Below are positions 1 through 64,000 of a stretch of DNA of 64,000 bases, one piece after another. The stretch lies in assembly GCA_000091205.1 (NCBI GenBank), contig AP006499.2. One strand, 5' to 3'. The notes under the pieces are model-generated. The model did no database searches. It was not told the DNA's origin and was given only the letters and a program-made list of their open reading frames with translations. The position numbers were made by a program, and so were the translations under genes. Numbering within the stretch: position 1 is the first letter of the stretch; each line of letters opens with the position of its first letter. The stretch is from Cyanidioschyzon merolae. Lineage: Eukaryota.

Positions 1-570
1 TTGAGGTACCGAGCTTTTTGCAGGCGTCGCAAGGAGGAAGGACGGCCCTGCGACGCCTGTGCGTACGTCGGCACTAGACTCCCTGTCAAACGAGCATGCC
101 GAGCGCTGAACGATTCCAGCAAACGCACGGCGATGTAGCGATGCTGCATTCGAGTATAGCACAGAATTCCCGACAGCACCATTGCGAGTATGCGAATGCC
201 TGCCGCCCCCGCGATACCATCCCGAAGGTGTTTTCCATTGTATTGGACTCGTGTTTTGGAAAACTGATTCGGACAGGTGGATTCGTGGATGTGCGTCCTG
301 TATCGCAGTTTATCCAGGTCTGGATATGAAAGAGGTTTCTCGGTTTCCAGGGGATACTTCCAGCGGATTCGAGGATACGGGTGCTGTTGCTCAGTCCATA
401 CAGGTTCGATTGTCGTCTGCATTCCTCCGAATGCTCATGTATGACGCTACCGCTTTCGGCAATGTTTAAGGACTCCGTTGAAATCCATGGGCATCACTCA
501 GCATCGATAGAAGAGCGCTGTGCTCGCGCCTGCACTCCACGGTCTCCGCCGGATGCCCGTGCAGGTCCTC

Positions 571-600
571 CATACATACACACACACACACACATACACC
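571..600. repeat. Imperfect (CA)n microsatellite
   Basis: The sequence reads catacatacacacacacacacacatacacc. It lies 3' of the leuA gene and gives a spurious C-V-C-V peptide in the minus-strand ORF 466-1206. Confidence 0.8.
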
Positions 601-1198
601 CTGATTGCATCGCGGAAGGAGCCAGTGCATCCTGCATCTGCGCCCCGGATCACGATAACGCCTGCGAGAATTCGTATCGTTCACTTTGTCGAGATGCCTA
701 ATGGGGTCCTGTGCTTTTCGACAGAAAAGCATACGTGACCGCCTCCCAGATCGTTGGACGAAGCATGCGGCCTCGTATTCGACGCGGACTCTGGTGTTGC
801 ATCTGCTTGACTTCAATATGCACAGCACCTTTTTTATTTGCAAGGGACCACCATGGCGTTCAGTAATACGTGTACCATAACAGTAAACCGGCCATGAAAC
901 ATACTCAGTCGACAGATGCACCAGCCGTGCCGCTCGTGTCATCGCGAGTGCGCCGCCGTCTTGCAGCAGGTCCTGGTTTCCGAGGCCTCCCGAACGACCC
1001 TCGAAGAAGGGAGCAAATTGTCCAAAATTGGTTTGGATAACTGCACGTGTTTCTCGTTCGATACGGGCGTCATGCCACATATTGCGAAAACTCCATGCAG
1101 ACTGCAACTTCATGACGTTTTGCATTGTATCGGGTACTTCAGCGAAGGCTCGCCAGATCCGCTCAGAGCGCAACCGACGACGGCGGCCGCCACATGCA

Positions 1199-3160
1199 TC
1201 AGGCACTGCTATGTTGCGGGTGAATCGGCTGGGGCGTATTCGTATTCCGGCTGCATCGATTCAGAGCATTCACATAGGCCTGAACCGAGGCGGTCACCAC
1301 GTCGGTATCTGCGGCATAACCCGTAAAGATGCGATCCATGCGCCGATCCCGAACGCGAACCATAACCTCACCAAGCGAATCGATGCCACTCGTGACGCTG
1401 GACACAGTATACTCGAGCAGCTCAATATCCAGTCCATGCTGCGCAACGACGGCGTTGACAGCACAGTACGCCGCATCGACGGGGCCTGTACCAGTCCGCG
1501 GAACGGTAACCTCTTTGCCGGTCTCCATGACAAGCAGAGTCACCGTTGCGGTCGGTATGCTCGATGAGCCGCACTGCACCTGCACTCGCTTGAGTTTGAA
1601 ATGCTCGACCCCGATTTCCTTCAGGCCACCACTCACAATCGCCTCCAGGTCCGCGTCGGTAATTTCGCGTTTTCGATCCGCAAGCTCCTTGAAACGCAGA
1701 AACGCTCGGTTGAGGTCGTCGTCGCTGAGCTCGAAGCCCAGTTCCGTGAGGCGTGCCCGAAACGCCGCTCGGCCACTCAGTTTGCCCAGAGAGATCGCAT
1801 TCGTGGTGGCACCCACGGTATCAGCGCTCAGGATCGAGTACGTAGAGGCGTTACGGAGGTATCCGTGCTGATGTATACCCGACTCGTGACGGAAAGCGTT
1901 AGCGCCCACCACGGCCTTATTCGGTGCAACGACCATACCGGTGAGGCTCGACACCATTCGACTCGTCTTTGCAATTTCTCGAAACTGAATGTTCGTCAGC
2001 TGACGATCACTATGACCCGACGCAATATCATCCCGCCCAAAAACTCTGGCATAGTAATTGCGGCGCACGTACAGCGCCATGACGAGCTCTTCGAGAGATG
2101 CATTCCCCGCCCGTTCCCCGATTCCATTCACGGTAACCTCGACCTGGCGAGCGCCTGCCTCACAGGCAGCGAGGAAATTCGCAACACTCATACCCAGATC
2201 ATCGTGACCGTGCACGGAGAGAATAACATCGCCGGTCCGAACGCCCGGGACGTTCTCGTAGATGCCTCGTATGAGGGTGTACATTTCGTTCGGCGTAATG
2301 TACCCGCAGGTGTCGGGGACGTTGAGCGTGGTCGCCCCTGCCTCCGCGGCCCGACGGAAAGCCTCGTAGAGAAACTCGGGGTCTGACCGCGTTGCGTCCT
2401 CAGCCGAAAACTCCACGTCCTTGCAAAGCGAGCAGGCGTAACGCACTTGTTCCGATATGATGTCGAGCACCTCAGCGCGCGTCTTGCGCAACTTGTGCTC
2501 GAGATGAATATCGGACGTGGCGATGAAGGTATGGATACGGGGAAATGCCGCAACCTCTATGGCTTCCCAGCATCGTTTTATATCTGCGGCGGTGGCGCGA
2601 GCCAGGCCGCAAATAATCGGCGGATTGGGCCGGTTCCCAACTTGCTCCGCAATCCGACGCACAGCCTCAAAGTCGCCGTTGCTCGCAGCCGGGAAGCCGG
2701 CCTCCAGAACGTCAACACCAAGCGCGGCCAGTTGACGCGCCAGTGTCAGCTTCTCTTCGGCGTTCATGGCGGCTCCTGGAGACTGCTCGCCGTCGCGACA
2801 CGTGGTATCGAAGATGCGCACGCGCTCAGGGTCCCGCCCCGTGGCGACATCGTGCGCAGTAGGCTTCACCGGTACGCGTACGACTGGGCGCTCTGCTCTA
2901 GCGCTCGCGTCACTAACCGCGTTGCCTATCATGAGTAAGCGCTGAAGCGAGTCCCTTGTGCGTAAACCTCCAAGGCCTCTGCTTCGTGGCCGCCCCGCCG
3001 CACGGGGCACACCACGCCGACTCGCGAACGGAAAGGTAAACGCTGCCCTTGACGCTTGATCCGAGACATGTCCAAAACACTCCTTACGTACGCTGGATAT
3101 GGTCCTGTGGCTCGTCCATGATGGACCACAGAATGCTATGGTAGCGTACGCTTGCCACAT
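1199..3160 (-). CDS. leuA: 2-isopropylmalate synthase (LeuA/IPMS, long form with C-terminal LeuA-dimer/regulatory domain); ~100-aa N-terminal extension is a possible plastid transit peptide
   Basis: An uninterrupted 653-aa ORF with an ATG start (reverse complement of 3158-3160). It carries the HMGL-like catalytic signatures [30 protein letters not shown] and HESGIHQHG, followed by a C-terminal regulatory domain ([22 protein letters not shown]...). Confidence 0.9.
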
Positions 3161-3180
3161 GTTTTACACTCGCAACAGTG

Positions 3181-3227
3181 CACACACACACGTATACACA
3201 CACGTACACACACACGCACACACACAA
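3181..3227. repeat. Compound (CA)n/(CACG) microsatellite
   Basis: The sequence reads cacacacacacgtatacacacacgtacacacacacgcacacacacaac. It lies just upstream of the leuA start. Confidence 0.8.
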
Positions 3228-3493
3228 CAGGTGTCCTGCGTGCGCACTGAACGCTCGCCGTCGCGTTGCACGCATAGCGCCCTGCGATACGTGCGCGGGA
3301 TCGCCGGCGCACCGGCGATCTTTTGTTGGACAGAACGTCCACACGTACACCAGGCATCCCCGATGAGGCGCTTGAGATCAGCGCGCGTGCGCAAGCATCC
3401 ATCATTACTCGTTTGACCTGCTCGTTCAACCACCGATATACTCCCTGTGAAATACTGGATATTTGCGACTTTGCATAGTCCACCGTGTCTGAA

Positions 3494-3783
3494 TCTAGCA
3501 TACAAAATGTCGCCGATATTTCCAAAGTGAACACAGCAGGAAACCTGACCAACTTTGTCATACAAGTGAGGGCATCGGCACGTCGATACCGAGATCGCCT
3601 GTTTTCATTCATCGTGCACTGACACTAGCGCATGGCACGGGGATGCAGCATGTCGCTGGCATCATTATCACCGTTATCATCGTCGTCGCGCCTCGAGCCG
3701 AAGCCCTCACTTGTATGAGAAATTTGGTCAGGTTTCCGTTCTGCGTTTGCATTGGCGCGATCGGCGACATATTGGATACTAGA
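3494..3783. repeat. Long imperfect inverted repeat (arms ~3494-3577 and ~3700-3783, ~85% identical, 122-nt spacer); foldback or MITE-like element or regulatory palindrome
   Basis: The reverse complement of 3700-3770 (agtatccaatATGTCGCCGAT...GGAAACCTGACCAAATTTCTCATACAAGTGAGGGCTTC) aligns with 3507-3577 (ATGTCGCCGAT...GGAAACCTGACCAACTTTGTCATACAAGTGAGGGCATC). The opposite-strand short ORFs here encode near-identical peptides (LTCM..LVRFP), which is what the same DNA read on both strands would give. Confidence 0.7.
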
Positions 3784-5153
3784 GGCAGGATCGACGGACA
3801 ATGGAACGTGGGAAATAACCGAGATCTCTGAAGGATCCTATGACTCATGCAAGTTTACGGATGACGGGGCGTGGAACGATGAACCCGTCCCTGACCGTTG
3901 ATGTCAAGTGCGTTCCCGGGAGTCTCCGGTCCGTATAAACGACCTGCGCAACAACGGTATCCATATGGACACCGAAACGCTAGAGCGGGACCTGCTGCTG
4001 ACCTGCATGTGCCACAGGCGGGGTTTCGGAGAGGCGCTGCGGCTCCACGGCGGGCGCCGCTAAGCACCCAGACGCCATCCAGCGCATGTCGATATCTTGT
4101 CAATTATGCAACGGTTATGGATCGTACTGGCTGTACAAACCACTCCTCGGCGAGACGACGACACATCGTGCATGCAAGTAATGGGCAGCATAACTTTGGG
4201 CGATCCGCTACCGCTTCTATGCTGCGGTGGTAACGAGCACGCTGAGAGTCGCCTTGTCCGTCCATCTAATCTCAGCGTAAAAGTTGCGGGACTTTTGGAG
4301 CACGACAACGCATGCTTTGCTCCCCGCAGCGAACGGTAACAGGAAACAGAGCTTCCGGTCTTCTGGTCCAGGAGCATCCCGAACGCCATCGTTGCGCAGC
4401 GTGCGGGCTCGCACACCCCCTGAAACATGTGCCGTATTTGGAGAGTATCTTGAGTGCACGATTGCTGTATGGAACCAGAGAGGAGTGCTCAGATCCCCTG
4501 CAGTTGCTTGTATGCTACATTAATTTCGCAGCGCACCCTACCTCAGGAACAAAGGTTGGATACGAATATCACCAAAACAGCGCTAGCTGCATACCATTCA
4601 GCCATTGTTCGCATGATGGGTCTCGCGGTGCTCCCAGGATATGTAGAGGGAACGCGATCCCACATCCGCAAAGACATTCAAAAGCTCTGCTGTCTCTGGT
4701 TGTCTCTTTGGCAGTGGCGGTTGCACCTTCGACGTCCCAGCAAGCACCAGAGGTGGCCTCGGTAGCCGCAGGTTTATTGGATTCATCCGACCTCGATTCT
4801 CAGCGCACGACTGCTCCGGAGTTTGTGTAACCTACTGGATACTGCGGGAGCGCAATTAGCTCCATCCTGGATACCACTTCATAGCCTGGGTGCATCCATG
4901 AGGTTGAATCTGTTTCGCTCCGTCGATCTCCCGACTAGTGAGCACCACGAGTGCGCCACGGCGCTCTGGCGCAGCCGCAACGCTTGTTCTACATCTCTAC
5001 GTAGGCGGCTTCGAAGCCGTGTTTGGATGTTGGCTGTCTGGCAGTGTCGCGCACGGAACGGAACCTCAGTAGTCTTGTCGCTCATACGATATAAAAATTT
5101 CACAGGCACTCTCATCCGCTAGTTGGTAGCTGCATCCTTCAGTCTCTGTCAAG

Positions 5154-6365
5154 TTGGCGTCGACAAGTGGACGTTCGTGGAGCCGGCTGCTTTCCTCAGA
5201 CCTGATCCAGGCGTTGCATGCGCTCCGTCTGAGCCGGCCGACCCAGGTACAGGCCACGGCTATACCTGCGGCGCTAGAAGGTAATCATGTAGTTCTAACT
5301 GCGCAGACAGGCTCTGGAAAGACCCTGGGATATGTTCTTCCGTTACTAGAGCTACTACGGCGAGACCGTGCTCGTGAGGCACGAACGACCAGCCCAGCGT
5401 CGCCGTCGCCTCAGGCACTGATCGTCGTTCCGACTCGCGAGTTGGCTGCTCAAGTCTGCCGTGTCTGGAGCGACTTTACGGAATGCACGGGTCTGACGTG
5501 CTCGCTGCTGACGCGACAAGCGTTTCAAACTTCGAATGAAGTTGCCGCATGGGTGTCGCCCGCTAGGGATACTGCTGGAAAGGGAGAACCGGCGCTCTGG
5601 ACTCGCTTGCGCCATCTGCGCTACCTTGTTCTAGACGAGGCAGACAGCCTGTTTGCTATGCAGCAGCGCAACCAGCTTGCACCGCTTCCGTTGCATCGAC
5701 TCCAAGGCGGACAGCTGTGGTGCGTTGCCGCCACGATGACTCGCGGCTCACTCGCCCAGGTCGAAGCGCTGGCCCGAGCGCTGACGCCATCCCGAAAACT
5801 CTTCATTGCTCGAGATAATGGGCTCCACGAACCGCCACGAATTGTGCGTATTCGTTTCGAACTAGTTCAGCATCCGCCGCAGAAGGTGACGCGTTTGCTC
5901 GAATGGCTGCAAGCCGACGCTCGTGGTCTACTCCGAGACGGCAAAAGTACCCTCGTGTTCTGTAATTCCATCCAGACCTGTCGTTTCGTGCAGCACACGC
6001 TTCGTGAGCAGGGCGTCCTTGCCCTCGCGTGCCACGGCGGGATGCCTACACGTATGCGAGACGCGGCAGTAGAGCAATTCGCCAACGGCACCGCTGATGT
6101 GCTGATTTGTTCGGATTTGATGGCACGGGGAATCGATTGGCCCTTTGTCGGGCGAGTGCTCAGCTTTGACGCACCAGCAACATACCATCATTTTCTGCAC
6201 CGAGCAGGACGTCTACGTAGGGGCGGTGATTGCATCACGCTCATACGCAGAGCGCGCAGAGAGCAAGACCTCGCCATGATGATTGCGAAACGGTTTCCGG
6301 AGCGCACTCATTGGCAGGTAATGGAGCAGCAACCAAGCCTTGGGCGTGATCGGCTCCGGCCCTGA
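5154..6365 (+). CDS. DEAD-box ATP-dependent RNA helicase, minimal core only (~403 aa); 5' end of the gene model unresolved because there is no in-frame ATG before the conserved motifs
   Basis: It has the Q motif (LSRPTQVQATAIP), motif I AQTGSGKT, motif Ia PTRELA, motif II LVLDEAD, a motif III-like AAT, and motif VI HRAGRLRRGG. The open frame starts after a TAG at 5127-5129. The first possible initiators are CTG at 5130 and TTG at 5154. The first ATG codon comes after motif II. Confidence 0.8.
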   Translation: MASTSGRSWSRLLSSDLIQALHALRLSRPTQVQATAIPAALEGNHVVLTAQTGSGKTLGYVLPLLELLRRDRAREARTTSPASPSPQALIVVPTRELAAQVCRVWSDFTECTGLTCSLLTRQAFQTSNEVAAWVSPARDTAGKGEPALWTRLRHLRYLVLDEADSLFAMQQRNQLAPLPLHRLQGGQLWCVAATMTRGSLAQVEALARALTPSRKLFIARDNGLHEPPRIVRIRFELVQHPPQKVTRLLEWLQADARGLLRDGKSTLVFCNSIQTCRFVQHTLREQGVLALACHGGMPTRMRDAAVEQFANGTADVLICSDLMARGIDWPFVGRVLSFDAPATYHHFLHRAGRLRRGGDCITLIRRARREQDLAMMIAKRFPERTHWQVMEQQPSLGRDRLRP

Positions 6366-7540
6366 GCATCCGACGACTTGCTTTGACACATTCTCGCTTT
6401 TGGAAGAGGTGCCTGCTGTTGTGAAAGGGGTGTGTTTGGACGCTTTCTGGTCTTGCGGATACAGACGCGATTGTTCATGAGGGCTTCTGTGGTCGCAGGA
6501 ACGTTTCAAGGAATTGTGTAGCTTCGATCCCGACGTATTGGTGCCTCGCTCGCCGAAAGCTAACTCGTCTTTTGCTGTGCATAAATCTGTTTCTCTGATG
6601 AAGCTTTGCGGTGTTGTACTGCGACCGCACTGAAGTGATGCGACTTGGAGGCACGTTGGCCGGTCCGTCGCAGAAAATTAGCGCAGCTTTTCCGGAAGTG
6701 TCATGAACACTCCGCATCTATGGCACGATGCAGCGAACCACCGGAATGTCACTGCTCTATCGATCGCTTCTGTTTCGATTGTTTCGCTCTGGAATTGGAC
6801 ATGAAAAGCGTGATGCGGCCAACCGAGGCGAATCGCATGCAGGACGCAGTCTCTCGACTTTGTCTGCAATCGTCGGCACCAGTATTTGTCAGGATGATGA
6901 ACAGTGGAAGAACGACTCCGTTTTGTCGGGGTATGCAAGCCGTGTGCACGTTGAAAGATACTCGCAAGCCGGTGCGGTTGGAATCGCGGGGTGCACAATA
7001 CCCATGTCAGCATAAAATGGAACAGGTCTACTTACCTAGCAGGAGCGTACACCCCAAAGTTTTCGTCTCATTCCATCGCCATGGACGTCGGCCTTTACGG
7101 GATGTTTCTGCGACTGTTTCCCTTCTCTCTCTCTCTGTATATTCTCTGGCTCGCCATACGCCGGTTTCCCCTGTTCCTCCAGCTGCGTTGTCAGCAGTCT
7201 CAGAATGCTGTCGCCGGTGTTCAAGTCCCGAATTCATCGCTTCCGGCTGTTTCAGACAGAATTCGCGCAAAGACAGTAGTTGCGTTCTACGCCTCGGTTG
7301 CCGTTTGCACGACTTGCTTCGTGTAGATCCTCGTTGCGCCCTTCACAGTACTGACACGTGACCATGGTCGGGTATGCCCGTACGTCCTGGGCACCTGCTT
7401 CCCCGAGTGCTGCCTGCCACATGCACTGGACGCTCACCTCAGGGGACGACCCCATTTCCGTGCCCAGTGCCGTACGCGATGAACACGGTCTTCCGCTAGG
7501 CGATACACTCGGCGAGCATGCTGACTGCTGTGCGCGCTCA

Positions 7541-7620
7541 AACACACACACACACACACACAGAGACACACATACAGACACAGACACATACTGACACACA
7601 GATACACAGACTCACACACG
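7541..7620. repeat. CA-rich compound microsatellite
   Basis: The sequence reads caaacacacacacacacacacacagagacacacatacagacacagacacatactgacacacagatacacagactcacacacg. It lies in a ~3.3-kb spacer with no gene call. Confidence 0.8.
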
Positions 7621-9373
7621 TCCACGCTGCTTCATTCGAGAGCGGATTTTTCTGGGACCCGATGTTGCTCATCGTGAGACAGGGACCGGAAGGAGCACTC
7701 ACGCTGGAGAACAAGTCGCGAAATCTCGACCCGTCAACGCTGCATTCGTGTCCAGCGTCCGTCACCGCGCTGCACACACGAAGCAAGCACTGCGATGACT
7801 CAAGCCCGAGCTCGGGAAGATTCTGTACTTGAAAGCAAGCTCTCGTAGCGTACTCCACAAAGCGTACCACGCTGGTGCCGATTCCCGTTTCTTCGCTAGA
7901 GAGAGACAGCGCGGGATTCACCTCCTGAAGCACATCCATCCTCTTGTCGTGACTGGCTCAGTGAGCCTTCAGCATGAGCCCGTGAACGAAACCCAAGCGT
8001 CGGTGTCGACGGTGCCCGGTCGACAATCCAACAGTTCGAGTCGCTGCGCTCATGGCTGGCATAGGGAGAAAAAAAGATTCGAAAACTTGAAGAATCCGTA
8101 ATGTAAGCATGTCGATCGTAAGGCAAGCGGGAGAACGGATGCTTGTTGATACGGGTCGGTCAAAGATACCGGTTACTTGTCGAACAACTGTTCAATAGCT
8201 TCGCGAATCGTCTTGATTCCATTTCCGTAAAAACCTTAAGCGGGAGAGCGTGGAAGAGGCCACGCCCAACTGACGACCCAGCATCCTAAAACTACGCATG
8301 AATCCACACACCTTGATTGCAGCACGTTGAATATCCATGCGATGCACGAAAAAAAACACGAGTCCGGAAAGATATCGAAAGACCTGAACAGAGCGACAAG
8401 TTCTGTTCGCCTTTTTCACCTGACACGAGTGCATGAGCATCGTTCTATCGCTGCAGCGGCCAAGACTGGCCCGTAAGAAAAGTTGAAAACCCGCATGCTG
8501 ATGACCAGTTCGCAAACTGGGATACCCTCTCCCGCTTATGATGCTACCCAATCAAAAGATACCGTCTTGCGCTGTCATGGGTATGCGTCTTGTACAATAG
8601 CTACCAAACGCTCTTACGCTCACATGCTCGTGCGATGAATTTGGTCAAAAATAGCGTTTCAGGAAGCGCTTCCCCGATGACAACCGCACCAAGGCATCAG
8701 TTGGTGCTCGTGCACGGCTTCTGCACCCGCAATGCTGTGCTCAGGTAGGATTCGTGCATCGCACTCGAAATTTCCAGGTGCGCGATTGCCGAAGGTCAAA
8801 AACTCCATAAAAGATTTCACATTCTTCACACTCCCTTCATCGGTCCATGTATCCAAGCAAAGTGCTCCTTGAGGAGTCTCGCCTCAACCAAACTTGAATG
8901 GCGCTCTGTTTATCACCAACGTCGCATGCATGAATCGAAGCGAATGCCCCCGATTGCTCAGTTGGCTACAGTCTCCATGAAAAAGACCTCAAATCGCGCA
9001 AGTATCTCAGCATGCTCTGCGAGCAGCAAACGAATCGCCTCACATCAACCCTAAAATAAACGTGTCGAGGAATCGACGGCGGGGCGTTAAAGAGCGGCTA
9101 AACCCCACGTGCAAACATTCACTGGATACCACCCTGGATACGTTGTAGCTGACGCTGCATCCGATACTTGATGACCCTGCAATAACCGAGTTTTTTCGAT
9201 CAACAGAATGTTTCGATGGACTTGAATACCCGATATGGCCGCGTACCTACCCGCCGCCACCACCAACACCACCAACACTACTAAGACCAACACTTTCACC
9301 ATCACCGCCGTCAGCCCTTGGACGTTGGTGCGGTAACGATTTTCATGGGAAAACGGAGGCAGGTGGGCGTTAT

Positions 9374-9478
9374 CTTCATCTTCTTCATCTTCTTCCTCCT
9401 CCTCCTCCTCCTCCTCATCATCATATTCATCATCATCATCGTCGGCGTCGGCGGCGGCGACGGCGGCGGCGGCGCGCA
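9374..9478. repeat. Composite trinucleotide repeat (CTT/CCT/CAT/GGC)n about 170 bp upstream of the Tic110-like ATG
   Basis: The sequence reads cttcatcttcttcatcttcttcctcctcctcctcctcctcatcatcat...ggcgtcggcggcggcgacggcggcggcggcg. It produces a poly-E/D peptide in the spurious minus-strand ORF 9087-9503. Confidence 0.8.
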
Positions 9479-9646
9479 TCCCAATCGTCGCCGTAAGGCT
9501 CATCGTCGTCGCCTCGCCTGGACACTCGAGATCGTCAGAAGCTGTGTTTCAGTTTCTGCCGAGCGAGAGTGGCAACTCTAGAGCTCGGAAGAGCCGTCAG
9601 TTACCCAACAGCAGCTTAGCGATCGATCATAATCCGCTCCGAAGGC

Positions 9647-12600
9647 ATGCAGAGTCCTGCGGAAGCATTGTCGCAGCAGCATGCACAAGGTTGGCACTTC
9701 ACGAGAGGACCTTTCGCCGTACTCGGCTTTGTCAACCTGTTTCCTGCGGGGGCTGGATCGAACTTTGCTACGAGAAACTTGCTACGGAAAGGTCGCTGCA
9801 GTAAACAGCAGCTGCGGGGAAAGCGCTGGTGCTGTGTGCGCGGCTTCCGAGTAGAGCGTCAGTCCCTGCAGGCTGCCGCCGAGGTGCCGACGCCTTACCG
9901 CTTCGCGCTGGGGCGAGCACCGGTCGAGCGAGCCAAGGCAGCGGGACCGATCTCGCAGCAGCATGCTCGATCAGAGGAAGAGTTGAACGAACTCGTAGCG
10001 AAGAGGTTCTTAGAACTGGTCCGCAGTGAGGGCACTGGGCCCGTTGGCGTTCCGGCTCAGCTGGTGAAGCCGGCTTGGCTCGAATGGAGCGACCGCATGG
10101 CCACCAGGCTGGCTGGTTTGGGGCAAGTCTGGCGCGTACTCTTCAGTGTGCTACTTGCAGCAACTATTGGGGCGGCTGCGGCCGGCGTAACGCCACCGGG
10201 ACGTCGACGCGCTGCGGGTTTCGCCGCGGGTGCGCTTCCAACTGCAGCGCTTGCCGTGGTGATGCTCCGGCGGGGACGCTCGATTGGTGCACCGCGAGCG
10301 CTCGCAAGCGCTCTTGTCGAGAGCACGGTTGCTGTATCGACGAAGAACATGCCGAGTGCGAGCGATGATCAGCGTCGCCGTGCAGACGACAATGGCGGCG
10401 AAGACACGGAAAGCGACGACAATGGAGCGACGTCCTCAAACGCGCCACCGCGACTGGGGCTTGCCTCACACATCGATCCGGAGATGATTCAGCGTGTGGC
10501 AATACAATACGGGATGCAGCCGGACGCTCCATCGTGGAAGCTGGAGACGCTTGTTGGTCTCTATGAACGATACCTACTGGCTTTGGTGCAGACGAGCGGC
10601 ACGCCGCGCGTCTCCGAAGTTCGCCAGTTGAAAGCACTGCGCTCCGCGTTTGGTCTGAGTCATGTCGATGTCGGTGACGCGCATCATCAAGTAGCGATGC
10701 GTTTTCGTAGAGAAAATTTCGTCTATATTGACGACTATATTCGCGCACAAGACGTCGACGATCGGAACTATGATGAGATCTTCCGGGAACGCGCACAAGA
10801 TGTGAATCAGAAACTTTCCAAGCTACTCTTCCTATCTGCACGCGTGCTCGACGATCCAACTGAACCAGAGGAGGCTTACCGCTACGAAATGGCCCGCTTG
10901 CGCAACGTATTTGACTTGTCAGAATCAGAGTTTCAGGCGCGTGTTCGTGACATTGCCGTTCCTTTCTACCAGACCGCAGTGCGGAAGGCTGTATGGCTGC
11001 TTGAGCAAGGTCGGTCGATCACTTTAGAGAAATTGCGATCTGCTCGGGAAATGCTGGATGTTGACGATGGCACCGCTAGTCGTCTGCATCTGGAGGCGTA
11101 TGGAGCGCTCGTGCAGCGCCTCCTGCAAGCACATTCGAACGAGAAAGTCCCACGTCTATCCGCAAAAGACATGAGCGTGCTCCAGGAGGCAAGGAGGCTT
11201 TTGGATATCGATGCAGGCGATGCAGATGCGCTGCTCCGCGATGCCGCAGAGCCGCTCTATCAGCAAGAGGTGGAGCGCGTCGTTGAGTCTGCAGATCTTC
11301 GCATTCCTACGGCACATGGGCGCCTAGCGGTGCGTCGGGAAGAGCTGGGGCTCAGCGTAGAGCTCGCACGCACAGCGGCAGAGAAGTGGATTCGCGGGCG
11401 TGTTACCGCTATCCTGAAGGATGCCACACGAGCGCTCCGCGTTCAGAACCTTACCATGACGATTGAAGAACTGAATCGCCTGCTGGGGCTTATCCGCAGA
11501 AGCTTGAGCATCATTCATGGCGTCGTCTGGGAAGAGGTCGTTCCGAATTCGGCCGAGCAACGCACCGTGAACGCGTCACTGGAGCGTATCATGAGTGTGC
11601 TCCTTGATGAGCTCGCGGACCTAGAGCGCCAGCAGCTCTATCGAGTGTACCTGGCAAAATGTCTTGAGGACCGCATGATTGACGCACAAGAAGGACGCAA
11701 CCTCGATGATCTTCGCGCCGTTCTGCGTATTTCTGAAAACGAAGCTGCCCAAGCGTACAACCGTGCTGCTGGTCCCGTCTACCGGGAAGCTGTGCTCGAG
11801 GTCATGGCAAATCGAAGCGAGTTTACGGACGCGGATATCCAGAGCCTGAACCAAATAGCAGGCGACCTGCATATACCGGCCAAGGTTGCCCACGATATTC
11901 GTATGGAGCTGTATCGAGAGCGTCTTGAAGCGAGCACCCGCGATAATCGGGTACCATCGGAGGAAGAGTCCAGTCAGCTGGCGCGTTTGCGAGAGCTGCT
12001 CCAGTTGGATTCGGAGGCGCTCGCGGCACTGCACGCCAGCGTCTGCGCAGGCACCTATGCGCAGTCAGTCGACGAGTGCATGGGCTCGAACGGCATCATC
12101 CCGGAGCCGTATCGCGCCGGGCTGGAGCGTCTGCGACAACGGCTCTGCCTTGATGAACGACGTGCCCGAGAGCTCTTCCTGCAGGTAGCTCGTCGACGAA
12201 TGGCGGGCTATGTACAGCGCGCGATCAAGCTCCTCCAGAAGAAACAGTCGTTTCGGGGTCAGGATGAAGAGCGCGATGTCGGTGACGATCCCTTCGTGCG
12301 ACGAGCGGGCGCTTTTCTGGGCATCGAGGCGGGTACCATCACCATTGAGCTGAGTAACTTGATCGATTTCTACATCCGCAATGGAATCCTAGAGATGGAG
12401 AATGAACAGGCTGTGTACCCGGTGAACCTCCGGGGTGTCTTCGATCTGAACATTCTTCAGGAGATGTATCGACAATACCTCATCCAGTCCTTCGCAGCGA
12501 AAAGTCGCACAGAAAAGGAGCGCCTCTTTAACAACCTCGCACATTTGGGGAACATCCTGGGCCTTACTTCAGCCGAGGTCAATGCCATTCATTCGAATAT

Positions 12601-13303
12601 CGGCTCCGTAATCTACAAAACCTATGCATCACAGGCGCTGACGAATAATCGGCTCGAGGAGAAGGATATCGAGTTTCTGCGGAATATTCAAAACATGCTC
12701 AGCATGGACGAGGCAACGTGCAGGACGCTGCTCCAAGAGACAAAGGAGGCGCGCGCAGGCTTCCTCTTTGACAAGATCTTCTCTCGCACATTTGGGATGG
12801 CGGAAGCGGTGGCAGAGTTTCGACGCGTGTGTCGCGAGCTTGACGTTGATCCTGTGCGGGACCTGAAACTCACCGAGGATCGTCGTGTTCGAGCTTTTCG
12901 GGCAGAGATAGAGCACGCCATTGAGAACGGACTCATTACGCCTGAGAACCAAAGTCTGCTGAAGGAGTCTCAAGAAGAACTGGGGATTTCAGCGGAAAAA
13001 GCTCGACAGGTTTTGCTCGACTGCATCCAGGATCGCTGCGAGGCGCTCATCGTGCAGGCGGCAGCGTCTCTGCGTCAACGTCGTCAAGAGGGCGCAGCGC
13101 GAGACTTGAGCCGAGCGCTGCGCTTTGGCAAGTTGCTTCCGTTCCAGGTGCAGACGCCCACGGTGACGGGTGCAGAGCGCCAAGAGCTCTACCTGGTGTA
13201 CCAGGCGTATGCGCTGGGCACCGCCCGCTCTAATGCCGAGAACGATCAGGTGAAAGAGGATCTCGCGCTGCTGCGAGAGATGTTGGGAATCCAAGCCGCC
13301 TAA
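9647..13303 (+). CDS. TIC110: Tic110-like protein (chloroplast inner-envelope translocon component): N-terminal presequence, two hydrophobic helices, then a long array of helical-hairpin repeats
   Basis: A 1218-aa ORF with an ATG start. After ~150 aa of presequence there are two hydrophobic segments (VWRVLFSVLLAATIGAAAAGV and AAGFAAGALPTAALAVVML). These are followed by at least 14 degenerate repeats of the form L..L...LGLS/D...A....a.....YR..L. Examples are LKALRSAFGLSHVDVGDAH, LRNVFDLSESEFQARVRDIAVPFYQ, LNQIAGDLHIPAKVAHDIRMELYRERL and SQEELGISAEKARQVL. This matches the known Tic110 architecture. I have no database search to back it. Confidence 0.7.
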   Translation: MQSPAEALSQQHAQGWHFTRGPFAVLGFVNLFPAGAGSNFATRNLLRKGRCSKQQLRGKRWCCVRGFRVERQSLQAAAEVPTPYRFALGRAPVERAKAAGPISQQHARSEEELNELVAKRFLELVRSEGTGPVGVPAQLVKPAWLEWSDRMATRLAGLGQVWRVLFSVLLAATIGAAAAGVTPPGRRRAAGFAAGALPTAALAVVMLRRGRSIGAPRALASALVESTVAVSTKNMPSASDDQRRRADDNGGEDTESDDNGATSSNAPPRLGLASHIDPEMIQRVAIQYGMQPDAPSWKLETLVGLYERYLLALVQTSGTPRVSEVRQLKALRSAFGLSHVDVGDAHHQVAMRFRRENFVYIDDYIRAQDVDDRNYDEIFRERAQDVNQKLSKLLFLSARVLDDPTEPEEAYRYEMARLRNVFDLSESEFQARVRDIAVPFYQTAVRKAVWLLEQGRSITLEKLRSAREMLDVDDGTASRLHLEAYGALVQRLLQAHSNEKVPRLSAKDMSVLQEARRLLDIDAGDADALLRDAAEPLYQQEVERVVESADLRIPTAHGRLAVRREELGLSVELARTAAEKWIRGRVTAILKDATRALRVQNLTMTIEELNRLLGLIRRSLSIIHGVVWEEVVPNSAEQRTVNASLERIMSVLLDELADLERQQLYRVYLAKCLEDRMIDAQEGRNLDDLRAVLRISENEAAQAYNRAAGPVYREAVLEVMANRSEFTDADIQSLNQIAGDLHIPAKVAHDIRMELYRERLEASTRDNRVPSEEESSQLARLRELLQLDSEALAALHASVCAGTYAQSVDECMGSNGIIPEPYRAGLERLRQRLCLDERRARELFLQVARRRMAGYVQRAIKLLQKKQSFRGQDEERDVGDDPFVRRAGAFLGIEAGTITIELSNLIDFYIRNGILEMENEQAVYPVNLRGVFDLNILQEMYRQYLIQSFAAKSRTEKERLFNNLAHLGNILGLTSAEVNAIHSNIGSVIYKTYASQALTNNRLEEKDIEFLRNIQNMLSMDEATCRTLLQETKEARAGFLFDKIFSRTFGMAEAVAEFRRVCRELDVDPVRDLKLTEDRRVRAFRAEIEHAIENGLITPENQSLLKESQEELGISAEKARQVLLDCIQDRCEALIVQAAASLRQRRQEGAARDLSRALRFGKLLPFQVQTPTVTGAERQELYLVYQAYALGTARSNAENDQVKEDLALLREMLGIQAA

Positions 13304-13560
13304 AGCGATCGCTCACCGTGAAGCCCCAAAAGTTCTAGGCTTCTCTGCTTCAAAGCGAATGATACCAGGTCGAAGACGTGACACCTCTTCATGTGATCAC
13401 GTCCGATCGAGTACAAGCTGACGGTTGATGTTGGCATCGCACCAATTCGCGCAGAAAACTTGCGGGAGTCTTCTGTCGCAGGAAAAAACGATGCCAGGTC
13501 GGGCGTGTCGCGGGTTCCTCGCGCCAGCATTCCCGATTCTATGTTCGCGTCCAGACAAGT

Positions 13561-15366
13561 CTAGGTAGGCGCTTGTAGCTTACGAAGGGCAGATTCGCGT
13601 AGAAAACTTGCGGGTGCTTGCTGGAGCGCCGCTATGAGCACGAGGCGTTGCTCCGCAACCACCGCAGGATAGCGATTGAGGAGCAGGTGCACCAGTTTGG
13701 CAAAACGCAAACCCGCACGTTGCAGCGTCGGCGCATTAGCATGTGCTTCGAGGGCTTGTGCCAGCCGAGCACCAACGTTCGAGTCCAGCACCGCCGGTTG
13801 CAGTCGCTTCAACGAGCACTCGAGGACCTGAAGGGTGTGCTCGGTCCAGGGTTCACATAGTTGCCGTTCCAGCAATTCGTGGAGCATCTCGCGCCGAAAC
13901 GCCGGCTCCCAGTCCCCCTCGAGGATCTGAACACAGAGCTCGGCCTGTGGGGCACCCAGCGGTTGCAAGCACGCCACGCTTGGACCCTGGCATGTAGCCG
14001 AGCAGGTCAGCAATGGATATAAAAGTTGCTCCAAGAGGATGCGCGGGCACTGACGCTGCAAGGAGCGAACGACGCCAAGCACTGAACGAGGTGCCGGTTG
14101 TTTGAGCTGCCGCACCAGCCGAAGCAGAAACGTCCGTGTCCCGCTTTCTATGCAACATACGCTTACCCTTTCGGGAAGTTTCAACATCGTCTCTAGACAA
14201 TAAAGCAAATCGACAGACGAGGCACTCTGGGCATCCAGAATTTCCCAGTCGGCTGCAGTACGAAGTCGATCAATGGCTAATGGCGGTGATGGTTCCTTCG
14301 AGCCGAGATCATCCTCGCGGAGCTTTCTGAGCCATTCGAGCACCTGCTGAGCGTCTTCGCCCCGCATATTCGGTGAACATGGGGCACGAAGCGCGCCTTG
14401 GTCTGCCACGACATGCGGCGATCCAGGGGAAACGTCTTCGCCCTCATTGGATGTTCTTGACGCAGGCGGTGGCGCGTGGGCTTCGGTCGACAGCGGCACT
14501 GCCTCCGCTACTTTGATGCGCTTGCCTTGATGCATCTCTGAATCAGGCGGTTCACCGAAGCGCGTCCAGCATTGCTCCCAGAGTATCTTCATGTATGGGT
14601 CGTCTGCGAAAGCTTCGCCCATGCGATCGTGGAGACAGGATTGACAAGCTGCACATCGACCAGCTATCCAGCGCGGCATCGTCAGCGGCAGCGGTAAAGG
14701 TGCCGGTGAAAGTGCCCGCAAACGGCCCTGTCGAGGCATGCCCAGGTCATTGCGGGTCAACGCAGTCCTCGAATGGATATCGGAGAGGATCGTCGTATCA
14801 TCGCCCGAGGTCTCGTTCGCGGAACCTGACCGCTTCAGCAGTGTGTCGACGGTATCGTGATAAGCTGGGTTCTCGGCAACTGGCACCCCAGCCGGTTGCT
14901 CGAGTACGAACGCTGCATTCGCTACCGCGTGCTGCGGTCTATGTGTACTAGACTGCGAGGTTCTGAGCACGTTTTCGTCGGTCCACGCACCTAACTGGCC
15001 CGACTGCAGCGGTTTTGTAGGTTTGTCTGTGCACAGTTCCCCAGGTGTCCTGCGCTGCACTTTAACGCCCGTCTGCAGCACCGCGTCCACTCGATCTAAT
15101 ATATAATCTTTCAGCAGAAAGTGCACTTTATCTTGACGGAAGCACTGTGGATACCGCAGTAAAATCAGAAAAGCGTGCCTTTGGACACGAGCAGGTAAAG
15201 CGCTCAGACGCACTCGTTGTGCTGTGTCTGAAGGGACTGCTGCGAGCCAACGGAACAGCGCTTCAGCGGCTGCTGGGTTCGTCTGCAGTGTTCTGTCTAC
15301 GAGAGGCCAAAGAAGCCAAGGCCCCTGGAGTAGCCGGTGCCAGTCGGGGCCGTGCTTTTGCTGCAT
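13561..15366 (-). CDS. Hypothetical protein (601 aa), no domain recognised
   Basis: A long ORF with an ATG start (reverse complement of 15364-15366) and coding-like GC content. It converges on the Tic110-like gene with a 258-bp gap. The product is Leu/Ala/Gln-rich and helical-looking. Function is unknown. Confidence 0.4.
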   Translation of the reverse strand: MQQKHGPDWHRLLQGPWLLWPLVDRTLQTNPAAAEALFRWLAAVPSDTAQRVRLSALPARVQRHAFLILLRYPQCFRQDKVHFLLKDYILDRVDAVLQTGVKVQRRTPGELCTDKPTKPLQSGQLGAWTDENVLRTSQSSTHRPQHAVANAAFVLEQPAGVPVAENPAYHDTVDTLLKRSGSANETSGDDTTILSDIHSRTALTRNDLGMPRQGRLRALSPAPLPLPLTMPRWIAGRCAACQSCLHDRMGEAFADDPYMKILWEQCWTRFGEPPDSEMHQGKRIKVAEAVPLSTEAHAPPPASRTSNEGEDVSPGSPHVVADQGALRAPCSPNMRGEDAQQVLEWLRKLREDDLGSKEPSPPLAIDRLRTAADWEILDAQSASSVDLLYCLETMLKLPERVSVCCIESGTRTFLLRLVRQLKQPAPRSVLGVVRSLQRQCPRILLEQLLYPLLTCSATCQGPSVACLQPLGAPQAELCVQILEGDWEPAFRREMLHELLERQLCEPWTEHTLQVLECSLKRLQPAVLDSNVGARLAQALEAHANAPTLQRAGLRFAKLVHLLLNRYPAVVAEQRLVLIAALQQAPASFLRESALRKLQAPT

Positions 15367-17180
15367 CAGCTGCGGCTATCAGCCGCAAGAGGCTGGTGCG
15401 TCTGTCTGAAGCGCTTTGTCTGCGAGGCGACAAAGCAGCAACCGCTTCTGGAGTAGCCGGTGCTAGTCCGAGTCAGGTGCTCTAAGTATGCGCCACGGAT
15501 ACTGACTGCTAGGTACTGTCGAGTCGAAGACAGGTCACATTCGGGGTTCCAGATGCCTTATGGACCATAACGCGTCAGTCTGCACAGCTCTGAATGACGG
15601 TATCGTGTTTCTCAAAACCAAGGAGCAAATGCAGCGATCCACAAAGATGCGGCATTGGTAGACTCATGGAAGTGCTCGCGCACAAGCAGCTGAGACGAGT
15701 GCCTCCAAGTCCCGAAGACATTTTATTCGAATCCCCTGGTTCCAAAAACAACCTACGTTGCCCTGGGCGCTGGGTCTTTTGTCCGGAGGTATTGGTGTCT
15801 AAATCGGCTCGGTCTGTCTGGGAACTTGCAAGAACGTAGTGGACGGAGCTGTCCAGACAATGCTTATGATCCCGAATTTTTTGGGATCCAGTCTCTCGTG
15901 GTACATTGCGCATTCATGAGTATCGACATATAGTCTGTGGAGTGTGGAAACTGGCGTCTGCAATGGAAGGCTGGTCGTTTTTCTGGGCACTGATAACCAT
16001 CCCACACATGAGCATCCTTGTAGATTCATCTCGAGCCTTTATCATGAACAACTACGAGGTCGGCTTTTAGAGAGCGGAAGACGTCTTGCCGTACGGCTCG
16101 CTTCGCATCATTCGGTGTCGTTACACTGCCTGTGGAATACCCAGAGCAGTGATTTCGGGAATGCCCGCACCAGCATACCATTCATTTCTGTAATTTTCTT
16201 GGTGAAGATATTGAACGGTAGGAAATTGTCCTGTGGATTGGAGGGAGGGGCGGCGAGACCCTACGTTGTCAGTGCTCGCCTGCGAAAAAAACGAGCTACC
16301 TTCCACGAGTCAGTTATTCTGCTGTTAGCAGTTGAATGGACCACCTACTTCCTAGTTCCTACAACGAACGTCGTGTACTCGAAAAGCGACTTAACTAACC
16401 GGATCTAAGCATTTGCATACTAGTGAAACCAATGCCATTCAACACGTCTTGCCGAAAATATGACTAAAGAAGCCACAGGACACCGCGTCTCGGTACCGTT
16501 CGTGCGAATATTGATAAGAGGACACAAGTGGAAAAAACGGAAAATGCACGTTTCCGTCAGAGACCGTTGCGCAAGGAAACACACATGATCGAAGAGGCTC
16601 TGAAATGCGAACGTTCAAGACAGGAAAGACGAATGGAGTCCCATTACATAAGATTTTCTTCGAAGGCAATGATGGACCTGTAGATGGATACTCATAGAGG
16701 GACAGATTGCTGTTCGTAAAGAGGCGACTAGCGAGAATGCTCACGAAATCAACTGTGGCAGCGTTTGAATCCCGTTGTCTCCAATAAATTGCTGAACGCA
16801 CAAGATCGTTCAAAACCTCATTTGCCGTCGAAGAATGCTTCGACGGCTTCTCCTTTCCGAATTTTTCCGTCCTGTTGGTAAGCAAAATAGGTTTGTGTCA
16901 GTCAAATGCTATCGTGGGGTACCCAATTGTGATTTGCGTTGGGCTGCGCTTTGCACCAGGCCATTCGCCCGGATTCAGTCGAGTCGAAGTCGTCGTCTCG
17001 GATACAAAACATCACTTCCATGCTGATTTATCAATAGATGAGTCGTTCGCATCCCTGAAATCAAAATATGCGGGACGCCATGAAAGATCGCATAACCTTT
17101 TAGTCGAGGGCGTCTCGCCAGCCTTCGCCAGCCCTGACGCACCTCGTCAAGAAACCATTCGTAATGGTTCCCGACGCAAG

Positions 17181-17744
17181 GCGGCCATTTTCCCACATTC
17201 CTCAGAGTATGGTCGATGAAATCCCTCGTACGACAAGAGCATAGATATTCGGGGCCATTTTCCCACATTCCCCAGAGTATGGTCGATGAAATCCCTCGTA
17301 CGACAAGAGCATAGACATTCGGGGCCATTTTCCCACATTCCTCAGAGTATGGCCGATGATACCCCTCGTATGACAAGAGCATAGATATTCGGGGCCATTT
17401 TCCCACATTCCTCAGAGTATGGTCGATGAAATCCCTCGTACGACAAGAGCATAGATATTCGGGGCCATTTTCCCACATTCCTCAGAGTATGGCCGATGAT
17501 ACCCCTCGTATGACAAGAGCATAGATATTCGGGGCCATTTTCCCACATTCCTCAGAGTATGGTCGATGAAATCCCTCGTACGACAAGAGCATAGATATTC
17601 GGGGCCATTTTCCCACATTCCTCAGAGTATGGTCGATGAAATCCCTCGTACGACAAGAGCATAGATATTCGGGGCCATTTTCCCACATTCCTCAGAGTAT
17701 GGTCGATGAAATCCCTCGTACGACAAGAGCATAGATATTCGGGA
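17181..17744. repeat. 70-bp minisatellite, 8 tandem units, two alternating unit variants
   Basis: The unit ggccattttcccacattcctcagagtatggtcgatgaaatccctcgtacgacaagagcatagatattcgg begins at 17183, 17253, 17323, 17393, 17463, 17533, 17603 and 17673. The B variant reads ggccgatgatacccctcgtatgacaag. The overlapping 68-aa MWENGPEY... ORFs are the same unit read in three frames, because 70 is not divisible by 3. Confidence 0.9.
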
Positions 17745-19820
17745 CAGATGCTGCACTACGACCTGATCGAAGCGTCAGAGATTTGCATACACGAATCCTA
17801 GCAGACCTTGGCGCGTCGTCGCACCGTCTCGTCAGTCGGAACACCTGCAACGAAGGAGCTAAAATGAACCGAAAACTATCTTCAAAAACCCAAAACCATA
17901 TGCGGGCCAATCTCGAGCGCTTCTTGAGTCGCGCTGTAGGGGCGTTGTATCCGTTGTACGGTCTCCGTACCGTCCCCGAAAAGTGGGAAATGACACAAAT
18001 GATGTTTGGGGCGACGACGGAGGCAACTGACGAGCTACTGGCAGGACAGATCGATATGATAGCGAGTTCGGAGATGATATCGTAAAGAGAGCATTTGTCC
18101 AAACTCGTAGTGTTGTACTGGGCCTCGGAGCCGAGAAACTCGTAGCTCAAGGGTCTTTGGAACGTCAGCCGTGCTTTCATGGCACCGTCCGCGAATACGT
18201 GATGGTGCATAGAGCCTTCTAGAGCAAAGCGGATTGCGTCTTCGAATCCAGCCGCCCGAGTGCTCATAGGCGTCTATTCGATGTGATGCCCATACGTTAC
18301 ATCAAGGTCCATTCTACTTTCATAGGTATGCTGTGGTAGACTGTATGGCCTTCTCGGGGCGTCAGGGCTGGCCCGTACAAGCAAGCAAGACGCTCTCGAA
18401 CAAGTTCGCGAAGAGCATTGGCGGCGCACGTTCAAGGTTCCTCTGTTTCCTGGAGGTAATGGAAAGCGGCTTACACGGATCATGGATACAGACGAGCTAT
18501 CAGTCTGCTTGCTCGTTTTGAAACCTAGGCCTGCGTCGACCAAAGAGACTCGTTGTAAACGGTTGAATGTAGACGAAGAGAAAACTCTTGTGGTGAGCCT
18601 CTATCCCGCAGTCGGGAACATGATTGCTGCCGACGTGCAGAGATATCAAGGGTACAGAGCCAAAAGACCTGAATGGAAAACAGATGAAGCTTCCCAACTT
18701 CTCCAGGGCACGGGATCGTCGAGCGCCGAGTCTAATAGCCGCCAGTGGGCATCACATCGAACGGAATGAGGTCGTCAGGCCGACCCCCTGTCGAAGCTCT
18801 GCGAACCGTATCGAGTAGAGTAGGGGTGATTTGTGCGCTTCATTGAGCGCGCATATGAGCGTCCAAACCGCTCATGCAGACGGTCTGCGGCAAGTGGGCA
18901 TGAGACCAGGCTGAGGTCGCCGGTGGTCTAGGTTGTGCGGGGGCAAGAATCGTGCATTCGCCGACTTGTTCAGAGAGCTGGACAAGAAACCGCCCTGTAA
19001 GGAGTGAGGCTTCATGCCCTTCTCCCTTGCTGGTCGTGTTGCAGAGCGCAAAAGCTGCACCACGATTCCGTTGAAGAGAGCTTATAACTCGTGCAGGAAT
19101 CGATTCTGTACGATTCTCATCGATACGTTCAGGACGGCATATACGCAGCAGGAGAACGTCTGCACGCTCGAACTGGCATACAAAAAGAGAGCGAAAGCGT
19201 GCATGACACGCGACATGGAGTATAGCAGGCTGACCGATCGTTCAATAGCGAGGCAATCGCTCGTGAGACGCCTGCTCTGTTGCGCTTCCACCAGCCACAG
19301 TGCACCCGAGCGCTTCCTGCATCGAGATTCGATCACCTGAATCATTATCCGGAAGTATCTGGGGCCTCCGCAACTTCCAGCGTGTTTGTGTCGATCGAGC
19401 TTTCGACGTTATCGTTTCGTACCCAGTATAGGCTTTCTGCTGGAACGCTGAAGACTTGGTTTGAAATAAAAAAGATCCTTGGCCATGCGGAAAGCAACTC
19501 GTTTCCAGCCTGGACCAACGCTCCAGCACGGTACTGGTTCAGCAGTCTATGAGGCCTGGAGCACCGTATGTATACACCTGGGACAGGTTACCTGGGCAAT
19601 ACGTGAATGATCATAGTATTCCTTTCTCGATTTGCTCCAAATGTCCCAGGCAGCACAGACAAACTTTAGGTACGCAACGTGCGATCGAAAAGTCACAATG
19701 CACCTGCATCCGTACAGGGATCCATTCAAGCGTTGGCACCAGCTGGGCACTGCAGTGCCCCAGTTCATGTCGAGTAGTATTTTCCAACGCGAGCGGGCAC
19801 GTCACCGAACGCTCGCCTAT

Positions 19821-20117
19821 GCCACCTGGTCGGATATGCATTTGAACGCCGTCGTGTGCATCAGGCACGCTCCTCGCCCTGCATATCCTACTTTGCCACC
19901 TGGTCGGATATGCATTTGAACGCCGTCGTGTGCATCAGGCACGCTCCTCGCCCTGCATATCCTACTTTGCCACCTGGTCGGATATGCATTTGAACGCCGT
20001 CGTGTGCATCAGGCACGCTCCTCGCCCTGCATATCCTACTTTGCCACCTGGTCGGATATGCATTTGAACGCCGTCGTGTGCATCAGGCACGCTCCTGTCC
20101 CTGCATATCCAACCGGT
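19821..20117. repeat. 74-bp minisatellite, ~4 tandem units, each with an internal 9-bp inverted repeat (ggatatgca / tgcatatcc)
   Basis: The unit gccacctggtcggatatgcatttgaacgccgtcgtgtgcatcaggcacgctcctcgccctgcatatcctacttt begins at 19821, 19895, 19969 and 20043. The last copy diverges. It lies about 170 bp 3' of the LSG1-like gene. Confidence 0.9.
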
Positions 20118-20283
20118 TCGGTACAGGCACCTAACGCGACGCAGGTAGCATGTCCGAAAAAAACAAGCGACGCCTGACGTTGCGTTCATCGCAGGGATGC
20201 ATCGGGGTGCGTCGTGCAGGCGCTTGCCCGCACACCTCTATCACTGCCGCCGAAGCATCCTTCCTGCTTCGTTCACCCACCGT

Positions 20284-22073
20284 TTACAGAGCCTCGGTGC
20301 TTTTTCCTACACCATCTGCTGGTACGGGCGGCCAGTGCATATCTGGCAAATCACCGCGAACGTAATCCTTCAGCACAAGTCGAGCTGCTCGATGACGATC
20401 CGTTTGTGCATGGCTGGTTCGAAAGCCGCGCGCCAAGGCCAAAGTATCCAGAAACGTAGCCGCATCGCAGTGCACCTTCTCGGGAGCAGTTCTGTTGAAC
20501 TTCGGCGGCAACGTCAAGCTGTAGTGGGACGCAAGCTTCGATGCCGGCAACCGGGAGCAGATGAACTGTACAGCGTCCAGTAGGTCACCAGCATGATCGA
20601 TAGGGATCACTCCCGCACAGATCAATTCTGCTCGACTGTGGGCCCACTGTGGAAACACAAGTCCGGGCGCATCACACAGCATGAGGTCTTCGTCTAGCGT
20701 TAGCGTTTGGAAATGTTTCGTTTTGCCGGGGTTCGGCCCGACTGCTGCTTGCGTCTTTCCCAGCAAACAATTCAACGTCGATGATTTGCCTACATTGGGA
20801 TACCCAACGAAACCGACTGTACGACGATGTTGCGGCGATGTACGTGGTCCGCTACTTGTTTGTGACGGTTCAATGGTTGAAAGCAGCCTTCGCACAAGAT
20901 TCATGAGTTGTGTTCGCGAGCACAAATTGCTCGCTTGTACATCGTTTTCGTGGTTCGCATTGGGCGAGCGCTTCTGCGGATCACCGGAAACTGAGCTATG
21001 CCGTGTCCGCTGGGCGTCTGGCGCCTCGCGGGGCTCGCTCCATGTCTCTGCTTCATGCGTCTGGTGAAGCGGGCTTCCTTGTATCGAGTAGGCGCTACCG
21101 TTTGCCCCAGCGGGCGCACCGTTCAGCAGCAGACTGTTCCGAATAATTTCCGTGATCCCGGATGCAGCGTGGTCGTCAGCGCAGATGCCGGACTCCGAAC
21201 GAGACTCGTCGCCTTCAGCAGGCTCGAGAGTGCTTTTCTCGCCCTCTGGATAGAGGGCGGAAAAGAACCAGGCAGTCTGGTTTCGCTCAGCGAAGTAATC
21301 TTTCCAGGCTCGTCGTGCTGCCGGCGTCAACAGATCCGCCTTGTTCAATAAAAGTATACATTTCTTTTCTGGATGTCGCTTTTGCAGGTAACGTTCCAGA
21401 TGTGGGCTGTAGAAGAGCAACGGATGACGAGCATCAAGAACTTGTATGACGAGTTCACTGCGTTCGAGAACTCGCCATAACTGGCGCCAAATTTGGAGGT
21501 TCTTCTCATATGGCGTGAAGAAGCGAGATAAGAGAGAACCCCGCTGCCTTTCCTGGGCAAGTTGCTGTTCAAGAGCGTCCATGCTAGCGCGCCAACGATG
21601 AAAGGCTTGTCGCTCGGATGCAGCCAGTTGCTCCGCGGTCATCCCGCGATTCCATACAGGACGTTCTGGTATAGTTAGCGGAAGCTCTGCACCATGGTCT
21701 GGTGCTGACGGCCCATCTAAAGCCGGTACTGCACCGCGCAGAGTCTCAGCGATCGCATCCGTAGAAGAAACGAGACGGGGCTCGCTGACCACGTTCTGCA
21801 CGGGCAGCGCCGGCTCTGCTGTGAAGTCTCGACCTGCCAGCTCCGCCCGTGCCAGAAGCTCGACCCACTGCACTCGATCGAGAACAGAAGCTGCTGCCTC
21901 TGACTCGGGCAGCAGCAGCAAACTCGAGTCTTCCAGCTCGTGTTGCCGCTGCCGGCGGTAGGCTCGACCACTAAGGTTCTTTCGAGGTCGAGTCAGTGCC
22001 CTTCCTAGACCATCTTTGGGAACACTTCCACTGACTGCGGCTTTACGGTTCCCAGGCATGCCTTTGTAGGCAG

Positions 22074-22113
<40 letters not shown>

Positions 22114-22227
22114 TATGGGAATCGAAGCGGTAGTTTCTGGTCTTGCATGGATTCGGAGACGGGGTTGCGGTGCCAAGCGGACCATCCTGGGGGCATCGTT
22201 GACGCCCTCGTCGCTGAAGCAGCTCAT
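20284..22227 (-). CDS. LSG1: LSG1-type circularly permuted GTPase (large-subunit GTPase 1, 60S ribosome export/maturation)
   Basis: A 647-aa ORF with an ATG start. The G motifs are in permuted order: G4 LLLNKADLL, G5 FFSAL, G1 VGFVGYPNVGKSSTLNCL, G2 T, G3 LCDAPGLVFP. A long insert between G5 and G1 is typical of LSG1. The N-terminal VAVAVAVAVAAAAVAA tract is encoded by a GCAACA hexamer repeat at about 22075-22125. Confidence 0.75.
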
Positions 22228-22414
22228 ATTCTGCCTTTTAGCGGTATCGTGGTAATTGTTCTGGCAGATAAAGGTCTTGCTGATGCCACAGGTACGGAAG
22301 GCAGAGCCCGGATACGCTCTTTGATGCGCTCAGAAGAAAAGTGCTGGCGTTGAGGCAGGCTAGCAGGTTTTCATCTGACCAGCAGCGCGCAGGGGCGGAA
22401 CACTAGCACCGGTA

Positions 22415-22708
22415 ACCACCTTGTTGACCGCTTCCTTGACTCGGGCATGTGTCAAGGAGGTGCTTTGTTTTACAGAAGCTCACAGGACTCGAGATCGTGA
22501 AGTGTGGCGTTCACCACCTTGTTGCCAGCTTCCTTGACTCGGGGATGTGTCAAGGAGGTGCTTTGTTTTACAGAAGCTCACAGGACTCGAGATCGTGAAG
22601 TGTGGCGTTCACCACCTTGTTGCCAGCTTCCTTGACTTTGGCATGTGTCAAGGAGGTGCTTTGTTTTACAGAAGCTCACAGGACTCGAGATCGTGAACTG
22701 TGGCGTGT
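22415..22708. repeat. 98-bp minisatellite, 3 tandem units, each with a 7-bp-stem hairpin (ccttgac N10 gtcaagg)
   Basis: The unit accaccttgttgccagcttccttgactcggggatgtgtcaaggaggtgctttgttttacagaagctcacaggactcgagatcgtgaagtgtggcgttc begins at 22416, 22514 and 22612. It lies about 190 bp upstream of the LSG1-like start codon. Confidence 0.9.
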
Positions 22709-23378
22709 TTGCTTAGGGCCAGGAAAGACAATGTTGCAAGCCTTTCAGCCTCAGGTTTCGAAGCTGTACGCACAAACATTCGTCATGATGCCGCATACGT
22801 ACGCGACAGGGCCCTGTACAATGAACAAAATCTGAAGCTCGCGATCCCTTGGTGTCTATTACGGGAAAACATTCATACCAATCGCTGTGCATTGGGCGCA
22901 ACACTGCGGAACGCTCCCGCGGCTCCAAGCGTCCTCGTAAAGTCAGACGAAAACTCGGTATTCCCCGACGGAGCTGTTCAATGCAGGCGTGACTGCTTTT
23001 AGCATTTCAGCTCCAAAGTGCGTCTACAGCGGAGATACTTTCGCGCTATCCACGCGTACGGTCGCGGGCACCCTCAATTTTTCAACTCTGAGTGCTGTAG
23101 AACGAGGCAAAGCTCCGGCTTCTGCTTCACGAAAAATACCAACCCCTTCGAAAATGCTCCAAACCTGCGCACCAGTTTGGGTACTGAAGGTTCCCTGTTT
23201 GAGATAACTGCGAAAAGAGGCTCCGATTCACCTCGGAGCGGCTCCTGATCAGAAAAGCTTTCCAGATTTACAGCGCGTTCAGACTCGGCCGCAATCGAAG
23301 GCATGCTGCCGTGCAATCTTCGCTGCGTATCTGGCAACCGCTAACCTGCGCTCCAACAATAAAAGCACTCGCATGCGT

Positions 23379-25571
23379 TTACGCTTCGTAGCTGCGATGG
23401 AGGAGCAGTTCCCCTGTGTCGCCGACTTCGGGTGGGAGCACTTTTCCTGGGTTCATGATCCCCGCCGGATCGATTGTCGCTTTAATCCGTCGCATCAAGT
23501 CGACGGCCTCGAGTCCCAGCTCAGGCACGAGGTACTGCCGCTTCCCCTCACCGATACCGTGTTCCCCGGTACAGGTACCGCCAGCAGCGATTGCCCGCTG
23601 GACGAGACGATCGTTGACTTGCTGAGCGCGTTCCAGTTCGACAGGGTCTTTGGGGTCCACCAACATCAGTAGGTGGAAGTTCCCGTCAGCGGCATGAGCA
23701 ACTAGCGGGGCGACCAGCGGCACTAGCGATCCGTGTCGCTCCGTATACGCACGGTTGGTCTGCTCGATATCCTGTTGGGTTTCGCGAAGTACGTCGGCCA
23801 GTTTTGAGAGCGGCACTGCCACATCTGTTGTCCATATTTCCGCACCAGGTCGCAGTTCGTAAGCGGACCAGTAGGCGACTTTGCGCGAGCGCCAGAGGCG
23901 CTCGCGCTCTTCCAACAGCCGACGCTCTGCGGCATCCATGTCATCGGCAGTGAGTTGTTTTCCGGGCTGCTGCGCTGGCCATGCTCCTGGTGCAGGGTCA
24001 AAAGTGGCGATGTCTTCGACGCTGGCGGCACGGCTGGCTGCGATTTCCTGACGGTCGTCGGGCGATTCCGGGACGAGCCACGTCGGAGCTTGTGTTTGAC
24101 CACCAACCTCGCTGGTGCTTCGATTCCGGGGCACCGCGTCCGCGACTCTCCCGCGCTGCTCGGGCATCTGAACGGATGCTGTTGCGAAGGCATCGGCAGC
24201 CACGTGATTCGCTGTCGCTGGAGGCGGGACCTCGGGATGCTCGGCGGAGCCAGGATGCGTCTCAACCCGAGCGTCCCCTGCACCGTCCAGATTCGCTCTC
24301 AGTGCTGCATTCGTATGCAGGGCATCCACATGCGTCGTTTGTGGCTTGTCTGCTTCGGCAGGCCGCGAGAGCGACTCTAGGCAATGCGGGGCGGCTGCCA
24401 TGCGCCACTCGTGAACATGGTGTCGCTCGGCGCACATCTTCACTCGGTGTGCTTGCTCTCGAATGACCTGCATGGATTCTCCGACCAGTTCGAAGAGCAG
24501 CAGATGTCGTGATTCATCCAGCTCGAGTTCCTGATTCGTCGACAGGTTCACCGCTTGGACCGCTAGTCGATCCATGAGTTCGCAGCGACCAATCGAAACG
24601 GCCAGCGGTGGCCCGAGCACGTCCTGGACAGTAGCTGCAGCATCCTCGAGGCGCTCAAATGTACATTTTGCGACACCTCTATAGGCCGGTAGCGGGCGCA
24701 AGCGCAAGGTCGCCTTGGTAGCAATACCGAGCGTGCCCTCGGAGCCGACAAATAGGCGCGTGAGGTCGTACCCCGCGGAGCTCTTCCTGGCTCGCGAGCG
24801 CGTCTGTTGGACGATCTCGCCTGTTGGTAAGACAACCTCGAGACTCAGGACATTCTCACGCATGGTCCCGTAGCGAGCCGCATTTGTTCCGGAGCACGAG
24901 GTGCCAATCATGCCACCAATGCACGCGCCGGGTCCAGGGTCAGGGGCAAAAAACAAGCCATACGGACGAAGATGCTCGTTGAGCGCCTCCCAGGGCACCC
25001 CTGGTTCCACGTCGCAATCCATATCGGTAGGCCGCACTGCGAGAATGCGGTTCATCTGCGAGCAGTCGACGGTGATACCACCAAACCGAGGCACAATGTG
25101 GCCTTCGAGGGAGGTGGCGCCCGCATATGGGACCACAGGGATGCGAAACTCCGTTGCAGAGCGGAGCACCGCAGCTACCTCCTCGGCAGACCGCGGGTAG
25201 ATGACAACGTCCGGCAGGTGCGGTTCGTGAAAAGACACATCGCGAGCGTGGCTCTCCAAGTGACTCGAGTCGAGCGATATGTCGAGTTGCGGTTGCGCTT
25301 CTCGTATGCGGGCGACTGCCTTCTGCAGCCGCTCCGCATACGGGAGTTCGTGCTGCGGTTTCGCTGCACTCTGTGAGGCTTTGGGGGGCTGGTTTCCTGC
25401 GGGGTGCGGTGCCGGCCGTGTTATGAGCTTCTGAGCTCGCACGGGCTCGTTTGTGTAAAATGCATAGGTGACGAGTGCCGCGCTTCCGACGGTACTAGTT
25501 ACCAAGAGCGAGCGCTGTTTCCAAGCAACACGCACCAGTTTCCGCACTGTGCTTGCACAGGCTGAAAACAT
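23379..25571 (-). CDS. DLD1: FAD-linked D-lactate dehydrogenase (cytochrome), DLD1-like, with N-terminal presequence plus membrane anchor and a ~200-aa low-complexity insertion
   Basis: It has the FAD-binding PCMH domain (VVPYAGATSLEGHIVP...ITVDCSQMNRIL...EPGVPWEALNEHLRPYGLFFAPDPGPGACIGGMIGTSCSGTNAARYGTMRENVLSLEVVLPTGEIV) and a C-terminal FAD-oxidase domain. The ORF track starts at a GTG (25724). The first in-frame ATG is the reverse complement of 25569-25571, which gives MFSACASTVRKLVRVAWKQRSLLVTSTVGSAALVTYAFY, a presequence plus transmembrane segment as in yeast Dld1. Confidence 0.85.
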   Translation of the reverse strand: MFSACASTVRKLVRVAWKQRSLLVTSTVGSAALVTYAFYTNEPVRAQKLITRPAPHPAGNQPPKASQSAAKPQHELPYAERLQKAVARIREAQPQLDISLDSSHLESHARDVSFHEPHLPDVVIYPRSAEEVAAVLRSATEFRIPVVPYAGATSLEGHIVPRFGGITVDCSQMNRILAVRPTDMDCDVEPGVPWEALNEHLRPYGLFFAPDPGPGACIGGMIGTSCSGTNAARYGTMRENVLSLEVVLPTGEIVQQTRSRARKSSAGYDLTRLFVGSEGTLGIATKATLRLRPLPAYRGVAKCTFERLEDAAATVQDVLGPPLAVSIGRCELMDRLAVQAVNLSTNQELELDESRHLLLFELVGESMQVIREQAHRVKMCAERHHVHEWRMAAAPHCLESLSRPAEADKPQTTHVDALHTNAALRANLDGAGDARVETHPGSAEHPEVPPPATANHVAADAFATASVQMPEQRGRVADAVPRNRSTSEVGGQTQAPTWLVPESPDDRQEIAASRAASVEDIATFDPAPGAWPAQQPGKQLTADDMDAAERRLLEERERLWRSRKVAYWSAYELRPGAEIWTTDVAVPLSKLADVLRETQQDIEQTNRAYTERHGSLVPLVAPLVAHAADGNFHLLMLVDPKDPVELERAQQVNDRLVQRAIAAGGTCTGEHGIGEGKRQYLVPELGLEAVDLMRRIKATIDPAGIMNPGKVLPPEVGDTGELLLHRSYEA

Positions 25572-27589
25572 GTCTTTAAGCAAGCCTGCGCCTCTGAGTT
25601 TTATGCAGAACTTGTGGCTACCCGCACACAAGGCCGTCACTTGCTGAAGTGCAGGGCGGCTTGGGCTTCCCGGCCTCCACAGCGTGCTCCGCCTCCTGGA
25701 AGCGTTGTTTCGTGCAGCCGACACCTGTTGTACACTGGGGCGGCGGCGATACTTGTTCAGGTTTTACTGGAGATACGCACGGCGTTCTCGTCTTGGACGC
25801 AAGCTAGTTCGGAAGTTGAACGCTGAAACGTAGCTCCAGTAGGTCACTTAGAGATGCATCAAATCGTATCCACAGCTCATACGAAGGAACCAACCTTGTA
25901 CACGGTAGCTTTTCAGGCATGCTCGTACATTGACTGCAATAGTTCGCTGCACAGGTCACGCACAGCCAATTGACCGCTTCAGAGGGACTGTTTCTCATTT
26001 CGTAGAAGGACGACCGAATGCATCAGTCTTTTGTTTTTCAAAAGGCTTCTATGGCTGCATGGCTGCAATGGAACCAGCCTGAAGGATAAGCAGTAGAGTC
26101 CGGGGACAGCAACGACTTGCGACGCCGTACACCAACCAGTTTGCAGCGTCCGTGGCTTGCTCGGAGCCTCCAACGCTACAGCGGCTCTTTCGTGGTGCTG
26201 AGAAGGGCACTGCACGCAGTACTGCATGGTTCAGTTGAGGCTTTTGGCGTCGCTCGTGAGTCCTGGCTTGTTGCAACCGGCAAGTCACAACGCCGTTGCT
26301 TTTTTATCATCATGCACGCCAAAGCAGATGCTCAGAGTTCAACATCCAGTGCTGATCTTGGAAGCGAACATGTGCCATCAGCTTCCGAAAGTATTGTTCC
26401 GTCCATAGAATGAAGCGATGAACGTGTCTCGCCTCAAAAGTAGTTTCTTCCGAAGCGTTCTGCTGACGTATCTCAGGAGAGCTCCTTGAAATTTCGGACT
26501 CCGGTGAGTGGCGAAAACAGGTTGAACAAATACACGGCAGCTGGTAGCGGTTCTCTGCTTAGAGTTCTAGGGATTAGAGACCGCCAGAAGAACGTAGATA
26601 TGCCTGCCTTGCGTTGAACAATGCTATCATTCACATCCGGGACGCGATCTACATTTGTGTCAGATGGAAATACAGCGCGGAACGGCTCGCTCTGTTCCCG
26701 TATTTCGATGTTTTCCGGCCTGGTTTAAATGGATAGCTCGATATTCAGTGTGCGGCAATGAGGGTATATGAATGCATACCTCGTTTGAGGATGCTCGGTC
26801 GTCATGTCACCTTCGACGCTTTTCCGCTGGAATTCGATACGTGATCAGAGTCAAGATGATTCGCGACGCTGTCAAACAAGGCCTCGTATGGTAAACGATA
26901 CCACTATCGAATGCGTGCGCACAGGTATCCGCTCTTCTGCTTTCAGTACATGCGGCAAGCTCGATTCACGCGTTCTCTAGGTTTTGGAGTTTTCTGTTCC
27001 AAGGCAACCTGCAGTCGCAGCCAATGGCGCCTTTGAGTTGACGATGGAAATTCTCGACATCGCCCATGGACGACTTGTTCACAAGCTCATGCCGCACGTT
27101 CATTGAACTTGTCACTCCGAATAATGGCTGGCGTTCGAGAAACCAATTCGCCTTCCATTGAAGCCATCGATGAAATCTCATTGGACAACAGCTTGATACT
27201 TCTCATGGGATATGCTCCCAGGGGTTCCAGTCTATTTTAATAACATGGCAAAGAGTCTTGGGCTCGGACTCTAACCATCGCAGCGACCGCACCGGCGCTA
27301 CAGGCGCCATTTCTGTCGCTTTCGGCAGGCACTAGGCACACACGATAGGACATATGAAACGACCAGAATATCCGAGAAGAAGTATAGGTCATGTAACTTG
27401 GGAGTAGGGGGTTGATAGATACTTTACCCCGCACTGAAAAAAAAAGCCAAAAAGAAAAGAAAAATGCGCAGAGTCGGAGAACGCTGGCCTAAGGAAGCGT
27501 CTTGTCCATGAAAAAAAATCAACGATGCCAACGCGCGTGACACAGCGTTGCGTGCGCCGCCTTCTTCTCCGCAGCCGAGGCAGCTGATG

Positions 27590-27624
27590 CACGCATGCAC
27601 GGACGCACGCACGCACGCACGCAT

Positions 27625-27655
<31 letters not shown>

Positions 27656-27660
27656 TGTTG
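27590..27660. repeat. (ACGC)n tetranucleotide microsatellite in the divergent spacer between the DLD-like and eIF4G-like genes
   Basis: The sequence reads gcatgcacggacgcacgcacgcacgcacgcatgcacgcacgcacgcacgcacgcacgcatg. An A-rich tract (aaaaaaaaagccaaaaagaaaagaaaaatg) lies at about 27435-27465. Confidence 0.8.
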
Positions 27661-28024
27661 GCTCTGATGCGTGCGTGCGACGGTGCATGTACATGCGTGC
27701 GTGCGCGTCGACGGCGCTGTTCTTCCAGCACCTGCGCGGCAAAGGTCGTTTCAGGCTGTAACCTAGTTCGGGATCCTGTATCCTGTTCGGGTGGTGTCTT
27801 TTCAGGCAGGTGGCTTGGTTTCCGGGAGAGTGTCCGATAGCCGAGCCTTTGAGAACGTACGCAAGGGACGTTGGGTGGCGTTCTGCGGTGGTTACGGGCG
27901 ATCCGCGTGGAGGCCTCGCCTCACTTGCGGTGTTGGGCGTGCGTCTCGACACTAGAGCGCGCTGCGTTCAGCCTCTTGCGTCTGGTTATCTTAAAGAAAA
28001 CTGCTGCGAAACCAGATTCTGACC

Positions 28025-31000
28025 ATGGAAAAGTCGAGCTTACAACCTAGCTCCGAACGGCCGGTCGGAGGTGCGCATTGTGACGCGAAGAGACAGGTGG
28101 CAGGCAGCGCGGCGACGGGCACTGGCGCCGCTGGCGTTGGAGGCAGTGCGGCACTGGGTACTCCCTCGTCCCAGAGCGGTGTGGGCGCGCGAACCTCGGG
28201 GTACGCAGCTATCGTTAGCAGAGGATCAGCTACTGGGGGTGGCGGGGCGGTTGCTTCGCATCCAAGTGGTACGACGCCAGTAGACTCGGGAGCGCCTGGC
28301 GGAAACGGGGCCGCCGTTCAGCACAAAATTTCCATAGAACCTGAAGGACCTACGGCAGCGACAGCCGTGGGGCGCTCCACCGCTGGCGTTCCTGCTGGAG
28401 GTGGAGGTGCGGCGCAAACCTTTGCCCCTGTGGACGGACGAATGCCAGTCAACCCCGGTACGATGTCGCCGTGGAGCAGCAACATAGCGCTGGCCACGAA
28501 TTCTACGAATTGGGGTGGAGCAATCCCAGCTGCTGTTGCCGGTGCCGATGCGACTTCGGGTCGTGGAGGCAATGCTGCAGCCTATGGCGGCGGCATGGTG
28601 CGGGCGCCGCCACCGAGTACTGTGGGCAGCATTGCTCGTCCGGGGCCAGCTGCGCATCACGGCCGCTCACCGTACGCGGGAGCATCGAGCAGGCCGTCAG
28701 CCAGTACGCGCGGCGCGCCCGCTGCAGCGTTCGCAAGAGACGGAACCAGTAGTGCTTACGGACCGAATGTCGTATACGGAGGTGGCAGCGGTAGCGGCGG
28801 AATTTCTCACATGGGAGCGATGGGCATGACGAGCTTCAGCGGCGCGACAGCGTACATGAATCCGAATGAAATGGCTGCCTATATGCCCGATATGCAACAG
28901 GCTGCCGGCTTTAATATGTACGTTCCGCCCCAGTACTATGGGGGCCTGCGTAATCCCATGATAGGCGGCACAGAATACATCCCTTATGGCATGCCGTTTA
29001 ACCCGGCAGCGAATGCAGCTGCATTTTACAGGCAGCAATATCAACAGCAGGCCAGGGCGCCCATGAATACCGGTGTTGCGACGAGTAGTGACCGTAGTGT
29101 TTCGCCCCTGGCAGGCAACTCGTCGAATACAAATGGTGAAATCGATGTGCAGACCGCTACCGTAGCAGCTCCGCCCTCCGGATCGGTTCGCTCCAATGCA
29201 CACGCATCAAGCGTGGCTACGCGCGCTGCAGGCTCGACGACTTCGTCGCCCTCTAGCAGTGGCGAGGTAGCACCAGACGCCATGGGTATACTGCCAAATC
29301 TGGGTATTACTGGAGAAGGAACTGTATTAATGCGGGCTGGTGGTGAGCGAAATGTCACCGGGTTTCAAGGCTTTGCGAGCAGCGCGGCTCCGATGAACCG
29401 TGAAGTAGATCGCCCACTAGTGCCTCCGATCCCGCCAAGGCGAGAGAAAAAGATACTCAAAATTGTTGATCCGGAGACAGGCAAGGAGATCAACTTGGGC
29501 TCTGTCCAAGAGGAGCTGGCGACCGCTACGGGGCACGGGCAGCCTGCGAAGGCCCCAGATGCCAAAGCTCCAGCAGCTGAAACGTCTGAGGAAGAGCGCG
29601 CTCCACAGGTCCCAGCAAACTCAGCAGCTGAGGAGACTCGAGGCCCCGAGGTGAGCCAGATCGAAGTGGAAGACGGGCTCGCCCGTGGACCAGACGCTGC
29701 GAGCTCAGGAATACGGAAACAACCCGTTGAGCACGGCCTTCCAGCGACGCCGTTGCCTGAAAGTGAGTCGCTTGATCGCCCGAATGAAAAGGAATCTCTG
29801 GGGGCAACGCGACCGGAGCTTGAGGAATTCAGGTCCGCTGCGGTGCGCGCTCAATTCGATTCGGCAAATTTCGCAGTGCATTCAGAGACGCGCGATCGCT
29901 TCGATGTTCGCGTAGAGCATGATTCAGCATCCACTGCAGGTCTTTTGCAGCCCGAGAATACGAGTACGGGCATGGTGTCCGACGCTGGCGATGTCAAAAG
30001 CGTAGTAAGTGCTGAATCTGCGAAAGTCGATGTAAGCACTCAGAACGGCTACTTTGAGTCACCGTATCGCGAAGTATCGCCTGCGATAGCGGTGCAAGAT
30101 ACATTGGAGCCATCGTCGACTCGTGTTGCGGAGACAGAGCTTGTTGCCATGACCAAGGCGCTGGCAGATGTACGAATAGAGACGCAAGAGGATCGCACTG
30201 AGGCCAGTGAACAGCAAAAAGCGCCGAGCACCGCAGAGCCGTCGGCGATGGATACGGTGCACGCAGAGGCGCGCACTGCGGCAACAGCGCAGCGCGACAA
30301 GCCATCGGAACCCACTGAAGAAGCCGACATGGACTCGTCGCCACTTGAGATGACACCACATGAATCCGATCGAGAAGACATCCTCTCAACTGTTGATACA
30401 GAGCCAGTTCCAGATGACGCATCTGAATCATCATCGCTTGTGGATGACGAGGAAACGACTCACCCGGGTGTGCTCGTGTTCGGACCCGGCGAACGTCGAA
30501 TGTACCCGCGAGAATGGCTACTTCGCATGCGGGATATATGTGTTGAGTGCCCGCCCGAGGTTCATCAGTGTGAGATTCGTGCTGGTGCGAGTTTCGAAAG
30601 CGTACAACAACGCCGATCTGGCGGTGGCGGTGGTGGTGGTGGTGGTGGCGGTCGCGCGCGTCACGGCACCGGCGGCACTGCATCGAGCCGTGGTGCGCCC
30701 GGTGCTGGCAAAGGCGACGGCATGGACTTGGCGAATGCGCGGGCGCGCGCTCCACCGGTTGCATCCACAGGTGGCGAATCAGACCGACGTGGTCATCGTG
30801 GCGGCGGTGGACGTGGTAATCGCCGCGGCGCCAACGCTGCCGTCATCGAGGAGGCGTTGGCGCTGCTGCCGCGAGCCGAGAATGCCTGGCGGCCCCGCAA
30901 GGTACCCGAATCGGAAGTGGAGCGCAAAGTGCGGACGGTTCGCTCCATTCTGAACAAACTGACATTGGAGAAGTTTGAACCTTTGTATCAACAACTCCTG

Positions 31001-33100
31001 AGTATCAACATCGACAGCCTTGAGGTTTTACGTGGAGTTGTGAAGGAAATTTTCGAAAAAGCGTTGCTAGAACCAAATTTCGGAGCCATGTATGCGGAGC
31101 TTTGCGCACGCCTAGCAGTCGACTTGGAGAAAGTAATCGAGGGGAACGAAGCGTTCATCGAAGACGGGAAGTTGCAGACCTTCAAACGGATTCTTTTGCG
31201 ATACTGTCAGCGCGAGTTTGAGGGCAACTCATCGCCGGTCATCCCGGAGGGTGCATCACCCGAGGAAGCGCAGGAGATCGCAACCAAAGCCAAACTACGC
31301 ATGTTGGGCAACATGGTGTTCATCGGGCATCTTTATCGGAACAAGCTTCTTTCCGATAAGGTTATTCATGCGTCGTGTTTCGCAACGCTGCTGAAATTGA
31401 GTAACCAGCCTCAACCGGACGAGGATGCCATCGAGTGCATGTGCAAGCTAATGACCACTGTGGGAGAGAAGCTCGACAACAGCAATCCCAAGTCGCGCGA
31501 GCTGATGCGCGAGTACTTTGCGAAATTCGTTGAAATGAGCCAGCGGCCGGACTTGCCAGCGCGATTCCGTTTCATGCTTCAGGACCTGATCGACTTGCGA
31601 AATAACCGATGGGTCCAGCGGCGATCAGATGGCGGGGCGCGCACCATTCGAGAAATTCACGAGCAGGTGCGTCGCGAACAGCTCCAACAGCAACAGTTGA
31701 AGCGCCGACCAAGCGGGTTGCTTTTGAGCGGCCCGTCGGGACGCCGCATACCCGGCAGCGCCGGCAACGGCCCTGGATCCACTTCGCTTGGCGGCGGTGG
31801 CGCTTCGGCGCATGCACAGACACCGAGTCCTCGCATGATGACGCCCGTCATGTCGAATGACGCGCGTCGGGAGCGCTCGAGCTCAGCGCTGCAGCCTGGT
31901 TGGGAACGCGTTCAACGAGCAGTTCCAGAGACAAAGGAAGCTGCTCGCGCGCTTGATCTGGGCACGGTGCGGCTGCGGCCTCATGGTGGTCGACGGTCGC
32001 CAGCGCCGAGTGCCGCATCGACACCATCGCTGGGAACTCCGCGCAACTCGTTTGCAGCATTGCAGGACGAGCAGATGCCGCTCTCTCCGGAGCCAACCAG
32101 TGGAACAGACGAGGTCGATTCAGAGCAGCCAGCTGCTGGAATTGCGGAGCGTTCTGAGCGGTCAAGCGCTCATCCTTCTGCGACGCAAGCCGATGAGATG
32201 GAGAAGATACCCGAATGGGAACCCAACCGAGTCGAGCGGCGGGCCAAGACCATTTACGACGAATGGATGGCATTGCGCGACGTGAAAGAGGCGCGTCTTG
32301 CGCTGGCTGAAGTGCCGCCTCGCTCGAGAGCAGCGCTCGTAGCGAACATCGTCCAGCGTTCGTTAGATCTCTCTGGCGAACAACGCGAGCACCTGCTACG
32401 GCTCTTCACCGAGACGGTGCATGCGCGACTCGTTCCCCTGGATGACATCGCCACAGCGGAACCTGTCGCGAATGACACTCGAAGCGGTGCCGATGCATCC
32501 GCACGAGTAGCACCAGATCAGCAGACGCCTCTACCCGGAGAGCATTCCAACTCGTCACTGGTGCGACCACTGGAACCCATGCACCTTCGGAGGGCGACGA
32601 CGCTGATCTTGGCAGATCTAGAGGATTTGGTCATTGATCACCCGCGAGCGCTCTCGTTTTTGGCACACTGGCTTGCCCACTGTCTCGTGCAGACAACGGT
32701 TGCTGCCGATACTCAAGAGCAGCGTGCCCAGCCGCAGGGCGCGGGCGTGAGTCTCTGGGGCCGCCCCGTCACCGCCCGTGATGCCGCTGCAGCGCTACGC
32801 GAGCTTCTGCTTCCAGTTGTTGACTCGTGGCTGGCAAACGGCTCCGACTTGGCGTTACCGCTGGTTGCACACACTGCCGATGCCCTGCGGACACGCTCAC
32901 CACTCTTCACCGACGACCAGCTCGCGGCGTTTTTGAGGGCGCTTGCGCTCCCCTGGGCCGCATGGGCTACTGCTGCTACTGGTGCTTCTGGTGCATCAGC
33001 GACCGATCAGGATGTATCTCGCCATATTCGCGCGGAGTTTGCTCGCGTCGGACTCGAAACCGTATGGTCCAATGTCGCCTCTGCTGCTGCTGCGGACTGA
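28025..33100 (+). CDS. EIF4G: eIF4G-like translation initiation factor: long Gly/Ala/Ser-rich N-terminal region, PABP-binding-like motif, canonical eIF4E-binding motif, MIF4G domain, MA3 domain
   Basis: A 1691-aa ORF with an ATG start in the context gaccATGG. The segment KKILKIVDPETGKEINL (nt ~29450-29497) resembles the eIF4G N-terminal PABP-binding segment. RMYPREWLLRM (Y-x4-L-phi, nt 30503-30523) is an eIF4E-binding motif. The MIF4G domain spans nt ~30930-31620 (FEPLYQQLLSI...AMYAELCARLA...MLGNMVFIGHLYRNKLL). The MA3 domain spans nt ~32250-32700 (KTIYDEWMALRDVKEARLALAEV...). Confidence 0.8.
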   Translation: MEKSSLQPSSERPVGGAHCDAKRQVAGSAATGTGAAGVGGSAALGTPSSQSGVGARTSGYAAIVSRGSATGGGGAVASHPSGTTPVDSGAPGGNGAAVQHKISIEPEGPTAATAVGRSTAGVPAGGGGAAQTFAPVDGRMPVNPGTMSPWSSNIALATNSTNWGGAIPAAVAGADATSGRGGNAAAYGGGMVRAPPPSTVGSIARPGPAAHHGRSPYAGASSRPSASTRGAPAAAFARDGTSSAYGPNVVYGGGSGSGGISHMGAMGMTSFSGATAYMNPNEMAAYMPDMQQAAGFNMYVPPQYYGGLRNPMIGGTEYIPYGMPFNPAANAAAFYRQQYQQQARAPMNTGVATSSDRSVSPLAGNSSNTNGEIDVQTATVAAPPSGSVRSNAHASSVATRAAGSTTSSPSSSGEVAPDAMGILPNLGITGEGTVLMRAGGERNVTGFQGFASSAAPMNREVDRPLVPPIPPRREKKILKIVDPETGKEINLGSVQEELATATGHGQPAKAPDAKAPAAETSEEERAPQVPANSAAEETRGPEVSQIEVEDGLARGPDAASSGIRKQPVEHGLPATPLPESESLDRPNEKESLGATRPELEEFRSAAVRAQFDSANFAVHSETRDRFDVRVEHDSASTAGLLQPENTSTGMVSDAGDVKSVVSAESAKVDVSTQNGYFESPYREVSPAIAVQDTLEPSSTRVAETELVAMTKALADVRIETQEDRTEASEQQKAPSTAEPSAMDTVHAEARTAATAQRDKPSEPTEEADMDSSPLEMTPHESDREDILSTVDTEPVPDDASESSSLVDDEETTHPGVLVFGPGERRMYPREWLLRMRDICVECPPEVHQCEIRAGASFESVQQRRSGGGGGGGGGGGRARHGTGGTASSRGAPGAGKGDGMDLANARARAPPVASTGGESDRRGHRGGGGRGNRRGANAAVIEEALALLPRAENAWRPRKVPESEVERKVRTVRSILNKLTLEKFEPLYQQLLSINIDSLEVLRGVVKEIFEKALLEPNFGAMYAELCARLAVDLEKVIEGNEAFIEDGKLQTFKRILLRYCQREFEGNSSPVIPEGASPEEAQEIATKAKLRMLGNMVFIGHLYRNKLLSDKVIHASCFATLLKLSNQPQPDEDAIECMCKLMTTVGEKLDNSNPKSRELMREYFAKFVEMSQRPDLPARFRFMLQDLIDLRNNRWVQRRSDGGARTIREIHEQVRREQLQQQQLKRRPSGLLLSGPSGRRIPGSAGNGPGSTSLGGGGASAHAQTPSPRMMTPVMSNDARRERSSSALQPGWERVQRAVPETKEAARALDLGTVRLRPHGGRRSPAPSAASTPSLGTPRNSFAALQDEQMPLSPEPTSGTDEVDSEQPAAGIAERSERSSAHPSATQADEMEKIPEWEPNRVERRAKTIYDEWMALRDVKEARLALAEVPPRSRAALVANIVQRSLDLSGEQREHLLRLFTETVHARLVPLDDIATAEPVANDTRSGADASARVAPDQQTPLPGEHSNSSLVRPLEPMHLRRATTLILADLEDLVIDHPRALSFLAHWLAHCLVQTTVAADTQEQRAQPQGAGVSLWGRPVTARDAAAALRELLLPVVDSWLANGSDLALPLVAHTADALRTRSPLFTDDQLAAFLRALALPWAAWATAATGASGASATDQDVSRHIRAEFARVGLETVWSNVASAAAAD

Positions 33101-36100
33101 GGAGCGCTGCGACCTGGGCCAGCACCGGACTCGGCGACAGCGGATGCGGCTGCTCGCCGCCATACCCTATCCTCTAGTTGTCGCATCAGAAAACGTATAA
33201 ACTGAAATTGGGAACTGGTTTCCGGACGCAGGCCTACCATGAGCACAAGCCGTGGCCGTGGAGGTGCCGCCCGAGCAACCAACTGCCGCACCAGGAGCGT
33301 GGCGGTAGCGTCCAGCCGGTTGCCCAGCAGGATGCGTACGGGATCGTCTGCCGCGTCCGTCTCATTCGCCACAAGAACGCTACTTATTCGCCCGGTCTGC
33401 GTGATGATAACCAGCCAAGCGTCGGTAAAACACTGCACGAAGAAAGTGGTTTCTGTCGTCTCCCACGCCGTTTTCCACGTCCAGTGCGGCAGATGCAACG
33501 AGTCGACGACTGGGACACGGCTTCCTGTCTGTCCAGGAGCTGTGTCTGGGTGGCAAGGCTCACCCTGAACCATCCTCGTGCGCAGTGCTGCTGTAGCGGC
33601 GTCTGCAGTCGAGTCAAAGCAGTGCACCGTGTTTCGGGGAAGAGGGCGGTGCACGCGCCCGCTCAGGAATGCGTAGATAGGTTGACGGGATATCTTTAAC
33701 AAGTGTGTATTGCTCGGGGACGCATACGACTCGAAAGCGCGTGTCGAACACAGACGCTTGATACCCTGGCTATCGTCTGTTCACCCAATTTTAACGCAAC
33801 CTCGATGTGATGTAGAGCGGGAGACCGAAATCACGACGCAATGTATGGAATAGATCGGAGACGAAATGCATGTAGGATATATTGATTCCTGCATAGTGCA
33901 AGGAGGACTGCTTCTCTGATTCAGGTCCGTCGTACCACAGTACTCAGACGGTTGAGAAGCACTGAAAGAAAGTAGATGCGCTCTGCTCCAAATACGGGTA
34001 TTCTCGATGAATGCTTGCGGTCAACGGAAGAAAACCGACGTGTTCATCATCTGACGGGAAGCAAAAGCGACGATCGTAGCCGCAACAGGCGTCAATGATT
34101 CAGAATAGCGTATTCATGGAATCCAGGATACACTGGCAGACAGTCGCAATAGAGTCCTAGGTCACGCACGGCCGTCTTCCACCGAAATCGCAACGATTAC
34201 AGCATTCCTGTAACGTCGCGATCGGTATGAGGCATAGGGAGGTCAGTTTGTTTTTCCCAGTCGTTGAGACTCGCTTTTGACGAAACGATCCGAATAGACA
34301 TGAGTGTTTGCGGATAAGGGAGCCCGTTGTATGGACGATCGAACTCGATCAGAACGATGATATCTTCGTCTGGTGCGGCTGCAGCGGATTCACTTGGCGA
34401 CCTCGGGTTCGCTCGCAGAGGAGACTCGTAGAACAGCACCAAGCACTTGGTCGGATCCTTGAAGATTTCGCCCTGACGTTTGACGACGTTCTTCTATTCG
34501 ACAACGTGACATTTCACCATTCCCGTTGCGTTCGGGCTCTTGTCGCATCTATGTGAGTAGATTTGCTCCCCATTCCTCCGTGCACTCCGCGGTTGAACCT
34601 CATAGAACGAATGTTTTCTATCGTGAAACGTATTGATCATTCCACTGGCTGATTCGCTGAAGCGTTCTGCACTCGGTGACATCGGGGCATGTGTCGCCTT
34701 TCTTCGAGATTTCCTTCTTCCCCTGACGATGTCCTTACCTAACGGCATATACAAGTGCGTCCGATTTGAAGACATGAAAACTCTAGTGGAAACGTATCGA
34801 CATGAAAGTCGGAGATCCTGGTGGGTCTGTATCGCCGGCTGTCGAAAAACAAAGAAAAAAAGCCCTCTTCTCACCAACCATTAAGAGGAGACGACCGAGT
34901 TACAAAGACGACGGACAAGAGGGGAGATCGACGACAAAAAAAAATTTTTTTCGGCCTACAGGACGATAACGAGAATCCAGTGCCACAGAGGACACGAGTT
35001 CGTTCGGGGAATCCTTGCACTGATGAGTTCCGCCAGCGTCAATTCTTGCATGGAGTTCGTGAATCGAGCCTTCAACGCTGCCATCCATATCAGACGATGT
35101 GCGGTGCTGAGGACGACCGCTGATGATATGAGGTGATCTACCTTTCTGGGGCAGCCTTTGATCCTAGAAATGCACAAAGAAATGCTAAAATCAATAGCAG
35201 GCTGCCGGGCAAAATAGGCTGGGAAGCGTCTGCGATTGGGTATTCATTTCACTCTCCAGGGACGTAGAGCTTTTTTGTTTTGCCGATCACGTGGGATCCC
35301 AACCAAGAACGTCCAATTAGACGAATGGATGCTTTACTGGGCATGCACCGCAAACGCTGCAGGTGCGAACTGTGCAGCGCTGGTCGAAAAACAGCGTCGC
35401 ACAGCGTAGCAGGGCGGACTCATACAGGTCAACGGTTTTCGTGCATCATCAGCGGTCGACGGAAACTCGGGAAACACACACGCGAATCGCGGTGGCACCG
35501 GTAGCAAAGCGCTATACCCGCAACGACAGGCACCTTGACCAGCAAACGATGCATAGGATGCAAAGCAATGCATTTCGAAGTGGGCAGTTGTCCGGACGTT
35601 CCCGTACCGCCTCGTTGAACGAAACCAAAAGCGCGGTGCCGGGTATCATCACGAAGCCGCAGCACACGTCCTGATTCGGTGTCTCAGAAAGCAGCGACGA
35701 TGCGCTTAAACCCTCGACTCAAAGCCTTTCACAAGGTTGCGGGTTGCAAGATCCATAGTGCCGTTTGCATGACTTCACCTCTGTTAAGAGCGTTGCATCC
35801 GGCGAGTTGCAACGAACGCCACCAGCGACACGGCACAGCAGACGCTCCGGAAGGGGTGACGCAGCGGCCAAGGTACACCGCTGGAACCATCAGATATTTT
35901 CATCACTGAGAACTATCGACGAATCGAAGCTCACGCCCGTGCATCCACGTCCTTGAAAACAATCTCAGTTCAAACGAAGCCGCCTGGAAAAAGCCGCACA
36001 GCTGACCTGGGCAGCTGCAGCACCGACACCAGCGCCCGCGTCCTCCCCTCGAAGCTATGTGTAGTGAACGTCGCTGCGGAAGCGCCAAAGAACCATAGTG

Positions 36101-36349
36101 TCCAGGGTATGCCGTTTCGCGAGCGCAACGAAGAACTGTTGAGAGCAAAAGTGCCTTGCCGCGTAGGCGCTCACTGCGCAGACCCGAAAAGCAGCAGTTT
36201 CAACTGAGTATCAGCGACAGCGTCTCGCCGCACCTCTTGGCTGTTTCTCGTGACGGCAAAGTCGGTTGCGTGGAGGGACTGCGTCAGAGAACGCGTCCGT
36301 CCTGCAGTTCAGCGCTTTCCTGACTTGAGGGCGGGGTTAAGGACCTGGA

Positions 36350-39300
36350 ATGACAGACGCTGACCTGGCGGCATCGAGTCACCCGCTGTGGCCTCGCTGG
36401 AAAGGACTGGTTCGTTTTCTCCGTTCAAGCCGAGGTGCACTGCCCTCAGCGCAACCAGCGGCGAGACTACTCCGAACGTCGCATCGCTTGACCCGGACGC
36501 TAACAGACGAAGCGGATGTGCAGTTGGATGTCAGCGGGTCTCGCTTTCTGCTGACGAGGCGCATCCCTGACGTGGAGCCAAACCGTTTTCAGTGGCTCAT
36601 CTACGTGGGCGACTGCAGCACAAGCCCAGGTACAGTCGATCGTGACCCCGCAGGTCATCTGCTCCGCCTTTGGACGGCTGAACCGCTAGTCCCCGCAAAA
36701 AGCTCCGGCAAAAAGCGTCGTTGGCCTTGGCAGCGGCGGGACGATGCTCCAGACTGGCGGTATGTGTTCGCTCTCGATCCTGCGGGGCGGTTTGTCTACG
36801 GTCTCGCGGTGTCCGACTGCACCTCATGTCGCGTAGACTGGGCGAGCATCGAAACGCTCAACTCCAACGGAATGAGAGAGGAGGCAGTAGCAGCCTCAGT
36901 AAAGAGTCGATGGCTCCGACTGGGCCCGGGCGAAGACCTCCCCGAGTCATCCACCCATGGCGATCGCCTCGTTCACTGGTGTATTCAACCGGCAACGCAG
37001 CACGCCAGAGGCAACGGTGAACCTGCTAGCCAGGTGGTGTCCAGTGCTGCGCCAATCGGTTGCAAAGTCGAGGAGGCTGGCATGCCTCGCGAGACTGCTG
37101 CATTCCATGTCTATACAGCAGCGGGCTGGCACGCTTGCTGGACGCTGGATCGTGTCTCTGGGACACCGTCGTCACGGCCAGTGCTGGTTGAGAGCCTCGA
37201 TGCGCGTATCTGCTACGGCTGGCAGCAACAGCAATCCGAGAGCAGGTGTCTCGAGAGCTGGTTGCTTGCCTATCGAGAGCGCGATGCATCGCCGAAAGAG
37301 TGGCTGTTATTTTCTGGGTCTCCACTGTGCCAGCGTGCAGTTTGGAGCGATCCCAGCGGTTTTCTGGCGGAGGAGATTGACTTTGCGGTCGTTTTTGCAC
37401 ATGGTGCATTTCTGCTATGTGGCAGTCACACGAGGAAACGAGTCGCGCTCTTTGACCTGCGGCCTGGTGGATCACATCCGCTTCGCTGGACACGTGCATC
37501 AATGGAGCAAGAGCAGGAGCAGCAGGTGGCGGCATTGGTGTTATGGGCAGTGCCCTGGGGCTCCGATAGCGTCCTAGTCGCCATCTCGCATGAGAATGGA
37601 GATCGAAGCGATCCGAGTGTTGTTGGTCGCCTCGAATGCTGGCGCTGGGACTTGCTCGACCCAGGAACGACCTCTGAGCCTGAACGCTTGTTCGTCATCG
37701 ACTGGACGAGCCTGGTGCGGGATACGGACGCAGATGTGGGGTCAGCGCCGCCTCCCAGCGAGTATGGATGTGCAGCATCGACGCTCGCTCCGAATGTACA
37801 GACTGGTGCAGACTCGAATGCCACCGCGAGCGCCACCACAACGACAGCAGCACTGGAAGCGCAAACACCAGCACGCCGGTATCGCTGGACGTGGCTTGGC
37901 TGGCGCGTGCCCAGGAAGCAGGCTTTAAGGCAGCCTGCTGAAGCGTTGGATCCAGCAGCACCAACGCTCGTACAGATGTGTGCGGTGGGGGCTGCACAAG
38001 CGCTAGCGCTTCTCGTCGACCAGCATCACGGCTACGTGGTCTACCTCGAGCAGCCAGATCGCGCTAGTGCCCTGGCAGAAGTGCTTCTGGAGCACGACTC
38101 AGACACTTGTACCGCGCTGATGCAAGCGATGCACATTCCAGCGCCCATGGAGGCACTTTTGCGTTGGCGATGCTCACCACGCGACGCTGATGCAGCCAGG
38201 GCACTCGTCGCTGCACTTCCGACCGAGTGGCGCTGGGCTGCAGCCTACGAGGCTATCCAGAACCGCGCAGCAACGCTGAGTGCAGCACGCGTTCTGCTGC
38301 GGGCTGTGAACGCTGCCCAGGTTCCGCGTATGGTAGCAGAGGTTGCAGGTCTTTCCGCAACGCTCGTGAGTGAACGAGCGTTCCTGATCAGTGCGCTCTC
38401 CGCGGATGCCTTATCCGCCGAGCATTGTCGCGTTGCCCTTCTGCTGCACCAGCGGGCTGGCTGGGACGTTGTGCTCGAGTACCTCGGCGCGTGCAGTGCA
38501 ACCGCAGCGCTTCGAGTGCTGCTCCTCGATGAACAGGAGGTGTCGCAGCAGCAGCAGCCGTCCATCTTGGACCGGGTCTGGAAGGCAACACCGCTGACCG
38601 CGGATCCACAGCAATGCACTGCACTTATCGAGGCCAAGTTTCAACAGGATCGTGACCCGCTCAAGACCGTAGACTATTTCAGGGAACATGCCGGGCGCCT
38701 CGACGACGCCACCGGCTCTCTGCGTTTGGTTCATCGACTCCTCGCCGCAGTCATGACCGTTCTGGACGCTTCACAGGCGAGTCTGGAGCCAGCCTCATCG
38801 GTAGCGAGTGCGCGTTCAAGCGCCACCGAGTTCCTACAACAGACGCTACGCCTACGCGAGGCGCTACAGTGGGAGCAGTTGCAGCCACAGGTCGAAAACT
38901 TGTCCTTATTGGAATTTGCACGCATGGATGCGCTTCAGGTACTGGAGCGCCTCCTCAAGGCCAGTCTTCAGGCAATGCAGACCGGGCGCGCACTCCAAGA
39001 GGCGTCCATGCTCAGGGAGGTGCTCGAAAGCGACCTGGTGATGCATATGCTCGAAGGCGTCCGGGCGCTCGATGCACACCAGTTCTTGGAATCGGCGCTG
39101 GAGGCTGCGTTCATGAACGACGCAAGGCCGCTGGATACCAGGTTCGGCGCTGTGCAGATCGAGGGATGGTGCAATGTGCTCTGCGAGCTCCTGGAAGCGT
39201 CGCGTTCGTGCAAACTTTGTCGGAAACTTGACTGGCGGGACGCGTATTTCCAGAACTGGTGCTGGTCTTGGCTTGCTCGAGCGCTTCTCATCCGCGTCGC

Positions 39301-42300
39301 GCTGACCCGGTCGCAGGTTGCACGACTCGCTGCAGCGCTGCGTGCACACGACGAAGCGGAGCCCATGCTGGAGAGCATTGCGCTCAGTGAAATGCTCTCC
39401 AGCGATACACCGGATCCTTACGAGCGTCTGCAACTGCGACAATGGCTCTGGCAGGCACGACAGGAGCAGCTGCAGCGGCCTTCTTCGCGACTAGTCGCTG
39501 GGGAGTGGCGAAAGCGGTTGATTTCAGGTTACGCTACCGCTGCTGGTATGCAGGCATCGGACTCGCTGGATCGTTTAGAGGCGCTTCTGGAGATACATGG
39601 ACTGCAGCTGGACTGCAGGGAGCGGCTGAGCGGTCTCCTGGCCGCTTATCGCCGAAATACCGCACTGGTGACGCACCTGGTTGCTTGCATCGAGCAGTGC
39701 GGCGCGAGTGAGGTTACGGACGCTGCGAGCCTGCTCTGGCAGGTGGCGCTCTTCTGCTTCAAAGAGGAATCGTATCCGGTGTCGTGTACGGAGCAGCTGC
39801 TCCAGTACGGGGCAAAAACGTGGCGAAGCGGATCGCCAGCGCTCCAAGCTCGCATACGGGCGCTCTTACAGACCGCACGAATGGTGCTCGCGCTCCAGGA
39901 GCTGGGCTTGCCCACGTTGCATCCACGGCGTCTGGCTTGGGAAGCACGTCCAGCGGCTTGGCTGTGGCACTTTTCCGAGCTCATTCAACGCTCTGAAACA
40001 CGCGCCGGTGAGCCGGAGCTGCAGCAGGTTGCAGCACTGGGTCACTTGGACACCGCAACGGCATGGTTGCTGGCGCGTCGAACGCCCGACACGCCCTCAG
40101 TTTTGGACTCGATGATGTACTATCCACCCGATGCGGTTGCTTGGCTACGCAGCAACTGCCGAGAAGCAGCGCTGCACAGCAGTTTACAACGCGGCTACTC
40201 GAATGATGACATGGATGCGTCCCGTTATCGTCTATCGCGTCTGTGGGGTACGCTGGCACGTCGCCTGCTGGACGAGGCCGAGCCGTTTCGACCCCAGGTC
40301 CAGCAACTCATTTTTGACCAGCTCACAGCGAAAGGCGCTCTGCCGCTGGACCTCGCCTGGATTCAGCGCTACTACGGAGGCGAGCCCAGCGTCGACCACG
40401 CCGTGCAGGTTGCTTGCACCGCGCCCGTTTCAACGATTGCTGCAGAGGCGTGGCGGTATCGCTTGACCGTACCAGCGATCCTGTATAGGTACCCGCTGGA
40501 ACAGCTGGACCCGACATCCTGGCTCGATACGAGCATCGCGCTCTGGATCCTCCGTCAGCCAGCGGATACCCCGGTGGGGCGCGCACCATTCCTTCCACCC
40601 GCTGGGGATGTGCGTCTGCACACCTGCGGCATGTTGCAGCACTGGGCAAGCGAGCCAGCTATGCCAACAGCTGCGCAAGCGCTGGTGCTCAAATTTCAGC
40701 GAGCTGCTGAGGCTTTCTGCGAGGCTTTCCGCTGGGTTTCACAGGTGATGCAGCACCCGGCGCTCGAGCAAGATACGGATCTGTGCGAGCGCTATGTCCG
40801 TCGCTTCCTTGAGGATGCAAGTTACCGCGAGACGGTCGTCGTAGCAGCACTAGCGCATACGACTGATGAGGGACGGCTTGCCGTCTTGATCCAACCGGAG
40901 ATTGACGCTGCCGCTCGGCTTGGGGTATCGTCGGCGCAGTGCCGCTTGGAGCATGTTCGGTGGTGTTTCGAACAGGCACAGCGAGCTGGTGCTGCTGCTG
41001 GTGCTGCTGGTGCTACTGCTGCTGCTGCTGGTGTCGTCGACGTCGTCGAGGCCACAGCGCCCCGCTCACCGATACGCGGAAGCACGCTGTCGTCGGTGGA
41101 GTCACCGGCGCGTTGGCACCAGGAGCACGCCCTTGTGACGTTGCTGGTGCAGCACGATGGACTCGGGCAGGCGCTGCTTGCACTCACGAATGAGCATCTG
41201 GAGGCTATGGCACAAAAGGCGCCGCATCCGCTAGTGTATTTGGTGCTGGCGTCCACGGAACGACATCCGCGAGCAGTTGCGCTATCCGAGGCATTGCGTG
41301 AGCACGTCGTCGATATGGCGTTGGATTGGGCGTCACTGTGGCTACTGTTTACTGCGAATGCGGATGCATACGGGCCCCTGGCAACCTACCTGTGCGAGCG
41401 CTCCGCAACGGACCCGGAAGCTGGCCTACAGCTCTGGCGCCTCGTAGCGATATGTGTATCGACGCCAGCGCCGCTCTTGGCTGCGGCGGTCGAAGGGTTC
41501 CTCTCACGCGCCTCATCAGCGGAGCAAGTTTATCGGTGGCTTCTCGAGACCACGCGACACGATGACGATGCCGTTCGACACGAGCTTCTCGGCGTCTGGG
41601 CCGCGGCACTCGTACAATGCGGAGGACGATCAGTAGGAACAGCAGCAGCAGAGCGCAGCCGTATTTTCGAATGGATCGACGGATTCCCGCTCGATACCAT
41701 GCGAGGCGGTGAGGAGCTTCAGTGCGAGTCTCAGTTTCTCGTGTTCTTTGTTCGACGTGTTCTTGAATATATGGAGGCGCTTTGGAACGATCGCGTCCTA
41801 GCGAGCGCGCGGGTGTCAGCAATGCTCTGTGAGCGCTACGCTTCTGCATGCTCAGCGGCGTTCCAGGCGAGTCTCGGCAGCGGGGAATTGTCGCCAGCAG
41901 TGCTGAACACTCAGGATAGCTCGCTCGGCGCTCGTGCAGAGCGCTCCGCAGACCGGCTGGTTGTGGAGCAGACGTTAGCGTGGCTGCGGACGTTGTCGAC
42001 AGCGGAGCTGCAGCAGTGGCAACCGCGACTGCATGCCATTTTCGCTATCGCGGACGCTACGGTATCCTTGACGGTTCCCGAAGCGGCCGTTCCAGCACGT
42101 GACGAGGCACAGCGCCGTGTCGAGCAGGAGGAGTCCAACGCGGACGCATCACCCGTTTTGACTAGTGATAGCGCGTCGAACGAGTCCACGGAAGATTCCA
42201 TTGTGGCAGGTATCTTACGTGGTAACATCTGGCAAGCAGGTTCGACGTTATTACAGCGTCGTCGTTGGTCATTGGTATATGGCAACACACCAGAGGCGGC

Positions 42301-42451
42301 GCTTGTGCTTCTCCAGCGTCACCTGGAGGAGGCGCTCGCGACGTCGTCAAGTGGTGTGGAGGCGTCACGTTTCGCGTCACGCTCTGAAGTGCTGCGTGCG
42401 CTGGCTGTCGTATCCGAGTGGCGCACGGCGCTCGGGCTACCGGATACTTGA
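36350..42451 (+). CDS. Large hypothetical protein (2033 aa): N-terminal region of beta-strand-like character followed by a long Leu/Ala-rich alpha-helical solenoid-like region; no family recognised
   Basis: An uninterrupted 6.1-kb ORF with an ATG start at 36350 and coding-like GC content. An internal (GCT)n tract at about 40981-41040 encodes AAAGAAGATAAAAG. The beta-propeller-plus-alpha-solenoid architecture is an inference from composition only. Confidence 0.55.
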   Translation: MTDADLAASSHPLWPRWKGLVRFLRSSRGALPSAQPAARLLRTSHRLTRTLTDEADVQLDVSGSRFLLTRRIPDVEPNRFQWLIYVGDCSTSPGTVDRDPAGHLLRLWTAEPLVPAKSSGKKRRWPWQRRDDAPDWRYVFALDPAGRFVYGLAVSDCTSCRVDWASIETLNSNGMREEAVAASVKSRWLRLGPGEDLPESSTHGDRLVHWCIQPATQHARGNGEPASQVVSSAAPIGCKVEEAGMPRETAAFHVYTAAGWHACWTLDRVSGTPSSRPVLVESLDARICYGWQQQQSESRCLESWLLAYRERDASPKEWLLFSGSPLCQRAVWSDPSGFLAEEIDFAVVFAHGAFLLCGSHTRKRVALFDLRPGGSHPLRWTRASMEQEQEQQVAALVLWAVPWGSDSVLVAISHENGDRSDPSVVGRLECWRWDLLDPGTTSEPERLFVIDWTSLVRDTDADVGSAPPPSEYGCAASTLAPNVQTGADSNATASATTTTAALEAQTPARRYRWTWLGWRVPRKQALRQPAEALDPAAPTLVQMCAVGAAQALALLVDQHHGYVVYLEQPDRASALAEVLLEHDSDTCTALMQAMHIPAPMEALLRWRCSPRDADAARALVAALPTEWRWAAAYEAIQNRAATLSAARVLLRAVNAAQVPRMVAEVAGLSATLVSERAFLISALSADALSAEHCRVALLLHQRAGWDVVLEYLGACSATAALRVLLLDEQEVSQQQQPSILDRVWKATPLTADPQQCTALIEAKFQQDRDPLKTVDYFREHAGRLDDATGSLRLVHRLLAAVMTVLDASQASLEPASSVASARSSATEFLQQTLRLREALQWEQLQPQVENLSLLEFARMDALQVLERLLKASLQAMQTGRALQEASMLREVLESDLVMHMLEGVRALDAHQFLESALEAAFMNDARPLDTRFGAVQIEGWCNVLCELLEASRSCKLCRKLDWRDAYFQNWCWSWLARALLIRVALTRSQVARLAAALRAHDEAEPMLESIALSEMLSSDTPDPYERLQLRQWLWQARQEQLQRPSSRLVAGEWRKRLISGYATAAGMQASDSLDRLEALLEIHGLQLDCRERLSGLLAAYRRNTALVTHLVACIEQCGASEVTDAASLLWQVALFCFKEESYPVSCTEQLLQYGAKTWRSGSPALQARIRALLQTARMVLALQELGLPTLHPRRLAWEARPAAWLWHFSELIQRSETRAGEPELQQVAALGHLDTATAWLLARRTPDTPSVLDSMMYYPPDAVAWLRSNCREAALHSSLQRGYSNDDMDASRYRLSRLWGTLARRLLDEAEPFRPQVQQLIFDQLTAKGALPLDLAWIQRYYGGEPSVDHAVQVACTAPVSTIAAEAWRYRLTVPAILYRYPLEQLDPTSWLDTSIALWILRQPADTPVGRAPFLPPAGDVRLHTCGMLQHWASEPAMPTAAQALVLKFQRAAEAFCEAFRWVSQVMQHPALEQDTDLCERYVRRFLEDASYRETVVVAALAHTTDEGRLAVLIQPEIDAAARLGVSSAQCRLEHVRWCFEQAQRAGAAAGAAGATAAAAGVVDVVEATAPRSPIRGSTLSSVESPARWHQEHALVTLLVQHDGLGQALLALTNEHLEAMAQKAPHPLVYLVLASTERHPRAVALSEALREHVVDMALDWASLWLLFTANADAYGPLATYLCERSATDPEAGLQLWRLVAICVSTPAPLLAAAVEGFLSRASSAEQVYRWLLETTRHDDDAVRHELLGVWAAALVQCGGRSVGTAAAERSRIFEWIDGFPLDTMRGGEELQCESQFLVFFVRRVLEYMEALWNDRVLASARVSAMLCERYASACSAAFQASLGSGELSPAVLNTQDSSLGARAERSADRLVVEQTLAWLRTLSTAELQQWQPRLHAIFAIADATVSLTVPEAAVPARDEAQRRVEQEESNADASPVLTSDSASNESTEDSIVAGILRGNIWQAGSTLLQRRRWSLVYGNTPEAALVLLQRHLEEALATSSSGVEASRFASRSEVLRALAVVSEWRTALGLPDT

Positions 42452-42487
42452 ACAGTATGAGCGCGTTGCCGAAACATAATGATGATG

Positions 42488-42706
42488 ATGATGATGATGA
42501 TGCGATGATCTCTGATGAACAGCATCTCGATACGAATTGGGTATACCCGATCGCGCACTTGATATCCAGCGATGGTGAACGCGTATCGCGAAGCTAGTTT
42601 TCTGATGCATAGCACATCTTGATACGAATTGGGTATACGCGATAGCACACTTGCTATGAACGATGCACACATCCAAAGCATAGCAGCAGCAGCAGCAGCA
42701 GCAGCG
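42488..42706. repeat. Convergent 3' intergenic repeat cluster: (GAT)7-8 at 42491-42512, a ~55-bp direct repeat (42520-42580 and 42612-42672), and (AGC)8 at 42682-42705
   Basis: The direct repeat reads tctgatgaacagcatctcgatacgaattgggtatacccgatcgcgcacttg versus tctgatgcatagcacatcttgatacgaattgggtatacgcgatagcacacttg. It lies between the stop of the 2033-aa gene and the stop of the WrbA-like gene. Confidence 0.8.
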
Positions 42707-43058
42707 GTAACCAGGCAGCGGTTACCGGTTTGCACGACCCGTGCGCACCGTAACGCCCCATGACATGTGCGTTCCGCTTTGTGAACCGTATGGCATCGAA
42801 GGGGCGCGTGTGTCGTGCACGCACAGAGATACCCGTAATGTTCGCTTGGTGGCCTTTTGTGTGTGAGTGACCGGTACCTGCGCCCGGAAAGGAAACCGCG
42901 CAACCGACTTTTACGATACTGGGACTCTTCGACGCATCAACACGAGATCGCGGACACAGCACAGTAGCCTCGAGCGCCTTGTCATGTAAAGCACGCATTC
43001 GTTATTCTGGACCTTTTACACCACATGGATTCAGGACTCCTTCCCTAGACAGCTATGC

Positions 43059-43667
43059 TTAAGAGGCGATTTTCTTGACAAAATTCGCGAATCGCTCTCC
43101 CTGGATTTCCGCCAAACGAAGCTCCATCTCGCTTGGTTGCCGCGACCCGTCGGGTCCGGCAAAGGTCGACGCGCCGTACGGCGTGCCCCCGTGAACCTGA
43201 CTCATATCCATCATGCTGGGATCTGCATAGCCGAGTGGAACGAAAATCATGCCGTGGTGCACAAACCGTGTTAGAGCGGTCAGCGCTGTGGTCTCCTGTC
43301 CGCCCTGCATGGTGGACGTCGAGACAAAAATACCCGCGGCCTTGCCTTGGAGCGCACCAGACATCCAGAGCCTGCCCGTTGCATCCCAGAACGCACTCAT
43401 CTGCGCCGGGGACTGTCCGTACCTTGTCGGGTAACCGAATAAAATTCCGTCATATTCAGCGAGCTTCGCCGGGTCCTGAAGCACTGGAATATCTTCCGGC
43501 TTTGGCGGTGCGTTCATCTTCTTCAGGACCTCTTCGGGCAGGGTCTCCGGCACCCGCATCAGGTCACAGTGCACGCCAGCCTTTTTCACACCTTGCACCT
43601 CATGACGCGCCAACTGCGTAATGTGGCCGTACATGGAGTAGATAAGCACGAGAACTTTGGGCGCCAT
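43059..43667 (-). CDS. WrbA/Pst2-type flavodoxin-like NAD(P)H:quinone oxidoreductase
   Basis: MAPKVLVLIYSMYGHITQLARHEV...GILFGYPTRYGQSPAQMSAFWDATGRLWMSGALQGKAAGIFVSTSTMQGGQETTALTALTRFVHHGMIFVPLGYAD...GGTPYGASTFAG matches the WrbA/YCP4/PST2 family. The ORF-track extension to 43934 starts at a GTG and has no internal Met. The first ATG is the reverse complement of 43665-43667 and gives a ~203-aa protein. Confidence 0.85.
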   Translation of the reverse strand: MAPKVLVLIYSMYGHITQLARHEVQGVKKAGVHCDLMRVPETLPEEVLKKMNAPPKPEDIPVLQDPAKLAEYDGILFGYPTRYGQSPAQMSAFWDATGRLWMSGALQGKAAGIFVSTSTMQGGQETTALTALTRFVHHGMIFVPLGYADPSMMDMSQVHGGTPYGASTFAGPDGSRQPSEMELRLAEIQGERFANFVKKIAS

Positions 43668-45701
43668 TTGCTGTTTTCTGTCGTTTGCCGCTGTCGTCAC
43701 AGGCTGCGTCGCTGCACTCGTACCGGTTTGCTGCACAGGATTTGACTCGTGCTTTGCACTTGATTTCTTGGGGTGCGTTCCCTCGTCCGTTGATTTAGAA
43801 GAGCTGTGAACACTGAATCCACAGAGGTTCCCTATTTTGACAGCGTCAGTCTCGATACAACACCGTTGAGAAATAATCAAAGAGCAAACAAACGTTCGTT
43901 GCCCGGTAGCTGAAAAGGTCCAGCGCCAGCGCACAATGTGTTTCTGGACGCATCGCGATGCTGCGTCGATGCGCAGCCGTCATTCCTGCGGTCCATCCGG
44001 TTGCGACATTTATGAATAAAAGGGACACACAGCGGTGGTGCTTGTTCCCTGGCATTTGTGCACAGTCACGCTGAGATACCGACGCGCTTTGCAGCAGCAT
44101 GACAAGGGAATGGAGATCGTGTGCATGACGCAAGCAAGCAGCCAAGCAAGCAGTTAGGTTCGTAGGCATCTGCAAGCATTTCATCATGAAATGGACCGAG
44201 TCTTCTAGCTAGGGTGACCATTCGAAACATTCGTTCTATTCCTAGTGTCACCAAGAGAAGCCACTGCGGGATTTTCAAGTGCCTGCTTCTTTCATTCCTC
44301 TCTCTCTCGTCTTCGGCTCTAAATACCGCGGTTTCTATTGCTGTTCCAGACCTGTAGTGAACTGCAGAATGAAGTTGATGGCAGCATGAACTTTTCGATG
44401 TTGCCGCGTCCGGCTGCTGTCGACGCATGCCATCCACAGGCAGTACGTGCAATCGAAGTATCTTCTTCGTATGGAGCCTGGGCGTACCCGTCGCAGCGGC
44501 GACCCGTGACTTTGAGTAGACGTTCTGATATGCCCACGATACCGCTTCCTCTGAACAGCGCCCTGTGGCGCGTCCACGCATGCTTTATTTCTCGGGACGA
44601 GCCCGTTCCGAGCTGAAAAGACACCCGTCGAGACTTGCCACCGTTTCCGCACCCGACTTGACGCTATATGATCCAGAGATTCTTTCGGAAGATCCACATG
44701 ACAAACGCGCTGTCCACTGCAAGCACAGGCGCACGATGTTCTATGCTGTACAGGATTTGCAGAACGCGATGTTGTCCATGGTGAAACGAGCACCGGACGG
44801 AATATCCTGCCTGCAGAGCCAATCGAGAAGTTTCGATCCGTCCACGCCTCGTTCGTGCGAACCGGAAGCGCACCCTGCACTTCAAAGGATCGCTGTGTTG
44901 ATTCACGTCCGAGTCCAAGAACCCATTTCCATGCAAACAGCAGAGACAGGAACCTCTGGAAAGCATATTCTATGAGAGGGATTACGCGGGAATCGAACGC
45001 TGTTTCCCTAATACCCACAAAGAGAGCGACTTGTGACCTTTACAATGGAATCGATTACTTCACGTTAGAAGGTTCAGTGGACTTTCGTTCTGAGCTTGTG
45101 ACCGAGTCCGCAAGGAACGACGTCGCCTATCTTACCTTGTGCATCGAGCAGTGTGCACTACTGGCCCAGCACGTTGCCTTGAGTGCGAAAGAAGGAAAAA
45201 TTCAAGCATGTGTGAACTGCGCGTGGTACACGTAGGCCAAGAAGCTTTGAGGCTTGAACGTATGCATTAGCTAAAGAAATTGGTCTTTTACGAACTCTTG
45301 TTAAGAGGCGTCGTGCGTCACCTCGTTACCGACGACGTCACGAATGCTGGCAGCTAGGTGTCAGAGGAGCTACCCAAAAACACAGCGGAGAAGCCTCAGA
45401 CCACGTGACAGATCCGTAAGCCCGCATTGCTACACGTCGAATATCGATGCTGTACATCTACAACCAGTTCGGAAAACTCCGTCATGCAATCAAAAGTCGA
45501 CTAGTTCCATGGTGCATTTTCATGTGACACGGGTATCCACTGGCGGGCACGCTCGTGCTCCCCGAGTTGCAACTAGTGCGGTGCGCTTTTCTGGTGCACG
45601 CCGGGGGCGTCGGTTCCCAGGAAACCGCACGCCCGAATCTCGCTCCTTCATACACGTCCGAGTTCTGACCTAAATCTAGTCTTCGCTTGGATGGCGAGTT
45701 T

Positions 45702-46469
45702 ATGGATGAAATTAGCTACCCGCCGTCAGAGGATACCTATCTTTTGATCGACGGCTGTCGGAGCTGGTTTCAGGAGCACGGAATCCGAGCAGCACACCCG
45801 AGAACGCGACCTGTGCTCGTCCTCGAAGTCGGGTGTGCGGCTGCTTTCGTCTTGGAAGCGCTAGCGACTGATGTTGCTTGGCTGGACGGTCCTCAGGCGT
45901 CTTCGCACGCTGAAAACTGCGGGCTCTTGCCACTGCTTCCGTTTTTCATCGGCAGCGACGTCAACCTGGCGGCACTGTACCAGGCCCAGCGGCGACTCGC
46001 TGCGACCCTTCCCATTGATCTCGTCTGCGGCAGCCTTATGACTGCATTGCGAGCAGATGTTTTCGATTTGGTGCTTTTTAATTCTCCATACGTGGAGACC
46101 AGCGCAGATGAGCTCGCAGAAGCCCAACGGTGTCGGGACCTGCGTGCAGCCTGGGCTGGTGGTTGGCTTGGTCTTCAAGTGGCTGCAGCGCTCATTCGTC
46201 AGTTTATGGTAACGCCAACAGCGGCACTGACATCCGAGCATCATGCGTCTGCATGGCTGCTTCTTGTGACGCAAGACCGTACCTGGTGGCATCGAGCGTT
46301 TAGCAATCAGTTTGCGTTTTTCGTAAAGCAACGACGTGCCGGGGACGAGCGCTTGCTCGTGCTGGCGTTATCGCGCTCGCAGGCGAGTCTCTGGTACAAG
46401 TGGATCTGGCAGGAGTTACGCGCTGTTGACGACAGCGATCGGATGAGTGCGCTAGTTGACATGGAGTAG
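45702..46469 (+). CDS. MTQ2: HemK-family protein methyltransferase, MTQ2/N6AMT1-type (eRF1 glutamine N5-methyltransferase catalytic subunit)
   Basis: YPPSEDTYLLIDG, LVLEVGCAAAFVLEAL, LVLFNSPYV (an NPPY-type substrate motif) and RAAWAGGWLGLQV match the conserved blocks of N6AMT1/Mtq2. The ORF-track start at 45687 is a TTG. The first in-frame ATG is at 45702. Confidence 0.8.
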   Translation: MDEISYPPSEDTYLLIDGCRSWFQEHGIRAAHPRTRPVLVLEVGCAAAFVLEALATDVAWLDGPQASSHAENCGLLPLLPFFIGSDVNLAALYQAQRRLAATLPIDLVCGSLMTALRADVFDLVLFNSPYVETSADELAEAQRCRDLRAAWAGGWLGLQVAAALIRQFMVTPTAALTSEHHASAWLLLVTQDRTWWHRAFSNQFAFFVKQRRAGDERLLVLALSRSQASLWYKWIWQELRAVDDSDRMSALVDME

Positions 46470-47742
46470 CGTGTGCATGCGAAGTGCGTCCTCGGGAGCG
46501 GCTCGGGCTGGCGGCGCTCCGAGCACGGTGTCGTTTACGTGGTGGAGGATTCGCGAATCACGGACGCGGCCAAGGAAGAGCGTGAAACCTGGGCATGTTG
46601 ATTGCTGAGGCGTGAAAGCGCTGAGCCCGTGGCGCTTGTCTCGCGCAACACTGCGGGTTTATGGATGCACCGGACGACGCCGGCGACTGGATGACAGCGA
46701 CGTGTCCGGACCGTGGCGGAACGCGCGCTTACTGCAACGTGCAGACCCTGAGCATTGCATGTGAGGAGACGACCCGCACAGGTCATCGATACCGAGGTGC
46801 TGTCTACAATCGCGTTTGAATGGTGGTGTTAGTGCTAGCAGTAGCAGTAGCGGTGGTGGTGATGGTGGTGGTTAAACTCTCGGTGATGACGTGGCGAACG
46901 GACATACCGCTTGACAGTTCCTGTGAAGATGCTTGTGAGGCGCGCGGATGCCGCGCATGCCTATACACGCGTTGTATCCAGTTTCCAAAGCGCTATCCAC
47001 GCTCTCGGATTGAACAATCGAACCAGGGATGTCCTGGATGCGCGCGAGCACCACCAGTGATACTTGAACAGTCCCCGACTCGTCAAGAGATGCTATCACG
47101 TTCAGCCTGGATCGATCGATCGATCGCTACTGTCACCTACTGAATGCCGAGCATGCCGCAAGCGCTTGCTCTTGTGCTGGAGATGCTGCCGCTGCTGACC
47201 TTCAAATGCAGAATGGCTCTGCCACACCGTTTCGGACGTTCGTTCCGGGATTTTCAGGGCACGCACGAACAACGACCTAGTGCGGCGGGAGCACGGACAC
47301 GCCACCAGGCACTCCGGTGCCCGCGCTTGCACTGCGTCTAACGTTCGAATGACACGTAGCTGCGCAGCCAGCATACCCTAGACGTGGTGCAGGATCGGCA
47401 GCTGCGACTCGCCTCGCACTCTCGTGATGCTTCGTCATGCTGCATGGGGAGGCGGTGCAGGCCTTTCGCGCCAGCGGCGATGCTTTGCTGGTCGGTGCCG
47501 GCTACGGGTACCGCTTCGTCGTGCACATGCTTGCACCTGGTGCACCTGGTGCCTCGTTCGACCTGGAGCCAGCGCGTTCTTGCGATGGTGCGCGACCGAC
47601 AGCAGGTGTACTGTCACACGTGCGCCAGGCCGAGGATCGTGTGCGCTGCTGATCGTGTTGATGGTATCCACGGTGTGCATACATGCATACGTACGTATGT
47701 ACCTACGTACGTACACTCATGCGTACATGGATGTACGCACAG

Positions 47743-50700
47743 CTACGGGGCGAGTGCAACAGCTGAACGCAGCGGCGAATCACCAGATCGCTGCCTCGTC
47801 TCAGCGAATGGCACATCTCTTTTGGTCGTGAAAAACGGTCCAGGTAAGCGGATCGGGCCGGGGAACTCAGCGAGATCCCATCGCTTGTGGGCTTGCTTCT
47901 GCTTCAGAATGTCGGTACATAGCAGCGCTAGCTCGTGCACGCGCTCAGTCATGATCTGGGTTGCGAGGTTCAGATCCTGAGCGATCGGTTCGCCGACAAT
48001 CATACTAGAACGTCGATGACGGCCATGGGTTTCTCCGTTTCCGCCACCGATCAGCGGCGGCACAGGGGGTGGAATCTCACTCGCCGACACCAAACGAAGA
48101 AGCTGCATCAGGATACCAACGTGTTGTTCATGTTCTAGGAGTGTGTCCAGGATAAAACTGAGATACTTGCGATTGTCTGCGAATGCGTTCTGTGCATCAA
48201 TAAGATAATCAGGATGATGGGCGAGCAGGTGCAGCACATAGGGCAACACACACTCTGGCATCAGGGCGAGATAGGAAACGGCCGCCTCGGTGGCAGTCGC
48301 GAGTGCCTGTTGCTCGAGGCTTCGGACTAGCTGGCGTCGTTGGCGAATCAGCGCCGTCAAGTACCAGCGCGCATTGGTGACATTCTCTCGCTCCGGATCG
48401 ATGGCTGCAAGTACCAGGCCCGCCATCCAGTGCCACGGCAGGAGCCCGCACGCCAGTCCGCGGAAGAGCTTGAGCGCAAAATCGTGACGGATCTCGAAAA
48501 TCGGATCCTGCATGAGTAGGCAGACCATGTGCCGCTCCGCTGGCAGCAATGCCTGGTCGATGGTGCGTATTCGGGCGAGCTTCAGGATGGACTTGGCCGC
48601 GTAGTAGCGCAAACGCGCACACGGTTCGCTATCCAAGACAGCGTCCGATACGGGCACGGGCGCGCTCACGAGTTCATCTGCGGACTTCGAGTGCCTGGTC
48701 AGGGCTTTCCAGTCGCCCTGCTGCAGGACCAGCAACAGGACTGCGTGAAGGAAACGATCCACGCGTTCTGGGCTCGCGAGCTGCTGTCCTTGAGCGGTGC
48801 TCCATCCTGCGCGCACCTGGAGCGACGAAGCCGCTGGGTCGTGTGCGTCCGCTTCCAGCGAATGCCCGTGCGCATTCGACCGCTGCGCAGACGCGTTTCC
48901 AGGCAGTGCGGTAAATCCGCTCATCAGGATGCTGCATGCGGCAATAATACTAGCTACGGTGAGAGGCTCGCCCACATCGGGTGGTCTCTCGGTCAGCAGC
49001 TGAAGACAAACGTCAAGAATCTGGATTTGCGTTGGAACTGGTACCGTGTTCGGTGCACAGCGGACGATCTTTGCCATGGTTGTCAGAGCGCAAGCACACT
49101 CGTCATAGTTCCCGCTTTTCAGCGCCTCGAAAGAACGAGATTCCAGCTGAGGAACGATTCGCTCCCAGGACGGCGTCAATGCGTCTGATGCCCAGAGTGT
49201 TGCAAGAACGCTGGCTGCTAATTTGATGCAGCGTAGACTGCGGAAGCTGCGCTCTTCCGCGACCTGTCCGAGCAGATACGTCTCCAGGCACCGTGCTAGA
49301 CTGTGCCTGCACTCGATTCCCATGTTCATCAAGCACGGACCAAGTGTGGATAGGACGCGCAGCGCAGCCTGATGCGGCACTGCCGCGACGAGCCTCGTTA
49401 GCGTAGCCTCATGGAACGCGCCACCATAACACGATGCCGCCTCGAGTAGCAGCGCACACTCCACGGAAGCGGCGTTAGCGCCCTCGGGCTGGCCCAAAAC
49501 GATATCCACCAGCATATGAACGTCCGATGGGCGCCCCAAACAAGGCACCATCCGAAGCAAGACGAGCGCCTGGAACCACTCAGCTGCCGCTTTGCTTCGG
49601 CGGGTCAAGCGTTCTACGGTATCACGAATCAAGGGCAGCGAATTTGTCGAGTACTCGCTGCCAGGATCGTGGAGCAAAAGACGCAGATTTTGGAATACAC
49701 GTTCATCCCGCCCTAACATGACATCGAGAAGCAAACGAACGCCGCACACTTGGTCCTCAACATTGCAAACAGTGGCCGGCTTGCCCAGACTACGAGCTAG
49801 TCGATCCAATAGACTGGCAGCAGTGTCTGAGAAGCTTCTCTCCGAGAGGCGGCAACGCTGCCGCGCCTCATCACGCATATCCAAGAGTGCACGCATGTCC
49901 CGCTGAAACTGCGCGCGTGCACGCATCATGAGGCGCAGTGCATCATTCGCGGGAAACGCAGTCCATCCGTGCACCCCAAAGGAGCGATTGATCCGCTGTG
50001 CGTGCGGATCCTGCAGGGCCTCACGCCAGCACGACAGCGCATCAGCGATGCTCATTCGCGGGTCGTAGAACAGGGCTTCGATTTGAACGATCGAGCCTAT
50101 CATTTCATCCGTGGGCACGTTGCCTGCGCACCCGACCTGCGTTAATTGAATATACGAGGCGAGCAACTCTCGCACAAGCTGTGATATCCACTCGTGTACC
50201 TTCGGCGGTATCGAGTCCCGTTCATCGATTGTTTCAGAGGCAGTGTTCTGGACCTGCTCGTGGTGCCATCGTAGAAACGCGCGATAGAGGCGGGAAAGTC
50301 CTTGAATCGCAGTATGCCGCACAGCAGCGCGCTTGTCACGAGCTCGGCTGAGACAAGTCGTACTCGCCAGTGGCAGGTGCGCGACAATGCGCAGCGCCAA
50401 GCGAGCAGCACGATGCTCGCTGGAGAGTACCGTTCGCACAGCTGCGAGGCGCACCTGCTCGTCTTGGTCAAGCATGCGATCCTGCAGGCCGCGATCCAGT
50501 TCGTTGAGCATCTGCTCAACGAGCGGATTCGCCGTTCCGGTGACAACTTTCGATTCTGCGGGGCCGTCCTTCACCGAGAGCGCTCCTTGATCCACATGGC
50601 GATGCAGCTGAATGAGGAGATCATGGACTGCGCACACTGTACCAGCCCGCACCCCTGCTTCGACGTCCTGGAACCGTTCCAGCAAGTCAAGGAACAAGGA

Positions 50701-51849
50701 TCTGCTGACTGTATTGGAATCGTTGAAGAGGGTACCGCTTCCGCTGATATTGGAAAAGTGCCGAGCGAAAAGCTTTGCGATGAGCTGCACACAGCGCAAT
50801 CTGGTCTGGGTGTCGCGCGCCCGTGACTCGGCGGATAGGTCCGGCAGGACACCTTGGAGAACACCCGGTGCGGTGAAGTAGAGCGATTCGATCAGACTGT
50901 ATCTCTTCTCAGCAGGTAGTTCTCTCAGATACCTCACCAGCGGATCCTTAAGTACCTCTGACGCGCGTTGGACGATCTGCTCGGCAATGTTGCGCGCACT
51001 GAACCGCCAGGTATGCACGGATGATGGCTTTTCAGACAGCATCTGGGACTCTGTTGCAGCGAGGAAGACAGACGGCAGCTGAACGTTCAGGGCTGTGAGA
51101 ACCGGATCGAGTACGCGAGTGATCGTATCGAGCGATCCTGTCCATGGATCCGTCTCTTGCGCTTGTTCAACTAAAGTGGAACTAATAATTTCCGCAATTT
51201 GCATTTTGCACCGATAACTTAGCGTAATGTTGCTTGCAGCGCTCATAAGCAGCTCCACGAGAGAGCCCACTTGACATGCATGCGCGAGCACAAAAACCTT
51301 AGTTTTCGCAGCGAGCTCGAGAACTCGGAGACTCCAGCGATGCCCCTCTGCAACTTCACCTGTTTGGGACGTAGGCACCGAGCCACTGCTCGCTGAGCAG
51401 GGTTCGGGGCCGTCAGCGCCTTCCGTCACCGGTCGGCCGCTTTGGTGAGTGACAGGGATACGCAAGTCCTCGAGTGTTTGGATACAGACTTGAAGCACGT
51501 CCTGAAATGTCTCGTCGTCGAACGGGATTTTCGGTGCCGAGATACGCAGGCACTCGAGAAGCACGCACGCAAGGACGCCACGCATAGGTGGTTGAGCACG
51601 CTTCAAAGGGTTCAGTGACGCCAGCCGAGCTACTGCCTGGCACCACTGTTGCCAAACTGACCGTTTGAGTAAAGGCTCCCCAACAGGCGTGTGCAGCTGA
51701 GGCACTTTACAAAGTACCGTTTCCCAAATATGAGAAAGGCGTGTGCACACTGTGTCTCCATGTTTGACGCGTCCACGATCGCAGTCGCAAGACTTCAGTG
51801 CTTCTATAGCTGCGTGTACGATTCCCTCTGTATCTTCTTCGGTGCCCAT
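47743..51849 (-). CDS. PDS5: Sister-chromatid cohesion protein PDS5 homolog (HEAT-repeat cohesin regulator)
   Basis: A ~1368-aa ORF. The block LMPECVLPYVLHLLAHHPDYLIDAQ...YLSFILDTLLEH matches the conserved PDS5 block [20 protein letters not shown]...CLWFVLEILM as I recall it. RDKRAAVRHTAIQGLSRLY matches [20 protein letters not shown]. Size and all-helical character fit. The ORF-track start at 51861 is a GTG. The first ATG is the reverse complement of 51847-51849. Confidence 0.7.
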   Translation of the reverse strand: MGTEEDTEGIVHAAIEALKSCDCDRGRVKHGDTVCTRLSHIWETVLCKVPQLHTPVGEPLLKRSVWQQWCQAVARLASLNPLKRAQPPMRGVLACVLLECLRISAPKIPFDDETFQDVLQVCIQTLEDLRIPVTHQSGRPVTEGADGPEPCSASSGSVPTSQTGEVAEGHRWSLRVLELAAKTKVFVLAHACQVGSLVELLMSAASNITLSYRCKMQIAEIISSTLVEQAQETDPWTGSLDTITRVLDPVLTALNVQLPSVFLAATESQMLSEKPSSVHTWRFSARNIAEQIVQRASEVLKDPLVRYLRELPAEKRYSLIESLYFTAPGVLQGVLPDLSAESRARDTQTRLRCVQLIAKLFARHFSNISGSGTLFNDSNTVSRSLFLDLLERFQDVEAGVRAGTVCAVHDLLIQLHRHVDQGALSVKDGPAESKVVTGTANPLVEQMLNELDRGLQDRMLDQDEQVRLAAVRTVLSSEHRAARLALRIVAHLPLASTTCLSRARDKRAAVRHTAIQGLSRLYRAFLRWHHEQVQNTASETIDERDSIPPKVHEWISQLVRELLASYIQLTQVGCAGNVPTDEMIGSIVQIEALFYDPRMSIADALSCWREALQDPHAQRINRSFGVHGWTAFPANDALRLMMRARAQFQRDMRALLDMRDEARQRCRLSERSFSDTAASLLDRLARSLGKPATVCNVEDQVCGVRLLLDVMLGRDERVFQNLRLLLHDPGSEYSTNSLPLIRDTVERLTRRSKAAAEWFQALVLLRMVPCLGRPSDVHMLVDIVLGQPEGANAASVECALLLEAASCYGGAFHEATLTRLVAAVPHQAALRVLSTLGPCLMNMGIECRHSLARCLETYLLGQVAEERSFRSLRCIKLAASVLATLWASDALTPSWERIVPQLESRSFEALKSGNYDECACALTTMAKIVRCAPNTVPVPTQIQILDVCLQLLTERPPDVGEPLTVASIIAACSILMSGFTALPGNASAQRSNAHGHSLEADAHDPAASSLQVRAGWSTAQGQQLASPERVDRFLHAVLLLVLQQGDWKALTRHSKSADELVSAPVPVSDAVLDSEPCARLRYYAAKSILKLARIRTIDQALLPAERHMVCLLMQDPIFEIRHDFALKLFRGLACGLLPWHWMAGLVLAAIDPERENVTNARWYLTALIRQRRQLVRSLEQQALATATEAAVSYLALMPECVLPYVLHLLAHHPDYLIDAQNAFADNRKYLSFILDTLLEHEQHVGILMQLLRLVSASEIPPPVPPLIGGGNGETHGRHRRSSMIVGEPIAQDLNLATQIMTERVHELALLCTDILKQKQAHKRWDLAEFPGPIRLPGPFFTTKRDVPFAETRQRSGDSPLRSAVALAP

Positions 51850-54800
51850 GCTTATGAGCACGAGACGGCAGTTCGTTTCTCAGCGAAGCGCGCTACTCGA
51901 CAGTGGGCAGCGACCGCGTCGCGCAAACAACACGCGCGATCCGCCAGGAACTTTCGCGCCAAAATTCTCGGGCGCTTCCCAGACGATCGGGTTCAGTGTT
52001 GCCTCGGGCCAGCGATGTTCCTCTATGGGTCGACGCGCGATTTCCTTGGATCGATAACCCCGCAAAATCTCCACCATGCATTAGGCGTCAGAATCGAAGT
52101 CCACATCACCGTCGCCTGTAGGATTGCTGCTTTATATTTCAGGAAGGGCGTAGTGCTTTTCATCAGAGCACGATGCTCGTCATCTGAAGCATCATGCGTC
52201 GTATCCGCCGCGTATGCAACTCTCTGTGATCGGTGCGCTTGAATCAGACTGTATTTGTATGGGGAAAATATGCCGCCTACAAGCAGCAGTGGAACTGCGT
52301 CTCCGGAACGGTCCTATCTAGCTGCATTTGGATTGGGGGAATCACTCACCAGCGAACGACTGCAGATTTCTGCGAAAAGAGCGCTTGCCGATTGCTTCGG
52401 GGTGCATACGCTGGGACGCTACCTCAGCGCTGTTGCTAAGAGCAGCTTCCCCGCCGCCTGACCTGACGGAGTGCACGCCCGGCTCCGACTCGAATGCGAC
52501 AAAAGCGAGCGCGACACCGTGCTTCGAACGCTGATTCGATATGGCGGGGCTCGAGCGTCATTGCGTTCCTCGAGCGTGGACGTATGTACGACTAGGTGCA
52601 TCTTTTGGATGCAACCGAGCGGCTCTTGAGTCTTCATTTGGGATCAATTGTCATTTCTTGGATGATAAAGGGTTTCGACATGCCAGATTGCATAAGGATT
52701 TTCCATCGAGACTCCGTGTGCTCCATGCAATATTCAATACCTGGATCCCATGAGGTGCTTCGACCCGAGCGATCTCGTTTGAGTGCATATGCTCGGTGAT
52801 AGTGTATATTTAGTTATAAAAAATAATGGAATACCGTTCTCGTTCATGAATGTTCCATGAAAAGCGTGTTCGGTATACATTTATGCGGCGCTCCAGTATC
52901 GCTCGATCACTGATTGCACCACCTGACTGCCGTGGTACATGCGGGAATCCAGTGCCCCATTTCCTGTCCCCTAGTTTTTTCATAGAACTTTTTCAACATT
53001 TCATCCGAATTTCTACACGGGGAACTAGATGATTCCGTCGAAATTTCGCTCGACACAAACGCTCTGAAAGCTCCTGAGGCACGTGCCATCCATTCATGTT
53101 GACGATTGAGAATCCAGTCCCGCTGCAGGAACTGCTTTCGCGCATGGCTGCTGATAGCGTCACACCATAACATGCCACTTGCCCTGGTCTCCATCACCAC
53201 CTGACGTTCAGTCAGCTTACCCTACACCATCTCGTGCTTCCATCTCCGTTTCACGCTCTTCTTATCTACCGTTTTCAGTGTCCACTCGCGCTCGTGATGC
53301 GTTGACATGGTCCTCAGTTCATCAACGAGAACCGATCAGCATCGTTTCCTGCACTCGGTGTTCGCTCTCGTCGACGGAGCAGGAGCGAGTCCCTTGCGTG
53401 CTGCACCAGGTCCAGCGCCATAGGCCACGAGCGATCGACGGTGCTTAACGGTCATTTCCTTTTCCAATTCATGGAAGAACGCGGCAAGTGCTCGATTCTT
53501 GACTCCGCGCAACCGAAACCGTTAACGACTCCAGCATGGACTCATGCACTCCAACCAAGGATCGTCCAGATGATCCATTTGGACGATGATTGGCTCTCGG
53601 AGATGGGCGTACGAGGCTTCTCCGTCTGCTCAGTAGGGCGCTCAGAGCATCGAGTTGTGTTTTGACGCAGCCATTCCGTCGGCTGGTTTGCCTCCTGACC
53701 CCCATAATGCCAGACTCCCGGTCCCGCCGAGCCCTGAAACTTTGAGCGGCTTCATCTGGTTTCTGTTCAGGCATTTGTGCTCTCGTTCTAGAGTTGCAGC
53801 GACGTCCACGACGCTCTTCAACAGGGGATCCGCATTCGCCATGCAGCCTTTATCTTCATCTACTTTGAACGCTCCGAATTGAGCCTCTTCGCTCGACCCA
53901 GGTCTATGTTTCGTACTCTTCATCCAGATTGTTATTCTTGGGGTCTCTATCACCCCTGTAAACTTCTTTCCATTTCCTCGCAGTCAACGGAAGATCTTGA
54001 ACGACCTTCGCAGACGCTCGTCCCGATGCATTTTGCACGCTTTCTGGTTTTTCGCAGAGGCCAGCCTCGTTTTTAACTTGTCGTTCACCCAGCGGATGAC
54101 ATAGTTTGAGACGCGATTCTCCAATTTTTTTTCAATCCTCGGGGTTCGTACGCACTGGGACGACGCTCGGAGAGAAACTCGCCTCGGCAATGCACGTATC
54201 CATTACTCGTCCATTACCTTTTTGTCGCCTTCTCAGGCGCGGGCACGCCAGCTGAACGGAGCGCGCTTTCGACGTCCTCACGGGCACGAGTAGAGAAGCA
54301 ATACAGCATTTCAGGATTGGCGAAGGTAGAGAACTGTGCGTAGAAGAAGGGCACGGCGGATGCGAACGACTCCTTTATGAAGCCGGTAATGCGAAGACAA
54401 CCTTTGGCAACTGTCGAGACGCTTTCGACGCACTTGATCGGTGGAAACTAAGCTCGTACGAAATGCAGCGCAACACGATTCTCATGCGCGAGTTGCCCCA
54501 CGGAGTTTGAACGATAGAAAGCCAAGTTGTTTGCAAGCAGGACAGAGGAACCTGGAAAAGGGTATACAGGAAGAGGGCTGCGACGAAGTACGGGGTGATG
54601 AACGATGTTCTCCATTTGGCGGTGTATGGGCGACCAAACTTGTGAATCATCAACGAGGCTGTTGTTTTAGGAAAGCTCGGTTGCTCTTTCTATACCTATC
54701 AGGCTTCTATGCATAGCATGCAGGTCTTCAACTCGTGGTTTCTAGCCAATCTGCGCCTCTGGACAAGCGCAAAACGTCGTCGATCCCCAGGCCCCGGACT

Positions 54801-54919
54801 GGAGCACGCGCGAACAAAGGCGCGCGTCGCTCCGCGGAACGCTCGTGAACGATGCGCGCTGGCTCGAAGGCACCAGAACAGTGCTCCCGTGGACGTTTTG
54901 ACTGTGCAGTGGTCCTAGC

Positions 54920-55273
54920 ATGAGTGCCATCGAAGGTGCTTCCAAGGGCGCTATCCCCGTCGAGGGAGAGCGTGCTGTAGAGTCGGGGTCTCAGTATCCG
55001 AAGAAGCGATTCGAAGTGAAACAGTGGAACGCTGTGGCGGCGTGGAGTTGGGACCTACGCGTGGATAACTGCGCCATCTGTCGCAATCATATCATGGACC
55101 TTTGTTTGGAGTGCCAGGCTGATCCCCAGAACGCACGCGCGAGTGAATGTGTTGTGACCTGGGGTATCTGTAACCACGCTTTCCACAGTCATTGTATCAA
55201 CAAGTGGCTAGAGACGCGGAACGTGTGCCCGCTGGACAACCGACCTTGGCATAAACTGAAAGAAGGTCGGTAG
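54920..55273 (+). CDS. RBX1: RING-box protein RBX1/ROC1 (cullin-RING E3 ligase catalytic subunit)
   Basis: [83 protein letters not shown] is collinear with human RBX1 ([39 protein letters not shown]...[27 protein letters not shown]). It is 117 aa. Confidence 0.9.
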
Positions 55274-56065
55274 TTGGCGCTGGTTCTGGGCTTTTCTTCC
55301 TCCTCGGAGGTTCCAGAGCGGCAGACGAGCTGTATGGCAGCTAACTCGGTTCAGGTTCAGGGGCGGCGCGCGCCCTTGAACCGCTGACTAGCAACAAACG
55401 GACAAGGCAGCCGAGGCTGTTTCTTTGACTGGCTGCTGGAAAAGCAGCAAACATGCCAACTAAAGTGCGAAGCGTTTGTTATGAAAGCGTCTTATCATCA
55501 CAGTCTGTTATCTCTTGGCGTACATGGTACCCACCGGGGAGCGAGGCGCATGCAGCGAGCATCGCATGCGCCTGACCGCTTTTCGACAGCAATGTTTTCC
55601 GCGTCCATAGAAGCATTGCTCGGGGTTGTGCATGTTATGTTGCAGTACTGCGGCCGAGTACCCGCCAGCACACCATATTTGCGTCTTGGTCACGTTCAAG
55701 ACCTGCAGGTATTCGGCTTAGATGAGAATGGCAGCCGTTCCGGTACCATCGGAACGAACGCAGGCATCGCATCGAGGAACACCGCGAAACGACCTTTTCT
55801 GATGCAGTCAGCTGCGCTCATCTATCAGACCAGGGTGGGGTGACTCTCAAGGCGTCCAGGCTCTTGCATTTGGAACATAGACCTTTTTCCTGATTGCACG
55901 GGATCAAGCGGTTTGGTCATCCCCGAATCAGTAAAAATCGTTTACATGCACGCTTTTTCAAGTCCGGTGGTACCCTGTTTCCGAAGCCGAGAAGTTCAAG
56001 CCTCCGATCAGGTGACCTCTGATTTTTGCTGGAGTACGCACCAAACATCGGTCAGCTCAAATTCT

Positions 56066-57430
56066 TTAGCGAAGCTCGGCCACGTCCGACATCTCCAAAC
56101 GGATACATTCACGCACCTGATTCTGAATACGATTGATTTCTTCGTCGGTTAGAGAGCGGTCCGGGCTCCGGTATGTGATCCGATAGCAGATGCTCCGTCG
56201 CTTCGTTTTGGGATGGACAAATTCATCCACTCGCGAAATGTCCTCCACAAGATCACCGGCTAGATTTCGCACGAGCTCGCAGAGATCATTCTCGTGGAAC
56301 AGACGGCCACTTGTGCTGCCGTTCCCGTCGCTGGCCTCGGGTTGGTCCTTCACCCACATAGATACGTCCTTGTAGACGGGTGGATACTTACTATACGGTT
56401 GAAACTGCGTGATGACTCCGTCCTGAAACTGCTTGATGAAACGCTTGTCTGAGCTCCAGAATAATCGGATGTCGGGTACATCGAACAGCACCATGGCGAG
56501 TCGCTCGAGGCCGAGCCCAAACGCCCAGCCCGAGTGCTTAGCGGGATCCACGTCGCCAGCCCGCAGCACATCGGGTTGAATCACACCGCAACCGAGTACC
56601 TCGAGCCAGTCGCCTTGCCACAGCACCTCTAATTCGAGCGAGTGTCGCGTAAACGGAAACTCGGCGTCGACCCATCTGACCGGGATCGGTGCTGCATCGG
56701 CGTCACTCAAAGCGGACGTCCTCGGGGATTTGTCCGCTTCGGAGTTCTTCGGCCAGCGAAAGAGGTACTGCGCCAGCCCGTACAGCGTCTCCTTCAGGTC
56801 TTCCAGGACCCACGCTTCAGACGGCGCATCCGCAAAAACGCGCACACCATCCATTTGATGAAAGATTGGATAGTGCTTTTTATCGATGGAATCGCGTCGA
56901 TAGACATCTCCTGTGACGAGGAACGCGCGGTAGCCCTGCCGCAGCAGCTCCGTATCATGTGCAGTCGTATGGGCACGCAGCACCGTCGCCTCATCCAGGT
57001 AGTACGTGTCTGTCGGACGGCGGGACGGGTGGTCCGGAGCGACCAGCAGTTCGTCAAAGCAAGCGCGCGTACTGACGATCGGCGGCAAGTCATGAAACTT
57101 TGCAAACTGAACCGGTGGTCGCCCTTGCTTCGCACCTAGCTCGTTTTCAAAATAAGCTTCGATGATTTTTCGCAGCGTGCACAGCGGATGATGCACGCGG
57201 TTGTGGAGCTTTTCTGATGGGGTTGCTTTCGCTTTCTCCAAAATGTGCGGCGGAATATTGCTCTTCGTTATGGTGGACTGTGCGCGGAGTGCTCGAGCGC
57301 CGCGCCCTCGTGACAGGTGACGGGCGAGCGTTCCGTGTGTGCTGTTCACCGCAGGCAACCAAAGTCGTTGTGCTGGGACCGTCCGCCATCGCTGTGCTAC
57401 GATGAACCCAATACCCCAGTTTTCCACCAT
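56066..57430 (-). CDS. FARS2: Organellar (mitochondrial-type, monomeric) phenylalanyl-tRNA synthetase, FARS2-like
   Basis: FDELLVAPDHPSRRPTDTYYLDEATVLRAHTTAHDTELLRQGYRAFLVTGDVYRRDSIDKKHYPIFHQMDGVRVF matches human FARS2 ([39 protein letters not shown]...[30 protein letters not shown]). The ORF-track start at 57448 is a TTG. The first ATG is the reverse complement of 57428-57430 and gives MVENWGIGFIVAQRWRTVPAQRLW..., a plausible presequence. It is ~454 aa. Confidence 0.9.
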   Translation of the reverse strand: MVENWGIGFIVAQRWRTVPAQRLWLPAVNSTHGTLARHLSRGRGARALRAQSTITKSNIPPHILEKAKATPSEKLHNRVHHPLCTLRKIIEAYFENELGAKQGRPPVQFAKFHDLPPIVSTRACFDELLVAPDHPSRRPTDTYYLDEATVLRAHTTAHDTELLRQGYRAFLVTGDVYRRDSIDKKHYPIFHQMDGVRVFADAPSEAWVLEDLKETLYGLAQYLFRWPKNSEADKSPRTSALSDADAAPIPVRWVDAEFPFTRHSLELEVLWQGDWLEVLGCGVIQPDVLRAGDVDPAKHSGWAFGLGLERLAMVLFDVPDIRLFWSSDKRFIKQFQDGVITQFQPYSKYPPVYKDVSMWVKDQPEASDGNGSTSGRLFHENDLCELVRNLAGDLVEDISRVDEFVHPKTKRRSICYRITYRSPDRSLTDEEINRIQNQVRECIRLEMSDVAELR

Positions 57431-58712
57431 AGGAACAGCGTGAAACAACTCGAGAGCCTTGTCCTCCAGTATCTATTTACGCCTAATCGGTACCGAACGC
57501 TAACGTTGCTCGCTGTGAAACACCCCGATACAAACTGGAGTGCGTTCCCCGAAGCGACGTCTATCGTGTGTTGCGTGCCGCACGAGTTGAGGCACGGCTC
57601 ACTACTGTCGATGAATTGTAGACGAGACGCACCGCCGCAAGCAGCCATGCCTCGGTCCAGTGAAGCCATGGGGCTTGCGTTCGCCACGACGGCCATAGAC
57701 TCATACTAGTATAAAATTGGACAGGTCCATTTTGCGAAACCCCGACAGATACACATCTGAATACCAGCATCCGCGGACGTTTTTTCTGCGATCATTTCCT
57801 TTTCCTTTCATGCAGCTCCGTCTTTGAATGCGCGGGTCTCTCTTTTGCCTCGAGATCCATTGCCAGCAGTCGACGGATGTTGATCGGAGCTTTCAACTTC
57901 TCATCTCGCTGCTTCCACTACTGTCAATGAATCTCATGCGCAGGCGGTTACTGAGATCCGCCCTTCGCTTCCCATATTCATCTTCTTTGTATGCAGACTC
58001 GGTGTGCGCCTCGCGCCGGTGACACTTGTGTGTGGTCAGGTGTTTCGGTATGGTCAGCGTACCTCCTTCGCATCCTCTTCCGAGAGTCACCCAGCGGTAC
58101 ATGAAGGCTCTTTTCATCGCTCGGTACATGCGCTTTTCTAACACAGAAGGCTCCATCGGGCGCGCTACCCCATTTTACGCGCCCAGCATCATTTCCCTTG
58201 ATCACGCGATTTTATCAATCGGATCCTTTCAGCCAGTATGCTGCATACTGCACGTGCGAGCGCATGCGATTCCAGTAAACAGAGGATTTGTGGCAGGGAA
58301 TGTTGTCCATAATAAAAACCCTGTTCGGGAATGCAGATATAGGTTGGCGAAGCATTCGAGAATTTCCGATCTCTCTACGCGACCTACAAGTAAACCGATG
58401 ACGCGCTCTCCGCTGAAAGCAATCGCTACGTTAACGAAGGTCCGGATCTAAGACTCTTTTGCCATAGAAACAGGGCAAACGACAGAGTCTGTGCTTGCGA
58501 ATCCTGTAATGGATATATAGCTGCTGTGGAATCTCGTTTCGTCGACTGCCACAAGGAGCGAAGCATCTATATTCCGAACAAAATCCAGGATTTGACGTCA
58601 CAAGTTCCGTGAACCTCGACCCGAGCTTGTGATCAGGTCGTTTATCGAGCGGCTCGAATGACTGCGCCATCAAGCTGCATTCAAACAAACATAGGGAACG
58701 CTTCAGGAATGC

Positions 58713-59190
58713 GCGATTAAAGCACGCTACGCATAACGAATTCGAAAGCATGAACGCTTGCATCTTTGCATTGGATGACGATATCGGTTATTTCAGCTTC
58801 AAGAATACGCGATTAAAGCACGCTACGCATAACGAATTCGAAAGCATGAACGCTTGCATCTTTGCATTGGATGACGATATCGGTTATTTCAGCTTCAAGA
58901 ATACGCGATTAAAGCACGCTACGCATAACGAATTCGAAAGCATGAACGCTTGCATCTTTGCATTGGATGACGATATCGGTTATTTCAGCTTCAAGAATAC
59001 GCGATTAAAGCACGCTACGCATAACGAATTCGAAAGCATGAACGCTTGCATCTTTGCATTGGATGATGATATCGGTCATTTCAGCTTCAAGAATACGCGA
59101 TTAAAGCATGCTACGCATAACGAATTCGAAAGCATGAACGCTTGCATCTTTGCATTGGATGACGATATCGGGTATTTCACGATGCCTTGT
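58713..59190. repeat. 96-bp minisatellite, 5 near-identical tandem units; open in one + frame as five 32-aa repeats (MNACIFALDDDIGYFSFKNTRLKHATHNEFES)
   Basis: The unit gcgattaaagcacgctacgcataacgaattcgaaagcatgaacgcttgcatctttgcattggatgacgatatcggttatttcagcttcaagaatac begins at 58713, 58809, 58905, 59001 and 59097. Only 3-4 substitutions occur across the array. ORF 58750-59229 is an in-frame reading of the array. There is no evidence beyond openness that it codes. Confidence 0.9.
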
Positions 59191-59959
59191 TCGAGTGCGT
59201 CACGATTCATCTTGATTCCGGCAAGGTAAAAAGCCCTGCGGCAACTCGTCGATAAAACCAGCCCTAAAATACAACCGAGTATCCTGAAGCTGCGTATGTA
59301 CCCGTACGCTCATATTCCAGAACTTCAAAAGTCAAAGCCGTACATCCAAAGCAAGTTTGTCAAAGACGTGCAAGCAGGAACAAATTGAGCAGCTTAGTGT
59401 TCGATGAGCAGCTGACACGACTGCAGGCCCCGATTTCACGTGATCCGCTCCGTGAACTCCTGCGTTTCAGGGCGATTTTTTTTCATTGACAAAACGTTTA
59501 CTTAGGCCAGCGTTCTCCGATTATGCGCATTTTCCTTTTCTTACTTTTTTGTGTGTTTTTTTGCGCGGTGAGGTATCCATCAACCCCTACCTTCACGTTA
59601 CATTACCTATACTTCTTCTCGGATATTCTGGTCGTTTCATATGTCCTATCGTGTGTGCCTAGTGCCTGCCGAAAGCGACAGCAGTAGCGCCTATAGCGCC
59701 GGTGTGGTCGCTGCACGGAGACAGAACGACGTTGCCGTACCACACAGAGGGCGTCGGCTCGAGGGTTTCCGGGCGATGCTCTGATCGGCCGCGCACAATG
59801 GATGGACATGAAAATCCATTTTTGTATAGTCTCCACGAGTGCGCCGTTTGCGAGCGATGAACGCTCCGGGCTGCACTGCCGCCGCAGCGACACGGAGGCG
59901 CAGCGACCTGCAAGCGCCTACAGACGTCGAAACACATTCGTTGCAGACCGAGTAAGACC

Positions 59960-60142
59960 ATGGACGAGATAAGCACATTGCCACCAAAACGAGTGTCGCT
60001 TCAAACTGTAAAAGATTCCATTGCGAAAGAGTGGACGACGAAGGAGCTGCGCACACAGAACCTCAAGTTCGTTCGGAACCTAGCTTTTTTCATTGGAGCG
60101 ATCTACGTTTTTCGCAAGTACGGCAAGTGGATGGAAATCTAG
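59960..60142 (+). CDS. Small ORF (60 aa) with strong Kozak context (gaccATGG) and a C-terminal hydrophobic/amphipathic helix; weak resemblance to the cytosolic helix of Sec61-gamma/SecE
   Basis: The protein is MDEISTLPPKRVSLQTVKDSIAKEWTTKELRTQNLKFVRNLAFFIGAIYVFRKYGKWMEI. The segment S.Q.VKDSI...TK..R...K matches Sec61-gamma ([25 protein letters not shown]). The universally conserved C-terminal transmembrane region (IGFFVKLIHIPI) is not present, so the assignment is doubtful. Confidence 0.35.
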   Translation: MDEISTLPPKRVSLQTVKDSIAKEWTTKELRTQNLKFVRNLAFFIGAIYVFRKYGKWMEI

Positions 60143-60193
60143 TCCAGCTCACCTACCGTGCTAAAACACACTTGTGCGAGTGTGTTCTATAAT

Positions 60194-61579
60194 ATGGAGC
60201 AGGTATCAGGGACAGAGTCGCCGGCGAGGAGGCAGGGTTCTGTTCCTCCACAGCTTGAGTCAACGGCGGCAGGTTTCCCGGCCGCAGGCCACCGGGACGC
60301 TCCGGCATTCGCAACGCTCGGCGCGCTGGCACGTGAACGCATTGCACGGACAAGCGTTTCGCACCGGCAGCTTGCCCGTGAGAGCGGCAGCGTGTCCGAA
60401 GAAAGTGAGCGGCGCCCCAGTGCTGATGCACTTGCTTGGCAGCACTGCTGCTGGCGGGCGCCGACTGAGCGTTCGGACGCCGTAGCGCTCTTCAGTTTGT
60501 CGGAGGTGTTCCTATTGATCCGGAGTGAGTACGCGCCACAGTCTGTTTATGGGTGGCTAATGCTGACGCATATGCTTCGAATGCCACCGGAAACGCTCGC
60601 TCGCGAGGCTGTGATCGACCCGGAAATCAGAGCAGAACAGGCATCAGTTGGCGACGAAAATAGGACGTATGGTGGTTTTCTGGAGCTTGTGCTTTTCATG
60701 CACGTGGGGGTCGCTTTGCGGGATGCACTGCACTCGCGAAATCGCAACGTGAACGAGGCTGCCCTGGAATGTCTGGCGCATTTGCTGCATCGTCTCTTCG
60801 ATAGCGACGTGCTTGCTTTTGTTGACGGGTGTGTCTTCGAAGATGACAAGGACCAGATAGGCGACGATTACAATGAAGAGGCATTGATAGACCTTTGGGC
60901 TTCCATGGAGCTCCGGAACGACTCCGATAACCCGAGCTCCCGCGCCAAACATGGAGACAACGACAACGATACCGTTGATGAGGATGCAGAGGTCGGTGCT
61001 GCCGGTTCCACCGCCATGGGCAGCAATCTCTATGAAGACTACCGCCCTACGTCCCATGACTGGGTTATCGAAATGGTGACCACCGGTCTGGTTCCGGTTC
61101 TGCTCGGACTTTTCCAGAGCAAACTGCGACAGCATGTGATCGATCCCCGGGTAACCAGATTGAGTTACTTCCTGATATGGGTGCTGCACCCGTGTCTACG
61201 ACTAGATGAGGGCGCGAGCATCTTGAAACAATTGCTCTCCATTGCACTTGCTTTGCTGGAACGTGTCGGATCCGCTGAACCCCAGCAGACTACCAACAGC
61301 GAAACGGGACCTTTGGCGGCGGCAGCGCAGTCGGCCCTGATGCATAGCCTACGAGCAGCCGCCGTACTTGCCATGGATGAGCGTCTCGACATCGAGGAAT
61401 CTGTCCAACACGTAATGGAGGCGAAGCTTCAGCTATGGTTGAATCACTTGGACCTTGAAAACAAGCTGGGACGCCAAGTTGCGAGAAGCATGCAGGCGCT
61501 CGTGTCCATCATGACACGAAACCGTCGCCAAGTAACAAGTTTGTCGCAGTCCGTAAACAATGAGCTTCAGTACTCGTGA
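60194..61579 (+). CDS. Hypothetical protein (~461 aa from the first ATG), no domain recognised; acidic low-complexity insert in the middle
   Basis: The ORF track begins at a GTG at 60158. This is in the same frame as the 60-aa ORF upstream and separated from it by a single TAG. The first in-frame ATG is at 60194 in the context tataATGG. GC content is coding-like and the length is 1.4 kb. Confidence 0.45.
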   Translation: MEQVSGTESPARRQGSVPPQLESTAAGFPAAGHRDAPAFATLGALARERIARTSVSHRQLARESGSVSEESERRPSADALAWQHCCWRAPTERSDAVALFSLSEVFLLIRSEYAPQSVYGWLMLTHMLRMPPETLAREAVIDPEIRAEQASVGDENRTYGGFLELVLFMHVGVALRDALHSRNRNVNEAALECLAHLLHRLFDSDVLAFVDGCVFEDDKDQIGDDYNEEALIDLWASMELRNDSDNPSSRAKHGDNDNDTVDEDAEVGAAGSTAMGSNLYEDYRPTSHDWVIEMVTTGLVPVLLGLFQSKLRQHVIDPRVTRLSYFLIWVLHPCLRLDEGASILKQLLSIALALLERVGSAEPQQTTNSETGPLAAAAQSALMHSLRAAAVLAMDERLDIEESVQHVMEAKLQLWLNHLDLENKLGRQVARSMQALVSIMTRNRRQVTSLSQSVNNELQYS

Positions 61580-62162
61580 GCAGGCTCGGCGGCCTGGCAA
61601 ACGTATTGCGGCCTCGGGGGCCGCAAGAAGCCGCGATGGCGATGCACGCCCGGGAAACGCCAGCGCCTTTCTGTGCGCTGCTTTCCAGCAGGAGATCACG
61701 TGGCGACTCCTGGCTACTGGCCGGTAGCCGGATACTTGTAGCTGATACTTGTTTATCGGTACCGCGCGCTTGTCTCCACTGCACCGTTACACATACCGCC
61801 CGAAGGCCGATGAGACTCACTCGACAACGCGCATCGTGGAGCATACGCTTTGCAATGCATTTCGAATGAAGGTCATGGAGCTCGCGCCCCATTGATGCAG
61901 GTACTTGAACCGCGAACCCTTATGGTGGCCATAGAATCGGTAAGGCGGGCGTTACCGACGCGAGGCATCCACGACGCTGAACGGGATCTCGCAAACGCAC
62001 CTTTCACGGCGGCATTCGGATACCGAAAGCTACGAGGCGTACTCCCTTGTGACTGCGATCCCGACACGATCCCCGGGAACAAGGAGCGCAGCCCTGTTCG
62101 GACCACACACAATGGAACGAAATGCCCAACACCCGTGCCTTGTTGCAGAAGTTGATCGCGTA

Positions 62163-63890
62163 TCAGACAGACAGGCAGGCTTCCGCGTTGTCCGGCGAAG
62201 CGCTCTCGAAAACGTCCCATAGAAACTGCTGGGCAGGTTGAACGACTGCGGAAACGGTATCACTGTGTATGGCGCTGAGGACGGCGTGTGCAACGTCACC
62301 GGCACGCACCTGCACGAATGTGGTATGCGTCTCGGGGTCGTGCGCGTTCCCGCAACCTTCCTCGACACCAGGACCTGAGACGCTTACAAGAGGGGCTCGC
62401 GTGGGAACCGCATCCTTCGATGGTTGACTGCTGGAGCGCATTCGTTGTCTGTAGAGCGCCACAAGTTGTCTTGTGGGTTGGTCAAGACGATCCAGGTAGC
62501 CGACTTGTTCAAAACTCGACAAGGCAACTTGGTGAACCAGGAAAAGTACCAACCACGGAAAGCGGGGCAGTGAACGCCACACCATAGCACGTTGCATCAA
62601 CAGGTCAATGTACGTATGCTGCGCAGTGACCGAATCGTCCACAGGTTCCAGGAGCAGGTGCCAGCGCAGGATGCCGCCGCTTGGGGTGTGTACGCCCACC
62701 CCGCCAGCATCAATGCCACGTTGAAGTGGCAGACACAGAAGCGCCCCATCGAGAACACCATAATCATCTCCGCTTGCATCCAAGATCTGCTTGCATAGCG
62801 TGGCTCGCGTCAGTCGGGTGCGCGATGTTCGCGATGCCTGACCAAGCTCAAACATCAGTTGGGTAAGCAGCGAGACCACAGCACGCTTATACGCTGCTCC
62901 GTGGGCGTTGTCGAAGATGACCGCTCTGAGGGTCTGCATCGCGAGTTCCCCGCAATGCTCTGCGAGCAGGAGCGCGTCATCAGCCGCATACGAAGTATGA
63001 CGCGCGTCTAAACCCTCACTAAGGCGAAATTCGTGCAAAGGACGTACCAGACGCTCATAAAAACCAGCAGCAAAAGAAGCACCCGCATGGAAAACGGCAG
63101 ATGCATTCGTTTCTGCTTGCCGTGGCGGTATTCGCACATTCCACAACTTGCTCTCACTGCAGCATATGAGGAACATCAGTTCCCACGCCCTCAGCGTTGA
63201 TAATCGTTGCAGCAGTCCCAGACCTGGTAACTCCGTCATGAGTTCTATGATATTCAGGAGGTCTCCGAAGTAGGCAAGTGCGCGCGTTTGATCGTCAAAA
63301 GCTGCTGAAGCGCGACGAAAGCCTTCGAAAAGCATGAAAGCCACACAAGTCGCTGAGGCAAACCACGGTGACGCGGGCTCCCTGAGTCGGACCGCCGCTC
63401 GCCACCGCTGGATCGCGATCATGCTATGCAGAACGTGCTCATGACGCCTGCACGGGACGCTTGGTCTTGCGGTTCTGTCCATGGAGCCTGAACGCTCTGC
63501 GTCTGTTAACAGACAAAGGCTCGAAACTAGGACGTGCCAAATCTCGACCAGACCAGGTTCTACTTGTAGGTTGCGAAAGCGCTCGACGAAAAAAGCGGCA
63601 TCCGATAATTGGATGGCCTCTCGAAGCAGCGAGTTTAGGACGAAACGGCTGCTCATGTCTTCTGTGGGTATCGGAAAAGGTTCTCTATGCGTTTGGGGAT
63701 ATCGCACGGGTGCGCCACGGAGCGAGACACGTGCTCGTTCGCTGCGACTGTCGGCTATGTCAGGCCGTTCGTCCATGCTCCACGTTACGGGTAACTTAGA
63801 ACCGGTCCCCGTTGCAATGGTATCCTGCGAAGGCGCCAGTATACCTTCGGAAACCTCTGCGGAATACTTTCCATGAAGCCAAAGCAGCAT
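62163..63890 (-). CDS. Hypothetical protein (~575 aa from the first ATG), no domain recognised
   Basis: A long minus-strand ORF. The ORF-track start at 63917 is a GTG. The first ATG is the reverse complement of 63888-63890. The product is helical and Leu/Ala-rich. Function is unknown. Confidence 0.4.
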   Translation of the reverse strand: MLLWLHGKYSAEVSEGILAPSQDTIATGTGSKLPVTWSMDERPDIADSRSERARVSLRGAPVRYPQTHREPFPIPTEDMSSRFVLNSLLREAIQLSDAAFFVERFRNLQVEPGLVEIWHVLVSSLCLLTDAERSGSMDRTARPSVPCRRHEHVLHSMIAIQRWRAAVRLREPASPWFASATCVAFMLFEGFRRASAAFDDQTRALAYFGDLLNIIELMTELPGLGLLQRLSTLRAWELMFLICCSESKLWNVRIPPRQAETNASAVFHAGASFAAGFYERLVRPLHEFRLSEGLDARHTSYAADDALLLAEHCGELAMQTLRAVIFDNAHGAAYKRAVVSLLTQLMFELGQASRTSRTRLTRATLCKQILDASGDDYGVLDGALLCLPLQRGIDAGGVGVHTPSGGILRWHLLLEPVDDSVTAQHTYIDLLMQRAMVWRSLPRFPWLVLFLVHQVALSSFEQVGYLDRLDQPTRQLVALYRQRMRSSSQPSKDAVPTRAPLVSVSGPGVEEGCGNAHDPETHTTFVQVRAGDVAHAVLSAIHSDTVSAVVQPAQQFLWDVFESASPDNAEACLSV

Positions 63891-64000
63891 ATCTATTGCA
63901 GTTCGTAGTCGTACCACGGCATAGTACGGTAGGTAGTAACGAGCACCCCGCAGCTGATCCCGTGAAAGCCGCCCAGCGTCGGTGCGAGCATCTCGGGGAC

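Follow-up and report, generated by a model that had tools for sequence, protein, structure and literature searches.

A conserved UUG codon as candidate translation start of a DDX28-like helicase gene that lacks an ATG upstream of its conserved core in Cyanidioschyzon merolae

Near-cognate codons are the only starts of the main ORFs of mammalian EIF4G2/DAP5 (GUG) and TEAD1 (AUU), and in yeast, mitochondrial isoforms of GRS1 and ALA1 have near-cognate starts (UUG and ACG, respectively). Mammals also have the TISU element (SAASATGGCGGC), a translation initiator of short 5' UTRs, which to our knowledge has not been described in red algae. A narrow literature search found no reported case of a non-AUG start in Cyanidiophyceae; nothing was found on the locus tag of the gene described here, nor on non-AUG starts, Kozak context, or transcription start sites in C. 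merolae. The gene, flanked on chromosome 17 by the 2-isopropylmalate synthase gene and CMQ342C, encodes a helicase with similarity to DDX28 and mt-LAF2, two DEAD-box proteins that help to assemble the large subunit of the mitochondrial ribosome. We analyzed it in a 64 kb stretch of the reference genome of Cyanidioschyzon merolae 10D (CMQ locus tags), hereafter the window, and compared it with Cyanidiococcus and with a third, metagenomic lineage (L012). All features are on the plus strand unless stated otherwise.

An in-frame TAG at 5127–5129, invariant in 11 C. merolae-type sequences, is the upstream limit of the helicase frame, which is then open for 411 codons (5130–6365). The first in-frame ATG, at 5658, is codon 177 of these and lies past the DEAD motif (5634–5645); the Q motif (W at 5178, PTQVQ at 5238–5252) and motif I (5301–5324) likewise precede it. 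A preliminary description of this DNA had drawn attention to the frame opening and to the missing ATG, and both observations stand. So does its remark that other genes in the window have a usable ATG: in other gene-like large ORFs, the first ATG is found within 65 open codons, the exception to this range being an FMN reductase ORF in which the first ATG directly precedes the Pfam domain. Judged by ATG placement in these ORFs, the helicase is a clear outlier in the window. The description had named CTG 5130 and TTG 5154 as the only possible initiators. They are the sole good near-cognates before the aromatic residue of the Q motif, but the list was overstated because more in-frame CTG or TTG codons (5187, 5202, 5214, and 5229) occur before motif I.

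The CDS we propose (5154–6365; 403 codons and a stop) would encode a divergent, DDX28-like DEAD-box RNA helicase. Translation of 5130–6365 recovers both RecA-like domains (Pfam DEAD PF00270, 2.8e-26; Helicase_C PF00271, 4e-21), and we located the Q motif (W9...PTQVQ), motif I (AQTGSGKT), motif Ia (PTRELA; 5430–5447, in the N-terminal RecA-like domain), motif II (DEAD), and motif VI (HRAGRLRR). In a one-way comparison, the top PDB match is human DDX28 (1.4e-37), and trypanosome mt-LAF2 (about 1e-26) is also among the top solved structures. Shared with both are the two RecA domains and motifs Q, I, Ia, II, IV, V, and VI. The helicase differs in being only ∼30% identical to them and in lacking the 145-residue N-terminal extension of DDX28. 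It also departs from the DEAD-box class, and from DDX28 and mt-LAF2, at two places in all three lineages: the region matching GFDLVVGTPGSF of the nearest outgroup-like protein (P0005), which amounts to ∼20 residues and holds the GG doublet and TPGR of motif Ib, is deleted, and motif III is AAT rather than SAT. By its motifs, the helicase is a divergent member of the DEAD-box class, and its likeness to DDX28 may point to a similar role, possibly in organellar ribosome assembly. A profile search recovered only the three lineages from the database; beyond them the score falls from 732 to 139 bits and the matches are generic DEAD-box proteins, and no Galdieria or Cyanidium ortholog that would show the ancestral start was among the matches. 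A metagenome scan with the pattern YLVLDEAD yielded 571 generic DEAD-box genes of 26–34% identity and no members of the clade. The contig of the outgroup-like protein is not syntenic.

The reference annotation holds only half of this protein. An exact-sequence look-up identified XP_005538235.1/BAM82199.1 ("similar to ATP-dependent RNA helicase deaD"; 235 aa; 5658–6365), which begins at a conserved internal Met encoded by ATG 5658 and covers the C-terminal domain only; the N-terminal RecA-like domain (5154–5657) is missing. Read literally, the model implies that the C-terminal domain alone is made and that the upstream half is an untranslated relic. It takes the first in-frame AUG, and the Met there is kept in all lineages. 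Yet no lineage has a stop in the upstream 168 codons, which contain motifs Q, I, Ia, and II. Their pN of 0.27–0.29, against a saturated pS of 0.71–0.75, is the same as in the annotated half, and all four population SNPs in the helicase ORF, including two located 5' of the annotated ATG, are synonymous. The interval from 5154 to 5658 has six ATGs in other frames, and a RecA2 domain alone is not a functional DEAD-box ATPase. We therefore consider the reference model very unlikely. Because the N-terminal half is under purifying selection like the annotated half, it must be translated, and its start must precede the Q motif. It follows that an unspliced mRNA would not mark a truncated, nonfunctional copy, as the preliminary description had proposed. 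These patterns suggest instead that the 235-aa model is an artifact of demanding an ATG. In Cyanidiococcus, the reference model CCYA05G1529 (236 aa) is likewise half of a helicase, and an alternative, KAF-type "DDX41" model (461 aa) has two mini-introns, both artifactual. With half the helicase listed in the reference proteomes of C. merolae and Cyanidiococcus, helicase inventories and studies of organellar ribosome biogenesis would misjudge the protein.

The sequence itself is genuine. Ten independent ENA/Logan contigs from different samples are 98.8–99.6% identical to the window and collinear with it, and have no indels over 4640–6400 and no SNPs over 5079–5356. All 11 retrieved contigs (L001–L010 and L014) are collinear with, or inside, the genomic sequence; L014 is a short internal fragment only. 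An upstream ATG is likewise missing from two Cyanidiococcus genomes and from the metagenomic lineage. These comparisons refute the possibility, raised previously, that an ATG is concealed by a mistake in sequencing or assembling the reference; we found no evidence in its favor and give it practically no weight.

Conservation at the nucleotide level singles out one codon. The sequence AGTTGGCG (5152–5159), which contains the proposed UUG start at 5154–5156, does not vary among C. merolae, the two Cyanidiococcus genomes, and the metagenomic lineage. It is the sole element common to all lineages, it is sited where homology begins, and its TTG is the only candidate start codon that the three lineages share. 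Detectable homology between lineages starts ∼13 nt 5' of TTG, and nothing farther upstream is conserved in any frame. In a codon alignment of 1,233 nt, only three invariant runs reach at least 8 nt, AGTTGGCG among them; overall, 21% of third positions are invariant, and a single codon is common to all three lineages in just 4 of the 41 Leu columns and 3 of the 26 Ala columns that are invariant. TTG-GCG is nonetheless identical in four genomes or contigs despite saturated synonymous divergence. Its context is AAG-TTG-G in C. merolae and Cyanidiococcus and GAG-TTG-G in the third lineage, with a purine at −3 (5151) and G at +4 throughout; a purine occupies −3 in 9 of 12 ATG starts read from the ORF listing of the window. 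An in-frame stop precedes TTG by 8 codons in C. merolae and by 9 in Cyanidiococcus, which confines the start to a short, ATG-free interval. In the alignment, the outgroup-like protein starts with Met no more than one residue away from the TTG codon, indicating that a short N-terminus is normal for such helicases. On balance, we regard it as probable that translation starts at UUG 5154, giving a 403-aa DDX28-like helicase. Of the three options in the preliminary description (5' intron, non-AUG initiation, and assembly error), the non-AUG start is thus the best supported, whereas the intron it favored is disfavored.

Several considerations count against UUG 5154. UUG is usually inefficient as a start codon. 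The invariant AG at 5152–5153, which follows a T-rich stretch (GTYTYT...RAG), also fits a 3' splice site. An N-terminal organelle-targeting extension is normal for DDX28-type proteins, but a UUG start leaves just eight residues before the aromatic residue of the Q motif. Lastly, in all three lineages ATGs precede TTG, the last of them 127 nt away in C. merolae, 69 nt in Cyanidiococcus, and 89 nt in the metagenomic lineage, and these would open uORFs if transcription starts farther upstream. We found no stabilizing hairpin 3' of TTG that could enhance near-cognate initiation (fold z-scores of +1.0, −0.4, and −1.5) and no real covariation in the alignment. Translation could also begin at another non-AUG codon, mainly CUG 5130–5132, which directly follows the TAG and would add LHPSVSVK, or at several near-cognates in parallel. 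Among near-cognate starts, CUG is generally used most efficiently, and weak similarity in peptide and DNA (SV.V..K, GTYTYT) does reach ∼12 nt 5' of TTG. The CUG has a poor context, however, with T at −3 and C at +4, and is not conserved, being replaced by GGG in Cyanidiococcus. It would also be at or before the transcription start if a TATA-like element located upstream is functional. We consider such a start improbable.

That element, ATATAAAAA (5090–5098), resembles a TATA-box, is 56–64 nt 5' of TTG 5154, and is not conserved in the other lineages; TATAAA occurs eight times in the 64 kb window versus 6.2 expected. If functional, it would put the transcription start near 5120–5130. Scans of the region for Rfam families, tRNAs, and bacterial promoters and terminators returned no match. 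Upstream of TTG, an ATG-initiated ORF in frame +2 (4898–5122; ATGs at 4898 and 5027, stop at 5120–5122) is hypervariable and not conserved. It has five SNPs in 171 nt (4898–5068), or 2.9%, compared with 1.65% in intergenic and 0.3–0.4% in coding DNA, and its rate of change is therefore no lower than that of intergenic DNA. This ORF is either a uORF or simply 5' of the transcription start.

Could the helicase nevertheless be reached from an upstream AUG by recoding, through readthrough of a stop codon or through a frameshift or bypass from the frame +2 ORF? Cyanidiococcus does have an in-frame ATG (MLRRRKRTGVRLA) with only one TAG between it and the helicase frame. C. merolae, in contrast, has no ATG between the in-frame stops at 5070–5072 and 5127–5129, and the metagenomic lineage has none in 48 open codons. 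In C. merolae, the frame +2 ORF has already ended where the helicase frame opens (5130), so that no single shift works, in agreement with the earlier statement that no simple frameshift could join the two. These differences in upstream frames leave no recoding mechanism common to the three lineages, and we judge recoding highly improbable.

Another route to an upstream ATG is splicing, the explanation that the preliminary description preferred, with a 5' intron bringing in an exon for a targeting peptide. Both acceptors that it proposed, cag 5139–5141 and aag 5151–5153, exist. In C. merolae, the only in-phase intron that joins the frame +2 ORF to the helicase spans 5069–5153 (GTAGTC...AAG; 85 nt), with a product M(5027)LAVWQCRARNGTS continued by LAS..., or a longer form from ATG 4898. 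Comparable introns would be 42 nt in Cyanidiococcus (GTAAGG...AAG, as in gene model P0003) and 44 nt in the metagenomic lineage (GTATTC...GAG). An in-phase GTA...AG interval from an upstream ATG to the TTG codon can therefore be drawn in all three lineages, ending at an invariant AG with a T-rich stretch before it; a gene predictor picked such a solution for Cyanidiococcus; and an N-terminal presequence is expected of a DDX28-like protein. Three of the five SNPs in the upstream ORF of C. merolae are synonymous, which is not significant.

In the introns of these algae, GUAAGU is described as strongly conserved and ACUAACC as virtually invariant, and RNA-seq surveys that admitted introns of at least 20 nt count only 39 in C. 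merolae. Slat et al. (bioRxiv 10.64898/2026.05.17.725761) give 39–54 introns per genome for Cyanidioschyzon, Cyanidiococcus, and Cyanidium, and state that 85% of introns interrupting a CDS contain an in-frame stop. The helicase locus resembles such introns in having an AG before the first conserved codon and an in-frame stop just upstream. Unlike them, it has neither a 5' splice site resembling GUAAGU nor a branch site resembling ACUAACC, and a conserved 5' exon is also missing. On the plus strand, no GTAAGT hexamer within one mismatch is present in the 2 kb upstream (3161–5153), the 120 nt leading up to the candidate acceptors hold no heptamer within two mismatches of ACTAACC, and CTAAC is absent between 2913 and 5295. 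In the other lineages, no branch site within one mismatch is near the acceptor (the nearest is 500 nt upstream in the metagenomic lineage; Cyanidiococcus has none), and the sole match with two mismatches (ACGAACT) sits 5' of the candidate 5' splice site. The candidate 5' exons have no sequence in common, and that of C. merolae is more variable than intergenic DNA; no upstream exon block is conserved between lineages in any frame. In-phase GT dinucleotides are expected by chance in ORFs this long. The Cyanidiococcus model P0003 also includes a 25-nt "intron" whose only effect is to mend a frameshift; the tiny introns of the predictor are therefore artifacts. The AG at 5152–5153 is explained equally well as start-codon context. 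A tiny, noncanonical 5' intron ending at this AG is thus unlikely. We likewise find it improbable that AG/TTGGCG is the acceptor of an unrecognized class of tiny introns (42–85 nt, GTA...AG, without GUAAGU or ACUAACC) kept in position in three lineages, spliced by a U1-less minimal spliceosome, and attaching a short, fast-evolving targeting peptide.

Other splice-like patterns in the window were considered and rejected. GTAAGT and CTAAC are rarer than expected (3 vs. 13.8 and 29 vs. 64, respectively), but all YTAAN 5-mers are similarly depleted, and this is not evidence of splice-signal avoidance. A CTAAC...CAG at 5295–5307, inside the helicase ORF, and a GTAAGT/CTAAC pair at 56391/56152 on the minus strand fall within conserved coding sequence and are not intron ends.

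For initiation at TTG 5154, we propose that UUG 5154–5156 is read as Met by the initiator tRNA within a strong, evolutionarily fixed context, (A/G)AG-UUG-GCG. The mRNA is probably unspliced and probably has a short leader free of AUG, and replacement of the ancestral AUG probably predates the split of Cyanidioschyzon and Cyanidiococcus. We infer the position of the transcript start, like initiation at UUG, from sequence. If the UUG start is true, the helicase would be one of the rare nuclear genes of housekeeping type with no start other than a non-AUG codon, and the UUG would have been kept through the divergence of Cyanidioschyzon and Cyanidiococcus; the split of these lineages, along with Cyanidium, is dated to ∼320 My in the same preprint (Slat et al., bioRxiv 10.64898/2026.05.17.725761). 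Precise gene targeting works in C. merolae and makes the start codon directly mutable.

The locus can be set beside two described modes of initiation. As a lead only, CAAG-TTG-GCGTC matches 10 of 12 TISU positions, and the TATA-like element would give a very short leader, as in TISU genes; unlike in TISU, the start codon is TTG rather than ATG. Compared with genes known to have near-cognate starts, the helicase differs in that initiation is inferred from comparative genomics only, and a main ORF with UUG as its only start is unusual. It is like them in having no usable in-frame AUG before an essential conserved domain, and in having a near-cognate codon that is conserved across species and set in a strong context of −3 purine and +4 G.

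Exact-sequence look-up identifies the genes of the window as those of a Cyanidioschyzon merolae strain 10D chromosome with CMQ locus tags. The DEAD-box helicase gene lies between genes encoding 2-isopropylmalate synthase (IPMS; XP_005538234, 1199-3160, minus strand) and a Tic110-like protein (XP_005538236, 9647-13303, plus strand; the C. merolae Tic110 tag is CMQ342C, PMC3823011), with CMQ343C at 13561-15366 (minus strand). A TAG at 5127-5129 closes the helicase frame, after which 411 codons are open to 6365 on the plus strand and encode both DEAD (Pfam, 2.8e-26) and Helicase_C (4e-21) domains. As the preliminary description stated, no ATG precedes the conserved core: the earliest in-frame ATG, at 5658 (codon 177), is downstream of the Q motif (W at 5178; PTQVQ at 5238-5252), motif I (5301-5324), motif Ia (5430-5447), and DEAD (5634-5645). 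Only one upstream ORF, in frame +2, has ATGs (4898 and 5027); its stop at 5120-5122 precedes the opening of the helicase frame, so one frameshift cannot join the two, again as described. The claim of usable ATGs elsewhere holds for the other large gene-like ORFs, in which the first ATG is at most 65 codons from the frame opening or, for one with an FMN_red (NADPH-dependent FMN reductase) domain (43059-43934, minus strand), just ahead of the domain (43667). An adjacent 227-codon ORF (44335-45018, minus strand) has no ATG before codon 203 and no Pfam match and is probably spurious.

Assembly error, one of three explanations previously offered for the missing ATG, is refuted. In ENA/Logan, ten independent contigs assembled from different samples align collinearly with the window at 98.8-99.6% identity; none has an indel in 4640-6400, both TAGs are invariant, and there are no SNPs in 5079-5356 among 11 C. 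merolae-type sequences. Nucleotides 1-20 of one contig (L009, SRR29605866_12301) do not belong to the genome; they are an adapter or chimeric end that gives false variants if aligned. SNP density is locally very high in 4640-5078 of the C. merolae-type environmental contigs (17 SNPs in ∼440 nt), with a sharp boundary at ∼5079 to invariant sequence downstream. (CA)n/(GT)n and (CT)n microsatellites at 3165-3200, 7120-7126, and 7520-7600 vary in length among strains (indels at 3179-3195, 7124-7125, and 7566) and coincide with contig ends in several assemblies.

Patterns of variation indicate that the N-terminal half of the helicase is translated. Between C. merolae and two other lineages, synonymous sites are saturated (pS of 0.71-0.75), and the unannotated half has a pN (0.27-0.29) in line with that of the annotated half (0.24). 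Across the 11 C. merolae-type sequences, SNP density is 0.40% in the N-terminal half (5154-5657) and 0.28% in the C-terminal half (5658-6365), compared with 0.29% in the mature region of IPMS, 1.25% in its presequence, 1.65% in intergenic DNA, and 2.9% in the frame +2 upstream ORF (4898-5068). The helicase ORF has four SNPs in total, each of them synonymous. Because the two halves are similarly constrained, the 235-aa reference model (XP_005538235.1/BAM82199.1, "similar to ATP-dependent RNA helicase deaD"), which corresponds exactly to 5658-6365 (plus strand), is predicted to be a truncation and translation must start upstream of the Q motif.

Comparison with related genomes, suggested earlier as a check, reveals the same ATG-less structure. 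The order IPMS-helicase-Tic110 is kept in two Cyanidiococcus yangmingshanensis assemblies (L011 and L013) and in L012, which represents a third lineage and comes from a JGI metagenome. In both Cyanidiococcus genomes, a TAG nine codons before the TTG homologous to that at 5154 opens the frame and no ATG precedes the core; L012 has 48 open codons upstream of the TTG, likewise without an ATG. Reference annotations are mutually inconsistent and all appear wrong. Cyanidiococcus model CCYA05G1529 (236 aa; L013 4001-4711) starts at the same internal Met as the C. merolae model, and a "DDX41" model (461 aa; L011 4001-5453) has two "introns": one of 42 nt connects the helicase to an ATG upstream of it, and one of 25 nt merely patches a frameshift in that assembly. 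The unusually long (∼2 kb) IPMS-helicase intergenic region of C. merolae also has a 172-codon ATG ORF (4312-4830, plus strand); it has no Pfam match, is not conserved in Cyanidiococcus or L012, and is probably not a gene.

The 5' intron proposed in the preliminary description is very unlikely to exist in canonical form, judging from signals in the sequence. RNA-seq surveys that admitted lengths down to 20 nt list 39 C. merolae and 40 Cyanidiococcus introns, in which the GUAAGU 5' site is strongly conserved, the ACUAACC branch site is virtually invariant, and the AG is invariant (Slat et al., bioRxiv 10.64898/2026.05.17.725761; also PMC8831791). On the plus strand of 3161-5153, every hexamer differs from GTAAGT at two or more positions, and the 120 nt ahead of the candidate acceptors have no heptamer within two mismatches of ACTAACC. 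In Cyanidiococcus, a single GTAAGG lies at -42 but no branch-like element follows it; in L012, both signals are missing from the vicinity. When the intergenic regions of the three lineages were compared in full, as nucleotides and in translation, no upstream block was conserved in any frame; homology begins ∼13 nt upstream of the TTG. A tiny noncanonical intron could instead join an upstream ATG exon to the helicase: each of the three lineages offers a GTA...AG interval in phase (85, 42, and 44 nt). Chance alone should produce such intervals, however, and the 5' exons that they would define have nothing in common. We consider this unlikely; its chief argument is the very short N-terminus that a UUG start would leave, should the helicase have an organellar role, which is only a guess. 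Across the window, GTAAGT (3 vs. 13.8 expected) and CTAAC (29 vs. 64) are strongly depleted, but all YTAAN 5-mers are down to 0.3-0.5 of expectation, indicating a general shortage of TAA/TA and not an avoidance directed at splice signals.

Of the explanations offered, non-AUG initiation is the best supported, and we regard a conserved UUG start at 5154 as moderately probable. The sole element common to all four genomes or contigs is AGTTGGCG (5152-5159), which does not vary among them. It is one of only three invariant runs of at least 8 nt in a 1233-nt codon alignment; the other two are in the conserved C-terminal domain, whereas AGTTGGCG marks the limit of homology, within the protein's least conserved region. 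Just 21% of third positions are invariant, and of the columns with invariant Leu (41) or Ala (26), only 4 and 3, respectively, have the same codon in all three lineages. The TTG has G at +4 and a purine at -3 (A, A, and G in the three lineages), the latter also present at 9 of 12 ATG starts read in the window. Given in-frame stops 8-9 codons ahead of it in C. merolae and Cyanidiococcus, the TTG is the only candidate start common to the lineages, and the nearest outgroup-like protein begins with Met at most one residue from the aligned TTG. The main rivals are the noncanonical intron and, slightly less likely still, initiation at another near-cognate codon. CTG at 5130 lies in an unfavorable context, and Cyanidiococcus has GGG in its place.

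Initiation at the UUG would involve an unspliced mRNA with a short leader and yield a 403-aa product with the N-terminus M-A-S-T-S-G-R-S-W. The nearest upstream ATG is 127 nt ahead of the TTG. A TATA-like element (TATAAAAA, 5091-5098; ATATAAAAA, 5090-5098), 56-64 nt upstream of the UUG and within the SNP-free stretch of the 11 strains (5079-5356), may be a TATA box and, if so, would set transcription start near 5120-5130; neither Cyanidiococcus nor L012 conserves it, and TATAAA is not enriched in the window. No hairpin that might aid initiation was found downstream of the TTG. Between the UUG and the in-frame AUG at 5658 lie short out-of-frame AUG ORFs (5218, 5287, and others), which any ribosome that failed to initiate at the UUG and kept scanning would encounter first. 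If UUG initiation is correct, it adds one more non-AUG-initiated main ORF and corrects annotation in two species.

The helicase itself is, by sequence comparison, a divergent and clade-restricted DEAD-box protein. In all three lineages, a segment of ∼20 residues with the GG/TPGR (motif Ib) RNA-binding elements is missing from the interval between motif Ia and DEAD (∼5500-5630) and motif III (5727-5735) is AAT in place of SAT, yet the gene is under purifying selection, suggesting an unusual variant confined to the clade. No closer relatives beyond the clade were found in the databases searched. Among solved structures, the best match is human DDX28 (1.4e-37), with the trypanosome mitoribosome assembly factor mt-LAF2 also among the best, and identity to these proteins is only ∼30%.

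Follow-up and report, generated by a model that had tools for sequence, protein, structure and literature searches.

Chromosome 17 of Cyanidioschyzon merolae carries, in the spacer that separates two divergent genes, a tandem array of 96-bp units that is very probably a selectively neutral, non-coding intergenic minisatellite (VNTR); the long open reading frame (ORF) that runs through the array is, in the same reading, a by-product. The array was studied in a 64,000-nucleotide stretch of DNA (the window), the sequence of which matches the finished chromosome 17 of C. merolae 10D. In this stretch five units lie head to tail between positions 58700 and 59179. As a kind of element the minisatellite is long known, and the locus is a textbook VNTR: tandem units, variation in copy number, interspersion of variant units and a non-coding location are all found here. 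A search of a collection of papers returned nothing on C. merolae minisatellites other than telomeres and nothing on this locus; the Ensembl TRF track already covers the tandem repeats of the C. merolae genome (PMC11050394).

The spacer that holds the array extends from 57431 to 59959 (2529 bp), in agreement with the 2.5-kb divergent spacer between a PheRS-like gene and a 60-aa ORF described in the earlier note. To the left is the gene for an organellar single-chain PheRS (56066–57430, minus strand), with Pfam domains tRNA-synt_2d and FDX-ACB. Its ORF runs from 56066 to 57448 and the first ATG is at 57430; read from this ATG, 454 of 454 residues are identical to BAM82210.1 of C. merolae 10D (‘phenylalanine--tRNA ligase, mt?’). 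A trypanosomatid strand-switch region, which base composition had suggested at first, was rejected on the identity of this PheRS. To the right is a gene for a tail-anchored, TOM5-like protein of 60 aa (59960–60142, plus strand), with a precomputed Pfam hit to PF27930 TOM5_2. The array is upstream of both genes, 1.27 kb from the start codon of PheRS and 780 bp from that of the TOM5-like gene. Rfam returned no family at E≤1 over 57300–60300, and ARAGORN, run on the whole window, placed no tRNA in the spacer (tRNA genes of C. merolae can be permuted or disrupted, and are then missed by standard finders; PMC3728597). No inverted repeats were found in the spacer. Two further spacer ORFs, at 58026–58451 (plus strand) and 58431–58763 (minus strand), have no Pfam match and vary in length among strains.

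The array was delimited by TRF and by comparison of its units one by one. TRF reports a period of 96, 5.0 copies and 97% matches from 58700 to 59179: the five near-identical 96-bp units noticed at the outset are all present, while the start first assigned to them (58713) lies 13 nt too far to the right. In exact register the five units differ from their consensus by six substitutions, four of them inside the ORF, where three or four had been counted before. Each of units 1, 4 and 5 carries two: A7G and A12G in unit 1 (type A), C80T and T90C in unit 4 (type D), C26T and T89G in unit 5 (type E). Units 2 and 3 equal the consensus and are identical to each other, so that the allele of the window reads A-cons-cons-D-E. 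The adjoining 96 nt show no relation to the unit, with 29/96 identities on one side and 15/96 on the other; the boundaries are therefore sharp and the number of units is an integer. In the window a 50-nt segment of the unit is present five times (zero expected), always within the array. The tandem arrangement is hugely beyond chance.

The unit has a GC content of 0.417, compared with 0.515 in the remainder of the spacer. Short palindromes (CGAATTCG and GATATC) can be read directly from its sequence. Folded as single-stranded DNA, neither strand does better than shuffled sequences (z = +1.3 and +0.9), and an explanation in terms of hairpins or cruciforms was dropped for this reason.

Other alleles of the array were found by matching a 40-mer of the unit to JGI metagenome contigs, together with contigs that encode the TOM5-like protein. 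The 40-mer matched four JGI metagenome contigs, all of which represent this locus with the same left flank; viral contigs gave no match. The unit thus occurs at this locus alone in the window and in the JGI metagenome contigs, and the idea of a dispersed family, raised when the array was first described, was rejected. The flanks of the alleles are 99.1–99.7% identical to those of the window. The largest allele (L009, identical to L016) has eight units in the order A-B-cons-A-B-cons-A-B′ (ABCABCAB′), a 288-bp higher-order block. Next to the five units of the window there are alleles of three units, A-(T44,C90)-E (L017), and of two units, A-(T44,G89) (L008). The single unit in contigs L018 and L020 (megahit k141) is chimeric, joining the types of the first and the last unit, and has probably been collapsed. 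All these arrays share the two boundaries of the array in the window. Unit type B (T44,T62,C64) is missing from the allele of the window; all multi-unit alleles begin with type A, and most end in a unit that carries G89. Five further contigs end within the array (L001, which equals L010, L002, L007, L021 and L022), and L023–L025 end ∼75 bp to the right of it.

Short-read metagenome assemblies may collapse tandem repeats, and the array is an assembly breakpoint; the small unit counts are for this reason lower bounds. Eight units cannot be reached by collapse; the firmest difference is that between eight and five units, together with the variants that are specific to particular alleles. Counts of one, two, three, five and eight units among strains less than 1% diverged amount to the unit-count polymorphism that the earlier note had named as one of two marks of a non-coding minisatellite.

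At least ten environmental assemblies from JGI, ENA and Logan hold contigs that are 99.1–99.7% identical to chromosome 17 of C. merolae 10D. Very close relatives of the laboratory strain are therefore widespread in the hot-spring communities that have been sampled.

Two sister species share the locus in synteny: Cyanidiococcus yangmingshanensis (L006) and a relative whose PheRS is 78% identical (L003–L005, from GCA_041825655.1 and two further assemblies). The conserved order includes PDS5, Rbx1, PheRS, the TOM5-like gene, a 461-aa gene and a 584-aa gene. The spacers between PheRS and the TOM5-like gene measure 1.3–1.6 kb in these sister species. When the C. merolae spacer was compared with L003 and L006 by blastn and tblastx only the gene ends aligned (the N-terminus of PheRS and the 60-aa ORF), and neither the DNA of the array nor its peptide has a counterpart in the two syntenic sister loci (blastn, tblastn/tblastx). 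The array is absent from both sister species and is therefore younger than the split from them. Recent expansion or homogenisation, proposed at first from the near-identity of the units, is borne out on three counts: the interior units are identical, the sister species are without the array, and close strains differ in their units.

The array would have arisen by tandem duplication of a 96-bp AT-rich stretch of the spacer, within the C. merolae lineage and after the split from the sister species. Whole units, or blocks of units, may then have been gained and lost by replication slippage and/or unequal sister-chromatid exchange, and by gene conversion. Such turnover would keep the interior identical, leave the edge units the most diverged and let copy number vary among close strains. 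The constant types of the first and last units form the pattern expected if the interior turns over and the edge units are sheltered. We infer slippage or unequal exchange as the mechanism, and likewise the neutrality of the array. The unit length is a multiple of three and one frame is free of stops; a long ORF follows from this, and its length follows copy number.

The ORF in question encodes 159 aa (58750–59229, plus strand) and lies in a stretch that is open, stop to stop, from 58633 to 59229. It was taken from the ORF list and is judged accidental. The open plus frame of 159 codons is as first reported. Its description as a perfect series of five 32-aa repeats holds in part: there are four full units, one of which has a Y→H change, whereas the fifth contributes 15 residues and gives way to a 16-aa tail, TMPCSSASRFILIPAR, that comes from the unique right flank. 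Peptides of the product would include FALDDDIGYFSFK and fragments of NTRLKHATHNEFESMNACIFALDDDIGYFSFK. Each unit provides an in-frame ATG; the first half-unit has no start codon.

Long open frames of this kind are common in controls. The tandemised unit is free of stops in one of six frames. Among dinucleotide-preserving shuffles of the unit, tandemised in the same way, 71–72% have at least one open frame and 53% have an open frame with an ATG; among random 96-mers from the same spacer the figures are 94–95% and 67%. One of the four minisatellites in the window has a period divisible by three, in line with the chance expectation of one in three. Openness is therefore uninformative as to coding.

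Composition argues against coding. The GC content of the ORF is 0.423 compared with 0.587 in the 12 long genes of the window, and by codon position (GC1/GC2/GC3) it is 0.375/0.344/0.55 compared with 0.67/0.49/0.60; GC1 in the individual genes ranges from 0.64 to 0.70, and in none is it below 0.64. Codon usage was scored in 32-codon windows by a log-likelihood ratio trained on the 12 genes against intergenic trinucleotides. The unit scores −0.088 per codon: only 2.4% of the windows from genuine genes score lower, and 55% of stop-free intergenic 32-codon windows score as high or higher, which puts the unit at about the intergenic median. By composition and codon usage the ORF looks non-coding. 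The first description had left the choice between chance and a young tandem-repeat protein undecided; the protein is left unsupported by openness at control level, an intergenic-like composition and codon usage, the failure to find a genuine homologue and a non-significant excess of synonymous variants.

A word-indexed search of 5.8 billion proteins (E≤0.01) gave no match to the 159-aa ORF. The exact product has no record among 153 billion called genes, a collection that does include PheRS, the adjacent gene in that NCBI genome. HMMER, run exhaustively against 1.84 billion representatives, returned seven matches with E-values from 3e-9 to 5e-4. These were rejected as homologues: they are unrelated, long and highly repetitive proteins with coiled-coil, tail-fibre-like, LRR, beta-propeller-like or ‘YGWFSFSN’ (YGWFSF) repeats. 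When only one 32-aa unit is scored and the library size is kept, no domain exceeds 8 bits (E≥5e5); the totals had been summed from many weak repeat-on-repeat scores. A Pfam match to PF15407 (Spo7_2_N) was likewise rejected: the whole ORF scores 32.1 bits and no stretch of it passes alone. Five units give 32.1 bits, two give 16.6 (the cut-off is 25) and one gives no match; a score that grows with copies and vanishes for the single unit is an artefact of repeat summing.

More generally, with a perfect repeat as the query, whole-sequence E-values from Pfam and HMMER went down to 1e-8 and 1e-9 and were gone when the single unit was used. A prokaryote-style gene caller called the array ORF on L016 (2501–3268, 255 aa) and on L017 (2982–3269, 95 aa); these calls are mechanical and no evidence of coding. 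Neither product came up when the two protein libraries were searched with the 159-aa ORF, and both possibly lie outside those libraries.

Three rival readings, one of them with a variant, compete with that of a neutral minisatellite. The ORF might be a young lineage-specific gene for a protein of 32-aa beta-hairpin repeats, translated from the ATG in each unit. We consider this very unlikely, notwithstanding 159 open codons with an in-frame ATG per unit, and the fact that gene callers called the ORF on two metagenome contigs. An open frame with an ATG appears in 53–67% of controls; none of the window's 12 genes resembles the ORF in composition and codon usage, both of which are typical of intergenic sequence; nothing resembling a homologue goes beyond repeat-inflation artefacts; the sister species have no counterpart, and the exact product is absent from annotated and called gene sets. 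The hypothetical product would moreover range from ∼63 to 255 aa over the alleles with at least two units, in strains less than 1% apart, would lack a start codon in its first half-unit and would enter the unique flank at its C-terminus. AlphaFold2, run without an alignment, gives a repeated beta-hairpin with two beta-strands per unit (best pLDDT 62, pTM 0.62), but the five models are mutually discordant, with pLDDT from 28 to 62, and we treat the prediction as uninformative. Over all alleles the unit has nine variant sites. Read in the open frame, five of them are synonymous; the other four give K→R, T→A, I→T and Y→H. The nine are spread over the codon phases as 5:2:2, which does not differ from uniform (chi-square, computed by hand, ∼2.0 with 2 d.f.). 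Under a naive equal-rates model five synonymous changes among nine sites are nominally unusual (P ∼0.01–0.04, n=9). Eight of the nine changes are transitions, however, and 34% of possible transitions are synonymous: under a transition model the probability of at least five in nine is ∼0.14–0.16 (n=9). CpG transitions make up three of the five synonymous changes, and six of the nine CpG cytosines stand at third positions (our own count, on the consensus). With transitions and CpG modelled the synonymous excess is non-significant in this small sample of nine sites, which would also be compatible with weak constraint. A variant of the same idea makes the minisatellite an intermediate in the birth of a gene, a transcript from the divergent promoter yielding a strain-variable protein of 32-aa beta-hairpin repeats; to this, too, we give very little credence. 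Were it true, the mild excess of variants at third positions would be a first trace of selection, in a host with one of the most streamlined genomes among free-living eukaryotes.

The array might, alternatively, be a non-coding VNTR that acts in cis, altering nucleosome occupancy or multiplying a factor-binding site so that copy number tunes the expression of PheRS, of the TOM5-like gene or of both. This is improbable, if somewhat less so than a coding role. The array does lie upstream of two genes with mitochondrial functions, at 780 bp (TOM5-like) and 1.27 kb (PheRS); the unit is AT-richer than the spacer and contains short palindromes; copy number differs among strains; and promoter tandem repeats in yeast reportedly tune expression (Vinces et al. 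2009, Science). Against this, spacer and array are unconserved, the two sister species keeping the gene pair with spacers of 1.3–1.6 kb and no array; the tolerated range of ∼1–8 copies argues against a strongly selected dosage; and the unit shows no unusual single-strand structure. That the array is an artefact of assembly or cloning in the sequence of the window we regard as hardly credible. Tandem repeats are common sites of misassembly, and short-read contigs do break or collapse at this one, but nine or more independent assemblies, made from different samples, agree on the unit and on the left boundary, the right boundary or both, and the window matches the finished chromosome of C. merolae 10D. 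The neutral, non-coding minisatellite is accordingly the reading that we prefer.

The gene to the right of the array deserves mention in its own right. The TOM5-like protein has amino-acid identities of 70–75% to sequences encoded in L003 (9099–8941) and in Cyanidiococcus (L006, 8611–8450); conservation of this order in two sister species marks the 60-aa ORF as a real small gene. The cluster to which the protein belongs has members from JGI, Logan and ENA sources only, with none from NCBI or UniRef, and the NCBI record for Cyanidiococcus has no gene annotated at this position. On these grounds the ORF seems to encode a small TOM subunit that has gone unannotated in these red algae. According to a 2024 paper on import in C. 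merolae, some TOM components are unidentified among the annotated genes (PMC11298712). The 461-aa gene (ATG at 60194) begins 51 nt past the end of the TOM5-like gene (60142), with which it shares both strand and frame, and a spacing of ∼50 nt is also found in Cyanidiococcus (L006, 8611–7071, corresponding to 59960–61579, plus strand, in the window). The two genes may form a bicistronic pair; reports of polycistronic transcripts exist for Cyanidiophyceae (PMC9812998). In L003 the gene caller stretches the start of the gene downstream into the TOM5-like region.

Three other minisatellites are found in the window, all of them intergenic: 70 bp × 8 (17183–17743), 74 bp × 3.9 (19820–20110) and 98 bp × 3 (22415–22706). 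There are thus four in 64 kb of a 16.5-Mb genome that has been described as unusually repeat-poor (PMC1955436). That these three arrays are unable to code in one frame, as the earlier note stated, is only loosely true: a 167-aa ORF (16975–17478, minus strand) spans 4.2 units of the 70-bp array, and a period that is not divisible by three therefore still permits a long ORF. The window also contains two copies of a dispersed element of ∼245 nt, at 59474–59714 (plus strand) and 27280–27520 (minus strand), which are 86.5% identical and share a perfectly conserved core of ∼75 nt. Both copies lie in divergent intergenic spacers, and the element has no match in Rfam. The match of contig L019 to the window ends exactly at 59477, at the edge of this element, and is followed by unrelated sequence, which suggests that there are more copies elsewhere, or else a rearrangement or chimeric join.

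The biological weight of the array is small, and its ORF is a numerical accident. The array is nevertheless usable as a strain-typing marker for C. merolae-like populations, with alleles of 2–8 units among genomes less than 1% apart. It also gives reason for caution in annotation: periods divisible by three yield long ORFs and inflated Pfam and HMMER E-values, and the arrays themselves break short-read assemblies. If translation of the ORF were demonstrated, this model alga, the genes of which are very few, would offer a clean example of how a minisatellite can give rise to a protein.

Eukaryotic minisatellites, or VNTR loci, have units of ∼10–100 bp, and those of the Jeffreys type are hypervariable. 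The array resembles them in consisting of head-to-tail 96-bp units at a single locus in non-coding DNA, in copy number that differs among near-identical strains and in variant units that are interspersed differently in each allele (MVR-like). The resemblance extends to edge units more diverged than the interior and, in one allele, to a higher-order block of three units. Unlike loci of the Jeffreys type, the array is small (0.1–0.8 kb), is not GC-rich and is without a known recombination-hotspot core motif, and its alleles are known from assemblies alone rather than from typed individuals; unlike the typical setting of a VNTR, its own is a repeat-poor genome of 16.5 Mb. With the promoter repeats of yeast (Vinces et al. 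2009) it shares variability, a position in an upstream, divergent-promoter region and a base composition AT-richer than the surroundings. In yeast most such repeats have far shorter units and a start codon no more than a few hundred bp away; for the array any such role is putative. A third comparison is with the intragenic tandem repeats reportedly described by Verstrepen et al. (2005) in the FLO/adhesin genes of yeast. The array is like these, and like de novo genes, in a unit that is a multiple of three, a frame open across units and a variable number of copies. Genes of the FLO/adhesin type use codons as their host does, carry unique domains at both the N- and the C-terminus, are expressed and have homologues; the ORF through the array, in contrast, is essentially the repeat alone, with the composition of intergenic DNA and without a homologue.

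Follow-up and report, generated by a model that had tools for sequence, protein, structure and literature searches.

A putative plant-type TOM5 gene in conserved tight tandem with CMQ355C in Cyanidioschyzon merolae and other Cyanidiales

The short open reading frame upstream of CMQ355C in Cyanidioschyzon merolae very probably encodes a red algal homolog of plant-type TOM5, as judged from its sequence relationships, and the locus holds, on the same basis, two real protein genes, each with a stop of its own, arranged as a conserved tight tandem. The first gene (ORF1, 59960–60142, plus strand) runs from the ATG at 59960 to the TAG at 60140–60142 and encodes 60 amino acids, while the second (ORF2, 60194–61579, plus strand), annotated as the hypothetical protein CYME_CMQ355C, starts at the ATG at 60194 and encodes 461 amino acids. 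All positions refer to the window, i.e., the whole stretch of 64,000 nucleotides of contig AP006499.2 (assembly GCA_000091205.1) that was analyzed. The ORF1 product is predicted to be a tail-anchored subunit of approximately 6–7 kDa, expected to lie next to the Tom40 channel of the outer mitochondrial membrane. What is new here is this putative TOM5 gene, which was missed in the annotation of C. merolae 10D.

A match to the Pfam family TOM5_2 (PF27930) is precomputed on P0001, a protein identical to ORF1, as well as on its orthologs, and the same family is found on the TOM5 of Arabidopsis, Brassicaceae, and Fragaria. When ORF1, ORF2, and the convergent neighbor were scanned against Pfam, no family matched, the Pfam copy apparently lacking PF27930, and the TOM5 identity was therefore tested independently by hhalign and BLASTP. 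One hhalign run against six plant TOM5 reached 95.7% (E 8e-9), and the alignment of four red algal with the six plant sequences reached 97.4% (E 1e-11, 51/54 columns). With AtTOM5 as subject, BLASTP aligned ORF1 without gaps through to both C-termini (30 bits, E 7e-8). Nine residues (N34, R39, L41, F44, G46, R52, Y54, G55, and M58) are invariant in 10/10 sequences, four red algal and six plant, and the same C-terminal column ends all ten. The conserved core defined by these alignments, from N34 to I60 (60059–60139, plus strand), contains the C-terminal hydrophobic anchor at residues 40–51 (NLAFFIGAIYVF, between R39 and R52) and the C-terminal end, whose pattern is R-x-Y-G-x-W-M-x-I. The preliminary description of this DNA was thus mistaken in denying ORF1 a membrane helix.

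The traits that define membership in the family (approximately 50–60 amino acids, a single C-terminal anchor, a very short tail, and the motif R..L..F.G.....R.YG..M) are all found in ORF1. The lengths are alike (47–60 amino acids in the red algal sequences and 54–55 in plants), and both groups present a variable N-terminus followed at the C-terminus by N-x-K/R-x-x-R-x-L-x-x-F-x-G-x-x-x-x-x-R-x-Y-G-x-x-M-x-I/V, with two Arg flanking the hydrophobic anchor. Nevertheless, the identity between plant TOM5 and ORF1 is just ~28–30%, and their N-terminal halves are unrelated. In addition, the red algal members differ from plant TOM5 by the segment EW(T/S)T(K/R)E(L/V)R and by a Trp preceding the Met.

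The protein sets of NCBI, UniProt, and EukProt for C. merolae 10D do not include ORF1, and P0001 has no NCBI, UniRef, or EukProt source, whereas its neighbors have one. No match to ORF1 was retrieved in a PDB sequence search, and the plant TOM5 profile recovered there only a weak match to human TOM6 (E 0.27). In a word-based homology search, each ORF retrieved nothing beyond the species itself and one relative. Likewise, scanning the metagenomes with the red algal TOM5 alignment recovered no contigs other than those of the C. merolae type and therefore provided no context from Galdieria or another outgroup.

The arrangement first reported for this locus, two same-frame ORFs parted by a single TAG, is borne out: in C. 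merolae 10D both are in frame 2 (coordinate modulo 3), with ORF1 at 59960–60142 and the 461-amino-acid ORF2 extending to 61579. The details of the junction differ from those initially given. Position 60158, taken as the start of ORF2, is a GTG heading a 473-codon bacterial-style ORF, and because the 461-amino-acid protein starts at the ATG at 60194, the TAG is followed by 17 sense codons (51 nt), not five; the letters at this start read tataatATGG instead of tataATGG. Little weight can be given to the “good Kozak” context attributed to both ATGs, since the 17 candidate gene starts in the window show no clear preference at −3/+4. The inter-ORF spacer (60143–60193, plus strand) has neither an ATG nor a significant RNA structure. 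The ATG of Met58 (60131–60133, plus strand), in the ORF1 frame and three codons 5′ of the stop, is the sole ATG between the two starts in C. merolae, and the closest one upstream of ORF1 is at 59857.

The junction is invariant within the species. From the ORF1 ATG through the ORF2 ATG, all 237 nt are identical in the 25/25 C. merolae-type loci that were retrieved, corresponding to 19 distinct assemblies; in these loci, ORF1 and the spacer show 0 variants in 234 nt, while the 260 nt upstream contain 12 variable positions. The idea of a sequencing error at the TAG is contradicted by this identity across 19 independent assemblies.

The tandem is also conserved beyond the species. The order PDS5 - RBX1 - PheRS (minus strand) - TOM5 - ORF2 is shared by C. 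merolae, GCA_041825655.1, Cyanidiococcus yangmingshanensis, and Cyanidium caldarium, with an ORF1 of 144–183 nt and an ORF2 of 1.2–1.4 kb. The spacers measure 51, 53, 53, and 67 nt, so that their length is kept among species while their sequence is unrelated, and the ORF2 identity between C. merolae and the three other lineages is 27–42%. Of the last 38 sense codons of ORF1, 3 differ between C. merolae and GCA_041825655.1 with a change of residue and 9 differ synonymously. The ORF1 stops are TAG, TAA, TAG, and TGA, after the same end residue, and the ORF1-to-ORF2 frame offsets are 0, 2, 2, and 1. Because both the offset and the stop codon vary among lineages, the shared frame in C. merolae is a coincidence (probability 1/3).

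Concerning expression, we lean toward a single bicistronic mRNA shared by ORF1 and ORF2. Such an mRNA would start ~30–45 nt upstream of the ORF1 AUG and carry both ORFs, and ribosomes would reach ORF2 either by leaky scanning past the ORF1 AUG or by taking up scanning again once they have left the short ORF1. Such a mode would resemble that of green algal bicistronic loci and of the bicistronic transcripts of other Cyanidiophyceae. Short-read contigs from eight samples start 27–229 nt upstream of ORF1 and continue unbroken into ORF2, with no start within ORF1 or the spacer. Four collinear starts from independent short-read assemblies, at 59917 (L016), 59921 (L029), 59925 (L017), and 59933 (L030), delineate a putative 5′ leader of the ORF1, possibly ORF1-ORF2, transcript (59917–59959, plus strand), which is devoid of ATG. 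The L029 start is preceded by unrelated sequence and the L017 start comes directly after an Illumina adapter, while two other short-read contigs carry A-runs. We infer, as we do for the library type of these contigs, that the ends at 59917–59933 are RNA 5′ ends; assembled short reads cannot separate one bicistronic mRNA from two overlapping ones.

The scarcity of ATGs between the two starts is also consistent with a bicistronic mRNA. In all four lineages, the conserved Met codon is the only ATG between the start codons, save one extra in one lineage, which lies in the ORF2 frame (counts beyond the Met codon: 0, 1, 0, and 0). Resampling of synonymous codons predicts 2.9, 4.7, 3.9, and 1.4 additional ATGs (P 0.027, 0.024, 0.004, and 0.21). 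Compared with real coding windows, the probability of finding no out-of-frame ATG is 0.11, 0.10, and 0.18, and that of finding at most one in the fourth lineage is 0.19; the depletion is therefore weak against real coding windows, and the four lineages are related, not independent. In addition, where a residue is identical between lineages, ORF1 keeps the codon more often than do ORF2, RBX1, and PheRS, in 6/6 lineage pairs (e.g., 0.67 vs 0.38 and 0.81 vs 0.47; Fisher 4e-4 and 6e-5), an excess that could equally mean a promoter of ORF2 inside ORF1, or codon bias. Against a bicistronic mRNA, the ORF1 start carries a purine at −3 in three of the four lineages (gaccATGG, ggcgATGG, gacaATGG, and tcccATGG), while green algal ORF1s prefer weak contexts, although this genome has no visible Kozak preference (n = 17 starts), and 60 codons is long for efficient reinitiation.

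It is possible, although we regard it as doubtful, that the locus consists instead of two independent overlapping transcription units, with the promoter and start of the ORF2 unit located in ORF1 or in the spacer. In that case, polyadenylation of the ORF1 mRNA would occur inside or past the start of ORF2, and the tight spacing would be mere compaction, in keeping with the very compact genomes of Cyanidiales (in Cyanidium, the convergent neighbor lies 41 nt from the ORF2 stop). Promoter elements within ORF1 would fit both the excess of synonymous conservation and the invariance of ORF1 and the spacer, an ORF2 5′ UTR beginning inside ORF1 would also suit the ATG-poor stretch, and the short-read contigs are compatible with this arrangement. 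However, it is at odds with a spacer whose length (51–67 nt), but not sequence, was kept over very deep divergence, with ATG avoidance spanning all of ORF1 and not just its 3′ part, and with contig boundaries that number 0 in ORF1 and the spacer and cluster, four of them, just upstream of ORF1. Moreover, sister genera have documented bicistronic transcripts.

That ORF1 acts purely as a regulatory uORF of CMQ355C, its peptide having no function of its own, is very unlikely. The position and length of ORF1 are typical for a long uORF, and plants have conserved-peptide uORFs. In contrast, the ORF1 peptide shares homology, including nine invariant residues, with a bona fide TOM subunit on the other side of the red-green split, the changes in its core between lineages are mostly synonymous, and no other TOM5 candidate is known in the C. 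merolae genome. The early mention of a uORF-like arrangement, or of two genes unusually close together, nonetheless comes near to the supported picture of two real genes in a conserved tight tandem.

A single TOM5-linker-CMQ355C fusion of ~539 amino acids, produced by programmed readthrough of the TAG or hidden by a sequencing or assembly error, is more improbable still, and programmed readthrough itself can almost certainly be set aside given the sequence comparisons. The common frame in C. merolae, with a TAG and 17 sense codons in between, is what had evoked this reading, and conservation of the stop in relatives was the check proposed for it: the stops and frame offsets of the three other lineages differ, as described above, and their unrelated spacers encode no conserved linker peptide. 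RNA folding 3′ of the stop is not significant (z −1.68, −1.13, −0.53, and +0.58) and reveals no common structure, and the base 3′ of the ORF1 stop is U, which presumably lies outside the known readthrough contexts. Furthermore, a tail anchor requires a free, short C-terminus, and that of TOM5 is invariant from red algae to plants, including its end point. The TAG (60140–60142, plus strand), identical in 19 assemblies and placed where the orthologs and plant TOM5 end, is thus a genuine terminator. A spliced fusion removing the stop was also considered and rejected, because conservation in TOM5 peaks at the very C-terminal end, right up to the stop, and the frame offset is not constant among lineages. 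An Rfam search of the window gave no match, and a bacterial promoter and terminator scan is irrelevant here, in a eukaryote.

Finally, the proposal that ORF1 is a paralog of Sec61-gamma or SecE has a negligible probability: ORF1 and Sec61-gamma are both small with a C-terminal anchor, and the string SLQTVKDSI is indeed present in ORF1 and resembles the human Sec61-gamma stretch, SRQFVKDSI, but this 7-residue coincidence in the S.Q.VKDSI pattern falls in the variable N-terminus and is not kept in the orthologs (WVHTVKEAA, VSIKAIKESL, and largely absent in Cyanidium). ORF1 has no match to the SecE/Sec61-gamma Pfam profile (PF00584) at E ≤ 10, no BLASTP alignment to human Sec61-gamma at E ≤ 100, and, as noted above, none in the PDB; its conserved portion fits TOM5 instead, and its hydrophobic segment, unlike that of Sec61-gamma, is short, with 12 residues enclosed by two Arg and 8 more residues up to the C-terminus, as in TOM5.

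The ORF2 product is a Cyanidiales-restricted protein that combines an ARM/HEAT-like alpha-solenoid fold with a disordered N-terminus and carries a conserved GFPAAGHR motif; a full HMMER scan with ORF2 retrieved three representatives only, all from Cyanidiales, and a literature search on CMQ355C and on the SRR run numbers gave nothing useful. An N-terminal extension of ORF2 overlapping ORF1 (a 485-amino-acid GTG call in GCA_041825655.1) was rejected as a prokaryote-style call that is not kept in C. merolae. More speculatively, and with little probability in our view, TOM5 and CMQ355C could form an obligate bicistronic mRNA kept throughout Cyanidiales since their products cooperate, ORF2 encoding a lineage-specific cytosolic TOM partner whose dosage relative to TOM5 would be set by leaky scanning. 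If so, the ORF2 protein would be a receptor, chaperone-docking, or assembly factor for the TOM complex, and would replace the Tom20- and Tom70-type receptors, which are absent from these algae.

In C. merolae, a model for minimal organelle biology, only TOM40 and TOM22 had been identified in the genome as components of the TOM complex, and the “single-step authentication” import model of 2024 was built thereon (PMC11298712). A TOM5 homolog in four Cyanidiales lineages would correct this inventory and trace plant-type TOM5 back to the ancestor shared by red and green algae. Since the protein family and the type of gene arrangement were already known, this result is useful but incremental. Nevertheless, the TOM5-ORF2 pair offers a clean, deeply conserved candidate for probing the translation of bicistronic mRNAs in red algae, in a genetically tractable species.

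Within the same algal order, Iso-Seq revealed mostly bicistronic transcripts in Cyanidium (470) and Cyanidiococcus (334), and bicistronic transcripts were also shown in Galdieria (Cho et al., 2023, PMC9812998, Supplementary Note 8); no IRES was predicted in Cyanidiales and the translation mechanism was left open. For C. merolae, that study reported no Iso-Seq. The identifiers of the TOM5-ORF2 pair in Cyanidium and Cyanidiococcus, where CDCA05G1550 with its 47-amino-acid upstream neighbor and CCYA05G1517 are concerned, do not occur in the examined supplements of that study, and the pair could not be scored in its gene sets because TOM5 is unannotated in those of Cyanidiococcus F7 and C. merolae. 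The closest parallel comes from green algae, where the TOM22-SDHAF3 locus is bicistronic and translated via leaky scanning, and where bicistronic loci are depleted in ATGs and have short 5′ UTRs, with median inter-ORF distances of 40–183 nt (Duenas et al., PMC11291117). The TOM5-ORF2 pair differs from this locus by its occurrence in red algae, by the TOM subunit and the ORF2 partner involved, and by being known here from sequence; moreover, its ORF1 start context is not demonstrably weak, in contrast to green algal loci. On the other hand, both pairs place a small tail-anchored TOM subunit first (TOM22 being the ortholog of AtTOM9) and a larger unrelated protein second, separated by tens of nucleotides with few ATGs before ORF2, and both pairings are kept across genera. 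The TOM5-ORF2 leader also appears short, as in the green algal loci, and the pair presents the configuration by which algal bicistronic genes are recognized, namely a short ORF1 and two conserved same-strand ORFs spaced within tens to ~200 nt.

At this locus, sequence reading and the ORF table place two ORFs on the plus strand in a common frame: ORF1 (60 aa), from the ATG at 59960 to the TAG at 60140-60142, and ORF2 (461 aa), from the ATG at 60194, the next in the frame of ORF1, to 61579. The shared frame and the limits of ORF1 agree with the preliminary description, whereas its start of ORF2 at 60158 is a GTG opening a 473-codon bacterial-style ORF; therefore, the true gap comprises the TAG and 17 sense codons (51 nt). 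With all three frames considered, the interval 59960-60194 holds a single ATG besides the two ORF starts: that at 60131, which encodes Met58 of ORF1. The 237 nt separating the two start codons show no differences across all 25 C. merolae-type loci fetched from JGI, ENA and Logan (19 distinct assemblies), which rules out the proposed sequencing error at the TAG.

From sequence comparisons, ORF1 is very probably a homologue of TOM5. The Pfam family PF27930 (TOM5_2) is precomputed on a collection protein identical to ORF1 (P0001) and on its relative P0002 (71% identity); ORF1 had no match in our local Pfam copy, from which the PF27930 model is apparently absent. An Arabidopsis TOM5 query (96% identical to the database entry) retrieved authentic plant proteins named "Mitochondrial import receptor subunit TOM5", each of which has PF27930. 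In BLASTP, the query aligned with ORF1 without gaps over 27 residues that extend to the C-terminus of each protein (30 bits, E 7e-8). Profile-profile comparison of the red-algal and plant TOM5 alignments gave 95.7% with two red-algal sequences and 97.4% (E 1e-11, 51 columns) with four. Nine residues do not vary in the joint red-algal and plant alignment (N34, R39, L41, F44, G46, R52, Y54, G55 and M58), and the ten proteins terminate at one common column. ORF1 is therefore built like TOM5: its N-terminus is variable, its short hydrophobic anchor is bounded by an arginine on each side, and its tail has eight residues. Moreover, the last 38 sense codons of C. merolae and GCA_041825655.1 (26 identical, nine with synonymous and three with non-synonymous differences) show a pattern that fits purifying selection on a protein.

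The earlier reading of ORF1 as Sec61-gamma-like is rejected: the Pfam search found no SecE match at E<=10, BLASTP gave no alignment with human Sec61-gamma, and the S.Q.VKDSI stretch, a coincidence, belongs to the N-terminal part that is not kept in orthologues. Against the PDB, the sole match of the plant TOM5 profile was human TOM6 (7ck6_E; weak, E 0.27), human and yeast Tom5 not being matched, which suggests that small TOM subunits given the same name in different kingdoms may not be orthologous.

ORF2 is CYME_CMQ355C (BAM82211.1, XP_005538247.1, UniProt M1UVW8; 461/461 identity), a "hypothetical protein" of Cyanidioschyzon merolae 10D. ORF1, in turn, appears to be unannotated in the reference genome, since its protein sources in the collection are only metagenome, Logan and MetaClust, while its neighbours additionally have NCBI, UniRef and EukProt entries, and since the consecutive accessions from the upstream RING-box gene RBX1 (BAM82209.1) to CMQ355C leave space for one gene only, a minus-strand mitochondrial-type PheRS. 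Among other genes, the window (56% G+C) also contains a PDS5, an eIF4G-like MIF4G protein and a Tic110 homologue. The latter, a 1218-aa ORF at 9647-13303, matches a Tic110 domain (chloroplast inner-envelope translocon) and, weakly, ARMH5, and marks the window as DNA of a plastid-bearing eukaryote. Upstream of ORF1, a tandem array of five 96-nt units (58700-59179, 97% matches) makes up a 159-aa ORF (58750-59229) of a repeated 32-aa unit; its copy number varies between metagenome contigs and several assemblies break there. A dispersed repeat of ~245 nt is present at 59477-59720 and, inverted, at 27280-27517 (~86% identity). One contig, L006, diverges from the window exactly upstream of 59477, which could reflect a structural variant or a chimeric join via this repeat.

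When 1.84 billion representatives were scanned in full by HMMER, an ORF2 profile matched three clusters only, those of C. merolae, Cyanidiococcus yangmingshanensis (KAF6003923.1, KAK4530660.1) and Cyanidium caldarium (KAK4535525.1). The fourth lineage with ORF2, GCA_041825655.1 (JBBELT010000325.1; L001 and L010), appears to be a distinct Cyanidiales lineage at species level or higher, because its ORF2 is only 53% identical to that of Cyanidiococcus yangmingshanensis and 42% to that of C. merolae; the collection gene calls for this assembly are prokaryote-style, with GTG starts overlapping TOM5. The order PDS5, RBX1, PheRS (minus strand), TOM5, ORF2 is kept in all four lineages. The C. merolae ORF2 shares just 27-42% identity with those of the other three. 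TOM5 has 60 aa, a TAG stop and a 51-nt spacer in C. merolae (frame offset 0); 59 aa, TAA and 53 nt to the conserved ATG in GCA_041825655.1 (offset 2), with an additional in-frame ATG 11 nt past the stop; 59 aa, TAG and 53 nt in Cyanidiococcus (offset 2); and 47 aa, TGA and 67 nt in Cyanidium (offset 1), where the gene is listed with TOM5_2. The N-terminus of CMQ355C is otherwise disordered and poorly conserved, but three lineages share an unchanged GFPAAGHR there (residues 27-34, window 60272-60295), which can still be discerned in Cyanidium as GFPEARRR and may be a linear interaction motif. Cyanidiococcus yangmingshanensis THAL066 (VWRR01000005.1, ~5015-5025 of L012) has one nucleotide more than strain 8.1.23 F7 within this motif, which alters the frame; KAF6003923.1 (431 aa) consequently lacks the conserved start used in F7 (442 aa) and begins at an ATG further downstream.

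Programmed readthrough or fusion at the TAG, as previously suggested, almost certainly does not occur: the stop codon, linker and frame are unconserved, the spacers being unrelated in sequence and the common frame, found in one of four lineages, matching chance expectation, while folding found no significant RNA structure 3' of the stop and the TOM5 C-terminus is conserved to its very end.

Coupled expression is the better-supported reading of the tandem. A same-strand gap of 51-67 nt, kept over deep divergence, leaves too little room for an independent promoter and its leader as well as a 3' end. Besides the invariant Met codon, the interval from one start to the other is free of ATGs in three lineages and holds a single ATG, in frame with ORF2, in the remaining lineage, against 2.9, 4.7, 3.9 and 1.4 expected from synonymous-codon resampling and spacer shuffling (P 0.027, 0.024, 0.004 and 0.21). 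ATG avoidance before ORF2 is suggestive, because the per-lineage probability is only ~0.1-0.2 against real coding windows of equal length and the lineages are related. In six of six lineage pairs, identical residues are encoded by the same codon more often in ORF1 than in ORF2, RBX1 and PheRS (Fisher 4e-4, 0.03, 0.15, 6e-5, 0.19 and 0.049); this codon identity is 0.46-0.81 for ORF1 against loci L001, L013 and L011, versus 0.24-0.54 for the neighbouring genes. Within C. merolae populations, ORF1 and the spacer have no variants, compared with 12 variable positions in the 260 nt upstream and 10 in ORF2. This excess and the absence of variants indicate an additional nucleotide-level constraint, which could stem from pressure to avoid ATGs, from a promoter embedded in ORF1 or from biased codon use.

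Short-read assemblies bear on the transcript indirectly. In four of them, the sequence collinear with the window begins just upstream of ORF1: L016 (SRR29605741) begins at 59917, and the other three have junctions with an Illumina adapter at 59925 (L017, SRR29605745), with unrelated sequence at 59921 (L029) and with a rearranged piece at 59933 (L030). Another four begin at 59731-59870; all eight extend across ORF1 and the spacer and on into ORF2, and no start or end of these contigs falls inside ORF1 or the spacer. In L030 (1743-1770), a JGI contig, window position 61570, which lies 9 nt short of the last base of the ORF2 stop codon, is directly followed by C and A24 and then by unrelated sequence, either because a poly(A) tail mediated a chimeric join or because the coding end contains a polyadenylation site. 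Together with the A-run terminating L006 and the L017 adapter, this suggests that at least some assemblies are RNA-derived. The contigs fit one transcript with a leader of ~30-45 nt and both ORFs aboard, and we lean towards a shared bicistronic mRNA for TOM5 and CMQ355C. Overlapping separate transcripts for the two ORFs could also account for these contigs, and we regard them as the less likely alternative.

On sequence grounds, we therefore consider the locus a TOM5 gene missing from the annotation, in a probably bicistronic pairing with CMQ355C that is conserved over deep divergence. As TOM40 and TOM22 are reported to be the only TOM subunits characterised in the C. merolae genome (PMC11298712), this is a correction to its TOM inventory, and for red algae the pair offers a tractable system in which to test bicistronic translation. 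The novelty is modest, because the protein family and the gene arrangement are both of known kinds. Iso-Seq has revealed bicistronic transcripts in Cyanidium, Cyanidiococcus and Galdieria; no IRES was predicted in Cyanidiales, and the translation mechanism was left open (Cho et al., 2023, PMC9812998). In green-algal bicistronic loci, ORF1 and the 5' UTRs are short, the ORFs lie 40-183 nt apart (medians), ATGs are depleted ahead of ORF2, and translation is by leaky scanning; in one flagship case, TOM22 (the AtTOM9 orthologue) is ORF1 and SDHAF3 is ORF2 (PMC11291117). The C. merolae locus resembles this TOM22-SDHAF3 pair in anatomy, but combines another TOM subunit, TOM5, with another partner, CMQ355C.
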